Part shown: piece after piece, positions 1 through 64,000 of the stretch
How the letters are laid out: the number at the start of each line of letters is the position of its first letter
Position numbering within the stretch: position 1 is the stretch's first letter
Assembly (NCBI RefSeq): GCF_020745735.1
Contig: NC_083404.1
Span: forward strand, 59,085,731 to 59,149,730
DNA length: 64,000 nucleotides
Direction of reading: 5' to 3'
Source of the DNA: Hemiscyllium ocellatum
Taxonomy: Eukaryota
Program-made: the position numbers and the translations under genes
The notes under the pieces: model-generated
What the model was told of the DNA's origin: nothing
Databases searched by the model: none
Seen by the model: the letters and a program-made list of their open reading frames with translations, nothing else

Positions 1-702
1 AGAGTCTAACAAGTAGCTCTGGCAACCCAAACTTTGAGTCCAATATGTGAATAAACTTCTGTCATCACTAAATGAAACCAATTAGAGGAAAACTTCAAGA
101 CCATCAATGATATCCTTATGGGATGGAATTCACAAAAGAGGAGGAAAATAACAATCTGCCATTCCGAGATGTCACAGTAGAGCAAACAGCCAATAGGGAA
201 CTTAAAACCAGCGTCTACAGGAAAACAACACATTCAGACCAAATACTGAACTACAGAAGCAATCATCCCAACACCCACAAATGAAGCTGCATTAGAACAT
301 TATTTCAATGAGCGACCACACGCTGCAGCACGAGGAAACTATGAAGGGCAGAGGAAAATCACCACTACAGCGTATTCAAAAAGAACAGGTACCTAATGAA
401 TACAGTCTGCTGATTTCTCAGCAACAAACCCAAACAAGCAGACAAAACACATCCAGAAACCCTAGCCACTCTCTCCTACATCAAAGACATCTCAGAAGTG
501 ACTGCCAGACTAATTAGACACCTTGGCATCATGGTAGTCCACAAATCCACCGACACACAAATAGCAGCTAATGAATTTAAAAGACACTATACAACAACAA
601 GCAAAACGAATGTCATTTTCAAAATATCTTGCAAGGACTATAACAAACACTACATTGGACAAACAGGCAGAAAACTAGCCACCAGTATACATAAACATCA
701 AC
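1..702 (+). mobile_element. Penelope-like retroelement fragment (RT C-terminus and GIY-YIG endonuclease), degenerate
   Basis: ORF 498-707 reads [29 protein letters not shown] (GIY-YIG motif). Upstream frameshifted segments SVYRKTTHSDQILNYRSNHP are typical of Penelope RT C-termini. Interrupted at ~703 by a CR1. Confidence 0.8.
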
Positions 703-1939
703 TTTGAAGAGGTGACAAGTAGGTTAGACCAGGGAAACCCAGTGGATGTGGTCTATCTAGACTTCCAAAAGGCCTTTGATAAGGTGCCACACGGGAGGCT
801 GCTGAGCAAGGTGAGGGCCCATGGTGTTCGAGGTGAGCTACTGGGATGGATTGAGGATTGGCTGTCTGACAGAAGGCAGAGAGTTGGGATAAAAGGTTAT
901 TTTTCAGAATGGCAGCCGGTGACAAGCAGTGTCCCGCAGGGTTCAGTGTTGGGGCCACAGCTGTTCGCATTATATATTAATGATCTGGATGAAGGCACTG
1001 GGGCATTCTAGCGAAGTTTGCAGATGATACGAAGTTAGGTGGACAGGCAGGTAGGTAGTCCTGAGGAAGTGGGGAGGCTACAGAAGGATCTAGACAGTTT
1101 GGGAGAGTGGTCTAGGAAATGGCTGATGGAATTCAACGTGAGCAAATGCGAGGTCTTGCACTTTGGCAAAAAGAATAAAAGCATGGACTACTTTCTAAAC
1201 GGTGAGAAAATTCGTAAAGCCAAAGTACAAAGGGATCTGGGAGTGCTAGTTGAGGATTCTCTAAAGGTAAATATGCAGGTTGAGTCTGTGATTAAGAAAG
1301 TGAATGCAATGTTGTCACTTTTCTCAAGAGGGTTGGAATATAAAAGCACCGTTGTGCTACTGAGACTTTATAAAGCTCTGGTTAGGCTCCATTTGGAGTA
1401 CTGTGTCCAGTTTTGGTCCCCACACCTCAGGAAGGACATACTGGCACTGGAACATGTCCAGTGGAAATTCACACGGATGATCCCTGGAATGGCTGGTCTA
1501 ACATATGAGGAACGGCTAAAGATCCTGGGATTGTATTCATTGGAGTTTAGAAGATTAAGGGGAGACTTAATAGAGACGTACAAGATAATACATGGCTTGG
1601 AAAGGGTGGACGCTAGGAAATTTTTTCCATTAGGCGAGGAGACTAGGACCCGTGGACACAACCTTAAAATTAGAGGGGGTCAATTCAGAACAGAAATGTG
1701 GAGACATTTCTTCAGCCAGAGAGTGGTGGGCCTGTGGAATTCATTGCCGCAGAGTGCAGTGGAGGCCGGGACGCTAAATGTCTTCAAGGCAGAGATTGAT
1801 AGATTCTTGATGTCACGAGGAATTAAGGGCTATGGGGAGAATGCGGGTAAGTGGAGTTGAAATGCCCATCAGCCATGGCGGAGTGGACTCGATGGGCCGA
1901 ATGGCCTTACTTCCACTCCTATGTCTTATGGTCTTATGA
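703..1939 (+). mobile_element. CR1 LINE (HER1-like), 5'-truncated ORF2 RT and 3' tail, relatively young
   Basis: ORFs 712-1011 ([14 protein letters not shown]...[12 protein letters not shown]) and 1039-1860 (CR1 ORF2 C-terminus ending in stop); 3'UTR ends in TCTTATG-type repeats. Confidence 0.92.
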
Positions 1940-3225
1940 TGTTCAGCTCACTGATCTGCAGTTTCCCGGATTTTCCTTGAATCTCCAGTAAATAATGACA
2001 CAACATTAGCCACCCTCCAGTCTTCTGCCACCTCACCATGGCTGTCGATAATACAAATATTATTATTTGTATTATCGATAGTTTCTTGCCTAATTTCCCA
2101 TGATGTCTTGGGATACAATTATCAGGTCATAGTCCTGGGCATTTATCTACCTTTATGCGTTTTAAGATCTCCAGCACTTTCTCTTCTGTAATGTGGACTC
2201 TCCAAGATATCACTATTTATTTCCCTGAGTTCCATGTCTTTCTCCACTGTAAATACTAACTTGAAATATTCACTTAGGATCTTACCCATCTCCTATCGTT
2301 CCGCACAGGCAACCTTGTTGATTTTTTAGGTTCTCTCCCTAGTTACTCTTTTTCATTTAATACGTAGAATCCCTTCAGATTCTCCATAAGCTTAGATGCC
2401 AAAGCTATCTCTTGACTCTTTTTTGCCCTTCATATTTTCTTCTTTACTGTACACCTATACCCTCAATACTCCTCAAGGGATTCACTTGATCCCAGCTGTC
2501 CATACCTGACATATCCCTTCTTGATTTTATTGACCCAAGCCTCAATATCTCTAGTCATCAGTGTTCCTCACTCCTACCAGCACTGCCGTTCATACTAACA
2601 GGAACATGTTGTCCCTGAACTCTCATTAGCTTGCTTTTGAAAGCCTCCCACGTGCCAAATGTTCGTTTACCTGCAAACAGCCTCCCCTCAACAACTTTGA
2701 AAGTTGGTCTTGCCCCATTTTAAAACTTTAACTTGTTGACCAGGCTTATGCTTTTCCACAACTGTTTTAAAACTAATAGAATTATGGTCACTGGTCCCAA
2801 AATGCTTCCTCGCTAACACCTCAGTCACTAGCCCTGCCTTATTTCCAAGTGAAGATCAAGTTTGATCCCTTTTCTAATCATGCCATTTACATTTTGATTA
2901 AGAAAGGTTTCTCAAACACACTTAAATTTCTTTCAGATCTATGCCCTTAATACTATGGCAGTCCCAGTCAATGTTTGGAAAGTTAAAGCCCTACTGTTAC
3001 AATCCTATTATTCTTAATTATCTGCGATCTCCCTACATTTTATTGCTCCTCAATTTCCTGCTGACAGCACTCCATCAAATGATCATCCACTTATTTCTCA
3101 GTTCCACCCATATAACTTCACTGGACAATCCCACAGAAATATCCTAATAAATATTCTACTATATTTTCTCTACACAGAAACACCACTCCACCCACCTCCG
3201 TTGACTTTCCTCCAACATCTGACAT

Positions 3226-3533
3226 TAGATTAGATTACTTACAGTGTGGAAACAGGCCCTTCGGCCCAACAAGTCCACACTGACCCGCCGAAGCGCAACC
3301 CACCCATACCCCTACATTTACCCCTTACCTAACACTACGGGCAATTTAGCATGGCCAATTCACCTGACCCCGCACATCTTTGGACTGTGGGAGGAAACCG
3401 GAGCACCCGGAGGAAACCCACGCAGACACGGGGAGAACGTGCAAACTCCACACAGTCAGTCGCCTGAGTCGGGAATTGAACCCAGGTCTCAGGCGCTGTG
3501 AGGCAGCAGTGCTAACTACTGTGCCACCGTGCC
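3226..3533 (-). mobile_element. HE1-type tRNA-derived V-SINE
   Basis: Minus strand has a tRNA-like head (GGTGGCACAGTAGTTAG box A, GGTTCAATTCC box B), V-SINE core GTTTGCACGTTCTCCCCGTGTCTGCGTGGGTTTCCTCCGGGTGCTCCGGTTTCCTCCCACAGTCCAAAGA, and a (TAATC)n tail. Confidence 0.9.
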
Positions 3534-3540
3534 TCTCTGT

Positions 3541-3727
3541 AGCCGAGAGTGTGATGCTGGAAAAGCACAGTAGGTCTGGCAGCATCCGAGGAGCAGGAGG
3601 ATTTCTGATGAAGGGCTTATGCCCGAAACATCGATTCTCCTGCTCCTCAGATGTTGCCAGATCTGTTATGCTTTTCCAGCATCACATTCTTGGCTCTGAT
3701 CTCCAGCATCTGCAGTCCTCACTTTCT
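3541..3727 (+). mobile_element. Short fold-back Penelope-related element with minimal hammerhead motif
   Basis: Inverted arms; CTGATGA-A-GGGC-TTAT-GCCC-GAAA-CA-TC at 3605-3632; shares the family 3' end CTCCAGCATCTGCAGTCCTCACTTTCT. Confidence 0.7.
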
Positions 3728-5494
3728 ACTACAGCATCTGTACCCCGGAACATTCAGCTGCCAGTCATTTCCATCCATCAGCCATTTTTTTTTGTAATAG
3801 CAAAGATATCCAGGTATCATATACCCATTTATGCCCTGAGTTTATTGCCTTACCTGTCAGGCCCCTTGCATTGAAGTAAATGCAGTTTAATTCATCAGGT
3901 GCTCTTGCCTGTCTTGCCTATTTAACTTGCTCTCTTTAACTTGTGTACAAGTCTCAACCTTCCCTCTTGCCGCACTACTGCTTAGGTTCTCTCCCTGTCA
4001 GACTAGTTTTAACACTCCTATGTAACTCAAGTAAAATTTCACTGCCAGGATATTCGTCCCCCTCCAGTCCAGGTGCAACCCTTCCCCTTGTACAGGTCAA
4101 CTTCTGCTCCAGAAGAAATCTCAATGATCCAAAAATCTAAATTTCTGCCCCTGCATCAGCTCTTCAGCCACACATTCATCCACCCTATCCTTCATGCTTA
4201 TTCAAAAGCTCATGGCTCCAGGTGTGATTCAGAGATTATTACTCTTAAGCCCCTGCATTTTAACCTCCTGCATACTTCCCTATATTCCCTCTGCAGGACG
4301 TCATTCCTCTTCCTACTTCTGTCACTGGTACCAATTTGGACAATGACCACTGACTGCTCAAGCCCCTCCATTTCCAAAAGCATCATTGCACAGCTCAAAT
4401 AACATACAACTGTTGATTGTTAAGTTGCAAACTCTTGTTTTTTTTAATCAATTACAGGAATCCAATTTCAATTTGTTTGTAATTCCAATAAGGAAAATAT
4501 GATCTCTTACAACTCCCATCCCTTCCTGCTGATTCTCTTCTTTCATCCAACCCGATTTCCCCTTCCCTCCCACTCCAAAGAATAAATAGGTAGTTGTTTT
4601 TGACCTTTCCACACTCAGTGGCCTGAATGACTTTCTTCTGTGCTATAGACTTATATGTCTCATTCATCCCCTCCCCTTACACTGCCCTCATCTCTCCATC
4701 CAACACTCCCAGCCTATTTCCCAAACTCTGAGGATAGTCAAGTATATTCAGGACTGAAATTGATAGATTTTCAGTTAGGCAATTAAGGGTTATGGGGATG
4801 TAGCAGTAAAGTGGAGCTGAAATCTAATAGAATGGTGGAGCAAACTTGAAAGGCTGAATGACTGACTTATGGTCTAATCACCTCAGTCCCAGATTAGTAC
4901 AGGTCTTCTTCAGGGTAATGTCTGAGGCCCAACCATCAACTATTCAATTACAGATTTTCCTCCATCATAAGAATGAAATGGGAGGTCAGCTGACAATTAG
5001 TGTATCGGTGTTAATCTGCAACTCCTCAAAAAATGAAACATTCTACTCCCCTATTTAGTGGAGATGAATGATATTCAAGTTTGAGTGATAAGCACCACTT
5101 GTGTCAGAAAGGGAAATTACCATCTCCAATGCGAGACTCTCACTATATGCAAAGGTAATATTGATTGGTTGATTTAATGTTGTCACATGTACCAAGATAC
5201 AGTGAAAAGTGTTGTTTTGCATGCTATACAAAGAGATTGTACCATATGAAGTGCATCAGGTCAACAGAACAGAGTACAGAGAGAAGATGCAGAGACAGGT
5301 AGAGAGAGAGATCAGAATTAACATTTGAGAGGTCTATTCAAAAGTCTGGTAACAACAGTGAAGTCGTTCTTAAATCTATGTATATTCAAAGTTCTATATT
5401 TTCTGCCTGATGGAAGAGGGTGGAAGAGAATATAACTGGGGTAGGAGGGGATCTTTAATTATGTTGGTAGCTTTTTCAAGGCAGTGGGAAGGAC

Positions 5495-7620
5495 ATAAGA
5501 ACCAGGAGTAGATGTGGGCCATCTAGCCCTTTGAGCCAGTTCTGCCATCAATAATCTCATGGCTGATCTTTTCGTGCCCTCAGTTCTACTTACCTTCTCA
5601 CGTAACCCTTCATTCCTTTACTGCTCAAAGTTTAAAAGCATTCAATGAGGAAGCTTCAACCACTTGACTGGGCAGAGAATTCCACAGATTCTCAACCCTT
5701 TGGACAAGTAGTTTCTCCTCAATTCAGTCCTAAATCTGCTCCCTCTAATTTTGAGGCTATGCTATCTTGTTCTAGATTCCGCCAGTGGAAACATCATCCC
5801 TGCTTCTGTCTTATCCAATTCCTTCAAAATGTTATTTTTCAATAAGATCCCTCCCCCATTCTAAATTCCAGTGAATATAATCCCAGTCTATTCAGCTCTC
5901 TTTATAAGCCAACCCTCTCAACTCCAGAATCAACCTACTGAATCTCCTCTGCACCTCCTCCAGGGCTAGTACATCCTTTCTCAAGTAGGGAGACCATAAC
6001 TGCACACAATACCCCAGGTGTGGTCTAACCAGCACCCTGTACAGCTGGAACATAACTTCCCTGCTTTTAAACTCAATCGCCCTAGCAATGAAGGACAAAA
6101 TTTCATTTGCCTTCTTAAGTAACGTTTGCACCTGCACAAGAACACCCAGGTCCCTCTGCATGCTGCAACTATTTACCATTCAAATAATAGTTCTTTTTAG
6201 TGTTATTCCAACCAAAATGGATGACTTCACATTTATCAACATTGTACTCCATTTGCCAGACCTTTACCCACTCACCTAAACTATCTATATCCCTTGGCAC
6301 ACTTTGCTCTACCACTCATCTTAGTATCATCAGGAACTTTGACATATGAGACATGGGCCCCAATGTCAAATTATCTATGGAAATTGTCAACACTTGTGAT
6401 CCCAAAACTGATCCCTGAGGCACAATGTGAGTCACTGATCACCAAACAGAAAAAACACTTATTTATCCCATTCTTTGTTTCCTGTTAGTTTACCAATTCT
6501 CTATCCATGCTAATGCATTGCCCAAAATGCCATGTATCTTTATCTTATACAGCAACCTTTTGTGCAGCACCTTGTCAAATGCCTTTTAGAAATATAGATA
6601 CACCACATTTACTGGGTCCCCATTGTCCACTGCACTAGTAATGTCTTCGTAGAATTCCAGTAAATCAATTAAACATGACCTGCCTTTCATGAACCCATGC
6701 TCCATTTGCCCAATGGGACAACTTCTATCTAGATGCCTTGCTATTTCTTCCTTGATGTCAGATTCAAGTATTTTCCCTGCTACAGAAGTTAAGCTAACCA
6801 GCCTATAATTTTCCATCTTTTGTCTACCTCCTTTTTGAAATGGTAGTGTCACATTTGCTATATTCCAATGTGCTGGAACTGCCCTAGAGTCTCGCAAATT
6901 TTGGAAAATTACCATGAGACCATTTGCTATTCCTCTACCACCTCTTTTAGTACCTTGGATTGCATTCCATCAGGGCCAGGAGACCTATTTACCTTTAGCT
7001 CCATTAACTTGCTCAAAACTCTCTCTTTCACGATAATATTTTCTAGGTCTTCATCTTAGTCTCCTTGTCATCAATACTGGCATGTTATTCATGTCCTCTA
7101 CTGCAATGACTGACATAAAACACCTGTTCAATGCCTCAGCTATTTCCTCATTTCCCATTATTAAATACCCCTTCTCATCTTCATTTACCTTAGCCACTCT
7201 TTTTCATTTTATACATTTGTAGAAACGTTTGCTTTTATATTCTGTGCTAGTTTACTCTCACAATCTTTCTTTATTGCTTTTTTTGTGGTTTCCTGTTGAC
7301 CTTTAAAGTTTTCCCAATTTTCTAGTTTCCCACTGGTCTTTGCCACTTTCTGTGCCTTACCTTTCAATTTGATATCCTCCCTTATTTCCTGAAGCATTGG
7401 TGGCTGATTACTCCTTTTTACTGGTTAGGTACTTTTGCTGAACACTTTGAAAAATTGCTTTGAAAGTCCTCCACTGTTCCATAATAAAGTCTTTTGCTTC
7501 TAGACTACTTTAGCCAACTCCTCTCCCATTGTATTGTAGTTTTCTTTGTTTAAGAATAGGATCCTAGTATTGGATGTTATCTTCTCACTTCCCATCAGCG
7601 ATCTAAGTTGGTCCATACAG
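5495..7620 (-). mobile_element. Degenerate CR1 LINE ORF2
   Basis: ORFs 5892-6179, 6586-6915 (WNIANVTLPFQKG...NYRLVSLTSV) and 7209-7397 are CR1 RT segments. Confidence 0.85.
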
Positions 7621-7659
7621 GGATCCCCTTGGAAGGATCAATCACAAACTGAGACCATT

Positions 7660-8900
7660 AACTATTCTTGTCTCCTTACACAGGATGAAGTCAATGGATG
7701 GAAGGCTGGGCTGTGTTCACAACTCTGTTGCGTCCTTCAGAACAGCAGTTGCCAAACTAAGTTGTGATGCATCCAAACAAGATGCTTTCTGTGGTGCATC
7801 TATAAAAACTGGTAAGAATCCTCAGACATACCAAATTTCTTTAGCCTCTTGAGGAAATAGACAGTGTTGTGCTTTCTTGACCATGTCGACATGGCTGGAC
7901 CAGGATAGATTGCTGATGATTGTCAAAAACAGGAATTTGACGTTTTCGACCATCACCACCTCAGCACCATAGATACCACTCTACTTCCTGAAGTCAATGA
8001 TCAGCTCCTTTGTTTAGCTGATGTTGATGCAGAAATTGTCATCTTTACACCATGCTGCTAAGCACTCAATCTCTTTCCTGTATTCTGCCTTGCTTGAGAT
8101 CCAACCCACACCAGTGATGTCAGCAAATCTATAAATGGAGTTGGAGTGGAACTTGGCCACACAGTCGTGAGCCTAAAGGAATACAAAAGGGAGCTGAGTA
8201 CACAGCTTTGTGGGCACTAGTGTTGAGGATTATGGTGGAGAAGGTGTTGTCACCTATTCTTACTGAGTGCAGTCTATGGGTCAAAGTCGAGGATCCGATC
8301 ACAGAAGGGAGTCAAAACTTAGGTCTTGGAGTTGAGAGATTAGACTACTTACAATGTGGAAACAGACCCTTTGGCCCAACAAGTCCACACCGACCTGTCG
8401 AAGCTGACCCCACCCATACCCCTACATTTACCTTACCTAACACTACGGGCAATTTAGCATGGCCAATTCACCTGACCCGCACATCATTGGACTGTGGGAG
8501 GAAACCGGAGCACCCAGAGGAAACCCACGCAGACACGGGGAGAACGTGCAAACTCCTCACAGTCAGTCGCCTGAGGCGGGAATTGAACCCAGGGCTCTGG
8601 CACTGTGAGGCAGCAGTGCTTGCCACTGCCACCCACCAAATGAATTTGGAATCATTGTGTTGAAGGCAGAACTGTAGTCAATAAGTAGACACCTTACATA
8701 GATATCCTTGTTATCCAGATGTTTCAGGGATAAGTATAGGGCTAGGAAGATGGTATTTGCTGTGAACCTGTTGTGCCAGTAGGCAAATTGCAAAGGATCA
8801 AGGTAATTTGACAAGCTATCAAATTACCTTGATCCTTTGTAATTGTGTGAGCTGTGACTAATCTATTGAGTTCAGAGCCATTGGGTGGTACTCATTGAGG
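7660..8900 (-). mobile_element. Rex1/Babar-type non-LTR retrotransposon RT fragment; related 3' piece at ~5160-5490
   Basis: ORF 8563-8814 LDPLQFAY...[27 protein letters not shown] is characteristic of Rex1 RT. Confidence 0.78.
8335..8635 (-). mobile_element. HE1-type V-SINE, second copy, nested in the Rex1 fragment
   Basis: Closely similar to 3226-3533. Confidence 0.88.
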
Positions 8901-10085
8901 CATGCTGCATGATTTTTCTTTGGCATTTGAGGTAAGATTTATTCAACCTCATTCAACCATTCACCACCACCAGGTTGAAGCAAGACATCATCATTCAGAA
9001 TATAATTAGACAAGCTACAAACATAGTAGCAACAAAGACAGGGCATTCTGCAGTAAATAATTCACTGGATTACACACCAAACCATCTACAAGAAACAGTG
9101 ATGTGATACTGCCCTCTTTTTCAAGTTGTGGGAATGTGGGCATCACTGGCTTTCCTAGCATTTATGGACCATCCTTTATTGCCCAAGGATAGTCAATAAA
9201 GGTGTGCTACGTTCTTGAAACACTGCTGTCCATGTGGTGGAGGCACATCCAGAGATTGTTATCAGGAAAGGACTTACAAGACTTTGATCTAGCAATCAGG
9301 ATGGTGTCTTGGAAAGGAATTTGCAGGTAGTATCTTTCCATGTATCCGACGCCTTGTTCATTGTAGTGGTAGGGATCAGTGGTTTAGAAGATGCTGTTGA
9401 GAAGTCTTGGTAACTAACTGTTGTGCATTATATCGGCTATACACAATGCTGACACCGAGTGTCAGTGAAAGGAGTGGCAAACCCCACACAATATAATAAG
9501 TACTATTGATAGGTACCCACCTAAAACCTTGAACATCAACAGCATTCTCCTTCCCCTCCCACGTTCTGGAGACAGAAGTTTGAATTCCACTATTGTAAAC
9601 AATTTGAACAAAAAGCTAGCCTATTGGCAGATCTTGTAATCATGGTGGTAAAAACCTATCCAGTTCAGAAATGTCATTCTAGAAAGCAAATATGCCATTC
9701 TTATCCAGTTTAGCTTACACGTGACTCCAGGCCCACAGCAATGTACTTGACTTTTAACTGCCGTTTGGGCAATCAGAGATGGGCAAATGCTGGCTTAGTC
9801 AGCAATACCTACAAATAATAATAAAAAAAACTTCTGTCAGAAAAACTACAAAATAAAATCAATCTTGCTTTACTTTGTTTTGAAGGACGAGTCTTTGGAT
9901 GGTGCCACATCTTGGCATTTGCAGGTTTGTCAGACATAGTTACTGTTATTTTGATAAAATGTTTCCTTTTATGCAGTTAATCCTCAGTGAGGTGAGAGGA
10001 TCACATGATATTTTATATTGTGAATAATCAAAGAAAATGAAATTATCATGTAACAAACTGGAAAAATATCAATTATGTAAAGTAA

Positions 10086-10091
10086 TTTATT
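10086..10091 (-). terminator. Probable POLR2K polyadenylation signal AATAAA
   Basis: First AATAAA on the - strand, ~160 nt after the POLR2K stop codon. Confidence 0.55.
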
Positions 10092-10252
10092 TCCATCAAA
10101 TAAAACAGAACATCTTGTAAATACTTTTTGAAGAATGTGAGAAATAACAACAACAAAAAAAAAGACTTCCTGTCTGAAATTTACATGAGAAACAAGGCTG
10201 GACAGAAACACTTGCAAATCTTTCGGTGCAAATTTAAGAAAGATGTTGAATT

Positions 10253-10275
10253 TCACCGGGCATCAAAAACAACCA
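10253..10275 (-). CDS. POLR2K: POLR2K last coding exon (23 nt; (L)VVFDAR*)
   Basis: - strand: tttgcag|TG GTT GTT TTT GAT GCC CGG TGA; completes the RPABC4/Rpb12 C-terminus. Confidence 0.95.
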
Positions 10276-11417
10276 CTGCAAAGATTCAAGTTAAGGAAGA
10301 AAATAAATTTTAAAAACTAGAGCTACTTAATACAGTTAAGTCCCCTAAGTTCTCATAACATTACCAATGCAAATAAAGCATTGTCAATATATTCATTTAA
10401 CATGGAGTTTCATGTTAACATCATTATGACCTCTGCAGTGATTATGGTCCTTCCCTCAGGTCTTCAAGACTCCTTCCCAGGTCTGACACAACCATCAATT
10501 GTTACTTTTAAAGTTCCGAGTGTCTGTTGTAAGCACTGGACACTTCAGCTGCTCCTCTCACGCTGCTTGGTTTTTTGCTTGGGCTCCTTCCATTACTCTC
10601 TTTTCTACATTGGTCCTGGGTTTGTTCTGCAATTGTTCTCAGCTTGTGGCTGCTCCCTCCCATTCAGCACTTAGAACACAGGATCTATCTACTAACGAAA
10701 GCCGTTTGATGCAGGCCTTGCCAGCAAATACCTGAACCAACTAACTCTGCCATTCACTGGCACCTGGCCAATCTAAAAATACAACAACACTTCAAGAAAT
10801 TCTTTTAAAATATAAGGTGTTCCAATCAATACAGTATTTATTTGATATTTAGTGACTTATTTTAGTTTGCAAGAACTTTTAACTAGGAAAATGTTTACAG
10901 TTCAGTATTTCAATCTGTGTACTTATTTCCCTCACCGAAACAACTCTGACATTAATTGTTTTGGGAAATCATGCTTCATTTGAAGCAAGTTGTCTGGATG
11001 CTGAGATCTAAATCAAAAATAGTATGTGATGGAGAAACACAGCAGGATGGTAGCATCTGTAGAGAGAGAAAGAGAATGAGAGATGTGCGAGAGTAAGAAT
11101 TGAATATTTGAGCCCAGTATGACTTTTCTGCTGGCCAGACCTCCAAGTTTCTGCACTTAGTTTTTATGTTTCACTTAGAGATATGATTTTAAGAATGTAA
11201 ATGTAAGTGAAGACTTGCTGTAGCTTTCAACAGTTAATAGCTTTACTACGCTTAATTCAGCAATCTAAGCTCAAACTTTGATATTATTAATAAAAATGCA
11301 TAAGGAAAAGGACTTAATAATAGTCAGGTTTTAGCTTAGATCCCCATGTACACAGCTTGTATTACAGGCAAAACATCAAGATATTAAATCATTGTATGCT
11401 AAATTGTTTAAGGATAC
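10276..11417 (-). other. POLR2K: U12-type (minor spliceosome) GT-AG intron of POLR2K
   Basis: Donor GTATCCTT (11410-11417) and branch site TTCCTTAAC (10290-10298) close to the AG. Confidence 0.92.
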
Positions 11418-11510
11418 ATCTCTTTGTTCTCTTCTTGTACATTATTCTGTAACCACATTCTCGGCATCGGATTGGATCTCTTGCTTTAATTTCATTTTCT
11501 GTATGACATT
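11418..11510 (-). CDS. POLR2K: POLR2K middle coding exon (93 nt; [31 protein letters not shown])
   Basis: Translation matches the RPABC4 zinc ribbon; acceptor ttacag, donor gtatcctt. Confidence 0.97.
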
Positions 11511-12274
11511 CTGTAATAAATAAATAATTCAAGAGATCAGTGTTCAACTTCTGTCTTAGTTATACTGGTGTCAGATTCATTTTACTTTTTTTTAAAAAAG
11601 GTGCATAAACATACATTAATGTGTACAGTCCTGTGTACATGTACGAAAAAACTGGTTTTCTGAATAACACTTACACATCAAGAGGAATACATTCTGCATT
11701 TGTCAGTGAAACCTGTTGCCAGTTTATACAGACAAATCTACTCACTTGTACTGGTGTCAATTTAAACTGTCAGATGTAAACAAAGATTACTAGGCACATG
11801 CATAGGTCTTTAATGTACAATGATGATGCTTCATTAGAAAATGGTATGAGAATCCTGTAGCTTTAAAAATTGGAAAAGGTTCTGATTGCAAACAGTTTAC
11901 GAAATGAAGCATCAATTTGGTAACCTTAACTAGCTAAATGAGAATACAACAATTTATTGACCTCAAATTAGGAGGCAAAAGGTGGTACATTCAAGGTGAT
12001 CTCTTGTAATTATGATAGTACAGAAAATTTAGATGGTGCAAAAATGTCAAGAAATCATAAATGAGCAGTCACTCCCAAATGAAAGAAACACCAACACAAC
12101 GCATACAATTGTGAATTATGATTGTAGGACCAACAAGTTATTTTCTTGCATGGTACATCTAATGACAAGTTTAGTTAAAGATAATACATTTTACAAACAA
12201 GACATCTAACTTCAAATTCTCCTAACTGGATAAAATGTGTGGGGTGTTGGGATCAACAACCCAGATGGCATTGA

Positions 12275-12328
12275 ATCTATGAAGAAGCCAAGATCTATGA
12301 AGAAGCCAAGATCTATGAAGAAACCAAG
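12275..12328. repeat. Tandem repeat, 3 x 18 bp (ATCTATGAAGAAGCCAAG)
   Basis: Directly visible; third copy has one substitution. Confidence 0.9.
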
Positions 12329-14304
12329 GAAAATTAACAAATACTTTAACTTTTGTAATGTTAAAAGTGATACTATACATTTATATTTGAGTTATTAACG
12401 TGAGGGTTATCTTTGTGCCTGAGGTTAATAATTAACTTTTAAGTTGCCATTGTGACTTATTTTCTGAATTGAATTGGCTGTGTCACATTTATTCAAATGA
12501 GTACAACAAAACGTTATATGTCACCACTTTGAGGCCTGGCTTTAGATTGAATAGGTTTTTGTGCACTATTATTGGACTTTTGTTTATTTTAATTTGTTTT
12601 GAGACCTACCAAGATGAACAATGGGAGCTTAAGGTTTGCTGGACACTTCTGGAATTTGGTTTTGTTTAAGTTTAAGGAAGATACTGATAGCTTAGAGAGA
12701 GACCGACCTTTGGTTTTAGTTTTACTTTGAATGGAGCAGTCCTGTGAAGTCTCTGGTTGATTGGATCAGTGTTCCCAAGATGAGAACAACTTAAAGTGAA
12801 CTAGGCTACATTACAGTTAGTATGAGATCCTGGCCAGAAATAAAATCCTAAAGGGGTTACTTAAAGCTAAGTACATTTAAACTCAAGTATCTATCAGCTT
12901 CAGGAAGAAGCTATTTGCAGCTCCAGTCTCAAGCTGACATCACAAGGTTTTGCTTACTGTACAGGTTTTTTTTCATTTTTTTCAATTTATAAAGGAATTT
13001 TTGGAATTATTGGGACCATATTTTTACCGTGCTTGAAAATATGAAATTATAAATTGTTTTAAAATTTCTTTTATATAATAAACTTCAATTTTACTGTTGT
13101 CAAAGCAAAACCTGCAAGCACTGCATTCTTACATTTTAATAAACAACTATTTTGTTAAAACCAGAATAGATCAAAATATTATCGATCATGCCACGTTTCA
13201 GTCTAGAATGTCACTTGTCCAATACTACTTGTCAGCTGAAAATAATAACACTGATGCAAATATTGAAGCTTTTTTTTTCTGATGTCAAAATCACTCTCAT
13301 TCTATTTTGTAGTTTTAAATATTGGAGGCAGCAAATGCTTATGACACAGTACTGGAAGCAATCTGCAGTTCCTGCTATCGTATCTACCTCAATGGATGGA
13401 GAAGGCAGTGATCAGGAAATAGACACTTTGTTCAGTTTCAATTGCAGTGGCACAACTGCATTTTTCTTTATCACTTTATCATTGAAAGTCAGGGTAAACA
13501 ACAAAATAAATCCAACAATTTATACAAGGTATGCTCACTAAAACTTAACGCAACTGGTTTTTCCCACTCCACCCAATTTTACTAACCTCAAATTGCAATG
13601 CTAATGCAAACATTTTCATTTCCTATCTTTATAGCAGGCATTTGAACTATGACACCAATTCTCCAGTTGCAGTGCATGCTGTTAAGTCAGTCACTGAACA
13701 GTGCATCAGACCATCCTGACAGCAACGTGCCTTTTCTTCTTGTACCATTAAATCCCAAAAGTGAAGCACATTATTTGTCCACAACTTTTAAAGAAAACTG
13801 GCAAGTTTAGAGGTGTAAATCTGCCATTGTAGACTGCTACTTTGCTTATTTTTTTAAAAAGAGGACACCCTGTTAGACAAGTGGAAAAATTAGTAACTAA
13901 GGCAGAAACTTGAAATTGCAACAACACAAACGAAACAATCTCACAGTTGAGATTTGTTACCAAACATGCCAGATGACAAAATCGATCCTCAAGAGGAAAC
14001 CAAATAATGATGAATACTGCATTACAAAAAGCTGAATCACAAGATAATATTTTCTATAGAGTGCTTATCGCTGTACTAATTATAGTTAATAAAAGCAATT
14101 GGATACCTTGGAGAAATGCTTTTGTAATTTGATAGTATATGAAAATAAAAACAGCAAAGTCAACATGAAGGATGAAATATCTATAAATTTAATATGTATT
14201 GCTTTGAAGTGAAGAGTTTCACATAATGTACATGACAAGTTTTCAAAGCTTCTGGATTTTGTAAGAACTCTATGGTGATGAGAATAACTAAAAAATTTCA
14301 ATCA

Positions 14305-15015
14305 CCTTATCCCTCAACATCAGGGAAATGAAAGGACTGGAAGCAAGGTGGAGAGCAAGCCCTATCTACAGCAATGAAGCGGAGGTGGAGATGGTTGAGT
14401 GCATTAAGTTCCTAGAGTGACAGTCTCCAATCTGTCCTGGTCCATCCACATTGATACAACAGTGATTCTACTTACCCAGAAGGCTAAGGAAATTTGGCAT
14501 ATCTATAAAGACACCAAACATCTTTTATAGATGCACCATAGAAAGCATTCTTTCTGGATGCATCACACCTTCGTGTCACAACTATTCTGCCCAGGACCAT
14601 TAGAAACTACAGGGAGTTGTGAACACAGTCCAGGCCATCATGCAAGCTGACCTTCCTTTCATTGACTCCACCTATACTTCTCACTGCCTTTGAAAAGCAG
14701 CCAACATAATCAAAGACCCTTTGCACCCTAGTTAAATCTCTTATAATCCCTTCCATTGGGCAGAAGATACAAAAGCTTAAATACATATACCAACAGATTG
14801 AAGAACAGTTTCTTCCCCATTGTTATTAGAATGGACTTCTCAAATTTCAAATTTAATGCTGACCTCACTCTTTGTACACCTTCTCTGCAGCATAACATTG
14901 TATTCCTTGCTCTACTGTATTACCTTAAAAAATACATTAAGGTATGATCTGCCTTTACTACATGCAAAACAATATCTTTCACTGTACCTAGGTACATGTA
15001 ACAATAAATCAAATA
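14305..15015 (+). mobile_element. Rex1/Babar-type element 3' end
   Basis: FYRCTIESIL and GRRYKSLNTYTNRLKNSFFP motifs; tail ending ACAATAAATCAAAT. Confidence 0.75.
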
Positions 15016-15090
15016 AAGAATCTAACAAAACAGATTGTGCTGTTATTCAAAATGAGAAACGTCAACTGTAGTCTAAGTTGTTATCATTAC

Positions 15091-15151
15091 CTCCACAAAT
15101 ATACACCATGGGTTGTTGCTTTGGAGGCTGCAAGTCCTTCTGGATATCCAT
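15091..15151 (-). CDS. POLR2K: POLR2K first coding exon (61 coding nt; [20 protein letters not shown])
   Basis: ATG at 15151 and donor G|gtaatg at 15090; near-identical to the vertebrate RPABC4 N-terminus; 61+93+23 = 177 nt = 58 aa + stop. Confidence 0.97.
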
Positions 15152-15890
15152 TTCTATGCAATTTTCAATTTGGACTGAAAGACAATCAAATGTGAATTAT
15201 TACACAGTCATTAAGTTGTCTTAGAGAGTTTTTACTTGGTTTTTCTAATATCATTTGTCACAGACTAGTCTGATGTTAAAATCCTAGCTTTGACATTTGT
15301 CAGCAAATCCATTAAATTAAAAGATAAAATATATGTTTGGTAAACCTGACATGCAATTCTATTTCCAATCTCGTGGCAAAAGTTTAATATATTACTTTGC
15401 ATTGCCAAACTTCAAAAATATAGTTCCTTTAGACAGCGATCAACAACTGCAGATACCCATTTGTCTGGATAACAACAAGAACATTTGAGAATCTTGATGC
15501 TACAATGTACGAAGCAACCCACTTGATTGGCATTGTACCTACAATCTTAAATATTAATTCCCTCTATCATAAGTACACCCCACATGATACTAACAAACAA
15601 GGCAACAGAATGTAGCACAATGGATTGTTCATTGGCTTCAAGGTAAAACAGCAAATAGGAGTAGATGGTAATTATCAAGAATGGCAAGAAATTAAAAGTG
15701 ATTTTCCAAAAAGATCAATGCTAAAAACACTGCTTTTCACAATGTACATTATGATTTGGACTTAGTAATCAAAGAGAGTAGTTCATATCATGGGCTTTAA
15801 AAAAACACAGGGGAGGACATTAAAATTATGCACAATAGGAAAAAATTGGCAGAAGACAATAGCTGAGAGGGTGCATTTTAATAGAAACAA

Positions 15891-16399
15891 TGCCACCAGT
15901 TTCTGTATCCTCATAACAGTTGAAGCAAACACTCAGACAGAGCATGGCTCTACCTTTTTTACCTTTATTCTGAGCCATGGAAAGAGAAATGATCGCGCAT
16001 GTACACATAAATATGAGTTCTTGTTCTTGTCTTAAACAGCAGATTCTTAAAGAATTATATAGTCACCTAAGAGGGGCAGCATCCAAATAAGGCAACATCA
16101 AAATTGACTGGGTGACCATTACAATCAGCGAGCATCAACAGTAAAGATTAAGCCATTTTGCATTACACAATGGATATTCCTCACCTTGATAACTGACATT
16201 ATACAATGGATATTCTTTACCTCATTACCTAACATTACTTAATGGATGCTCTTTACCTTGTTAAACCACCACCCTTGCGACTAGCACCTCATTGTTTACT
16301 GCAAGTTCTTATCTTGTCAAAGTCATGCTAGCTGAGCCTTTGTCAAGCAACCCTAAATTTAACTCTTTCCTACCTGCTCATACCTTATACACTTTCTCA
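15891..16399 (-). repeat. 3' LTR of the RBPMS2-carrying element
   Basis: TGAGAAAG...GGTGGCA on - strand; TATATAA box (~16055), AATAAA (15964-15969), three 36-bp U3 repeats at 16161/16197/16233. Confidence 0.85.
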
Positions 16400-16734
16400 T
16401 ACCCTCCTTTTATCATTTCATGATAACCACCTAGATGGCACTACCAGCTTACTGCCAGTACTTAAGTTATTAACACACAATTTGCAATGATAACAACAAC
16501 AAAAATTACTAGTCCATGCAGTAGATAGAATCTGCAGAATCCTCCCAAGTGGAAAAAGGTTCACCAGTAAAATTCTTAAATCCAGTCATTAGTGACCACT
16601 CCACCCCATCCAAGTCAAGTGGAAATGAGTCAGTTATCCAAAATCTACTTCAGTAAAGTTCAACCTGAAAACAAAATCCAGTCTATCCTACTGCATCACT
16701 CCACGGAGAATTCTGAATTTTTGGGTAAGAGCAG

Positions 16735-17028
16735 TTAAATACTTAGAGACTTCAATCTTGGAGATGTTTCAGAAGTAGGATACCAGCGCATCTGAGCATG
16801 AAGTACAGCAGCAGGCTAGGTGAAGGCAGCATTCTTTGGTGCTTCTGCTCACACTCTGCTGTCAAATGTAACAAAGCCAACTGGATGTTTTGATGTTAAC
16901 TTGATCAGTGAACCTCCGTATCCCATAAATGATCGAAAGAGAAGATGGTAAAGCTCACATGGTTTAATGTCCATAGGAAGGCCACTGACAAAAAGCCTCC
17001 CGACTTCCTCTTCACTTTTTGTGCTCAT
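16735..17028 (-). pseudogene. RBPMS2: Processed, internally deleted RBPMS2 (Hermes)/RBPMS-family retrocopy
   Basis: Translates [85 protein letters not shown]; intronless; two in-frame stops; FVTFDSR favours RBPMS2 over RBPMS, but paralog assignment needs a tree. Confidence 0.85.
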
Positions 17029-17406
17029 GACTGAGGAGCTGATTGAATCCGTTGGGTCAGGTTGTGGAGGGGAGGGTGGTGGTTCGAATGTGAATGGAGA
17101 AACTCTAGAGATGATGTTAGCTGCTGAAAGTATCTTAACATTTCCTCTTTTCTTACTCTGTATGTCTGGGGACTCGAACCCGTTTGTCAGTGCATTTACG
17201 AAGCAGTGTCTCTCGACTGAACAAATTATTGTTCGAGGAATCCATTGAAAGCGACTGATCATTTCCGATACACAGGAATATCAAGAGGGATCAAGATTTA
17301 AATATCACTTATGGGTCCATTAATCTCCAGATACCAATATTCCAGGTGATCGCTGACATTGTCCAATCGTAACTATTCGCTTGGACTCCTACCCAGCTCA
17401 CCATAG

Positions 17407-17877
17407 TGTCACCCCATTTCTGTATCCACATATCAGTCGAAGCAAACACTCAGACACAGTATGGCTCTACCTTCTTTACCTTTATTCCGAGCCATGTAAA
17501 GAGAGCGATTGCCCATGTACACAAAGACATGAGTTCTTGATCTTCTCTCTCAAACTGCAGATTCTTAAGGAATTATATAGTCACTTACACTCACTTCCAA
17601 ATAAGGCAACATCAAAATTGATTGGGTGACCTTTATGATCAGCAAGCATCAACATCAAAGTTTAAGCCATCTGGCATTACACAATGGATGTTCCTCACCT
17701 TGTTAATTGGCATTACACAATGGAGGTTCTTTACCTCGTTAAACCACTACCTTGTGTCCAGCACCTCACTGTTTACTCCAAGTTCTTATCTGGTCAAATT
17801 CATGCTTGCTGAGCATTTGTCATGCAACCTTAAACTTAATTATTTCCCTACTTGCTCATACCTTCTACACTTTCTCA
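17407..17877 (-). repeat. 5' LTR of the RBPMS2-carrying element
   Basis: TGAGAAAG...GGTGACA on - strand; CCAAT, TATATAA and AATAAA; two 36-bp repeats at 17675/17711. Confidence 0.85.
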
Positions 17878-17879
17878 GA

Positions 17880-19150
17880 ATAAGCAAGTCAGTTATCTGG
17901 AAGGTGCAGGTCTCAGTAGGATACAAATTCAGAAATCATTACAAGTTCAGCTACAGATTACAGGTCACAAATAAAGCAAATTAAGCACCAGGCTTTACTT
18001 CTAGAGGGATAGAACTTGAAAAGCAGGGATGTTACGCAAAATCTGAATTGAAACTTAGTCATAGCATTGTGTGCAGTCTGGTCACCATATCATAAATAGG
18101 AATTGGATAGAGTGCAGAAAAATTAAGAGTATATATAAGAAAGAATCAAGAGGCTGGATTTTTCTCCTTTGAAAAAAATGCTTATAGTGGCCAATATAAA
18201 CATTTAAAATTATTACTTTTTCTTAAAATAGAGTGGACACATTTCTTTTCGTCGAGAGAATGGCCATTTATAAGATAATTACCATGAAATGCAACAAATT
18301 TCAGAAAGCTGGCGAGAATGCAGAAATTCCTACCACAGGGTGTGACTGAAGCAAATAGTACAGATATAATTAAGGGGAAGCCAGGCAAGATAGGAGGGAG
18401 AAACAGACTTAGCGTTAAACTTGTATAAGAAAAGATCCATTTCAGTTGGACAAGTGCAACAACTTCTGGACTCCAGAATCTACCTGAAGAATTGGAGACA
18501 AGTGCAGAAACATTTCATGAGAATGTACAGATGTTCCTCATTCCTGAACCAGAGATATACTGCAGGACATTGGACTATGTGACTTGGAGAGGAGATTCGA
18601 CAGAGGTATTCAAAATCATGAGGTGTTTGGAGAGAAATAAGAAGATACTGGTTCCCTAGTGTAAGGATCAAGAAAGACAATTTTAAAATAACGGTCAAAA
18701 TATACAATAGCACCCCGAGGAAAAACATTTCCACATCATAATTAATTAGGGTTTAAAAATATAGTGGAGACAGGCTCAATTGAGGAGAAAGTGAGGACTG
18801 CAGATACTGGAGATTAGAGCTGAAAATGTGTTGCTGGAAAAGCACAGCAGGTCAGGCAGCGTCCAAAGAGCAGGAGAATCGACGTTTCAGGCATGACCTC
18901 TTCTTCAGGAAAGGCTCATGCCCGAAACGTCGATTCTCCTGCTCTTTGGATGCTGCCTGACCTGCTGCGCTTTTCCAGCAACACATTTTCAGCACAGGCT
19001 CAATTGAGACATTCAAAAGGGAATTAGACTTATTTGATAGGAAAATTATAGACAGTTACAGGGAAAAGGCTGAGGAAAGGTAGCATAAGGTGAATTGCTC
19101 ATTTGGAGAGCCACTGTGCATACAATGAGCTGAATGGCCTCCATCTGCAT
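17880..19150 (+). mobile_element. Old CR1 3' fragments (host of the LTR element; continues from ~15600-15890)
   Basis: Decayed CR1 ORF2 C-terminal sequence on both sides of the LTR element. Confidence 0.6.
18785..18993 (-). mobile_element. Fold-back Penelope-related element with hammerhead motif and perfect 15-bp TSD
   Basis: TSD ACAGGCTCAATTGAG at 18770-18784 and 18994-19008; ~75-bp near-perfect inverted arms; CTGAAGA...GAAACGTC on - strand. Confidence 0.85.
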
Positions 19151-21049
19151 AGCGACAGATTAAGACAAGGCAAAAGTGAAACATAAACCAAAGCAAATAT
19201 GTCAAAACAGGGTATGTCTGTGCCATATGCAAACAATTTAAAGATGCACTACAGACTCTGGTCAAGTTCCTTCAACAGTATATTCCAAACCTGCAATTTC
19301 TTCCCACATTTGACAACAGCAGATGTACAGGAAATTCAAACTCCCACTCCCAAGACCCAGGCATGACTCTTAATGAAGACTTTGCAACTGTGCTCATTAA
19401 AGAGGCTGACAATGTAGTCATGTGAAAGAAATATTACATAGGATAAACACACATATATATATCTAATTTAGCAAAATATAGTATTAAGAGGCTTATCTTA
19501 GAAGTTGATAAATTGCCAGGGCCTGTCCAGGACAGAATATAATATACTTTAGCAGAAACTAAGCAAGGAAAGTGAAGCTGTGTCATTTTCCAATCCTCTG
19601 GTCACAGGTTTCAGCCAGTCAAATCATTGTTTAAAATTAGAGGAAGAATATTACAAGTTCTTTACAGGTCAAAAAAAAGTCTATCCAATGAAAAACAAAT
19701 TACGAGAAAAAAATTCAGACAATACAAATCATTTAGAAGGATGCAAATTAAGCAACAATAGTCAGCATGGATTGAAAGGTAGGTCATGTGAGAATGTGCA
19801 AATGTGAGAATGTGTTGTTTTACAAGTAACACAAGGACAGTCAATAAAGATAACTCATATGGAACACAATTAAGCCCTTACAGAGGATACAAAAATTAGT
19901 CATAGTTCCTAGTGAGGAAGGAATCTGAATGAGAACAATCAATGCAGTTGTTAGCCAAATAAGGCACAGAAGTACACAAAAACCTGTTAGGACATATTAA
20001 TGTCGAGGAAGAGGAATGTTGGATACAAGTCCACAGATCCTGGAAGGTAATAGTGATAGTTAAGGTGATCAGGGAGATGAGCTGAAAATGTGTTGCTGGA
20101 TGTACAAGATATAGTCTACACCCAACTAATAAAATTAAGAGCAGGGAGATAATGAGAGAACTAAACAGAACACTAGTTAGATACAAACTGATTACAGTTC
20201 TGGGCATCATATTGCAAGAAAATCATATAAGATACTCAGACAGGACCTTTCAAAACCATGACCACTTCCATCTAGAAGGACAAGGTCAGCAGATACATGG
20301 GAAACCTGCAAGTTTCTCTCCATCCCAGTCACCGTCCTGATTTGGAAGTATATTGCCATTTTTTTCATTGTCAGAGTCAAAGTCCTTGAAGTGTCTCACT
20401 AATGGCATTGTCAGTGTTATCTACAATAAGTGGATTGCATGTTCAAGACAACAGCTCGCCATGACCTTCTCAATGGCAACTAGGGATGGGCAATAAATGC
20501 TGGCCCAGCCAGCGACACCCATGTAACACGAGTAAATTAAAACAAAGGACAGCGCAGATTGACATGAGTGTTAACAATCATACTGAATTCAAAACATGAA
20601 CGAATGGTGAATAGCATTCTATTCCACTCTCGATTCTACCGCTCCACTCCCTAAATCTTGTACAGAATAGGCAGGAGAGATTTGTGGGTAGTTAAAGAAG
20701 TGGTGTAAGCATGAGAAAGTGTGATTTTTTTTAAACAAGCGATACATCCAGCTAATTTTCAACTAGACATGACGGGCTGAATGGCACCTAACAGTGCCTC
20801 TGCTGTAGTTCCCTAGAACCAGTAGCCAAACAATACGATATAACTCAAAACAGAAGCCACAATTACCCTTTCATCGATAGGCCTCATATGGTTTCCAACA
20901 ACTCGCATTTCACACTAAGCCAGAGGCCCTGACTGTTACCAAGAACCTGTCTCCCTATCCCTCTTTCCTCCCCTAAAGATTTTTTTTAACAATATGAAGC
21001 CAAATGCTCCGAGATTATTTACGGGATCGATCTGTTTCTCTTCCTTCAT

Positions 21050-21900
21050 TCCCTCCCTTCTACTCACCCTAACTACACCTACCATCTCCGACTGAACCGT
21101 ATGGAAAAAGGAACCTTGGCAGCAAAAAATGCTCACGCCGCTGGCCCAACTACTTCCGGTTGCCGTGAACAGTAATACGGCCGCTGATTGGTCACCCGGA
21201 GTAACCAATCAGAGTTTTGGATACGAAATTCGAACGGCGGAGCGGATTGTCAGCGGCGGCACTGGATTATGAGGAAGGTTGGAGGGGGGTTGGGGATGTG
21301 ACCGGTGAGAGAAGAAACTTCGGGAAAGGAGGTGGTCTGAGACGGAAATGTAGGTGCCGTTTAACTGGAAGGCCCTTTCTCGGTTCTCGGTGGATTAAAA
21401 GTTTCTCCTGTAGCAGTTGTGTAAGTACGAGGTTGTGGTTTAGAGACCAGTCCAGCCCCCAGTTTCTGTTCCATTGGACTCCTTACTGGGCCTCGCGGCG
21501 TTTCCACAAACTCGAAAGAGCTTTGAGTCCGTCCTCGCTTCAGCAAGGTGTATGTTTGCGTGCTCGAAGGAATACTTTCCTGCAACTCTTAGGGTTTGGA
21601 GGCAGTGGGCTGAGGACGTTCGTATATGGGATATTTTGAGGGAGAGTGGGAATGTATCGAAGAGCGGGGATCCACATGTGGGAGCAGATGATGAACGAGG
21701 GGGAGCGCCAACCTGGGGGAGAGGAGGGCCAGATGGAGCTGTGTCGGGGAGCGGGAGGAGGGGATGGAGCTTTGTGTGTGGGGGGAGGAGGAGGAGGAGA
21801 TGGAGATGGAGATGTTTGAAACCACGAGTTTGCACCAAAACTAGTAAGCATCCTGCAACAAGAGACTCTGCACTGTACGTGATGCAAGCAAACATTTTTG
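21050..21900. promoter_or_regulatory. POLR2K: CpG island and POLR2K promoter with non-coding exon 1 (donor at 21135-21136 on - strand); possibly bidirectional
   Basis: Sharp CpG enrichment; ETS/GABP CCGGAAGT (21152-21159, - strand); inverted CCAAT pair 21184-21212; GC|gtgagc donor. Confidence 0.75.
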
Positions 21901-23601
21901 GGTTTTGGGGCACGTTCACATAGGAATATTCAATTTGACCTGACCAAATATAGAAAGAACTACATGCACATTCAGACTCTAACACCATAATTACTACTAA
22001 TCATTTTGTCAAATGCTGAATTATGGCTTTGTGAATTGTTTGTTTTGGTACAGATGGTGCGAATTACAAAGAGCAGCGTTGGTAATAGCTTAGAATAAAT
22101 ATTTACAGTAATGTATTTTAATTGAATAACAAAATACTTAAAGGATTCAGACCGATTGTTTCTTTCCCAAACCCCTCTAAACATCAACATTTTAATCCCA
22201 TTGTACGTTGCTTGACTTCATTTCAACATGTTCCAGTGAATCATTTGTTTGTAATCATATTTTCTTATTTGAATAATTCTGATCATAGTTTCAATCCTTT
22301 GCATTTGGATCTCAAAAGTAAATTTCCTTTTGACTGTCATTTGATGTATGCTGATATGAGGCTGGATGCTTGAAGGGATCTTTTGCACAGGTCCATTATA
22401 ATGATCTCTGACTTTAAGTTTTATATATGTCTTTTTCCAGAAAAAAAGTCAGTGTACTTATGTATCCATAAACAGCACTTTTGATTCAATGCAATTTCAC
22501 TAGATGCCAAAGAGATCTGCAGTTCAAGATGTTGGATTATATGTTTCACTGGTTTCACTATATGATCCTGACTATTGTACATGTGTGTTTTGGCAAGTGT
22601 GTGAAAGTGAAATATTTGTAGGGGTGTCAGTGCCTATTAACCATATCCCAGCAAGCCTCTACCAAATTTAGAAAAGAAGAATGCTGAAACATTGTAGGTA
22701 CCAGCTAGAAACTTTGATTGTGTATACAGTTATATGTAAGGAAAAGTTGAGGAGTTAGCATTTTTTGTTCAAACTACTGAACCCTATTAAAATCAAATGT
22801 TTGTCTACATATTTATTTTGACTTGAGCACCTTTAAATAAAGCATGATTTTACTGCCTGCTAAATTTAATCTTTTTGTAGAGTATTCCAAAGCAGCTCCA
22901 TTGGAGGCCTCAAAGATGTGTGTCTAAACCAGCTGTAGGCTTGGTCCAAAGATGCTCTACTGGGATATAATAGTGTAGGTTGAGGGGAATGCAAATTCAG
23001 GAATGTGTTCCTGGGGTTAAGTGCAGATTTGCAGTATCTTTTATTTTCTGCAGCTTTATTACAAGGCAGTTAGCAAAAATGTTTCCCTGGGATACGTGAG
23101 CATTTTTCTCACTTGTTTGAGCAGTTTATTTTCAAGAGGGACATTTACAAAATTCCAGTGGTGAAAGTTACAGCATGTGTTAAAATCAGAAAATACTTTG
23201 AAAAAAAGATATTTTTAATCTTAGGGGTTTTTGATATTCATAATGTATTTACATGGAAATCTACTGATTCACTAATTGTATGTTGATAATTCATTTTTTA
23301 AACTAAATATAATGGGATATTGCGATTCAAGCACATTTTTCATACCCAAATACCAGAATTGGAGGATAGCTATGAATATTTTCTCCAAATGAGAATAGAT
23401 ATAACTGCAGATGCTGGCAATCAGAAACAAAACCACAAATCGCTGGAAAAGCACAGCAGGTCTGGTAGCATCTGGAGAGAAATCAAATATTAACAATTTG
23501 TACAAAGGAATTAAATGCAATATCTCTGAATTTGCAGATGATAAACTGGATGGTGTGTGCTGTGAAGAGAATGCTAAGAGTCTTGAGGATGACTTGGATA
23601 G

Positions 23602-23730
23602 GAGGAGAAAGTGAGGTCTGCAGGTGCTGGAGATCAGAGCTGAAAATGTGTTGCTGGAAAAGCGCAGCAGGTCAGGCAGCATCCAAGGAACAGGAGATTC
23701 GACGTTTCAGGCATAAGCCCTTCTTCAGGA
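23602..23730 (-). mobile_element. 5'-truncated copy of the hammerhead-bearing short element
   Basis: TSD ATGACTTGGATAG / ATGGCTTGGATAG (23589-23601, 23731-23743); intact core ATTC-CTGAAGA-A-GGGC-TTAT-GCCT-GAAA-CG-TC-GAAT. Confidence 0.8.
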
Positions 23731-24029
23731 ATGGCTTGGATAGACTGACTAAGTGAGCAAATACTTGGCAAATGCAATATAATGTGACAACATATAAGGT
23801 TGTGCACTTTGGTCACAAAAACACTAGGGAAATTATTATCTGAATGACAGTTTTGTAAAAGGTGAGGTGCAACGAGACCTGGGTGTCATGGTGGAATAGT
23901 CACCAAAGACTGGCTTGCAGGTGCAGCAGGCAGTGACGAAACATCCTGGTTTCCGTAGCGAGAGTCTTTGAGTATCTGAGTAAAGATGTCTTGCTGCAAT
24001 TGTACAGCTCCTTGTTGAAGCCACGTAGA

Positions 24030-25535
24030 GAGTCATAGAGATGTACAGCACGGAAACAGACCCTTCGGTCCAACCCGTCCATGCCGACCAGATATCCCAA
24101 CCCAATCTAGTCTCCCCTGCCAGCACCTGGCCCATATCCCTCCAAACCCTTCCTATTCCTATACCCATCAAAATGCCTCTTAAATGTTGCAATTGTACCA
24201 GCCGCCCGCCACATCCTCTGGCAGCTCATTCCATACATGTACCATCCTCTGTGTGAAAAAGTTGCCCCTGAGGTCTCTTTCCCCTCTCACCCTAAACCTA
24301 TACCCTCTATTTCTGGACTCCCCAACCCCAGGGAAAATACTTTGTCTATTTATCCTATCCATGCCCCTCATAATTTTGTAAACCTCTTTAAGGTCACCCC
24401 TCAGCCTCCGACAGCCCCAGCCTGTTCAGCCTCTCCCTACAGCTCAGATCGTCCAACCCTGGCAGCATCCAGGTAAATCTTTTCTGAACTCTTTTTCAAG
24501 TTTTACAACATCTTTCTGATAGGTAGGAGACCAGAATTGCATGCAATATTCCAACAGTGGCCTGACCAATGTCCTGTACAGCCACAACATGACCTCCCAC
24601 CACCTGTACTCGATATTCTGACCAATAAAGGCAAGCATACCAAACGCTGCCTTCACTATCCTATCTACCTGCGACTCCACTTTCAAGGAGCTATGAACCT
24701 GCACTCCAAGGTCTCTTTGTTCAGGAACACTCGATAGGACCTTACCATTAAATGTATAAGATTTGCTTTCCCAAAATGCACACCTCATATTTATCTGAAT
24801 TAAACTCCATCTGCCACATCTCAGCACATTGGCCCATCTAGTCCAGATCCTGTTGTAATCTGAGGTAATTCTCTTTGCTGTCCACTGCACCTCCAATTTT
24901 GGTGACATCTGCAAACTTACTAACTGTACCTCTTATGCTTGCAGCCAAATCATTTATGTAAATGACAAAAGTAGAGGGCCCAGCACCGATCCTTATGGCA
25001 CTCCACTGGTCACAGGCCTCCAGTCTGAAAAACAACCCTCCACTACCACCCTCTGTCTTCTACCTTTGAGCCAGTTCTGTAACCAAATGGCTAGTTCTCC
25101 CTGTATTCCATGAGATCTAACCTTGCTAAACAGTCTCCCAGGGAGAACCTTGTCAAACACCTTACTGAAGTCCATATAGATCACGTCATCAATCTTCTTT
25201 GTTACTTCTTCAAAAAACTCAATCAAGTTTGTGAGACATGATTTCCCACACACAAAGCCATGTTGACTATCCCGAATCAGTCCTTGTCTTTCCAAATACA
25301 TGTACATCCTGTCCCTCAGGATTCCCTCCAACAACTTGCCCGTCACAGAGGTCAGGCTCACCGGTCTATAGTTCCCTGGCTTGTCTTTATCGCCCTTCTT
25401 AAACAGTGGCACCATGTTAGCCAACCTCCAGTCTTTCGGCACCTCACCTGTGAGTATTGATGATATAAAAATCTCTGCAAGAGGCCCAGCAATCACTTCT
25501 CTGATTCCCACAGAGTTCTAGGGTACACCTGATCA
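24030..25535 (-). mobile_element. CR1 LINE (HER1-like) RT and 3' end
   Basis: ORF 24993-25511 (DWRLANMVPLFKKG...NYRPVSLTSV...YMDFSKVFDKV) and ORF 24444-24914; characteristic 3' tail. Confidence 0.9.
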
Positions 25536-28500
25536 GTACATCTCGAGTATTGTGTGCAGGTTTGGTCTCCTAATCTGAGGAAAGACATTCTTGCTATTGA
25601 GGGAGTCCAGCAAAGGTTCACCAGACTGATTTCTGGGATGGCAGGACTGACCTATGAAGAAAGACTGGATCACCTGGGCTTGTCTTCATTGGAATGTAGA
25701 AAAATATGTGGGGATCTGATAGAAATATATAAAATCCTAATGGGACTGGACAAGCTAGAGATGGGAAGAATGTTCCCAATGTTAAGAGAGTCCAGAATCA
25801 GGGGGTCACAATAAGGGGTAAACCATTCAGGATTGAAATGAGGAATTTCTTCATTCAGAGTTGTGAACCTGTGGCATTCTCTCCAATAGGAAGCTATTAG
25901 AGCTAGTTTATTAGATATATTCAAGAGGAAACCGGAAGTGGCTCTTATGGTTAAGTGGGTGAAGGGGTATGGAGAGAAAGCTGGAATGGGATACCAAAAT
26001 TTCATGATCAATCATGATCATATTGAATGGTTGTGCAGGCTCGAGCCGAATAGCCTACTCCTGCATCTATTTTCTATGTTCTGTTTCATTTCCAGTGACT
26101 CTCTTGTTCAGAATATTTTCTCTCTCTTGCATCAAGGTTTTAAAAAAAAACTAGAATTTTGGAAGGATCACCATAGATGAGGATATTAAAAGCTCTGGAT
26201 TTTAAAGTTACTTTGCTTCAACTTTAATGAGCACAAATGAATTTGTAATGGTTTCTAGCAAACTGAACAGCAACTGCAATTGAAAGTGGTGTGGGGACAA
26301 AAAAAAATCAAAACATGAAATTTTCAGTAGAACTATAGCCACCTGTTAACAAAGGTTTTCAAGTTGCTTTCCATCAATTGGTATTATGTGCATTAGGAAA
26401 ATGATAGACAATGGAGAACATAAACCAAAGGGTAGAAATAAAAAAAAAAATTTTATTGGTATTTTCAGACTGCAAAGATGTGACAAGAGATTTGCACATT
26501 GATCAATGTTGGCGCTTTCACTCTTGGTTTTCTATATGAGGGTGTTTCATGTTGTCTTAAGAGTGTTTACTGGAAAATTGTGTGGATAAGTAGCTGGTAG
26601 ATGCGATTTAACACAATTGACAATTAATATAAAAGAAATAGCAGGAAAGGGTTGTACAATTCTTAAAGCCTGCTACACTGTTCAGTAAGGTCACAACTAA
26701 TCTTCAGATTTAACTCCCTTTTTCTCATCAATTTTCCCCATTTGCCTTGACTATCTTACATCCAAGTAATCTATCAATCTCAACCTTGAATTTAATTACA
26801 AACCACTCAAAGCCTGTCCTCCAATTTTTCCAATTAGCTTTGTATCTTCAACAACTTGAATATATTACACTTGGTTCCTTTTTTCCAGTTATTATTCTAG
26901 CTTGTAATCAGCTGATACCAATTGATTAATTGATTCTTTCAGCACCCAACTAGTTAACAACCTGATAATAACCTGTTTATTCCTGCCGTTTTTCTCTCCT
27001 TTATCCAATTTTCCATCCATTTTATGTTACCCCAACCACACAAACTTTTACCATGTATAACAACTTTTCACATTGCACTCTATTTTAAATAAAATATATT
27101 GAGATAAAAGGTCATAGAAATGAAATGTTAACTGCTTTTCTGTCTACAAATGCTGGCGGGCCTACTGAGTACCTTCAACATTTTTATATTGCTTGCTTTT
27201 AATACTGTAAATGGAGTGGGGCAAATAATTCCATTTTTCCTGCAGATGGATTGGTTTCCACTTCTACACTGAAACCAATGACAAGATGACTTAAAAATGA
27301 GCATTCTATACTCAATAAAAATCCATATGAATTTGACATTCAGGAATGTGACAATTAAATATAGAAAGGTTACCGTGACCAGGTCATGTTAAGAATATAA
27401 AATGTATTCAAATGAAGTGATACTTTCATCGCAATTAATGAGAATCAAAGGACAACCAGGCTTAATTAACAGAGGATTAGAGAAGTAATGAAAAGGGTCA
27501 GAATCAATTTGATAGAGATGGGGCTGATGTAAGCAAATCTTTATTTTCTTCAAAGCAAATGAAATGTAGAAGAAAATTTCAAGAGTTAGATTTACCCCAT
27601 AATTTACTCATGGGGGCAAGGTATTGCAGTGATCATGTTGCTGGACCAATTATCCAGAAGCCACTAATGTTCTGTATACATGGGCTCCAATTAGAATGAA
27701 AGTTCAATTAATACAAAGCTGAAATTAAAATCTAGTTTCTGCAATTATTGAGTCATAGAACTCTATGATTATAAAACTTATTTCAGTTTGCAGTAATAAC
27801 CTATCTGGTTCTCTAATGTCATTTACAGAAATAAATCTGCCTTCCTTTCCCTGTGTGGCCTACGTGTGATCTCCAGATCTGTGGTGATATAGCTGATGTT
27901 AAGTGCCCTCTGACTTGAGCCAACACGTCATTCAATTCAAAAGTAGATAGTGATGAGCAACAAATGCTGCTCTTGCATATTTTCCACAAAAAACAAAAAC
28001 AAAAAAAAATTGAGGAAGAATCTAAAGTGGAGGGTGAAGGATCTGAACAAAATAAATTTGCATTGATATTTTAAGAAGAATGGAGGTAACAATATACAAT
28101 TATTTTGCTGTAGCTAGAACCTAATACTGAAGGAAAAAAGGTTTAAACTATTTACATAATGTGGATTTTAAAAGCTATTGGGCAAGCATAGTAGAGAAAG
28201 GGATGATGGGACGAAATTAGGTGCAGGAGGTCTAAGGTTTTGGATGAGTTGGAACTTGGGAGGATCATGTTTATGGTGTATTTGGTTGCGAATACTACCA
28301 TTGTTCGGAGAGCTGTTCCTCGTGATTCTGAGCTTGTGACAGTGAGTGTTGGAATGCAAACAAACTATGATCATAAATTAAGAGAACTTTCAATAGCATG
28401 TGTGGTCACTCTACCCATGCTTTGTAGATACTTTTCTTCTGGTGATTTTTTTTTCAAACTTTGTATGAGTTTGATTTTGATACTGGTGAAATATTTCTTC

Positions 28501-29394
28501 CTGCTCCAGAATCTTGTTTTAATCCTACACATTTAGTTGTTTTTCAATATAAAGTTGCACCATTAGGGAAATTCCATTACAAAGCAAGAAAGAAAGCCTT
28601 GGTTTACAAGTATGAAATGTTGAACTCTTTTTTTCTGTATAACTTGTAGCCAAGGATACAAGTTCTCAATCCTCCCTTGTTTTGAACTAGATGTCCATTC
28701 TTGGAGTTATCACTTAATTCCACGAACCTCCAACTCACTGATCTTGTTTCTAACACTAGATTTACGTGCATGCCTCTTTGCATATTTTGCATTTTTCTCT
28801 ATTTGATTCCCTTTTATTTCTACTAGTCTTCATTATAATGTTATTTGTCTCTCAGCATTTTATCCCTCCAATGTTTTATCCTGGTATTAACTGAAACCCT
28901 TTCAGTTTTAAACCCTTTCAACTCCTGTGAGAACATTGGTTTTCGCCCTGTCCATCTTTGTCAACTCCTGACTGTATCACAGTTGATCCCAATGCACCAG
29001 AAATCTAAAACACTCTGCTTAACATTTTTTCAGCCACATATTAATTTGCTTTATCATAATGCTCCAAAACAAACTAGCAATTGGTGTTGAGAGAGATTGC
29101 TCCTCTTCTGGGGACTTTTAAACTCTAAAATAGTTTTCTTGACTCCAGTTTAACTGTGGGACCTCAATGATTTTTGATACCAATTCTGATTACAAAATGG
29201 GCCAAACACATGACACTTTAGTAAGTGGAAAGTTCTACATGTATTCATTTTATGGAAAGGAAGAACATTATTTGATTCTTTTCCTGCTGCCTAATACAAA
29301 ATAATGGGATTATTTTGGTTCTTATATATGTCACTTGGCTCTCTAGTGTGCAGCCCCCTCACGCACCAGAAATATTACACACAAATTCATTTAA

Positions 29395-30050
29395 TAGTCA
29401 GAGATGTACAGCATGGAATCAGACCCTTCAGTCCAACCCGTCCATGCCGATCAGATATCCTAACTCAATCTAGTCCCACCTGCCAGCACTCGGCCCATAT
29501 CCCTCCAAACCCTTCCTATTCATATACCCATCCAAAGTGCCTCTTAAATGTTGCAATTGTACCAGCCTCCACCACATCCTCTGGCAGCTCATTCCATACA
29601 CGTATCACCCTCTGCGTGAAAAAGTTGCCCCTGAGGTCTCTTTTATATCTTTCCCCTCTCACCCTAAACCTACGCCCTCTAGTTCTGGACTCCCCAACCC
29701 CAGAGAAAAGACTTTGTCTATTTATCCTATCCATGCCCTCATAATTTTGTAAACCTCTATAAGGTCACCTCCTTAGCCTCTGACGCTCCAGGGAAAACAG
29801 CCCCAGCCTGTTCCTGTAGCTCAAATCCTCAAACCTGGCAACATCCTTGTAAATCTTTTCTGAACCCTTTCAAGTTTCGCGACATCTTTCCGATAGGAAG
29901 GAGACCAGAACTGCACGCAATATTCCAACAGTGGCCTAACCAATGTCCTGTACAGCTGCAACATGACCTCCCAACTCCTGTACTCAAGACTCTGACCAAT
30001 AAAGGAAAGCATACCAAACGCTGCCTTCACTGTCCTATCTACCTGCGACT
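29395..30050 (-). mobile_element. CR1 (HER1-like) 3' fragment
   Basis: ORFs 29516-29734 and 29821-30054. Confidence 0.88.
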
Positions 30051-30779
30051 TCACTTTTCCCCCACTTCCTTGCTTTTTTATGGTTGTTACATATTACTTT
30101 ACCCCTTTCTACTTTTAAAAGGTATGGGTGCACAGGAGTACACAATATACAGAATCTAAAGCACTTCTCGAAACCCCTGACTCTTTCTGGAGCACTACTG
30201 CTCCCAAAGGAATCCTGCATATGGCAGTGGAGAGACAGGACGGATGATAAAGTTCTGCGCTATCTCTCTGTCTCACTGTCGGTTCTTCTCACCATGACAA
30301 ACAGCAGCCAACATTGCAGTCGTATTTTTCAGGTGCGCTGGCCATCAGCACCAAACGTTTGTCTGTTACAAACTTGGCATATTTTAGTGTCAATGCGGTG
30401 CAGCAAGGACCCAGACCAAAACAAAACATGAAATCCAACAAATTGACTTCTTGTTAGCAATGTAACACGAAACAGCAATCTGATCGGTGGCAAACTTCGT
30501 GAGCGCGTTCAAATTACAATAATCCTAAAATTCAACACTGATCTGCCAAATGACTGCTCAGAACTTTGCGCATCAACAAAATATATGGAGCGCAAACGAC
30601 TTTGTATTTTTTGCGTTTTATGAAACCAGTAGCAAAATTTCCATAATTTCTGACGCACTTACACACCAAATCTCTTTAAATTTCAATTGTACACTGCCCT
30701 TGAAGGCAGTTGCTCGGCTTTTTTTTTGCGTGAGAAGAGACTGGCAGCAACTCTACTGATCGACTAATAAAATATACTG

Positions 30780-31166
30780 GACAGTACATGGAGCCAATTA
30801 AGTATTTTAAACGACCTGACTCTCAGCGCTCTGTAGACTAGCTATTCTACAGATGGCACTTCGCGTGTGTGGGTGTACGCTTTATTTGGCGGTGGTTTCA
30901 ACAGATTTAGCGGGCATTTGCAAACGGCCCAATTAGATCGCAGTGGCGCAAATTTCAAATCCAAACGAGGGAACCAGCAAAGAGGGCTTCGCGTGGAGGC
31001 AGCATCTGGTTCCCAAGACGATGAGGAAGAGGGATTGGAGCTCTGGGCGCGTTGCTATAGCAAAAGCATCTCTTGCAGCAGCTCTTCTTTGCTCGGGCAC
31101 CCGCAGTGTAACCAACTTAATCTGCAGCGTTCGTCAGAACCGGCTCTCTGTTTGTACACGGTGTTT
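30780..31166 (+). promoter_or_regulatory. FBXO43: Probable FBXO43 promoter/5'UTR within a CpG-rich island (~30180-31330)
   Basis: E2F-like TTTGGCGG 30885-30892; CCAAT 30929-30933; GGCGC-4nt-TTCAAA (CDE/CHR-like) 30945-30959; X-box GTTGCTATAGCAAA 31051-31064. Confidence 0.6.
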
Positions 31167-31240
31167 ATGTCCACGGACGTGGAACGAATTTATAATGACC
31201 ACGGATGGGAAAAGGTGGAGCGACTGTGCAATTCTGAAAG
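31167..31240 (+). CDS. FBXO43: Candidate FBXO43 first coding exon (MSTDVERIYNDHGWEKVERLCNSE(R))
   Basis: ATG 31167; donor AAG|gtgact; phase 2 matches the acceptor at 40948, giving an open frame into the large exon (704 aa total). Confidence 0.45.
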
Positions 31241-31289
31241 GTGACTCTATTTTAATTAGAATCAAAAAGTAGTTTCAAATTAAGGCCAG

Positions 31290-33110
31290 AAAGTATAGGA
31301 GCAGACATAGGCGATTCGGTCCATCCAGTCAGCTCCTCGGTTCGATCATGATTGAAATGTTTCTCAACTCCAATTTCCTGCCTTCTCGCTGCAAACCTTG
31401 ATCCCCTTACTAATCAAGAACTTATCTGTCTTGAATGCACTCAGTTACTTGGCGTCCTTACCAAGTCTGGTTGAAGAAATACCTCCTCATCGCAGTTTTA
31501 AAGTGTCGCGCCTTCGAAGGCCTGCGCTTGGGTCCTAGTCTCTCCCACCAGTGAAAACATCTTCATTGGAGGTTGACAGATGACCTTAGAGATTTATAAA
31601 ATTGAGGGTCTTTGGGAAGGTGAATAGCCAAGATATTTTGCCTAGGTTAGGGGAGTCCAAAATGTCCCTACCCTAGTCATAGGTTTATGGTGCAAGGAAT
31701 AGATTTAGAAGAGAGCTGAAAGACAAACTTTTTCACCCAGGATGGCATGTGGAATGATCTAGCAGAAGCAGGTCCAATTGGAAAATTTTTAAAAGACATT
31801 GTGTCAGGTATACAAAAGGGAAAGGCTTAGAGGGATTTGGGCCAAATGCAGGCAAGTGGGGCCAAATTAGTTTAGGAAAATTGGTGTGGGTGAGTTGGAC
31901 TGAAAGATCTGTTTCCATACTGTTTGACTATCCAGGCTTCTCAATATTCTGTAAGTTTCTAAACTCCATTGAGCACAGATTCAGTGTCCTCAAATGCTCC
32001 TCATATGATCTCCTGGACCATTCCTGTAAATCTCTGCATCCCTCCATGGCCAGTATATCTCCTTAGATACAGGCCCTCAATATTCCAAATGTAGTTTGAT
32101 CTGAGCCTTATGCAGCCTCTGCAGTGCATCTTTGCTCTTTTATTCCAGCCTTGTTGAAATGAGTGCAAATGCTGCACCTGTTTTCCTAAATACCAACCTT
32201 ACGAGAATTCTGAACGAGGCTCCCAAGTCCTTTTTGTGCTTTAGATTTCTGAGGCCTTTCCCTATTTTAAAAAAAAATCCATGCCTCTAATTTTCCTACA
32301 ATGCACTTACCCACCATGTATTCCACGTGCCACATTTTGCCCACTCTCCTTGCTTGTTCAAGTCCCTCTGCAGCCTCCCAATGCCACCTGTCCTTTCACC
32401 TATCTGTTATCTTCAAAAATGCCCTAAGTTCCTTCATCCAGATTGTTAATGTATAATATGAATAGTTGTGGTCCCAACACTGAACCAAGCAAAACTTCGC
32501 TACTTACTGGCTGCTATCTCTTATCCCCATTCTCTGCCTTTTGCCTGTCAGCCATAACTTGCCCGTAATGCCATGGAGTTCATATTTTATTCAGCAGCCT
32601 CCAGTGCAGTACCTCATCAAAAACTTTCTGGAAATCTAAATAGATCATGCTCATTGGCTATTCTCTGCCTAATCTGTTTGTTACCTACTCAATTCTAACA
32701 GATTTGCCAGACACGACCATTCCTTGAAAAAGCCTTGCTGACTCGGCTTTATTTTGCCATGCACTTCCAAGTACTCTGCAACCTCATCCTTAATAATGGA
32801 GTCTAGAATCTTAGTAACAACTGAAGTCAGGCTAGCTGGGCTATAGCTTTGTCTTCTGCCTGCATCCCTTCTTAATGATGTTACATCAACCATTTTACAG
32901 TCCTTTAGGACTCCCCCTGACTCTAGTAATTCCAGAAATATCACCACCAATGCCTGTACAATATCCTCAAACATCTCCTTCAGAGCTCTGGGATGGAGTT
33001 CATTAGGTCTGGATGATTTATTCACCTTCAGATCTTTCAGCTTCCCCAGCACCTTTTCCTTGGTGATCATCACTACACTCACCTCTGCCCCGACTCTCTC
33101 AAAAGTTCTA
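31290..33110 (-). mobile_element. Degenerate CR1 fragments (with a + strand CR1 3' piece at ~31570-31930)
   Basis: ORF 32681-33142 is CR1 ORF2-like. Confidence 0.72.
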
Positions 33111-34453
33111 GTCCAATTTTGATCTTTATTGGAGTTTGTCACAGTATTTCTTTTTTTTTTCGCTTGTAGGTGGTGGCTGCTCGTGCTGTCCTATCCTGAA
33201 TAAGGGGGCTATTGCACTCCCATGGGAAGTCGAGCTGGTGCTGGTATGGGGCCGTGTTCTATATTTGCTACCCTTTCACTAGAAGTCGTTAAGGAATGCT
33301 TAAAGCCTTTCAAGAAGTAGTCTAAGCATCCATGTATATTTTTTACTCGTCAGAGGTTGGGGTATACCAAAACCCATCATCACATTCATAATTTTTATTC
33401 GTAAAAACTTGGATGATCTCAGATTTTAATCTAGTCTGTGTTCACTGGTTTATGATTATTGCCATAATATGCTGTCTTGCTCTGGGTGGGAGCTGAAGTA
33501 TCTTATCATATGGATTGGTCCTGCTGGAACGTATTTGGCCTGTTGTAATATTTATAAAGAAAATGTAATGGGCAGGAAAGCTACCATGTCGTTGGTTCGA
33601 CTCTGGATTCTGTTTTTGCAAGCACATGAAGAATCCTTAATTGAATGTGCTAGTATCTTGAACATTTTGCTCATTGTAAATACAGTAGAAAGTCTGAATT
33701 GAAAACATTTATTTGAACATATAAGCTATGAAAGGGAAAGGGTGTGCTGTCAAACACAAATTCAACACTTGGTGTGATGAAAATTTTTTCAACCACTGCC
33801 ATTTAAAGTAATATTTGGTTGATTAATAAAGTACATTAAATTTGTAAAACATGTGACTTGATATGAAGAAAGTATATCCTTGTTTGTTTTAATTGTGAAC
33901 TGGTACTATTCATACTTGCACGACTTGAATATTGTTAAGGAGACACTTTATTTGAACTTTCTATCTGTCCTCTCTTCTTTCCCGTCAAAGCTTTAACACA
34001 CATGGTTGTGCACAAAAACTGATGATATGTGTTCTGATTTTTTTTTTCTGCCCAAATAAACTTTAATAGATTCAATGCACACATTGTCTGCAAAAATTGT
34101 GGCTGATATGACTTCTAGTGAAAAGATTGTTTGTAGATGTGGGCAGATGATTAATCTTGATCAGGGTTTTGACCTATAAAAGCTATTGATCAGCAGAGAA
34201 GCTCAGCAAATTTTATTTGCGGCACAGTTCATAGTGCAAATAATCAGCAGAAGTGCACACTTTTTTTTATTATACAAAAATATCAGAACAGTGATAGGCC
34301 AATTTCAACCCCTAGAGTCTCATCTGCCAGATTGGGTTATCTGTACCTCCACAGTTAGCTGTCTTTGCTCCTTATCTATTGCGTGGCAAAAATCTGCCAT
34401 TCTGAATCCTGACCACATCAGTCAATTCCAATTGGGCTTGAGTTCCACATTTC

Positions 34454-34456
<3 letters not shown>

Positions 34457-34532
<76 letters not shown>
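34457..34532. repeat. (TG)38 microsatellite
   Basis: Directly visible. Confidence 0.98.
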
Positions 34533-34533
<1 letters not shown>

Positions 34534-34994
34534 TGGTGGATGATATGTGGTGCTTTTCTCATGTACTTCATAGATAAAATTGAGACAACCAATCATCCAT
34601 GATTGAGGTGATAACACAATATGTATGTTGTTTAATTGAATTGGTAGCAGTATTAAACATTTGGAGAACTTGAGTTGGTAGCTTCTTCAGAATGAACAAA
34701 GTTTTAATCATGATACATTTCCCTCTAATGAATACAGAAAGGTTAATCACTCAAGTGCATCACCAAAGCTCTTACATGACTTTGCTTCAAAAATGGTGTG
34801 GCTCCAACTTTTTTAGATGATCCACAACCCTTCCGAATTTAGTATTTCATTTTTCCTATCGGTAAATAGTTACACTCTTTATCCTATTAAATGTGTTTTA
34901 ATGTTTAAACATCAGTTTTCTAACTCTCCAATACTTTAACAAACTTGTATCATCAAGGTTACTTCCAATTACATGCAAGTTGCAAAGACATAGC

Positions 34995-35685
34995 ACCTTG
35001 AAAATGGAGTCGCAGGTAGATAGGATAGTGAAGAAGGTGTTTGGTATGCTTTTCTTTATTGGACAGAGTACTAAATAAAGGAGTTGGGAGGTCATGTTGC
35101 AGCTGTACAGGACATTGATTAGGCTACTGTTGGAATATTGCGTGCAATTCTGGTCTCCTTCCTATCAGAAAGATGTTGTGAAACATGAAAGGGTTCAGGA
35201 AAGATTTTACAAGGATGTTGCAAGGGTTGGAGGATTTGAGCTGTAGAGAGGGGCTGAATAGGCTAGGGCTGTTTTCCTTCGTGCGTCGGAGGCTGAGTGG
35301 TTACCTAATAGAGATTTATAACATCATGAGGGGAATGGTTAGGAGAAATAGACAGTCTTTTCCCTGGGGTTGGGGAGTCCAGAACTAGAGGGCATAGGTT
35401 TAGGGTGAGAGGGAAAAGATATAAAAGAGACCTAAGGGGCAACTTTTTCACGCAGAGGGTGGTGCGTGTATGGAATGAGCTGCCAGAGGATGTGGTGGAG
35501 GCTGGTACAATTGCAACATGTAAGAGGCATTTGAATGGGTATATGAATAGGAAGGGTTTGGAGGGATATGGGCTGGGTGCTGGCAGGTGGGACTAGATTG
35601 GGTTGGGATATCTGGTCAGTATGGACCGGTTGGACCGAAGGGTCTATTTCAATGCTGTACATCTCTCTGACTCTACGACTCTATT
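34995..35685 (+). mobile_element. CR1 (HER1-like) 3' fragment
   Basis: ORFs 35185-35388 and 35405-35596; 3' tail. Confidence 0.88.
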
Positions 35686-36699
35686 ATGATTTACTTTTAC
35701 TTTTACACTTTCTATATTACCATCTTGATTTGGATCATTACTCTTAGAGTTTACATTCAGTCTGCTACTCAGTCAAATCAGAATTTTTATGTTACAGCAG
35801 TTAGTGAGCGATAAGAATTTTCTAACACTAATTGAGCTGAAAAGCATATACAGTACACAGGTCTACTTTTTGGAGGAACAATTGATATTGAACCGAAGGA
35901 AAAGTTGTCAATATTTTAAAAACCCCAGAAAAGTGAGTTCAACTTTAAGAAAATCTTGTTGCCTAGCTCTCTTGTTTCTGCTCCTCACCATAAAACACAT
36001 TCTTCAGTCATAGTAAACCATTATGTGTATGACAGTTCTGGGTATTGTCCAAGGCAGCCAAAGATATAGATATCCTTGCAAACAATACTTGAAATATTGA
36101 ATGAGTGAAAAAATGTTTTAGAACTGAGAAAGTCCTGAGATTGCTGTGGAGGTCATTGGAGATGCAGAGACTGAAATGAAATGCCTGGGCTTTTTTTTTT
36201 AAAAGTTAGAAAGCTCTGTAAAGAAAGAATTCCCTGCATGGGGTAGATGCCAAGGGAATATTTATTTGTGTCTGGTGGGTTGTGGTATTTGTGTCAGTGA
36301 TGCATGTACTTGAATGAGCAAGCTGCATTGTTGAGATATACCTCAGACATGGGTTGCGATTTATATCAGACACCCAGAATAAAGTACAAGTCACGTGATT
36401 TTGTTTAAACTGTGGCCTAAGTCTGTTACATTTGAGTTAAGGCAGAACTGTGTATTGTTTTGAATCATTACCTTTCTTTAATTAAATTTGTTCAGTTATT
36501 ACTGCTTGTATTTGTTTTAGTCAAATAGTTATATAATAGTGATTCTTCAAATGATGTGCTCTATCGAGCCAGATCCTAACCAACATCTGGTTCGTCCAAT
36601 ATTGATATAACTGAGATCGTAACAAACTTCAGAATTAAAAAGAAGGGTTTTGTTTTTGTTTCCTACTTTCCATGTAGTTTGCGTTTTCATTTATTTCCA

Positions 36700-39330
36700 A
36701 TAGGCATACAGCACAGAAACAGTCCCTTGTCCATGCTGACCATTATCCCAAACTAAACTAGTCGCACTTGCTTGTGCTTGACCCATATTCCTCCAAACAC
36801 GACTTATTCATATTCATCTGAATGTCTTTTGAATGTTGTAAATATACTCTCATCAACCACTTCTCTGGAAGTTTAATCCACATACTAACTGCATTTTGTT
36901 TTTTTTAAAAATGCCTTCATGTCTTTTCAAAAAGTCTTTTCTAGTCTTAAAAATATTCTCTCTAGTCTTGATTTCCCTCCCTGAGGGAAAAAAAAACACC
37001 TGCCATTCACCTTATCTATGGCTCTCATGATTTTATAAACCTATATAAAGTCACCCCATCGCTTCCTATGGTTCAGTGAAAACTCTCCGTTCCCAGCAAC
37101 ATCCGGACAATTTTTTTCTGAACCCTCTCCAGCTTACTAATATCCTTCCGATTTAACAGGGCAATCAAAACTGGACACTACTCCAGAAGAGGCCTCTTCA
37201 AGGATTTGTACAATCTCAACATAATGTCCCAACTCCCATATTCAAAGATCTGAGCACTTGAGGAAAGCGTACTAAATGCCTTCTTAACTACCCTTATCTA
37301 TATGTCATGCAAACTTTAAATAATGTACCTGAACCCCTAGGTCTGTATATTCTACAATACCACCTAAGGCCCCAACTTTAACTGTATAAGTTTTACCTTA
37401 TTTGTTTACCAAAATGCAATACCTCACATTTATACATCAAACTCTATCTGCTGCTCTTCAGCCCATTGATCCAAATGATCAAGATTTCTTTGTAATCCGA
37501 GATAGCTACTTTACTGTCCACTTTACCACCACTCTTGGTATCATCTACAAACTTACTAACCATGCTTTCTATATTTGCCTGTAAATCATTTATGTTAATG
37601 ACAAACAAAAGTGGACCCAGCACTAATCCCTGTGGAACACTGCTGGTCGCAGGCCTCTAGTCTGTAAAACAACCCTCAACTGTCACACTCTGTCTCTTGC
37701 AATCAAGCCAATTTAGTATCCAATTGGCAAGCTCAGCCTATGTGATCTAACTTTACCAATTAGTCTACCATGCAGAATCTTGTCAAAGGCTTTATTAAAG
37801 TCCATGTAAACCACATCTATTGCTCTGCCCTCATCAGATTCCTAGAGATATGCAGCATGGAAACAGACCCATTGATCCAACTCGTCCATGCCAACCAGAT
37901 ATCCCAACCCAATCTAGTCCCACTTGCCAATACCTGGCCCATATCCCTCCAAACTCTTCCTGTTCATATTCCCATCCAAATGCCTTTTAAATGTTGCAAT
38001 CATACTAGCTTCCACCACTTCCTCTGGCAGCTCATTCCATACACATATCACCCTCTGCATGAAAAAATGCCCTATAGGTGTCTTTTATATGTTTCCCTTC
38101 TTACCCTAAACCTATACCCTCTACCTCTGGATTCTTCCACCCCAGGAAAGAGATTTTGTCTGTTTATCCTATCCATGCCCCTCATGATTTTATAAACCTC
38201 TATCAGGTCACTCCTCAACCTCTGACACTCCAGGGAAACAGCCACACTCTATTCAACCTGTCCGTATAGCTCAAATCCTCCAACCCTTGCAACATCCTTG
38301 TAAATCTTTTCTGAACTCTTTCAAGTTTCGCAACATCCTTCTGATAGGAAGGAGACCAGAATTCCATGAAATATTCCAAAAGTGGCCTAACCAATGTCCT
38401 GTACAATTGCAACATGACCTTCCAACTCCTGTACTCAATACTCTGACCAATAAAGAAAGCATACCAAACACCACTTTCACTATCCTATCTACCTGTGACT
38501 CCACTTTCGAGGAGCTATGAACCTGCACTCCAAGATCTTCGTTCAGCAACATTCCCTAGGATCTTACTATTAAGTGTATGAGTCCTGCTAAGATTTGCTT
38601 TCCCAAAGTGCATCACCCCTCATTTATCTAAATTAAGCTTCATCTGCCACTTCTCAGCCAGTTGGCCCATCTGATCAAGATCCTGTTGTAATCTGAGATA
38701 ACCTTCTTTGCTGTCCACTACACCTCCAATTTTGGTGTCATCTGCAAACTTATAACTACACCTCCTATGTTCATATCTAAATCATTTATATAAATGATGA
38801 AACATAGAGGACCCAGCACCGATTCTTGTGGCACTCTACTGGTTACAGGCCTCCAGTCTGAAAAACAGCCCTCCACAACCATCCTCTGTCTTCTACTTTC
38901 AAGCCAATTCTGTACCCAAATGTCAAGCTCTCCCTGGTTTCCATGAGATCTAACCTTGTTAACCAGTCTCCCATGGAGAAACTTGTCGAATGCCTTACTG
39001 AAATCCATACAGATCACGTCCACCACTCTGGCCTCCTCAATCCTCTTTGTTACTTCTTCAAAAAGCTCAATCAAGTTTGTGAGACATGTTTTCCCATGCA
39101 CAAAGCCATGTTGACTATCCCTAATCAGTCCTTGCCTTTCTAAATACGTGTACATCCTATCCGTCAGGATTCCCTTCAACACCTTGCCTACCACTGGCCT
39201 GTAGTTCCCTGGCTTGTCCTTACCACCTTTCTTAAAGAGTGGCACCACGTTAGCCAACCTCCAGTCTTCCGGCACCTTACCTGTGACTATCATGATACAA
39301 ATATCTCAGCAAGGGACTCAATAATCACTT
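36700..39330 (-). mobile_element. Two adjacent/nested CR1 copies (older ~36700-37835, younger ~37840-39330)
   Basis: ORF 38718-39293 is CR1 RT; two CR1 3' tails at ~36700 and ~37845. Confidence 0.85.
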
Positions 39331-39412
39331 CATCTTGGTTACTTTCTCAAAGTTTGTGAGATGGTAGTTAATCACAGCATTAGTTTCAAAATTTGGAACT
39401 GGAGTATGCCAT

Positions 39413-39445
39413 AAATCCAAATCCAAATCCAAATCCAAATCCAAA
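39413..39445. repeat. (AAATCC)5 microsatellite
   Basis: Directly visible. Confidence 0.9.
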
Positions 39446-40947
39446 GCCACAATGAGGAGTGTGGAATACATAGAAATTAATTATATATAGGTGTCCAATT
39501 TTCTTTTTTCTTTCACTTTTTTGTTTAGATAGGGAATTTCATTTTTGTAAATTAAGCACTTTTCTGTTCTCTCATTTTTTTTTTTGTAAATGAGTCAAAC
39601 GTTCCGGTGGAGTTGAGGAAAGGGGTGACCCGCTTAACTATTCTGCAATTAACTGAAAGAATGAGTGATTTGAACATGTTTTTGGACTCCAAGCTAGCCT
39701 ACAGATATGTGTCTTTGGCATTCCATTCATTCTTGTCCACATTTACATGATGCAAAAAGAGAATACTGTGGATGCCGGAAAACTGAAATAACAGGTCAAT
39801 GATCTGATGTGTCAAGTTTCTGTCCACACATGGTGCCTATTTCCAGCTTGCTTTCTTTCTTGCTTTGACATTTGCATCATGATATGTTTACATTTGAGCG
39901 AATCAGGTCCCATAAAATGTTCTCCACAGTTCCTTCCTTTAGTATTTGGTACTTCTATTATCTTGCCAGGTAATCCTGAACCTTAGAATCATAACTGTTA
40001 TGATGCAGATAGCACCCATTCGATCAATCGTGTTTCTACCAGGACATTGACCACTTTAATTTAGTGCCATTTTCTTGTGTTTACCTCATGCCCTTGTATG
40101 TTATTTCAATTTAAACTATCCAACCGATTCCCATTGATTGAACTTTCCCCACGCAAACCTCTAGGCAGTGCATTCCAGACCGTAACCATAGTATGTGAAA
40201 AAGATTTTTATTACATTTGCCAGGTTTGCAAGTTACATTTAATCTGTACCCTGTCAGTTTTGATCCTTTTTAATATGCAGAAAGTTTCTCCATATCAATG
40301 ATTATCAAAGTTATTGGATCTCATCTTAGTTGCCTTCTCTCTAAAGGAGAGCAGTTCCAGACTCTCTAATCTATTTCATAGCTGAGGTTTCTCATTCCTA
40401 GAACAATTCTCTAGTAAATCTCTTCTGCAGTCTCCAATGCATTCAAATCCTACTCCTGTCCCACCACTGTACAACAAGTGTCTGGTCCAAATTCAGCTTC
40501 AGCTCCTTGCTCTTGTACTTTATGCTCCCATTAATGAAGGTCAGGATACTGTATGCTTTGCACCTATACTACCACTTTCTCTGGTCAATGCACATCTACA
40601 TCCTAGTCCTCCTCCTCCTCAATCCTGTATGAAGTTTAATTCTTGAGTGAAAACATGCAAAATAATTGATAACATTCAATTTTTAAATCGCATTACTTAT
40701 TTTAGTTGCTGCAAATCATGCAGTCAGATATGAAGCAATAGTTGGGATCAAGCTTTAAGAAAAGTACAACCACCAAGTGCAAAATTTAAGATAACCATAT
40801 TGCCACGTGGCAAATTTTCTACATTTACTGAAGATGAATGCTGTTCCATTACATTTGCATGAAAATTCTGGATTTGTTCAAGATTTTAAAATGGCAAAAT
40901 GGAATTATTAATTGAATGTTTTAATAAAAGTCTGTTTTTTCTCATAG

Positions 40948-42450
40948 GACTGGATGTTGTGTTGTCCTTTGTGCTAAGATGTTGCGATTACTGAAGCATT
41001 CTTGTGATTTGGCAATTGGCTCTGAGCAACAAGTGACTCATACTGGAAGTTTTAAATCTGGGTGTCGATTGTTCGAACAGGACAGTAACTATGATGAAAT
41101 AGAAAGCACAACTCCCTCAGTTAATTACTCCAGTGGAACTGTAGAAGAGCTTGAATCACTTTTGGCCAACATGTCTCCTGTAGTGTGCAATGAAAATCGA
41201 TTGTCTGCTAGTAGGTCATCATCCTTTTCAGTTGAAAGAAAATGGTATGATCAGAAAAGAACTGATTTAACTTTACCAGCTCAGTTTGAAACCCCTAGGA
41301 GAACTTATAAAACAATTGCATTACGGCGGCGACTTCTTGAGTCGCACCTGTCCTCAAGTGGAAGCGTAGAATTATGTGGAACTCTTAGCCAATCGAATGA
41401 AGCCAGTGTGATGGAATTGTCTTGCACCAGAAAAGGTTATAAAGACTCTTTTTGTTCAGATAGTTCACTGGACTCACCTGAGGACTTTAACTCTCAAGCT
41501 TTGGCAACAAGCACTTTAAACAGCGTAGAAAGTGGCATTTCATGTAGAACTAAAAGATATTTATTTGCACAGCAGCGTACCTCTACAATAGATGACTTGC
41601 AGGATAAAAATGAGTTAGTACCTGCTGAATATATAACCCTTGAGCAATCCACTATAAGTAGTAAGCTTGATTTGAGCAGTTTCTCTTTCCCTGAAGACTA
41701 TGATGAATGCACTTCAACTGAGCCTTTCACATCACCATCAAACCATGGGCAATCTGAAATACATAAAGACAACCAGTTCCTTACTCCAGTGAACAGCTTT
41801 GTAATGAACCTCAGTATAAACTCAGCAGAGAGGGCATTGTCCAGAACTGCATCAGATGGCAAATTAAATATCTCAGCAACTGAGGACAGTGGCTACAATT
41901 CTATTGGCTTTGAAAAATCTGATTCCTTTTCAAACCATGAATGCTCCCTCCAAGAGTTGGTGCAAAACCAAAAAAGAACACCCAGGATGCTAGATTGCAA
42001 AAATTCCCAAAGAAGCTTCGAAAGAACCAAACGGTTATCCACTCTTCGTGAGCGAGGTTCCCAGTCAGAGGCAGATGATGAAGATAGAGCAGCTTTTCTA
42101 CTGAGATCGGACTGCAACTTAGAATCTTGCATTAAAGAAAATGAATCAGTGTTTGAGGAAGAAATTTGTGAGGAACCTCTAAAATTGAAGGATTTCTCTT
42201 GCACTCCTGCTTTAAAGTTAGTACAGGAAATGTGCATGAGAAAAAGAAAAAGACTTAGAGATGCCGCTGTGCATGATCCCCATCAGTCAGAGGAAAAGAC
42301 ATCGAGTGAATCTATGCCATCACTGTGTAGACTCATTGGCAGAAAAATGGGTTTGGATAAAGTGGATATCCTAAAAGAACTATTGAGCAGAAATCTGACC
42401 CATGTTCTTGCTACAATTTTGTACCACTTAACCATACATGATCTCGGCAG
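40948..42450 (+). CDS. FBXO43: FBXO43 (Emi2/XErp1) large coding exon; in-frame ATG at 40979
   Basis: Acceptor ctcatag|G; motifs LATSTL, QQRTSTIDD (CaMKII/Plk1 docking), DSGYNS degron, RLSTLRERGSQS (Rsk/PP2A region), start of F-box LIGRKMGLDKVDILKEL; donor AG|gtaaga. Confidence 0.95.
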
Positions 42451-43067
42451 GTAAGATGTATTCCATTCCAGAAAACCAGTTGGTGTCAGTTAGAACTGAA
42501 GAACATTTTTACACTTTAAAAGCCTTTTATTTACATTTGTACATTTCAGTTAAAAATTAACAATATGCAGTGTTCTCTAATTCTTTCACTATATATTTCT
42601 AACTGGTTATGCAACAGTCTTTTATATTATCCTCCAAAAAAATTATGAACGCTGATGTGTAGTAAACTTACTGTTGTATGACTTCTGCAAATTGTTGTAC
42701 TCTTGGAATAATAGGGATTCTTTTTGTGCCTCTTCTCAATAACTTCACCATCTATACTAGTAAGGTTAAAATTTTCTGTTTCATAGGCTGTAACTGCATT
42801 TTGATATTTTTGCTCTCTCATGCTCTCTCTCTCTCCCCGCTCCAAACAAATCATACTTCAACTTAATTTTCATTTGTTCATGGGATGTGAATGTCAGCAG
42901 AAAGCTTTATTGCTCTTGAGATGCTAAAATCTGGGCTGAAATTAACTAGACTGCCTATCTCCTATCTGAGAAGCACTGAATATTTGCTTTAAATGTCATT
43001 TGCCCATACTGTGTTTTGCTTGACACCATTTTGTTTTGCAAATGAAATGCTTGTATATTCATGCCAG

Positions 43068-43170
43068 AATAAGAATGGTGAGCAAAATCTGGAAGAAAAT
43101 TGTCAAGCAAGATCAGACATCATATCTTAGAGGGAAGGACTATTTGGACGAAATTCGAATTCAAAGAATG
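43068..43170 (+). CDS. FBXO43: FBXO43 coding exon (103 nt; end of F-box, IRMVSKIWKKIVKQD...)
   Basis: gccag|A ... ATG|gtatgt; phases match neighbouring exons. Confidence 0.92.
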
Positions 43171-44264
43171 GTATGTGCAGTTTTTGGTCCCTGGCCATTT
43201 TTTTTATAAAGTTAATCTCTAGGGAAAAGATTTTGTTTATGCACCACTGTACTAACAGGTACATCTACATGTTGTAAATGTGGCCTTCAAATTTTTCATT
43301 TCAATCAAGGATCCATGTTTTAGTAAATTTTATGAATTTGCCTTAAAAGCATTGAGTTTTACAATAATTGTGAAGCTCTTCAGTTTTGCTTCCAGTCTTG
43401 TATTCCAACTCTCCAAGTTATTAAGGCACCAGGAAGTACAATTAACTTGCAAAGCAAACCTTCAGAAAAAATATCAGACTGCTATAGAAATAAGAATGCT
43501 TTCTATGGAAAAAAAAATTTTAAAAATGCTACATCTGGTTAATATTGTTGTATGGATGAGAGTTGGAATACAAGACTGGAAGCAAAACTGAAGGCAACAT
43601 AGTAAAGAAACATGAATAGGGAAGGTTCTGAAGGATGTGGGTCAAAAGCAGGCAAATGGGACTAGTTCAGTTTGGGAAACCCATTCGGCATGAATGAGTT
43701 GCACCAAAAGAGCTATACAACATAGAAACAGACTCTGGACTCTATGATGAGCATTAGCTGGACAAACACACACACTGAAGTTTTAAGAAAAGCCAACACA
43801 AGAACATTTGTAAATGATCACCAAGAGAAAAACTAAACATTTCGTAGTGACTAGTAAAATTTGAAGGGGTAGAACAAGAGACACAAAGGAAGTAATACAC
43901 TAATAGTTTAAGCAGAACAGGTATAAGATTTAAGATTAAAACCCAAGATGTTGTTTTCAAGGATGGTAATAGTTGGAGAATCATATTGTGAAACCAGACA
44001 CCTGAAGCAATTAGGGCAGAATAATAAATCTACAAAATAGCCACCCTGGACATGCAACCTAAAATTGGAAAATAATAAAAGAAAATTAATCTTAGATTAT
44101 AATTCAGCAATTTGAGTATCCCCACCAGAGAATTCTGCAGACAACTCAGAATTTTACCTGGACTTTTACTCTCGTCTAACATGTCCATGCTATTGCAGAA
44201 AAAATATGATTAGAGATAGTCGGACAGCCATGCATTTGTGCAACAGCCTGTGACAAAGTGCTTA

Positions 44265-46170
44265 GGGTCATACAGATGTACAGCTCGGAAACAGACTTTT
44301 CCATCCAACTTTTTCGTGCCGACCAGATATCCTAAATTAATCTAGTTCCATTTGCGAGCATTTGACCCATATCCCTCTGAACTCTCCTTATTTCATTTTT
44401 CAAGACTTCTCCTTTTCCAGCCATTCCTTTTACCTGCAAATATCCATCCCCAATCAACTTTTTAAAGTTCTTGCCTAATACTGTCAAAATTGGCCTTCCT
44501 CCAATTTTAAAGCTTAATCTTTTAGATCCAGTCTATCCTTTTCCATTGCTACTTTAAAACAAATGGAATTATGGTCGCTGGCCCCGAAATGCTCTCCCAC
44601 TGACACCTCAGTTACTTGCACTGCCTTATTTCCCAAGAATAGGTCAAGCTTTGCACCTTCTCTAGTAGATACATCCACATACTGAATCAGAAAATTCTCT
44701 TGTATGCATTTGAATTCCTCTCATCCATGTGCTTAGCACTACGGTAGTCCCAGTTTATGTTCGGAAAGTTAAAATCCCCTACCATAACCATACTTCATTC
44801 CTGCAGATAACTGACGTCTCCTTACAAATGTATTTCTCAATTTTCTGTTGACTATTGTGGGGTCTGTTGTACAATCTCAATAAGGTGATCATTCCTTTCT
44901 TATTTTTCAGTTCCATCCAAATAACTTCCTTGGACATAGGGAGGCTATTCCTGGGACTATGTACAGCCGTAATGTTATCCCTAATCAAAAGTCCCACTCG
45001 TGCTCCTCTCTTGCTCCCCACTTCTATCCTTCCTATAGCAACTATACCCTGGGACATTAAGCTGCTAGTTCTGTCCATCCATGGGCCATGTCTCTGTAAT
45101 TGCAATGCTATCCCAATCCCAAGTTCCCAACCATGTTCTGAGTTCACCTGCCTTGCCTATTCAGCCTCTCGCATTGTAATAAATGTAGTTTGATTTATCA
45201 ATCCGACCTCCATTCTCTGCTTTGTTTCTGCCTGTCCTGACTGATGCAGTTGGGTAGAGCAGCAAGTCAAACAGTCTCCAACTGATCTCTTTCCTCATTA
45301 TCTCTTCGGGTTCTCCGCTCAAATCAAATAGTTTCAATCCTCTCAAGCAGATTTAGCAAATATTCCTGCCTGTTTATTAATGCTCTTCTAATTCCGGTGC
45401 AATCTGTCCTCCTTATGCAAAAATGTGAATCATTCTGCCCTGCACCAGCTCCTTAGCCACACAGTTATCTGCTGTATCCTCCAATCCTACCCTCACTTGC
45501 TTGTGGCACTGGGAATAATCCAGATATTCTTGCCCTTGAGAACCTCCTTTTTAAATTCTGCCAAACTTCCTAAATTCTCTTCTCAGAACCTCATCTTTTT
45601 CTCTTCCTGTGTTGTTAGTGCCAACATGTACAATGACCTCCTGCTGGTCCCTCTCCTGTTTGAGAATATTCTGTACCTTCTCCGAGACATTCTTGATCCT
45701 GGCAGCAGGGAGGCAATACACCATCTTGATGTCTCCCTGTCAGCCGTGCCTCTAACTAAAGACTCCCCATTACAATCGATCATTTGAAATCTGATGTATC
45801 GTCGTTATATAGGAGCTGGTCTTAGTACCAGAAACCAGGTTATCTGTGTGACATTCCCCTAAGAGTCCATCACCCCCTACGTTTTCCAAAACAGCATACT
45901 TGTTTGAGATTGGGATAGCCACAGCAGACTGCTGTATGAGCTGCCTACCTCTCCTGAAGGTGACCCATCTACCTGACTATAACTTCAGATGATCTTTCTT
46001 TTTGCTACTGCCATTCATCTCACCCCCTAGCTCCTGTAAATTTCTCATTACCTCGAACTGTTGCTCCAAGTGATCCAATAGGATTCGCAATCAAATATGC
46101 TTCCTGCAGACATAATCATTAGTAACATGGAAATGCTCCATAATCTCCTCTATCTAACAGGAAGAGAACT
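44265..46170 (-). mobile_element. Degenerate CR1 (3' tail, APE endonuclease region, ORF1 esterase)
   Basis: ORFs 44779-45147 and 45583-45783; HVGTN-like esterase block near 45620. Confidence 0.72.
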
Positions 46171-47145
46171 GGACAACATTATGGAAGACAAATGACCAGT
46201 AACATTTGCACTACAGGTGATGGCACTCTCCATTAAGGGACAATCCAACTACTGCCCACCAACATTCAATAGTGTTACTGTCATTAAATACCTCACTACT
46301 AAGATTCTGGGGGTTACCATTGACCAGAAGCTCAACTAACTTAACTCATAAACACAGCAGGCAAGCAGGAGGCTGGAAAAACACAGAAGCCAGGCAGCTT
46401 CAGGAGGTGGAAAGTCGATGTTTTGGGTATAACCCTTCAGGATTCCTGAAGAAGGATTATACTTGACACACTGATTTCACCACTTACGATACTGCCTGGT
46501 TAGCTGTGTTCCTCCGGCCTCTGCTTGTCTATTTTGGATTCCAGCATCTGCAGTTTTTTTTTGTCATCGACACAGCAGCTACAAGAGCAGGTCAGAGACT
46601 AGGAGTATTGAGGAGAGTAACTCGCTTCCTGACTCTCCTAAAGCCTGTACACCATTTTAAAGGCACAAGTCAGGGTTGTCATCGAATACTCTCCACTTGC
46701 CTGGACATGTGTAGCTTCAAAACATTCGAGAAACTTGACACCGTCCAAGACAAAGCTGCCTACATGATTGGCACCACATCCACACCCACTGATGGTTAGT
46801 AGCAGCATTGTGTACTAACTACAAGATTCACTGCAGCAATTCACCAAAGATCCTTAGCACCTTCCAAAATCACTACCACTTCCATCTAGAAGGAAACGGG
46901 CAGCAGATGCTTGCATGTTCCTCTCCAAGCCACTCACCATTCTGACTTGGAAATATATCACTGCTCCTTCACTGTTGCTGGGTCAAAATCCTGGAATTTC
47001 CTCACGAAGGGCTTTGGTCAACCTACAGCACATGGACTGCAACAGTTCAAGAAGGCAGCTCACCACCATCTTCTCTAGAGAAGCTAGGGATAGACAATAA
47101 AATGCTGGCCAGCCAATAACACCCATGTCCCACGAATGAATAAAA
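46170..47145 (+). mobile_element. L2/CR1-group LINE 3' end, interrupted by a fold-back element at ~46355-46560
   Basis: Decayed ORF2 C-terminus (ORF 46506-46799) and tail AATAAAATGCTGGCCAGCCAATAACACCC, similar to copies at ~20240-20540 and ~9700-9830. Confidence 0.6.
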
Positions 47146-48098
47146 AAGTCACATTTCCTGTTTAGCTTCATATCATCTGTAAATTTGGAAATATTACATT
47201 TGGTATCCATGTCCAAAGTCATTGCATATTATGAACAGCTGGGGCCCAATTTCTGATCCTTACAGACCCCACTAGTTACATTTCCTCAATGTGAGGATGA
47301 CCCATTTACCCGTTTTCTGTCTTAGAAGAGGTTGAGAAGAAGTAGTGGAATTTTACTGGGATGGTATCATATTCTGAGATAGCTTTAGTTATTTGGGGAA
47401 GCTTGGGTTGCAACCCTTGGAGTCTGGAAGAATGAGGAGATTTAATGGGCATTAACAGTAAGGTTTTTGATAGAGTATGTAAGGAGAAACTTTGTTTCCA
47501 GTGGCAACTCTAACCAGAGAACCATCATGAGAAGATTGGCTAAAGAGCAAAGGACATTGTGCGGTATGTTTACAGTGAGTTTTTTGGCTCTGGACTGTGT
47601 TGCCTGAAAGGAACTCAAAGAAATTAAATAACATAAGAGTGAATAAGTAATTGGAAGGGGATGTAAAAATTAAAATTGTATGGGAAATAGCAAAGGAGTT
47701 GGATTAATTGGATATCTGTACCAGACAGCTGGAATAAACACATGAACAGATAACCTATGCAATATCATTCTACAATGTTTGTGAATGTCAGCTGAATGTT
47801 TGTTTCTTTTAGAAAGATTAGATCAGTCCCAGTTGACAAAGTACAATGTAAAACTGACTTAATTGGGATCAGGGTTTTTTTTTTGCAAGAGTTGTGGTTT
47901 GACTTTTTCCACTCTTGCAATTCCAGCTGTCCAATTATTCAACAGATCCTGGTGAAATTTTATATGGAAGTGCAAATTACACCAAATCTAGAAATGTCCT
48001 GAAGGGTTTCATTTAACAATAAGGAACTTGCATGATTTGAGAGAGCCATTTTATCACCAACAAGTTGGGATACAAATCTGAATGCCTTTGTTCAACAG

Positions 48099-48284
48099 CA
48101 TAGTGTTCCTCAGGCTGCAGATGCTGAAACCAGATGTAATCTTCCATGTCGTTCTGCTTTGAGATCTGTTCAGGCCCAAGCAAAAACTGCCTTTACTCCA
48201 ACTCTGTCCTCTCGTCAAGAAATCACCCCTGGTGGATGCAGCATTGTTTCAAAGTCAACAAGCAAACATGAGGAGTTTTTAAAG
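48099..48284 (+). CDS. FBXO43: FBXO43 coding exon (186 nt; D-box RSALRSVQ, Cdk TP sites)
   Basis: caacag|CAT ... AAG|gttagt; HSVPQAADAETRCNLPCRSALRSVQAQAKTAFTPTLSSRQEITPGG...KHEEFLK. Confidence 0.93.
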
Positions 48285-48536
48285 GTTAGTTGAAATAAAT
48301 ATCTTGGTACCTTCTGTAAGTTATCAATCTCCAGACAAGATTGTAAAAATTCAGTTTTCAAGCAAGTAGAATTGTAATATCATGTGTATTGGTACTGTCA
48401 GCTGCACACTCTCAGCATTGGTAGGGCAGTTGCTTTGAAGCACCTATAATTAGGAATCATAAGATGGAAAATAAATCCAAACATTTGCTGGTGATGCAAG
48501 TTTTTATTTCCAGTAAGGTGCTGATCTCTTTGCAGG

Positions 48537-48602
48537 AGAAAGTGAGGGCTGCAGATGCTGGAGATCAGAGCTGAAAATGTGTTGCTGGAAAAGCGCAGCA
48601 GT
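48537..48602 (-). mobile_element. Very short 5'-truncated copy of the fold-back/hammerhead element family
   Basis: 12-bp TSD TCTCTTTGCAGG at 48525-48536 and 48603-48614; same 3' end as the 18785 and 23602 copies. Confidence 0.8.
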
Positions 48603-49049
48603 TCTCTTTGCAGGTCTATTATATAAATTGCAATATATTTTTTCTTTCAAAAGAATTTTTTGAGAATTTTAATTTTTTTGGAATCCATTCTTGATATTTG
48701 GCATTTCTTTCAATTTGCAGTTACAAACCCATGAATTCAGAGTAGACGTAGGACATTTGGTCCTTTGCCTTCTCTGTCAATCAGTAAGATCAAGGATGGT
48801 TCTTTTGTGCTTCAAACTCTACATTCTCATCTACCTTCAATTTCCTTTGTCTATAAGGAATCTAAGGTTATCCATCTAATTCCATCTTTTAAAAAAAAAT
48901 GCAGATCCCACCTGCATTGCCTTCTGAGGCTTTGTTCCAAAGTGTCTCAACTGAGAAATAAAGAAATCTCATCTACCTTAAAACAGTGACTCCTAATTAT
49001 AAAACAGTGCCCTCTAATTCTGGTCTCAGCTACAAAAGTAAGCATCTTT

Positions 49050-52000
49050 TGTTATGAACCAGGCCCGACCCTCAAAATATTTTCACGCATGTGGCCCAGA
49101 CCCTAATTTTGCTATTTGATTTACCTAAAATGTATAGCAAATTTTCCCAGAGAAAATTAGCTGATCAGACTAATGAGTTTAAACAGAACAGAACTTATGT
49201 ACAAGATTACAGAACCAAACACAGAACAGAAAATAGAATACCAAAACATATCTGATCCACACCTGACAGGCTATCCTGACGTAATGATGCTATTCCAAAA
49301 TACTTGCAACAATCCCAATAAACACCTTTTAGCACAAAACGTAAAAATGAAACAAAGCCTTATAGGTTTAAAGTCAGAAGAGGAGAGAGAGCGGCAGCTT
49401 TTCTGTCAGACTGCAGCTGAATTCAACTGACTAATCTAAACGAAGGCTAGCTACGCAGGTTTTTTTTAAGACTGGAAAGCCTTTTGCTGGATGTATTATC
49501 TGTTAGGTGTAAACAAGAAGGGCCACAATAAACTATCCAACCCAGTCTAGTTGGAACCTGGCCAATTACCCCCTTTCTGGGAAAAAAAACCTCAAAGGTG
49601 CAGTAGCCTTGAGAAAGGACCGGCTTCGTCAAACCTCCCCCTTTGAAAGAAAAATGAACCATCAATTTCCAAAGATGGCTACATTTTTCAAAACTCCAAA
49701 AAAAGTGTTTAGTACCCTAAAACACACACACATTCACTGACTATAAACATGCTCAACTACATTCGGATTCAGTCTGTGGCACTCCCACCATCAAATGCCT
49801 CTGTATCTTAGTCAAGTCTTGACAATGCATCAGCAAAATTGTTTTCTCAACCTGCCACATGCATAATTTTCAAACTGAATGGCTGTAACAACAAGCTCCA
49901 TCTAAACAGTCTGGCATTTTTGTCCTTAAATTTCTCCACAAATTTCAATGGTTTATGATTAGTGTATATGATTGTCTCAGATGTGTTACTGGTAACATTC
50001 ACTGAAATGTTGTAACGTTAATACCAAGCTTAAAGTCTCCTCAACTGTCAAATACTTCTGATAAACATTCAACTTCTTGGAGAAATACCTGAGAGGTCTT
50101 TCTATCTCCTTGTCGTTTTCCTGCAGGATCACAGCACCAACATCCTTATCACTTGCATTGATAGCCACCTTTGAAATGCTTTGCATAATTAGGCATGGCT
50201 AATACTGGGGTAGTGGTTAACACAGTTTTCAGGCTGTCAAACACCTTTTGATGGTCCGCTATCCACTGAAACTACTTGCCTTTCTTCAGTAATTCAATGA
50301 ATGGAGCGGCCATGCTGCTAAAATTTGGCACAAATTTGGTAAAATCCACTTGATCCCAGGAACTGTAGTACTGTTCTTTTTGCCGATGGTATGGGAAACT
50401 TTCCAATTGCCTTTGTTTTCGCATCATATGGGGCCATTTGTCAGTGCCCAATAATATAGCCTCGGAAGATGACTTGAGCTTTGGCAAATTTACTTTCAGC
50501 CAGGTTTATTACCAAGCCTGCCTTAAAAGCCGATTGAACAAGAATGATAAATGTAAATGTTCCTTCCATGTGTGAGACTAAAAATCACTAGATCATCTAT
50601 GTACATAACACGGTTGGGTAATCCAGCAATGACCTTATTGGTTAATCTCTGAAATGTGACTTGCACAATTTTCATACCAAATGGCATGACTTTAAACTGA
50701 TACAATCCATTCGGCATTACAAAACCCAAAATTGCCTTTGCTCTTTCTGACAAAGGTACCTGCCAATATCCTCTGAGCGAGTCCAACTTAGAAATATAAG
50801 TTGCTTGTCTCGCCTTTTCAACACCGTCTTCCAACCATTAAATCGGATATGCATCAATCTTTGTAACTTCTTTAACTTTGTGATAGTCCGCACATAACGG
50901 TTGGGTACCATCTGGCTTTGGTACCATTACTATTAGTGAGCTCCAGTCACTGTAACTCATTTTGATTATGTTGTCTTGGCGCATACGTTCAATCTTCTTT
51001 TGAACCTGTCACAACGTTAGAGATTGTTGCTTAATCAGAACATCTTCTATATCTACATCATGCACAATTAGATTAGTACTTCCTAGTTTATTTCCGCATA
51101 TCTCCCCATGTTAGTGATTACTATTTCAGGTCATTTTGATTTTCCTCAGTAAGGTAACTCAATTTATCCCAATTTTTGACAATTTCCTCATTGTCCAATT
51201 TAATTTGAGGCATGTCCAATTCAGAATCCTCTGAACTTGGTTCTTCCCTCTGTGCTGCAATCATTAACACCTCCTCTTGCTTTCCTTCCCTGTCAAAATA
51301 TCTTTTGAGCAAATTCACATGACACACTGAGATTTCTTCCTGTCTGGTGTCTCTATCAAGTAGTTCACCTCACTCCATTTCCTTTTGATTTGATAAGTCC
51401 ACTAAATCTTTCTTTTAAAAGTTCACCTATCCCCAATAGATAAATTGCAGATTTTTGATTTCTTGTTTGCCTCCTGTTTCATTGCAAGCTGCGATTCGTT
51501 TAAATGCTGTCTTGTCAACTCCCCAGTTCTATTTAATCGTTCCCTAAAATTTAGTACATAGTCCAAATGCGTGGTCACCAAATTCTGAGTTACTAATTTC
51601 TCCTTACTCTATTTTTATTGATCTTCTCACTTCATGCCCAAAAACTAATTCAAATGGACTGATTTTAGTTGATTCATTAGGTGCATCTCTGATCATAAAA
51701 AGCACAAACAGAACTGCTTTATCCCAATCACCTGGATAGTCTTTACTGTAAGCCCTCAACATGGTTTCAAAGTTTGATGCCACCTTTCTAGTGTTCCCTG
51801 CGATTCTGGATGGTACGCAGTTGCTTTGAATTGTTTTATTCTTTAACTGTCCATAACTTGCTTGAATAGTTTTGATGTGAAGTTTGAATCTTGATCTGAC
51901 TGTATCTCTATTGGTAGTCCATATCTAGCGAAAAATTTTTAGTCATTCCTAGACAATCCTTTTATGATATTGTGTAATGGAACAGCCTCTAGAAATCTAG

Positions 52001-54791
52001 TTATTGTTAACAAATACTGATTCCCACTTCTTTGCGGTAGGGGACCTACACAATCACTTAAGACTCTTGTAAAAGATTTCTCAAATGCTGGAATAGATAT
52101 TAAAGATGCAGGTTTTATTACCGCCTGTGGTTTTCCAATTACTTGACATGGTGGGGTATGACATGTCTGGCAAAATTCAACTACATCCTTGTGCAGTCCA
52201 GAGCAGTAAAAATGTCTGTGTTTTAGCCTGTGTTTTCCTCACCTCTAAATGACCTCCATGTTAGCTCATGCGCCATCGCAACACCTCTTTTCTATACCCC
52301 ACTGGCAATATGATTTGATGAATTTCTGTCCATTCTCATCTCCCTGAATATGTGATGGTCTCCATTTCCTCACAGACATAATTTTTCAGGTAATAATGTT
52401 TAGGGATATATTTGGATTTCTTCTCTGTAATTATCTTTTGATACAACTGCTTTTAAGTTTACATCTTTCTGCTGTAACTCAAATATTTTAGCTGATCTAA
52501 AGATGTCTGCATTGTCATTTATTTGCTTCTGTTTTGAAGTGGCTAATGTCACTTCAGCTGTCTTATCTGTACTCTTTGATCTCTCCTATTTCAACTGGTG
52601 GCTTTGTGACCTCGTTACCACACAGTCAGGAAAAATTCCAGGATGTATGTCCTACATTTTCAGTTGCCTGAATTTCCACTGGCTTTTCAACCATAGCAGG
52701 CAGCAGTCCTTTCGGTAAACCAGCTATATCATTAGCGAAGACAAATTGTATTCCTGGAGCTGAGAGTTTGTCCACTACCACAAATTCTCCACTCTTTTCT
52801 GCTCACTCTAACCTCACTTTACAGAATTTAAACACTTTTTATCTCACTGTGAATTCCTGTTATCAGTACCTTTGCTGGCAATAGTCCTTCAGAAGTACAT
52901 ATCTCCTCATGTCCTCATCTTTCAGCATCGCAGACTGAGAGGATCAGGTGTCTCTTAATATTGTAACCTCTTTACCTGCCACTCCTCTAAGGGAATAAAC
53001 TTCACCTTTGCAGGTAGCAGATCTGGCACTTCCTCCTTAACCAACCTCTGATCAGCTTGTACATTCTGGTGCAGCTTTCTAGGCTCTAATGGGTTTTATG
53101 TAACCACTCTAACTAAACGCCCAGGCTTGTCCTGTTTTCCTACATCTGGCTTTCCAGTGCTTCTCCTAGCCCACCAACACTGATTTCATGTGGTCTACTT
53201 TGTTACAATGAAAACACCAGAGCTATTTAAATTCTTTGTCCCCTTCAAGGGTTTCCTTTTTAAGCCGTGATAAGTTATCCTTATGATCTTCACCAAGATC
53301 TAACTTTCCCTTTCCACGTGAGGATTTCTCTTTTGCCCCCATTTCTATCCCTCATAGACTGAATTTGATTCTGGAAGCCAAACAGTGTGAGGCAGTCCAT
53401 AAAACAATCATCAGCCACTTCAGCTGCTAACTTTGCAGTTTTAACATTCTGCTCTTCCACATGAGTTTGCACTACATCAGGAAGTAAACTTTTGAATTTC
53501 TCCAAAATAATTGTCTCTCTAAGAGCGACGTAGGTTTGCTCTGTTTTTAATGCTCTTATCCACCTATTAAAATCACTCTGTTTGATCCTTTCAATCTCAA
53601 TATAGATTTGAACAGAGTCCCACCTTAGATTTCTGAAACATTCTCTTAGGCTTCTCGTACAAGCTCATATGCACATTAAGATGGCTTTCTTCACCTCCAC
53701 AGACTCTCCAGATACTCCCTCTGGTACTGATGCAAATGCCTCACTAGCTCTGCCTACAGGTTTGTTTGGATCAACAAAACCCACATAGTCACTGGCCACT
53801 GCATTTGTTTAGCCACTTTTTCAAATGAAGTGAAAAAGCCTGCTACAGCCTTCTCATAAAAGTTAGGCAATGCTTGAACATAAACAGTTTCTCACCAGGC
53901 TTTTTGATTACCAGGGGCTCATCCCCACTCTCTTCCTTACTAGACATTTCTTCAGCATTCATCTCCATCCTTTTTAAACTGACTTTCCTTTCTAAGTGTC
54001 ATTTTCAGGAGTTCAAACTCTCTCTTGTTCTTTCTCTTCTGCTAATGCCCATCGTTCTTTTTCTTTCTCTTCTGCTTTTAATTGTAACTCTAACTGTTTC
54101 ATGTCTGCTGCCCTTTCCTTTTCTCTCACCTCCAACTCAACTGTTTCATTTGCAATTAAATTTTAACCATCTCTACAGATCCAGGTGGTATTTCCAGCAA
54201 ATTTAAATGCTGAGCCATTGCTGTAATCAACTCTACTTTCTTCACAGAATGATGTAGCTTCACCTCCAATTTGTCTGCTAATTCCCACAGCTTGACCTTG
54301 ACTATCTTGTGTAAAAACCCATGGTTATATCTTCTACCTCCAGAAAACTCTTGGTGACTGAAAGAGTCATTGCTATCCCAAGTTCAGTTTACCCAACCAA
54401 ATCAACTTCCAGAATGAAGACGCTAACACCTACCACTCACTGGCCTCCAGTCCAAACAATTTGAATCCCAAATCCCAATTTAGAAATACAGACTAGCCCC
54501 CAATCTGTTATGGACCAGGTCCGAACCCTCTGTTTTTAAGCAGGTATACCAGACCCTAACTTTGCAAGTTGATTTACCCACATGTACGACGGATTTTTCC
54601 AGCAAGAATTAGCTGGTCAGTCTAATGATTTTTAAGACTTGAAAGCCTTCTGTTGGACTTATTATCTGTTCGTATAAATAAAAGGGCCCCTATAAACTAT
54701 CTAAACTCAGTCTAGTTGAACCTGGCCAATTACTCCCTCTTGGGGGTACTCAAGGGTACATAAACCTTGAGAAAGGACCAGCTTTGTCACA
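49050..54791 (-). mobile_element. Gmr1-type Ty3/Gypsy LTR retrotransposon, full-length but decayed, inside FBXO43 intron 4 and inserted in a CR1 fragment
   Basis: LTRs 54506-54791 (5') and 49050-49633 (3'); PBS TGGGGGCTAGTC (tRNA-Pro-like) 54485-54502; PPT AAAGGGGGAGG ~49634-49644; order on - strand is gag (ATG ~54370), protease, integrase (DCVGPLP / IQSDQ / PESQG), RT (YIDDLVIF), RNase H (AINASDKDVGAVILQ). Confidence 0.88.
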
Positions 54792-55278
54792 CGTTTCCAC
54801 CTCTATCTTAAGACTTATACTTGCTATCTTTTAGCTCTAGTGGAAATCAGTCCAGGCTGTCGGGCTTATCATATGACAACTGATTAATTCCAGATATCAA
54901 TCTAGTAAACCTCCTCTGAACTGTTATTAAACACCATTGCATTTTTCCTTAAATAAAGACACGAAAGATGCACCCTACATAATGAGGCTTAAAATCTTTC
55001 TTTTATGTTCAACTCGTCTTGTGATAAAGGATTGCTGTTACTGCCTTAATTATCCGAGTTAATGGAAAGAAAAAATCCATTGTTTGTATTGTTCTAGTTG
55101 TTAGCTTCCTGCTGGAAGTGATAGTATTGTGCTGGATGTATATGCTTTCTGATAATTCTTCGAAGCAGCATGGTAAACTATTTCTGCTCTGAAATTGTAT
55201 CTTAAGAAAAGGAGTTCATTTTTGATGAGGACTAATTGTAAGAGATGATGTGACCTAAATATTTACTTTTACCACCAG

Positions 55279-55527
55279 GTTGCACAAACTCTCTTTAATG
55301 ATGAAGCTCTAAAACCATGCCCACGATGTCAATCGCCAGCTCGGTACAATCCAATGAAGAAACGAGGCCTCTGCAGTCGAGAAGGGTGCGCATTTGACTT
55401 CTGCACTCAGTGTTTTTGTGGTTTCCATGGTTCTAAAGAATGTGTCAGCAGGTCTACAAAACGTTTAGTCAATAAAGGAGGACCACCAGGAAGTGCTCAA
55501 AGCAAGCGGAATTTGAAGAGATTGTAA
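55279..55527 (+). CDS. FBXO43: FBXO43 last coding exon (249 nt; ZBR zinc-binding region and RL tail)
   Basis: caccag|GTT; [55 protein letters not shown]...[13 protein letters not shown]. Confidence 0.97.
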
Positions 55528-56285
55528 TCTTGTGTATATATGAAAACAGATGAATCTCCCCCAACACTCTTCAATTTCTTGGATGTTATAAGCTGTTTGT
55601 GCACCTGTATGCAAACATTTAAGAAAGAACTACTTGATGTTTACCTAAATGAGTTTGTACATAATGAATAAGTGAAGAGGGGGAGTTTGTAATGCTGAGA
55701 TTACAACCGTTCCCCTTTCACTTAATTGTAAATGCATATTTGATTTTAGCAATTTTATTTTCCTGTTTTCCAAATAATTCTGTATTCTTTGATGTGCACT
55801 ATGTAATAGAAACAACTTGCTCCAAAGTCACTGTGAATTTTTATGAACTACTTTAGGGCAACAATTAAACAAGCCAATCCAAGATAATGAATATATGATG
55901 AAAATGTAATCATAAACCACTGGACCAACGCTATGAACTTTGGTTATCTTAGATTAAACAAATGGCGATATAAACTTGTCTATTTTCCTTCTAACTCCCT
56001 CCTCCTCAACCCCTTTTTCTTTAAGTTAAAAGAAAATGTTATTGGACACTGAGAAAATGAAGACCATGGAGTTTGAAATCTAACTTTCATCCATTGTTTC
56101 AGATGTTTGTGAAGAACTGTTAATTGTTGGCTCTGCCCAAATTCGAGACAACAGGTATGTGTAAATATATAGTAGGTTTCAAATGTATATAGTTTTATGT
56201 GTTAATAGAAATTGTCTTTTAAATGGTTTTAATCTGTATGCTTAATAAAGTTATTTTAATAAAACTCCTAAAAAATATTGTGAAT
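55528..56285 (+). promoter_or_regulatory. FBXO43: FBXO43 3'UTR with CPEs, Pumilio elements and two AATAAA signals
   Basis: AATAAA at 56244 and 56258; TTTTAT/TTTTAAT at 55753, 55839, 56193, 56227, 56254; TGTANATA at 55533, 55656, 56160, 56184. Confidence 0.75.
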
Positions 56286-56579
56286 GCATTTTTTCCCTGC
56301 CTCCAAATTCTTCAAATTTGTTTTTTAACACTTCAAGCTTTTGCCAAGTTTCATTGCCTTCAGGCATTTCAAGCTTATTTATTGCAGATGCAATTTAATT
56401 CATTGCTATTGTCAAAAACAGAACTAGCTTTACATTTAGTATTCTATATAAAATTGATGCAAAAAAAACCCAGCGTTGGCTCACGTCTGTGTTTTTATTT
56501 GCGGTAACTTTCAGTAATATGGAAGGTGTTATATAGTGCAAAGGCTGATTTTTAAAATAACACTAATAAAAATAGCAAG

Positions 56580-57460
56580 TTTTGAGAAGATTTGTAGCTC
56601 AGGTTGAAATTCTGGATGTCAGTTTGCTCGCTGAACTGGAAGGTTTGTTTTCAGACGATTTGTCACGAGGTAACATCACTGAGTTTCCAGTGAAATACTG
56701 GTGTTATGATCTGCTTTCTATTGATATGTTTAGATTTCCTTGGGTTGGTGATGTCTTGTCCTGTGGTGAAGTAGTTTCCTGTTCTTTTTCTCAGTGGGTT
56801 GTAAATGGGGTCCAAGTCAATGTGTTTGTTGAGTGTGTTTCGGTTGGACTGCCTTGCTTCTAAGAGTTCTCTTGCATGTATCTATTCTGGCTTGTCCTAG
56901 GATGGATGTGTTGTCCCTGTCGAAGTAGTGTCCTTCCTCTTCCGCATATGATAGTGGGTCATGTCTTTTTGTGGCTGGTTGATGTTCGTTTATCCTGGTG
57001 GCTATTTTTGTCTGTTTGTCCAAATATAGTGTTTGTTACAGTTTTTGCATGGCATTTCGTAAATGTTAGTTTTGCTGATCTATGTAGGGTCTTTTAAGTT
57101 CATTAACTGCTGTCTTAGTGTGTTGGTGAGTTTGTGGGCTACCATGATACCAAAAGGTCGGAGTATTCTGGCAGTCATTTCTGAGATGTTTTGTAGGGGA
57201 GAGTGGCTAGAGTTTCTGGAGTGTTGTCTGCTTCCTGACATAGAGATCAGAACTCTATCAACAAACACATCAACTTGGAGCCCATTTACCTCGCTCTGAG
57301 AACAGGAAATGACATCAACCCAAAGAAACCTAAACACACAAATGGAAAGCAGGTCATAACACCAGTGCTTCACTTACAGACTCATTGATGTTACCTGGTA
57401 TGGTGACGAAACGTCTGAACGTGTATCTTCCAGCTCAGCAAGCAAACTTATGTCCAGAGC
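56580..57460 (-). mobile_element. Penelope-like element fragment with inverted duplication of its 3' end
   Basis: GIY-YIG-type remnants in ORFs 56817-57023 and 57080-57373; 57250-57460 is the reverse complement of ~56590-56835. Confidence 0.78.
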
Positions 57461-60109
57461 TAATACATCATTTTAGCTGACTGTTATTTGTATCACTTTG
57501 CATTCTGTAAACTATTCTGCATATTGGTTATCTTGTGGAGAGTGTGAGAAATGGTCATAAATGATCTGGGATTGAGAAACCTGTGGTGAATATTCTGTGA
57601 GTAGCTAGTAGTTTATAAGAAATGTAACATTTATGGGAAGTGCAGCAATAGCTTATTCAAAATTTCTCTATTCTGTGACATGTCTTTACTGCCTGCTCTT
57701 GAAAGAAACTGGTAGTTTCCCTGCTCACATTATTCAGTTCATTTTTGGATATCAAATTTATAATTTACTGCTGGAAAGACACTTTTTTTGTTTGTTTCCC
57801 CAACCCAAAATTAAAGCACCTATAGCTTTCCTTCTACCCCTTTCCTGCTTGATAATCTTCGCCATTTTCCCTTTGTGTCCCAAGTATGAAAACTCCTGAT
57901 GGCACTCCTCCTTTTGACATTTTCTCACCAGTATCCCTGCTATCTTCACATCACTTGTTATTTCAGGATCACTTTCTCAGTGTTTCTATCTGTCTTGAAT
58001 ATTTTTCTAATATCTTGAATTGCATACATGCCCAGTGCCTGCTGTTATGTCCTAGGATGGCTGCAGCTTAGAACTCTCAATATTCATTCTCATTTCTGCT
58101 ATGTTTCTTCTTATGCTTAGAATTTCAAATTCAAATGCCCTTCTACATCTGCCTCATCATTATTGTCCAAACGCCATCAAACTACGGAGTACAGGCAGCC
58201 CCTGGCTTGCAAACTGATTCAGTTCTTGAGTATGTTTGCAAGTCGGAACATGGTACAAGGAAATTTACAATAGCCATTCTTAAGTAACAGGAAATGTTTG
58301 TGTCAGTTCTTTCAATATTAATGTACAATTGTAAAGGATTTGTTCATAAGTAGGATGTTTGTAAATCAGGGACCAATTTGGAATGTACTAGTCTTTCTCA
58401 CTTTTTTTTTGTCAAGGAACTATTCTATGACTGGACTTCCTATCTTTGGTTTTCTTTCTTTAATTTAGTGTTTGTGCTTTTTTTAAATGTTCTCGAGAGA
58501 TCATTTGACTTAAGTATTGAGCCTCTCTTTCTTCTCTCCCTCTTTCCCCCTCCTTTCCCTTGAGATATTGCCTGACAATTCCAGTATTTTCTTTTCTTAT
58601 GGATATAATCAAGGTCATTAGTTACTTGCACATGCTTATCCTTTATGAAACTTGAATCCTTTATCTTGAGTCAAAGCTTACTGTACCTTGTACTGTGTAG
58701 AATAAAATGTGCTTTCTGGTTTGAATAGCAGCTTAACTGTGGTGTTTTAATTTCTTACATGGGAATGAAATCTATCAAAAACCATTTTAAGAATAGCCAA
58801 AATGATTCAGTCATTGTAATAGTTACAGGGTCAACAATGTCCAGTTTTAAACAATGCAATTTCCACCATAAACAGAAATTTCTGAAGAAACTCAGGCATA
58901 GCAGCATCTGCAGTCAGAAAGCAGAGTTAACGCTTCAGGTCTAGTAACACTTCTCCAGAACGCTTTCTAGCTAGAAAGAGACAGAGTGGGAAAGGAACAA
59001 GAAAGTAGAAGGTTATGTAATCCAGCAAGAGTGAGTGACAGGCAGACAAAAGGATGGATAATGGTAAGTCAAGGAGAAATTTCAGCTGATAATGGAGACC
59101 ATAGCTAGGTGAAAATGGGTTGGCTATGCTGAAAGCAGCTTATTTCATGATAGGATATTGACTGTGCCTTGGGTAAAGGTGTTGAGGTTCTAAAATAATG
59201 GAACTCTATATAAAGTCCTGAAGACTGCATGGTCCCTAAACAGAAAATGAGGTGCTGCGGTTCAAGCTGGTCTGAATTTTGCTGGAACACTGCAGAAGGC
59301 CAGAGACAGATGTTTACCAATCTCAATTACTAAACTTCTGGCTCCAAGCAATGGAATGTGGACAAGTGCAAGTTACAATACATCTTGGAGGAAAATAGAA
59401 GACCAAATATTATTTCTTTATCCAACTTGACCCGCATACTATTTTAGCAAGTTGACCAGAATTGAATAATTTACAATTCTATAGTGGACCTTGGTTGTAT
59501 GGTAGAATTATAAAGTACTGATATTTGATGTCTCATTTTGAAACTATGTATGATTATTCAGAAGTAGCATTTAGACTAATACATTTTCCAATTTTGTATC
59601 AATGCAGAAAGTCCAAAGACTACATACATTTCAATATATGCACATCAGTTAACTTAAGCTGGTTTTCCACTGATGGTCCAAGACAAAAATAACGTCTTCC
59701 TCAGCTCAAAAATGAACCAAATTGTGCTGACAGGGAAATTACCCATTTTCCTTTAAGTGCTGGTAGATAATATATTTTGTAGTGACTTCCATGACTTTGC
59801 TGCCTTGAACTACAGTATTTGATGTAAATGCTTCCACAGTGTCATTCGGAGCGATTGCATTGCCAGGATCTTAACTCTACAACTGTAAAGGAATTACACA
59901 TTTCCAAGTCTGCATACTGTATGATTTGAAATGGGTCTCGGTCATTAATGTTTTCCACGTGCCTGCTATCCTGGTCATTTTAGTTGATCATGTGGCATAG
60001 CAGAAGAAATCAAAATTGATGTTCAATATTTGCAAGTTGCCAACCATACCTCATGTAAATCTTGTTTAAATTGATAGCTTTGTCAAAAACAGAATTTCTC
60101 AAAATATTA

Positions 60110-60520
60110 CAAAGAATAATACAGCTCAGGAACAGGGCCTTTGACCCTTCAGACCTTTGCCTTTCCATATTAAAACTGACTTCACTTATAGAATCTGTAT
60201 CCCTCTTTTGCCTTCCTATTTGTGTATTTGTCCAGGTGTTTCTTGAATGCTGCTATTGTGTCTGCTTCCACCACCTCTTCTGGCAGTGTTTTCCAGGTAC
60301 ACTCCACCCTTGCCTTGTACATTTCTTTTAAAGTCCACTCCCACCCTTTGCACTTTGAACTTGTGTACCCTAGTAATTGACCCCTCCACTGTGGGGGGGA
60401 AAAAAGCCTCATACTTTCCAATCTGTCCATGCCATTCACAATCTTTTAATCTTCCATCAGGTCACCCTCAATCTCCTGCAATCCTGTAAAAACAAACCTC
60501 ATCTATCCAACCATATTCTA
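60110..60520 (-). mobile_element. CR1 3' fragment
   Basis: ORF 60182-60439 (LPEEVVEADTIAAFKKHLDKY). Confidence 0.78.
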
Positions 60521-61699
60521 AGATTATCTAAGGCCCTCAATGTACAGCCATTTACATTGGTGTTTTTTTTTAATTATGTAAATATTCATTCTGATTCAGG
60601 ATTTAAACCAGTCTTTTAATTTTGTTTGGTGTTATGCATATGACATTTTTTCTGTGATAGCCTAGTAGTAATGGTAGAAGATTGCAAAGTTCAAAATAAT
60701 CTTGTCTTGGGTTTGCCTTTGCTCCTGTACATTGTTGCATTGTCTGTGAATCTCATTGTTCTGAAGATATTTGCTTTGTAATGTGAGGTGAAAGAAATAA
60801 GATGTCCAGACATATTAAATATGTGATTTGATACTAGCTGTGCTGGAGTATTCTGGATTTGCAATTGAAAATCAAATGAGCTTGCCTGAACTGACTATTT
60901 TTTAAAAGAACTTTCTTTGTGGATGGGGGAGGAACACACATCAGGTGTTTTTGTTGAGTACTTCTAGGTTGAGCAGCAATCGTGCTGACCAGACCTGGCA
61001 GGTTGGACCATTATTCATACAAATAGAAAAACAGCTCAATAGGTCCAAATCAGCATTTAGGTTCCACATGAGCCTCTTCCTACTCTCCTCTAGCACCATC
61101 AATCCACTTTCTTTTGTATTTATCTATCTTCACCCTTAAATGTATATGTGCTTGTCACTTTACCTGCTCCTTTTGTGGTTATTTCTGTATTATAAACGCT
61201 ATCTAGTAACATATTTTCCTGAATGCTCTGTCGATTCATTGATGACTATCATTGATTTTATATTCATATGCTTGTTTTAATCTTGATGTGTAATGTGTTT
61301 TAAAGAATATGCTAAAAGTTTTTTCTTTAAAAACATCTATATGCTGGAAATTAAGTTGATAAATATGAAGGACACTGTAAGCTATGTCTATTATAGTGAA
61401 TAGTTTCATAGCCTTTTTAATCTAGTTGCCTGGATGGCTGATTTGCAGTGCAGTGATGCTGACAGCACAGGTTCAATTCCTGCTTTGGCTGAGGTTACCA
61501 TGAGGGTCCTATCACCTAAATCTCATCTGAGACATGATAACCCTCAGGTTAACTCACCAGGAATTGTCTTTATCTGATGTCAGTGGGACTATAGTGACGT
61601 AACTTTGTTGGATAGGTGACAGAACCAAATTTCAACGTCAGATGGCGCTACCTACAACTCATCCACCTGTCCCTTCTTTGTAATAAGTTTCACAAGCTT

Positions 61700-62088
61700 T
61701 ATTTAAAAATCTCAACACCAGGTTATACTGAAAAGGTTTATTTGGAAGCAATAGCTTTCGGAGTGCTGCTCCTTCATTAGCTGGTTGTGGAGGATAAGAT
61801 TGTAAGACAGAATTTATGCAAAAGTTTACAGTGTGATGCAACTGAAATTATATATTGAAAAAGACCTGGATTGTTGTTAAGTCTCTCACCTTTTAGAATG
61901 AGTGTTGATTTCAGTTCTTTCATATGTAAATTGCAGAGTTTTTTAAAAAAAGTCACTTGAATGTAATTTTTTTTTAAAAAGCAGCTATAAGAAAGCTAGT
62001 GCTTCTAAATAAACCAGTTGGACTAAAACCTGCTGTTGTGATTTTTAACTTTGTCCACCCCAGTCCAACACTGGCGTCTCCAAATCAT
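61700..62088. mobile_element. Second family of inverted-repeat Penelope-related short element with a hammerhead-like core
   Basis: 61703-61759 inverted against 61991-62050; - strand CTAATGA-A-GGAG-CAGCA-CTCC-GAAA-GC-TA at 61752-61780. Confidence 0.6.
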
Positions 62089-62379
62089 ATGTTAATCGAA
62101 ACAACCTCGGATACTAGTCTTAAACTTCCTTTGGAATGCTACTATGAAAAGTCAAAGCTGAACGTAAAAAGTCAAAATGTGATACGCTGGAAAACGTATC
62201 GAATGCATGTTTTTTTTTCCCTGTAAACTCATTCCTATCACTATAAACCAACGAGGCCCATGTTCAGGTTTGTGATATCATCTTGCTTTATGACACTTGA
62301 CTGCCATGGTCACTTGGCGTTCAGAACAAAAGACACTGCCAGTTTCCATCACTTTAGGCAGGTTCCTCGGAAATTAAGA

Positions 62380-62903
62380 AACAACAGCGTTTCAGTTCGA
62401 CAACTTTCACCGGGACACTCCTATTAACTGAAGTGACAATATTCACTCTCACTCCGCTTTCACTGGCATTTCTCCTTTGTCCGGTCAAACATAGGTTAAT
62501 ACACACAAAAGCGCGAAGTAAGAAAACTTTGTATCTAAGTGATGGAACACGGATTGTGGGCGCATTGTTTGTTCAGGTCATGCTTACCGCTTTTGTGTGC
62601 AGCTCCATAGCAACCCAGACTGGTATAAAAGCACTCATTCTTGTTTGTTTTCGTACGTCCAGCAGAACACGCTGTCCCTTTGCCGAAAATTGTACAGCAA
62701 GCAAATTACTCGCTGTGCGTCTCTGCTGTAGCACATCACCGGCTTCAGGAAAAGCTTAGGGGAGGCTGAGCCTGAAACTGATGTAGTCCACAATCCAGAA
62801 TTCCCGCAGGAAAATCTCCAAACAGGCGCAAGGTCACAAGCATCGAATTCTCATAAACCCTTCGCTTTCTGCCTGATCTCGGTTTTGAAATTGCACCATA
62901 TCA
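62380..62903 (+). promoter_or_regulatory. RGS22: RGS22 promoter/5'UTR (CpG-enriched) with RFX X-box-like site and TATA box
   Basis: GCTCCATAGCAAC 62602-62614; TATAAAA 62624-62630; upstream of the RGS22 start exon. Confidence 0.55.
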
Positions 62904-62943
62904 ATGGAGAAACGAAACATATCGCCAGACAAACTGACCACTG
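62904..62943 (+). CDS. RGS22: RGS22 first coding exon (MEKRNISPDKLTT(E))
   Basis: ATG 62904; donor G|gtaggt; phase 1 joins the next micro-exon; resembles the mammalian N-terminus MPEKRLTAE; expected by synteny. Confidence 0.65.
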
Positions 62944-63360
62944 GTAGGTGGGCGTTTGATCCGGAGAACCGTGGGAGATGCTCAGCGACCTGGTTCAATG
63001 TAAAACGAACCAGAGTCTGGCGCACTCTATGAAATTCGAAGACAGTAGGTTTTATTGTAGATACACAAACCTACTCCTACGGCTTGTCACTTGATGACGG
63101 GCCAAGGAAAATTTTCAGCAAATAAAGCAAAATACAGGCCAAGTAAAATACAGTCTCTTGGCATTTGAAATGATTGGTATGAAATTTCAGAAACACTGGC
63201 AGTTGGTTCTAAGGCGCTGAATAAGACCGTGGTTTGGTTTCTACGTTTTAGTCGACCTTTGCGATATTTATTACTTGTTTATGAGGTTAATTTTAGTGAG
63301 CTCAAGATTGCGAGGACGGCATTCTAAACATCTTAACTCAGATTTCTTTTTGTTTTTCAG

Positions 63361-63389
63361 AACCTCCTGATATAACAGCGGATGACTTT
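63361..63389 (+). CDS. RGS22: RGS22 second coding exon (29 nt; (E)PPDITADDF)
   Basis: Strong acceptor tttttcag| and donor |gtaagt; peptide resembles mammalian EPPTITEEEF. Confidence 0.8.
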
Positions 63390-64000
63390 GTAAGTGCACG
63401 CATCGAGGGTGAAATTATATGGTAAAACAATTTACTGCAGATGTTAGGGATCTTAAATAAAAACAAGAAGTGCTGGAGAAACTCAGGTAGAACATTTCGA
63501 ATCCAGAATGGCATCTCCAAAACTGAAAATTAAAACTAAACGTAGGAGCAAATTACTGCAAATGTTGGAAGCTGAACTGAAAAAAAGATGCTGGATATCA
63601 CAGCGGGTCAGGCAGCATCCATGGAGAGAAAGCAAACTAACATTTCGGGTCGAGATAACCCTCCATCAGATTTCCAGCATTTTTTGTTTTCAATGAAAAT
63701 TATATGTTGGGTGAATGCATTCTCTCCTTCCCATTTGGGAGTATCTTTTGAATGCTTTCAGAAAAACCCTACAAAAGAGAATATTGTATACAAGTAAAGT
63801 GCATGGGATTGGGGTAGTGTTTTGGGATGGGCAGAAATTTGTTTAACAAATAGGAATAAATGGTCTTTTTCTGAATGGCAGGCATGAAATAAAACAATGT
63901 ACTGGAAGTGTTTCCTTATATAATTCACACCTTTTAAACAGAATAGTTTAACTTTGTACAGCAAGAATTCTCTAAATATGCCTGAAACTAAGATATATCT

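Follow-up and report, generated by a model that had tools for sequence, protein, structure and literature searches.

The window (the whole 64,000-nucleotide stretch of Hemiscyllium ocellatum DNA analysed here) carries an LTR element on the minus strand at 17877-15891 (Table 1). On one side of the element is a CpG island, near 21.2 kb, and on the other the first coding exon (about 15.15 kb) of a gene which we take, from a protein motif, to be POLR2K-like. This gene spans 21150-10270 on the minus strand, with coding exons near 15175-15091, 11500-11410 and 10290 and a putative non-coding exon 1 at the CpG island near 21.1 kb. The element probably sits in intron 1 of this gene in sense orientation. 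Such an insertion brings two AATAAA signals to the putative intron, yet it is common to several organisms. An FBXO5/FBXO43-family gene, presumably FBXO43/Emi2 judging by its neighbour, is found on the plus strand (40928-42454 and about 55300-55540; PDB match to FBXO5, E 5.5e-6) and consists of a large exon and a cysteine-rich last exon. There is also a short MITE- or SINE-like repeat at 18782-18993 with 85-nt inverted arms that are 93% complementary; its relatives lie at 3537-3730, 23602-23736 and 48531-48605.

Table 1. Parts of the element in the window, in the order of the minus strand
Feature	Position	Strand	Remarks
5' LTR, type A	17407..17877	-	471 bp; TATA 17579, AATAAA 17486
Decayed PBS, tRNA-Arg(ACG)-like	17386..17403	-	13/18 vs 3' end of genomic tRNA-Arg(ACG) gene
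Leader	17149..17385	-	71% identical to leader of L175, a second, cargo-free ERV lineage
Integrase 3' remnant of donor ERV, then linker	17052..17148	-	17148-17089 85% identical to L124
Captured spliced RBPMS2 mRNA	16540..17051	-	5' UTR remnant, ATG 17028, ~195 nt 3' UTR
Donor env 3' end, membrane-spanning region	16412..16547	-	assigned by position and hydrophobicity
Polypurine tract	16400..16411	-	directly before 3' LTR
3' LTR, type A	15891..16399	-	509 bp; one extra 36-bp unit; TATA 16061, AATAAA 15969

An earlier sequence-only reading of this DNA had described two diverged TG...CA direct repeats with TATA and AATAAA signals. They are indeed a pair of LTRs, identical in 404 of 464 aligned columns (87%, K2P 0.143), with the signals located in each; the TATA motif is TATATAA in both, and the difference between the two is the 36-bp unit. 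The primer binding site (PBS) for tRNA-Arg and the polypurine tract (PPT) proposed in that reading were located as well. The PBS is decayed in the window; in five other copies it matches tRNA-Arg(ACG) at 14-15 of 18 positions, and in L032 it is not recognisable (11/18). A clean target site duplication (TSD) is absent from the window copy, as had been noted: ATTC stands against TTGT, or against ATTG if one A is shared.

The interior had been described as holding no recognisable gag, pol or env. Pfam gives no match in 17030-17400, and the viral remnants are therefore invisible from the window sequence alone. Comparison with other loci nevertheless corrects that description at two places. The first is the integrase remnant, where about 60 nt are all that matches the donor's pol in the window; it is followed by a short linker rich in proline codons that is common to the cargo copies. 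The second is the env tail, of which 16547-16450 is 86% identical to the donor env 3' end and the first 8 nt are a microhomology that it has in common with RBPMS2 exon 8. Near the 3' end of the leader the window copy is missing about 1.8 kb of the usual interior (a tandem array and a 1.4-kb segment), and it is 1.8 kb shorter than L031. The intronless RBPMS2-like coding sequence was found as claimed, in the same orientation as the LTRs. It encodes a broken RBPMS-family RRM (PDB match to the RBPMS RRM, E 4e-21): a 255-nt deletion common to the family lies near 16830, and the open reading frame has premature stops at 16851-16849 and 16818-16816 and small indels.

The host RBPMS2 gene, found by a search with a shark RBPMS2 protein, has 8 exons over 111 kb (C181:20445888-20557302). 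The window cargo joins exons 1/2, 2/3, 3/4, 6/7 and 7/8 of this gene without introns, at junctions near 17005, 16924, 16885, 16792 and 16735; it jumps from late exon 4 to late exon 6, so that its content is exons 1-4 and 6-8. It stops about 210 nt into exon 8, some 2 kb before the first AATAAA that this exon contains. The five junctions confirm that the cargo is a copy of spliced host RBPMS2 mRNA.

The sequence-only reading had also supposed a whole family of such elements flanked by a dispersed LTR, and the genome bears out both suppositions. With the cargo as probe there were 528 candidates (40 were scored, and those other than the window copy itself are 75-82% identical), with the LTR 1554 (40 scored, 79-84%) and with two probes from the halves of the middle segment 432 and 544; all of these are first-look numbers and not copy numbers. 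A search with the RBPMS2 protein gave 2007 candidates, with 213 matches among the 150 scored. These counts point to a cargo family of several hundred loci. Among 20 loci fetched behind the leader, 18 run into the same short-cargo interior, one breaks off and L175 runs into pol. Full-length short-cargo copies are about 3.8-4.0 kb long, in the order LTR, PBS, leader, tandem array, 1.4-kb non-coding segment, integrase remnant, cargo, env tail, PPT, LTR. A clean 4-bp TSD is present in eight of the 13 copies with both ends located and missing from the window copy and four others (four cargo-family loci without a located end and two cargo-free loci are left out of this count). LTR-LTR K2P is 0.11-0.18 in 11 copies. 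Many dispersed copies keep the cis signals without coding capacity, and all cargo copies examined are old and broken.

Some further features of the family were observed. The first 100 bases of L169, L171-L173, L175 and L179-L181 have the same leader as the window copy and a PBS-like sequence unlike its Arg-like one, which we take to be tRNA-Ser-like; this suggests a primer switch within the family. Two long-cargo copies, L079 and G000:C61:42775165, lie 160 kb apart on C61 and have identical search scores, suggesting a local segmental duplication. The 1.4-kb AT-rich segment of the full-length short-cargo copies (L031:1900-3300, minus strand) has no match in Pfam or Rfam and only two weak 60-nt matches in 18 ERV loci and the 190-kb host gene region. 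The top 40 genomic matches of each of its halves look like family copies (76-84%). This segment could be a second captured host sequence.

A long-cargo form, represented by 21 copies, has the whole RRM, an LTR and PBS unlike those of the window copy (the PBS is presumably tRNA-Ser-like) and, of the viral genes, what is left of gag, RNase H and integrase. For the RNase H piece, matches to XMRV/MLV structures were found (E 1e-5). Of 18 loci fetched by likeness to this piece, four carry the cargo and several others are cargo-free ERVs with the gene order RT, RNase H, integrase, env, tail. In four cargo-free donors Pfam finds RVT_1, RNase_H, rve, Integrase_H2C2 and MLVIN_C, and all four are broken; one of the four has an env HR1-HR2 match of E 1e-4, which is below the Pfam cut-off. 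When the donor RNase H piece was searched against proteins, none of the 66 candidates proved to be a relative. A TSD length of 4 bp is typical of class I ERVs. Going by the retroviral RT, RNase H and MLV-type integrase C-terminus predicted in the donors, together with the 4-bp TSDs in cargo-family copies, the donor is a decayed class I (gamma/epsilon-like) ERV.

In the donors about 1.3-1.6 kb separate the integrase from the env tail, and this is the place that RBPMS2 occupies in the cargo copies. This arrangement of matching segments shows that the RBPMS2 mRNA replaced env and not all genes. The earlier proposal that the cargo stands in place of the element's own genes thus holds for env; gag and pol disappeared through deletions distinct from this replacement.

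The later history of the family is recorded in its deletions and LTRs. An exact in-frame deletion of 255 nt is common to 31 of the 39 short-cargo copies, and of the rest, most have a poor alignment in this part or are truncated where the locus ends. In the long-cargo form a different deletion of about 184 nt is present in 12 of 21 copies, and six have no large deletion. At least three LTR types follow the short-cargo interiors: two of them cluster with the cargo-free donors L124 and L128 and a third is that of the window. A counterpart of the window-type ends was found at L175, which has pieces of this LTR (67-88%), the same leader (78%) together with its tandem repeats, a gag start and pol with about 40-55% protein identity to the donor's integrase. 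There is no cargo in its 9.1 kb, where its 3' end was not found. To judge from this single locus, the ends and the interior of the window form most likely come from different ERV lineages, the cassette of one having been set between the ends of another. A tree built on the viral remnants that the copies share (35 copies, L131 left out for a missing part) is star-like, with two starred branches, and places 18 of the 20 short-cargo copies in one starred group whatever their LTR. We infer that the short-cargo form came from the long one, an order that the tree does not prove. The window copy would have arisen late in this history, with a further deletion and on a second LTR backbone.

The sequence-only reading had judged this copy to be old from its diverged LTRs, and data from other organisms agree. 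Contigs of single-copy depth from runs labelled organisms B, C and D cross from the flank into the LTR with about 4-5% differences (4/23 runs examined), so the insertion predates the splits from these three. Those of B and C also cross the window's own deletion. The divergence of the window LTRs is about three times that of the flank. Two presumed RNA runs cover the flanks too and are therefore uninformative on transcription of the element. Predicted 'RBPMS2-like' proteins P0001, P0013 and P0018 of Chiloscyllium plagiosum have the same deletion and integrase-derived N-termini; they are products of this element. No element-type predicted protein from another species was present among the best 120 of 453 matches. 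Of the host-to-copy dS, only about 0.12 is left once the copies' own share is subtracted. This remainder is near the change of the host lineage alone since the burst, and capture therefore probably took place shortly before amplification. For sharks a direct rate of 7e-10 per site per generation is given in PMC10587355. It would turn 0.07 changes per site into about 1e8 generations, which is not credible as a long-term rate, and relative age alone is given here for that reason.

The cargo decays nearly neutrally. Copy-to-copy dN/dS over 72 codons is 0.81 [0.59-1.11] in 37 short copies and 0.77 [0.54-1.11] in 19 long copies; these values leave out four copies with poor alignment and come from a sample that favours the best-matching copies, and both point estimates are below 1 with intervals that include it. 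Between the short and long forms dN is 0.015 and dS 0.011. The UTR segment diverges by 0.196 as against 0.174 at synonymous sites. Constraint was tested on the cargo protein and on the UTR segment and found on neither.

These values bear on the question why the family became so large. The captured RBPMS2 RNA may have steered the element to the oocyte Balbiani body or germ plasm and so aided its spread. In zebrafish the Balbiani body is enriched in rbpms2a transcripts, and in Xenopus it is enriched in hermes RNA (PMC6049948). Most of the captured 3' UTR survives both of the shared deletions, and there are about 16 times as many candidates for the cargo as for the donor env (528 against 33 at first look, where the one env probe may miss diverged donors). 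However, the UTR diverges as fast as synonymous sites, and it is only the first ~210 nt of a 3' UTR that extends much further in the host gene. L121 and L178 have lost nearly all of the cargo, and non-autonomous elements tend to out-multiply their parents anyway (PMC5131818, in the part cited). We consider such steering unlikely. It is equally doubtful that a localisation signal from RBPMS2 let the element out-multiply its parent about tenfold and pass between several ERV backbones. If true, this would be a vertebrate retroelement with germ-line targeting gained by stealing a host mRNA address.

Still less probable is a second explanation, in which selection acted, while the family was active, on an RBPMS2 protein made by the element, be it functional or dominant-negative; the like has been proposed for the crocodilian captures. 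The 255-nt deletion keeps the frame and the C-terminal peptide, but one deletion in three is in frame by chance and this one takes out the second half of the RRM. The public predicted protein P0001 of the short form is open from start to stop, while most copies have frameshifts or stops within the first 72 codons and the shared deletion of ~184 nt takes out the stop codon. The dN/dS estimates slightly below 1 are set against a dN between forms that is not below dS. A selected protein is thus, on this analysis of codons, very unlikely.

The junctions of the cargo bear on how it was acquired. In the long-cargo copies, where the original 5' junction is visible (it is deleted in the window copy), some 110 nt of RT, out of order, lie between the integrase 3' part and the RBPMS2 5' UTR, and this RT piece has 7 nt in common with the 5' UTR at the joint. 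At the 3' joint the overlap is 8 nt, between exon 8 and the membrane-spanning region of env. Random switch points reach 7 nt (5') in 0.0005 and 8 nt (3') in 0.0001 of 200,000 draws. A poly(A) tail or a TSD of the cargo's own, which the earlier reading had named as the mark of a LINE retrocopy, is absent from the nine cargo copies in which the 3' junction could be aligned (the alignment of a tenth, L085, was faulty). That a LINE-made processed pseudogene landed in an existing ERV and was then amplified is therefore largely refuted and has next to no probability left: LINE fragments, which we take to be CR1/L2-like, are abundant in the window and later deletions could erase a tail, but the cargo ends inside exon 8 and runs into env, which is replaced and not interrupted, and there is microhomology at both ends with the out-of-order RT piece at the 5' one.

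The switch points that the sequence-only reading wished to see mapped would be the 7- and 8-nt microhomologies. Microhomology at both ends without poly(A) is the signature described in the cited part of PMC5131818, and from this junction anatomy we infer template switching. Overall, we are highly confident in the account as a whole: ERV capture of RBPMS2 mRNA by template switching, an env-less passenger family and a later change of backbone. A class I (gamma/epsilon-like) ERV would have co-packaged spliced RBPMS2 mRNA, which is plausible because fish oocytes contain much RBPMS2 RNA, part of it localised to the Balbiani body (PMC6049948). Its reverse transcriptase would have switched templates at short shared sequences. 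The product would have carried the integrase 3' part, the ~110-nt RT piece, RBPMS2 from the 5' UTR to about 210 nt of the 3' UTR, the last ~140 nt of env, the PPT and the LTR. This env-less product would then have been stripped of most of gag-pol, with PBS, leader, PPT and LTRs left in place, and would have depended for its copying in the germ line on helper ERVs acting in trans. The non-autonomous nature proposed in the earlier reading agrees with the missing coding capacity and the integrase-type 4-bp TSDs; its trans step stays conditional, since every donor copy fetched is broken, as are the related cargo-free partners L124, L128 and L175, and no intact helper was found among them. A derived form would have lost the RT piece and 255 nt of coding sequence, gained the 1.4-kb segment and recombined onto the LTRs and leader of other ERV lineages; the mosaic is observed, and this order of events is our reconstruction. 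The derived form would have made most copies seen, with the window copy as one that suffered the further 1.8-kb deletion. The cargo would be a passenger, its spread best explained by the short, env-less, non-autonomous structure. The element in the window is thus confirmed as a dead copy of an old retrovirus-derived element with env swapped for spliced RBPMS2 mRNA.

The mechanism as such is already known, and it is the scale and the backbone change that are distinctive. The family has the characters of LTR-mediated retrocopies (Tan et al. 2016, PMC5131818): it is intronless, internal ORFs are replaced between LTRs, there is microsimilarity, and neither poly(A) nor TSD accompanies the cargo. 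In the cited part of that work, too, a partial mRNA replaces part of the internal ORFs with both LTRs kept and no poly(A), microsimilarity occurs at the switch points (median 6 bp, as compared to 7 and 8 nt here), more than two switches are possible, and further copying proceeds as a non-autonomous element. The cases described there are young and at one or few sites, whereas the RBPMS2 family has hundreds of candidates, deletion subfamilies and several LTR types. FAM8A1 in a human ERV, as cited in PMC5131818, is similar in its spliced mRNA, its microsimilarity at the fusion and its present state as a pseudogene; it is described in that citation as a single case, and a backbone change is not reported there.

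The crocodilian captures, nectin3 in CrocERV31 and KIT-ligand in CrocERV29 (Chong et al. 2014, PMC4299795, cited part), are likewise in old vertebrate ERVs, common to related species and accompanied by deletion derivatives, and nectin3 replaces env as RBPMS2 does. They belong to ERV4-type groups, have 6 and 9 copies and keep ORFs under purifying selection. In contrast, the RBPMS2 family has a class I-like donor, far more copies and no detected constraint; with dN/dS of about 0.8 and most copies broken, ORF retention of the crocodilian type is not seen in it. The exchange of ends resembles recKoRV (koala retrovirus and PhER, PMC6112702), in which recombination, partly at microhomologies, lets the interior of one retroelement be remobilised between the ends of another. 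recKoRV is very young and no host mRNA cargo is described in the cited part, while the RBPMS2 family is old and has a cargo. In the literature searched, outside subscription journals and supplements, we found no report of RBPMS2 in an LTR retrocopy, and a prior entry in a repeat library (Repbase/Dfam) is possible. The other vertebrate ERV captures compared here survive, according to the cited parts, in one to nine copies, and that of RBPMS2 in hundreds. Host gene, cargo-free donor, full-length intermediate and derived forms all survive in one genome, and for this reason the RBPMS2 family is a natural record in which transduction by a retrovirus, deletion and LTR exchange can be followed well.

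Follow-up and report, generated by a model that had tools for sequence, protein, structure and literature searches.

A candidate non-autonomous LTR element of bamboo sharks with a probably dead RBPMS2 fragment as cargo

The locus and the LTR element

The window (the whole 64-kb stretch of DNA that was analysed) contains the exons of FBXO43 on the plus strand and a putative POLR2K gene on the minus strand (Table 1). The first coding exon of the putative POLR2K has its ATG at 15151, and the zinc-ribbon exon occupies 11510-11418. A putative exon 1 is placed near 21.1 kb by a CpG island and a splice donor only. This CpG island (20750-22000) lies between POLR2K and FBXO43, and is consistent with a promoter shared by the two genes in head-to-head orientation. 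An element with a copy of RBPMS2 is situated upstream of the POLR2K coding exon, that is, in the putative first intron of this housekeeping gene. It is oriented in the sense direction and has AATAAA in both LTRs; it should be transcribed as part of the POLR2K pre-mRNA, and could cause early polyadenylation.

Two other repeats were observed in the window. The region 18783-18993 contains a near-perfect 175-bp inverted repeat, in which a short repeat family that is also found at 3537-3730, 23602-23736 and 48531-48605 occurs twice, back to back. The sub-threshold microRNA matches at this site reflect the hairpin only. An open reading frame encoding a SCAN domain (53290-53664, minus strand, Pfam E-value 2e-9) is located in an intron of FBXO43 and is possibly a remnant of a Gmr1-like LTR element.

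The RBPMS2 copy sits within a 2-kb element (15891-17877) flanked by two LTRs in the same orientation. The 5' and 3' LTRs differ at 60 of the 464 aligned sites (p 0.129, K2P 0.143). The number of 36-bp tandem units is also different, with about three copies at 16161-16258 in the 3' LTR and two copies at 17672-17742 in the 5' LTR. The best candidate target-site duplication at the element flanks matches at four of six bases, and the insertion is old. No other copy of the LTR was found in the 64-kb window. The candidate primer-binding site may resemble the 3' end of a tRNA-Arg, and the 64-kb window has no tRNA gene for comparison.

The 1007-bp interior was read in all six frames and contains no retroelement ORF, and there is no poly(A) tail on the RBPMS2 insert anywhere in the interior. 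A search of Pfam produced no match for the long interior frame or for the leader frame, and Rfam no match inside the element. The leader lies upstream of the RBPMS2 start codon and includes 84 stop-free codons at 17029-17280 (minus strand), in frame with the RBPMS2 start and with an ATG at 17262 (shuffle P 0.008). Its last ~21 codons match N-terminal extensions of two proteins that are considered below, P0002 and P0249. Further upstream P0249 matches in a shifted frame. Given this shift and the lack of a Pfam match, the leader frame was rejected for now as a gag-like fusion.

Taken together, the anatomy most likely corresponds to an LTR-mediated retrocopy that was amplified as a non-autonomous element. 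Our preferred reading, with a probability of about 0.8, is that it belongs, as a single copy, to a small non-autonomous LTR family of bamboo sharks and has a dead fragment of RBPMS2 as cargo.

Table 1. Features of the element and of its host locus. Positions are those of the window.
Feature	Position	Strand	Details
Putative POLR2K intron 1	15170..21081	-	host context, same strand as the element
3' LTR	15891..16399	-	~509 bp, TG...CA ends, one extra 36-bp unit
Polypurine tract	16402..16411	-	two bases ahead of the 3' LTR
3' internal region	16412..16734	-	without poly(A) run, without AATAAA
RBPMS2 C-terminal remnant	16735..16815	-	shortened poly-Ala, conserved motif, degraded last codons
Second stop	16816..16818	-	four codons past the junction; probable old break, shared or traceable in all four copies
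Deletion junction	16827..16832	-	85 parental codons missing; ATGCT at 16832-16828
RBPMS2 start Met, shortened linker, partial RRM	16828..17028	-	beta1-alpha1-beta2-beta3-most of alpha2
Leader	17029..17385	-	between candidate primer site and RBPMS2 start Met
Probable primer-binding site	17386..17403	-	TGG start, three bases past the 5' LTR
5' LTR	17407..17877	-	471 bp, TG...CA ends, AATAAA near 3' end, two 36-bp tandem units
FBXO43 exons	40949-42451, ~43030-43170, 48093-48290, ~55270-55524	+	

The RBPMS2 copy and its internal deletion

Translation of the minus strand of 16735-17028 yields 97 codons followed by a terminal stop, and the frame does not shift anywhere between the start methionine and the C-terminal motif. 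There are two internal stops, at codon 60 (16851-16849, within the partial RRM) and at codon 71 (the second stop of Table 1). With the stops written as X, residues 5-68 align to the RRM structures solved for RBPMS and RBPMS2 with E-values from 5e-24 to 1e-22, which is far above chance. Protein comparison assigns both the N-terminus and the tail to the elasmobranch RBPMS2 type. The RBPMS2 N-terminus, RNP2, RNP1 and the C-terminal motif of the parent gene, RBPMS2/Hermes (PDB 2m9k, 5det), are all recognisable. Compared to this parent, the end of alpha2 is missing together with the alpha2-beta4 loop and beta4, and so are the C-terminal loop that reads RNA and the proline-rich middle; the RRM of the copy stops at the equivalent of human RBPMS Ala80. 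The tail matches the parent P0008 at 15 of 24 residues. The poly-alanine run has three residues as against 7-8 in the parents, helix alpha1 contains a one-codon insertion, and near the end of the copy there is a net loss of three bases, with the final few codons unlike the conserved tail.

The first-pass annotation had described an unshifted frame that runs through a partial RRM into the C-terminal motif, an in-frame internal deletion, and a shortened N-terminal linker, and all three descriptions hold. The linker has lost six codons relative to the three other copies described below, a loss private to the window copy. As for the deletion, 85 codons are absent, in frame, in comparison with the parents from cartilaginous fishes. 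The span between the retained part of the RRM and the tail is 84-85 residues in five of the seven such parents and 120-121 residues in the other two, which are longer isoforms; in the window copy it is zero.

The positions of the breaks were compared with exon ends, which were taken to be the five points where annotated RBPMS2 protein isoforms diverge and thus come from proteins rather than from genomic DNA. The copy spans three of these five junctions with no introns, and so would be derived from a spliced mRNA. Its 5' break falls two codons before an exon end, and its 3' break is inside an exon. Neither coincides with a boundary defined in this way, which disfavours the possibility that a natural splice isoform of RBPMS2 without the middle was captured. 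Short annotated isoforms of teleosts that skip the middle do exist (P0004, P0005). However, they join two codons further on, straight into the last exon. Moreover, among the 98 named proteins with measurable spacing in the matches listed, the junction was seen only in P0002. Capture of a ready-made isoform is thus scarcely credible. The survey covered 119 named proteins, of which 21 were unmeasurable, and 120 of the 134 long matches were listed; six unnamed matches from read archives were excluded before the counts of spacing, of RRM variation and of differences between copies.

A plausible cause of the deletion is microhomology at the ATGCT of the junction. In five of the seven parents, the codons of the two residues preceding the 3' break could share at most five bases with the 5' side, and by genetic-code reasoning only three of these positions are forced. 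In the present-day parent of C. plagiosum the residue at the 3' breakpoint differs from that of the five. A jump between similar codons would preserve the frame in the absence of selection.

Other copies, the second stop and decay of the frame

Three annotated proteins contain the same junction. The first, P0002, is a 132-aa "RBPMS2-like" protein of C. plagiosum and the best of five short matches. It also has a similar short poly-alanine run and the same ~21-codon leader as the window copy. The other two, P0249 and P0250, were the two best matches to P0002 among representatives at 50% identity, with 150 of the 721 matches listed. Four more representatives, P0259, P0298, P0311 and P0341, also match past the position of the junction and lie outside the copy comparison. 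All copies other than that of the window were seen as annotated proteins only, and LTRs were seen at the window copy alone. The deletion is not private to one copy, as it is present in 4/4 copies seen (the window copy, P0002, P0249, P0250), and it predates the insertion in the window.

Any two of the four copies have 12-19 differences at the 61 RRM sites. The FBXO43 exon near the element is 97% identical to that of Chiloscyllium punctatum and 81% identical to that of Stegostoma, which makes the host a bamboo shark or something very closely related. Set against the 97%, the divergence of the copies is too high for an orthologue within a genus, which implies at least two loci; this inference should be read with the reservation that FBXO43 is constrained, though its exon evolves fast. 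P0002 is best read as a paralogue of the window copy. One could also suppose that the copies are orthologues of a single old insertion, or segmental duplicates, and that the deletion was made by DNA repair after insertion. The age of the LTRs (K2P 0.14) agrees with this. However, the window is Chiloscyllium-like, yet its copy and that of C. plagiosum differ at 12/61 RRM sites, which is about the LTR-LTR distance, and P0250 is modelled beside an astacin gene, for which no match was found in the 64-kb window. A single insertion or segmental duplication is thus very unlikely.

The protein model of P0250 combines the RBPMS2 fragment with a complete astacin protease domain (Pfam E-value 3e-58; the astacin match is also found in Atlas). 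This is probably a chimera of the gene model or, less probably, a real exonised fusion.

The substitutions in the RRM are nested: one occurs in each of the four copies, another in three of them, and two further ones in P0002 and P0250 only. This suggests successive rounds of copying. A tree built on the 61 columns groups the four copies weakly: the branch that has them all on one side is supported at 63/76. Among the four, the window copy alone has lost six linker codons and has the stop at codon 60.

The second stop is different. The affected codon is invariant in all 113 aligned parents. At this position the window copy stops and P0249 ends exactly (by a stop or by the end of the record). 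P0002 and P0250 each have a non-parental residue of their own; either residue is a single step away from a stop codon, and two steps separate it from the parent and likewise from the other residue. The simplest history, by parsimony over four copies only, is one old stop in the shared progenitor that was later lost twice. The C-terminal motif would then probably be untranslated while the copies spread, and so the fusion of the partial RRM with the C-terminal motif was probably not produced by the spreading element. The first-pass annotation regarded both internal stops as late decay. This is true of the first one, whereas the second is traceable in all four copies. The continuous frame expected of a selected transduced gene would likewise have been interrupted, on the same parsimony over four copies, by the break at codon 71 in the spreading element.

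In the RRM part, 53 of 61 sites show an invariance of 95% or more in a set of 114 named proteins, and the parents from sharks, rays and chimaeras differ from P0008 at 0-3 of the 61. The four copies have 9, 6, 8 and 15 non-parental sites, of which 9/9, 5/6, 7/8 and 14/15, respectively, fall on the sites with at least 95% invariance; in total, 26/61 sites are changed in at least one copy. The window copy has seven private changes (absent from P0002) at the 61 sites, and 8.4 are expected (95% range 4-14) from random mutation over half of the LTR distance. Its private changes fit neutral decay, in a test made at the protein level rather than by dN/dS. No purifying selection on a product was detected at the protein level in the four copies.

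Several observations count against dead cargo. P0002 has only four changes of its own in 61 sites relative to the window copy, a number close to the lower limit of what neutrality predicts. Three of the four copies have no stop ahead of the shared break, and the leader is open for 84 codons (P 0.008). The alignable coding part of the window copy contains frame-preserving indels only, whereas in the repeats of the window multiples of three make up just 13 of 66 indels. The losses in the linker, the poly-alanine run and the junction would be repeat-guided, and the net three-base loss near the end may represent two or more events. However, no repeat accounts for the one-codon insertion, and P0250 has another such insertion. 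The start methionine is kept in three of four copies, P0002 being without the parental one. The signals of open frames and in-frame indels are inflated, as the copies were found via good translation.

Possible products, proposed history and comparison with known systems

According to PMC4783296, CAC is read in RBPMS by Glu97-Met105 of beta4 and the C-terminal loop, the dimer is formed by Lys36, Arg38, Ile84, Arg85, Phe86 and Asp87, and R38Q alone shifts the protein towards the monomer. The deletion removes all of beta4, the CAC-reading C-terminal loop (Glu97-Met105) and half of the dimer interface. In 4/4 copies the Ile84-Asp87 loop is deleted, and Lys36 or Arg38 is changed. Zebrafish Rbpms2 is described in PMC6049948 as a Balbiani-body protein needed in oogenesis, and its localisation in germ granules as well as in the Balbiani body as requiring an intact RRM. 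In HEK293 cells the C-terminus is enough for granules (PMC6049948), and the last 20 residues of RBPMS drive oligomerisation (PMC10570038).

The first-pass annotation proposed a dominant-negative or granule-targeting mini-RBPMS2. In full, the active element would have encoded a factor of ~100 residues, composed of the partial RRM and the C-terminal motif, and both stops would be later. The in-frame junction common to four copies is in line with this proposal. In P0002 and P0250 the frame stays open to the end of the tail, and the last conserved residues survive in P0002; however, open copies are over-represented, as only annotated proteins were searched, and the tails match the parent at just 14-17 of 24 residues. 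The dimer and RNA-reading residues named in PMC4783296 (Ile84-Asp87, Glu97-Met105, Lys36/Arg38) are deleted or changed in every copy, and targeting both to germ granules and to the Balbiani body would fail for want of an intact RRM (PMC6049948). A fragment bearing the tail could in principle join RBPMS assemblies, since the drive for oligomerisation (PMC10570038) and for localisation to granules in somatic cells (PMC6049948) comes from the C-terminal 20 residues. This is the sole route left for the dominant-negative or granule idea, and it is blocked by the presumed old stop, which the fewest-step reading puts in the shared progenitor. Thus the mini-protein does not stand up well, and we regard it as quite unlikely. 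The predicted structure is uninformative and was not counted as evidence (pLDDT 42 for P0002, 36 for the intact parent with the same alignment).

One more possibility is that the element benefited from the captured piece, either in the form of RNA or through a short peptide that terminates at the shared stop; the piece might, for example, stabilise or localise the transcript in the oocyte, or decoy regulators of the RBPMS2 mRNA. The fragment and the leader were retained over several rounds of copying, as the nested shared changes suggest, although retention is what is expected of passengers of non-autonomous elements (PMC5131818). The start methionine, present in three copies of four, and the requirement for the Balbiani-body protein Rbpms2 in zebrafish oogenesis (PMC6049948) would fit such an aid. 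However, the peptide is an incomplete RRM, and the shared changes hit invariant sites. We consider aid by RNA or peptide, in either of the forms mentioned, to be unlikely. An equally low probability is given to the bolder conjecture that the shark LTR element kept the RBPMS2 fragment for germ-line transmission, through an RNA or peptide steering the transcript into oocyte granules, or that copies which lost the stop (P0002; P0250 with its astacin domain) became new genes using the oligomerising tail.

The preferred reading, dead cargo in a non-autonomous LTR family, can be expressed as a series of steps. Firstly, in the germ line, an LTR element and a spliced RBPMS2 mRNA would be packaged together, and template switching would copy the mRNA into the element in place of gag-pol-env; the resulting anatomy is that observed here. 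Secondly, at capture or in an early round of copying, the reverse transcriptase would skip 255 bases of the mRNA in a forward jump, probably from one codon to a similar one, keeping the frame without selection; the deletion itself is seen in each copy. Thirdly, the same progenitor would acquire the stop four codons past the junction, one RRM substitution and a shorter poly-alanine run, in an order that may have been different; these states are found in the present copies. Fourthly, a putative autonomous partner would mobilise the element in trans via its LTRs, primer site and purine tract, giving the at least two loci. Finally, each copy would decay neutrally, as seen for the window copy when compared with the LTR clock. 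A function of the mini-protein is not needed for this history.

Genes transduced by defective retroviruses of the v-onc type consist of host coding sequence in a defective LTR genome, are internally deleted, and need a helper. The shark element shares host coding sequence in a defective LTR genome, internal deletion and dependence on a helper. However, the v-onc-type products are translated and selected, whereas here the frame would have been broken early and invariant residues decay.

LTR-mediated retrocopies, which include maize Bs1 and human HERV-K/FAM8A1 (Tan et al. 2016, PMC5131818), are a closer analogy. As in the cases described there, a partial intronless host mRNA replaces the internal ORFs between two LTRs. 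As in Bs1 and FAM8A1, there is no poly(A), and secondary copies have the same junctions. The shark element differs from those covered in PMC5131818 in the shark host, the germ-plasm RNA-binding cargo and the extra jump inside the mRNA; the species named in the text of that paper include no sharks. A vertebrate parallel, with several relics of one LTR family sharing the same host-gene insert, is ERV-Hako with SUSD6 or SPHKAP inserts (PMC11905727). However, ERV-Hako is described there as having 3' UTR pieces together with retroviral coding remnants, whereas the shark element has coding sequence and no retroelement ORF, and so could belong to either class, ERV or Gypsy. No publication on an RBPMS2-carrying element in sharks was found in the literature searched, in which subscription journals are thinly represented.

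Under the preferred reading, LTR-mediated capture of genes followed by secondary amplification would now be seen in cartilaginous fishes too, and the cargo would be a germ-plasm regulator. The dated series of copies would show the order of events: capture, deletion, stop, spread, decay. The importance would be far greater if the cargo had aided germ-line transmission, but the present evidence points elsewhere. Both the 132-aa "RBPMS2-like" protein of C. plagiosum and the RRM-astacin fusion are probably copies of the element rather than paralogues of the host gene.

A different kind of repeat is probably represented in another annotated protein of C. plagiosum, RBPMS2 isoform X9 (P0114). Its residues 174-221 match the antisense strand of several LINE-like repeats in the window, and thus this tail is probably repeat-derived.
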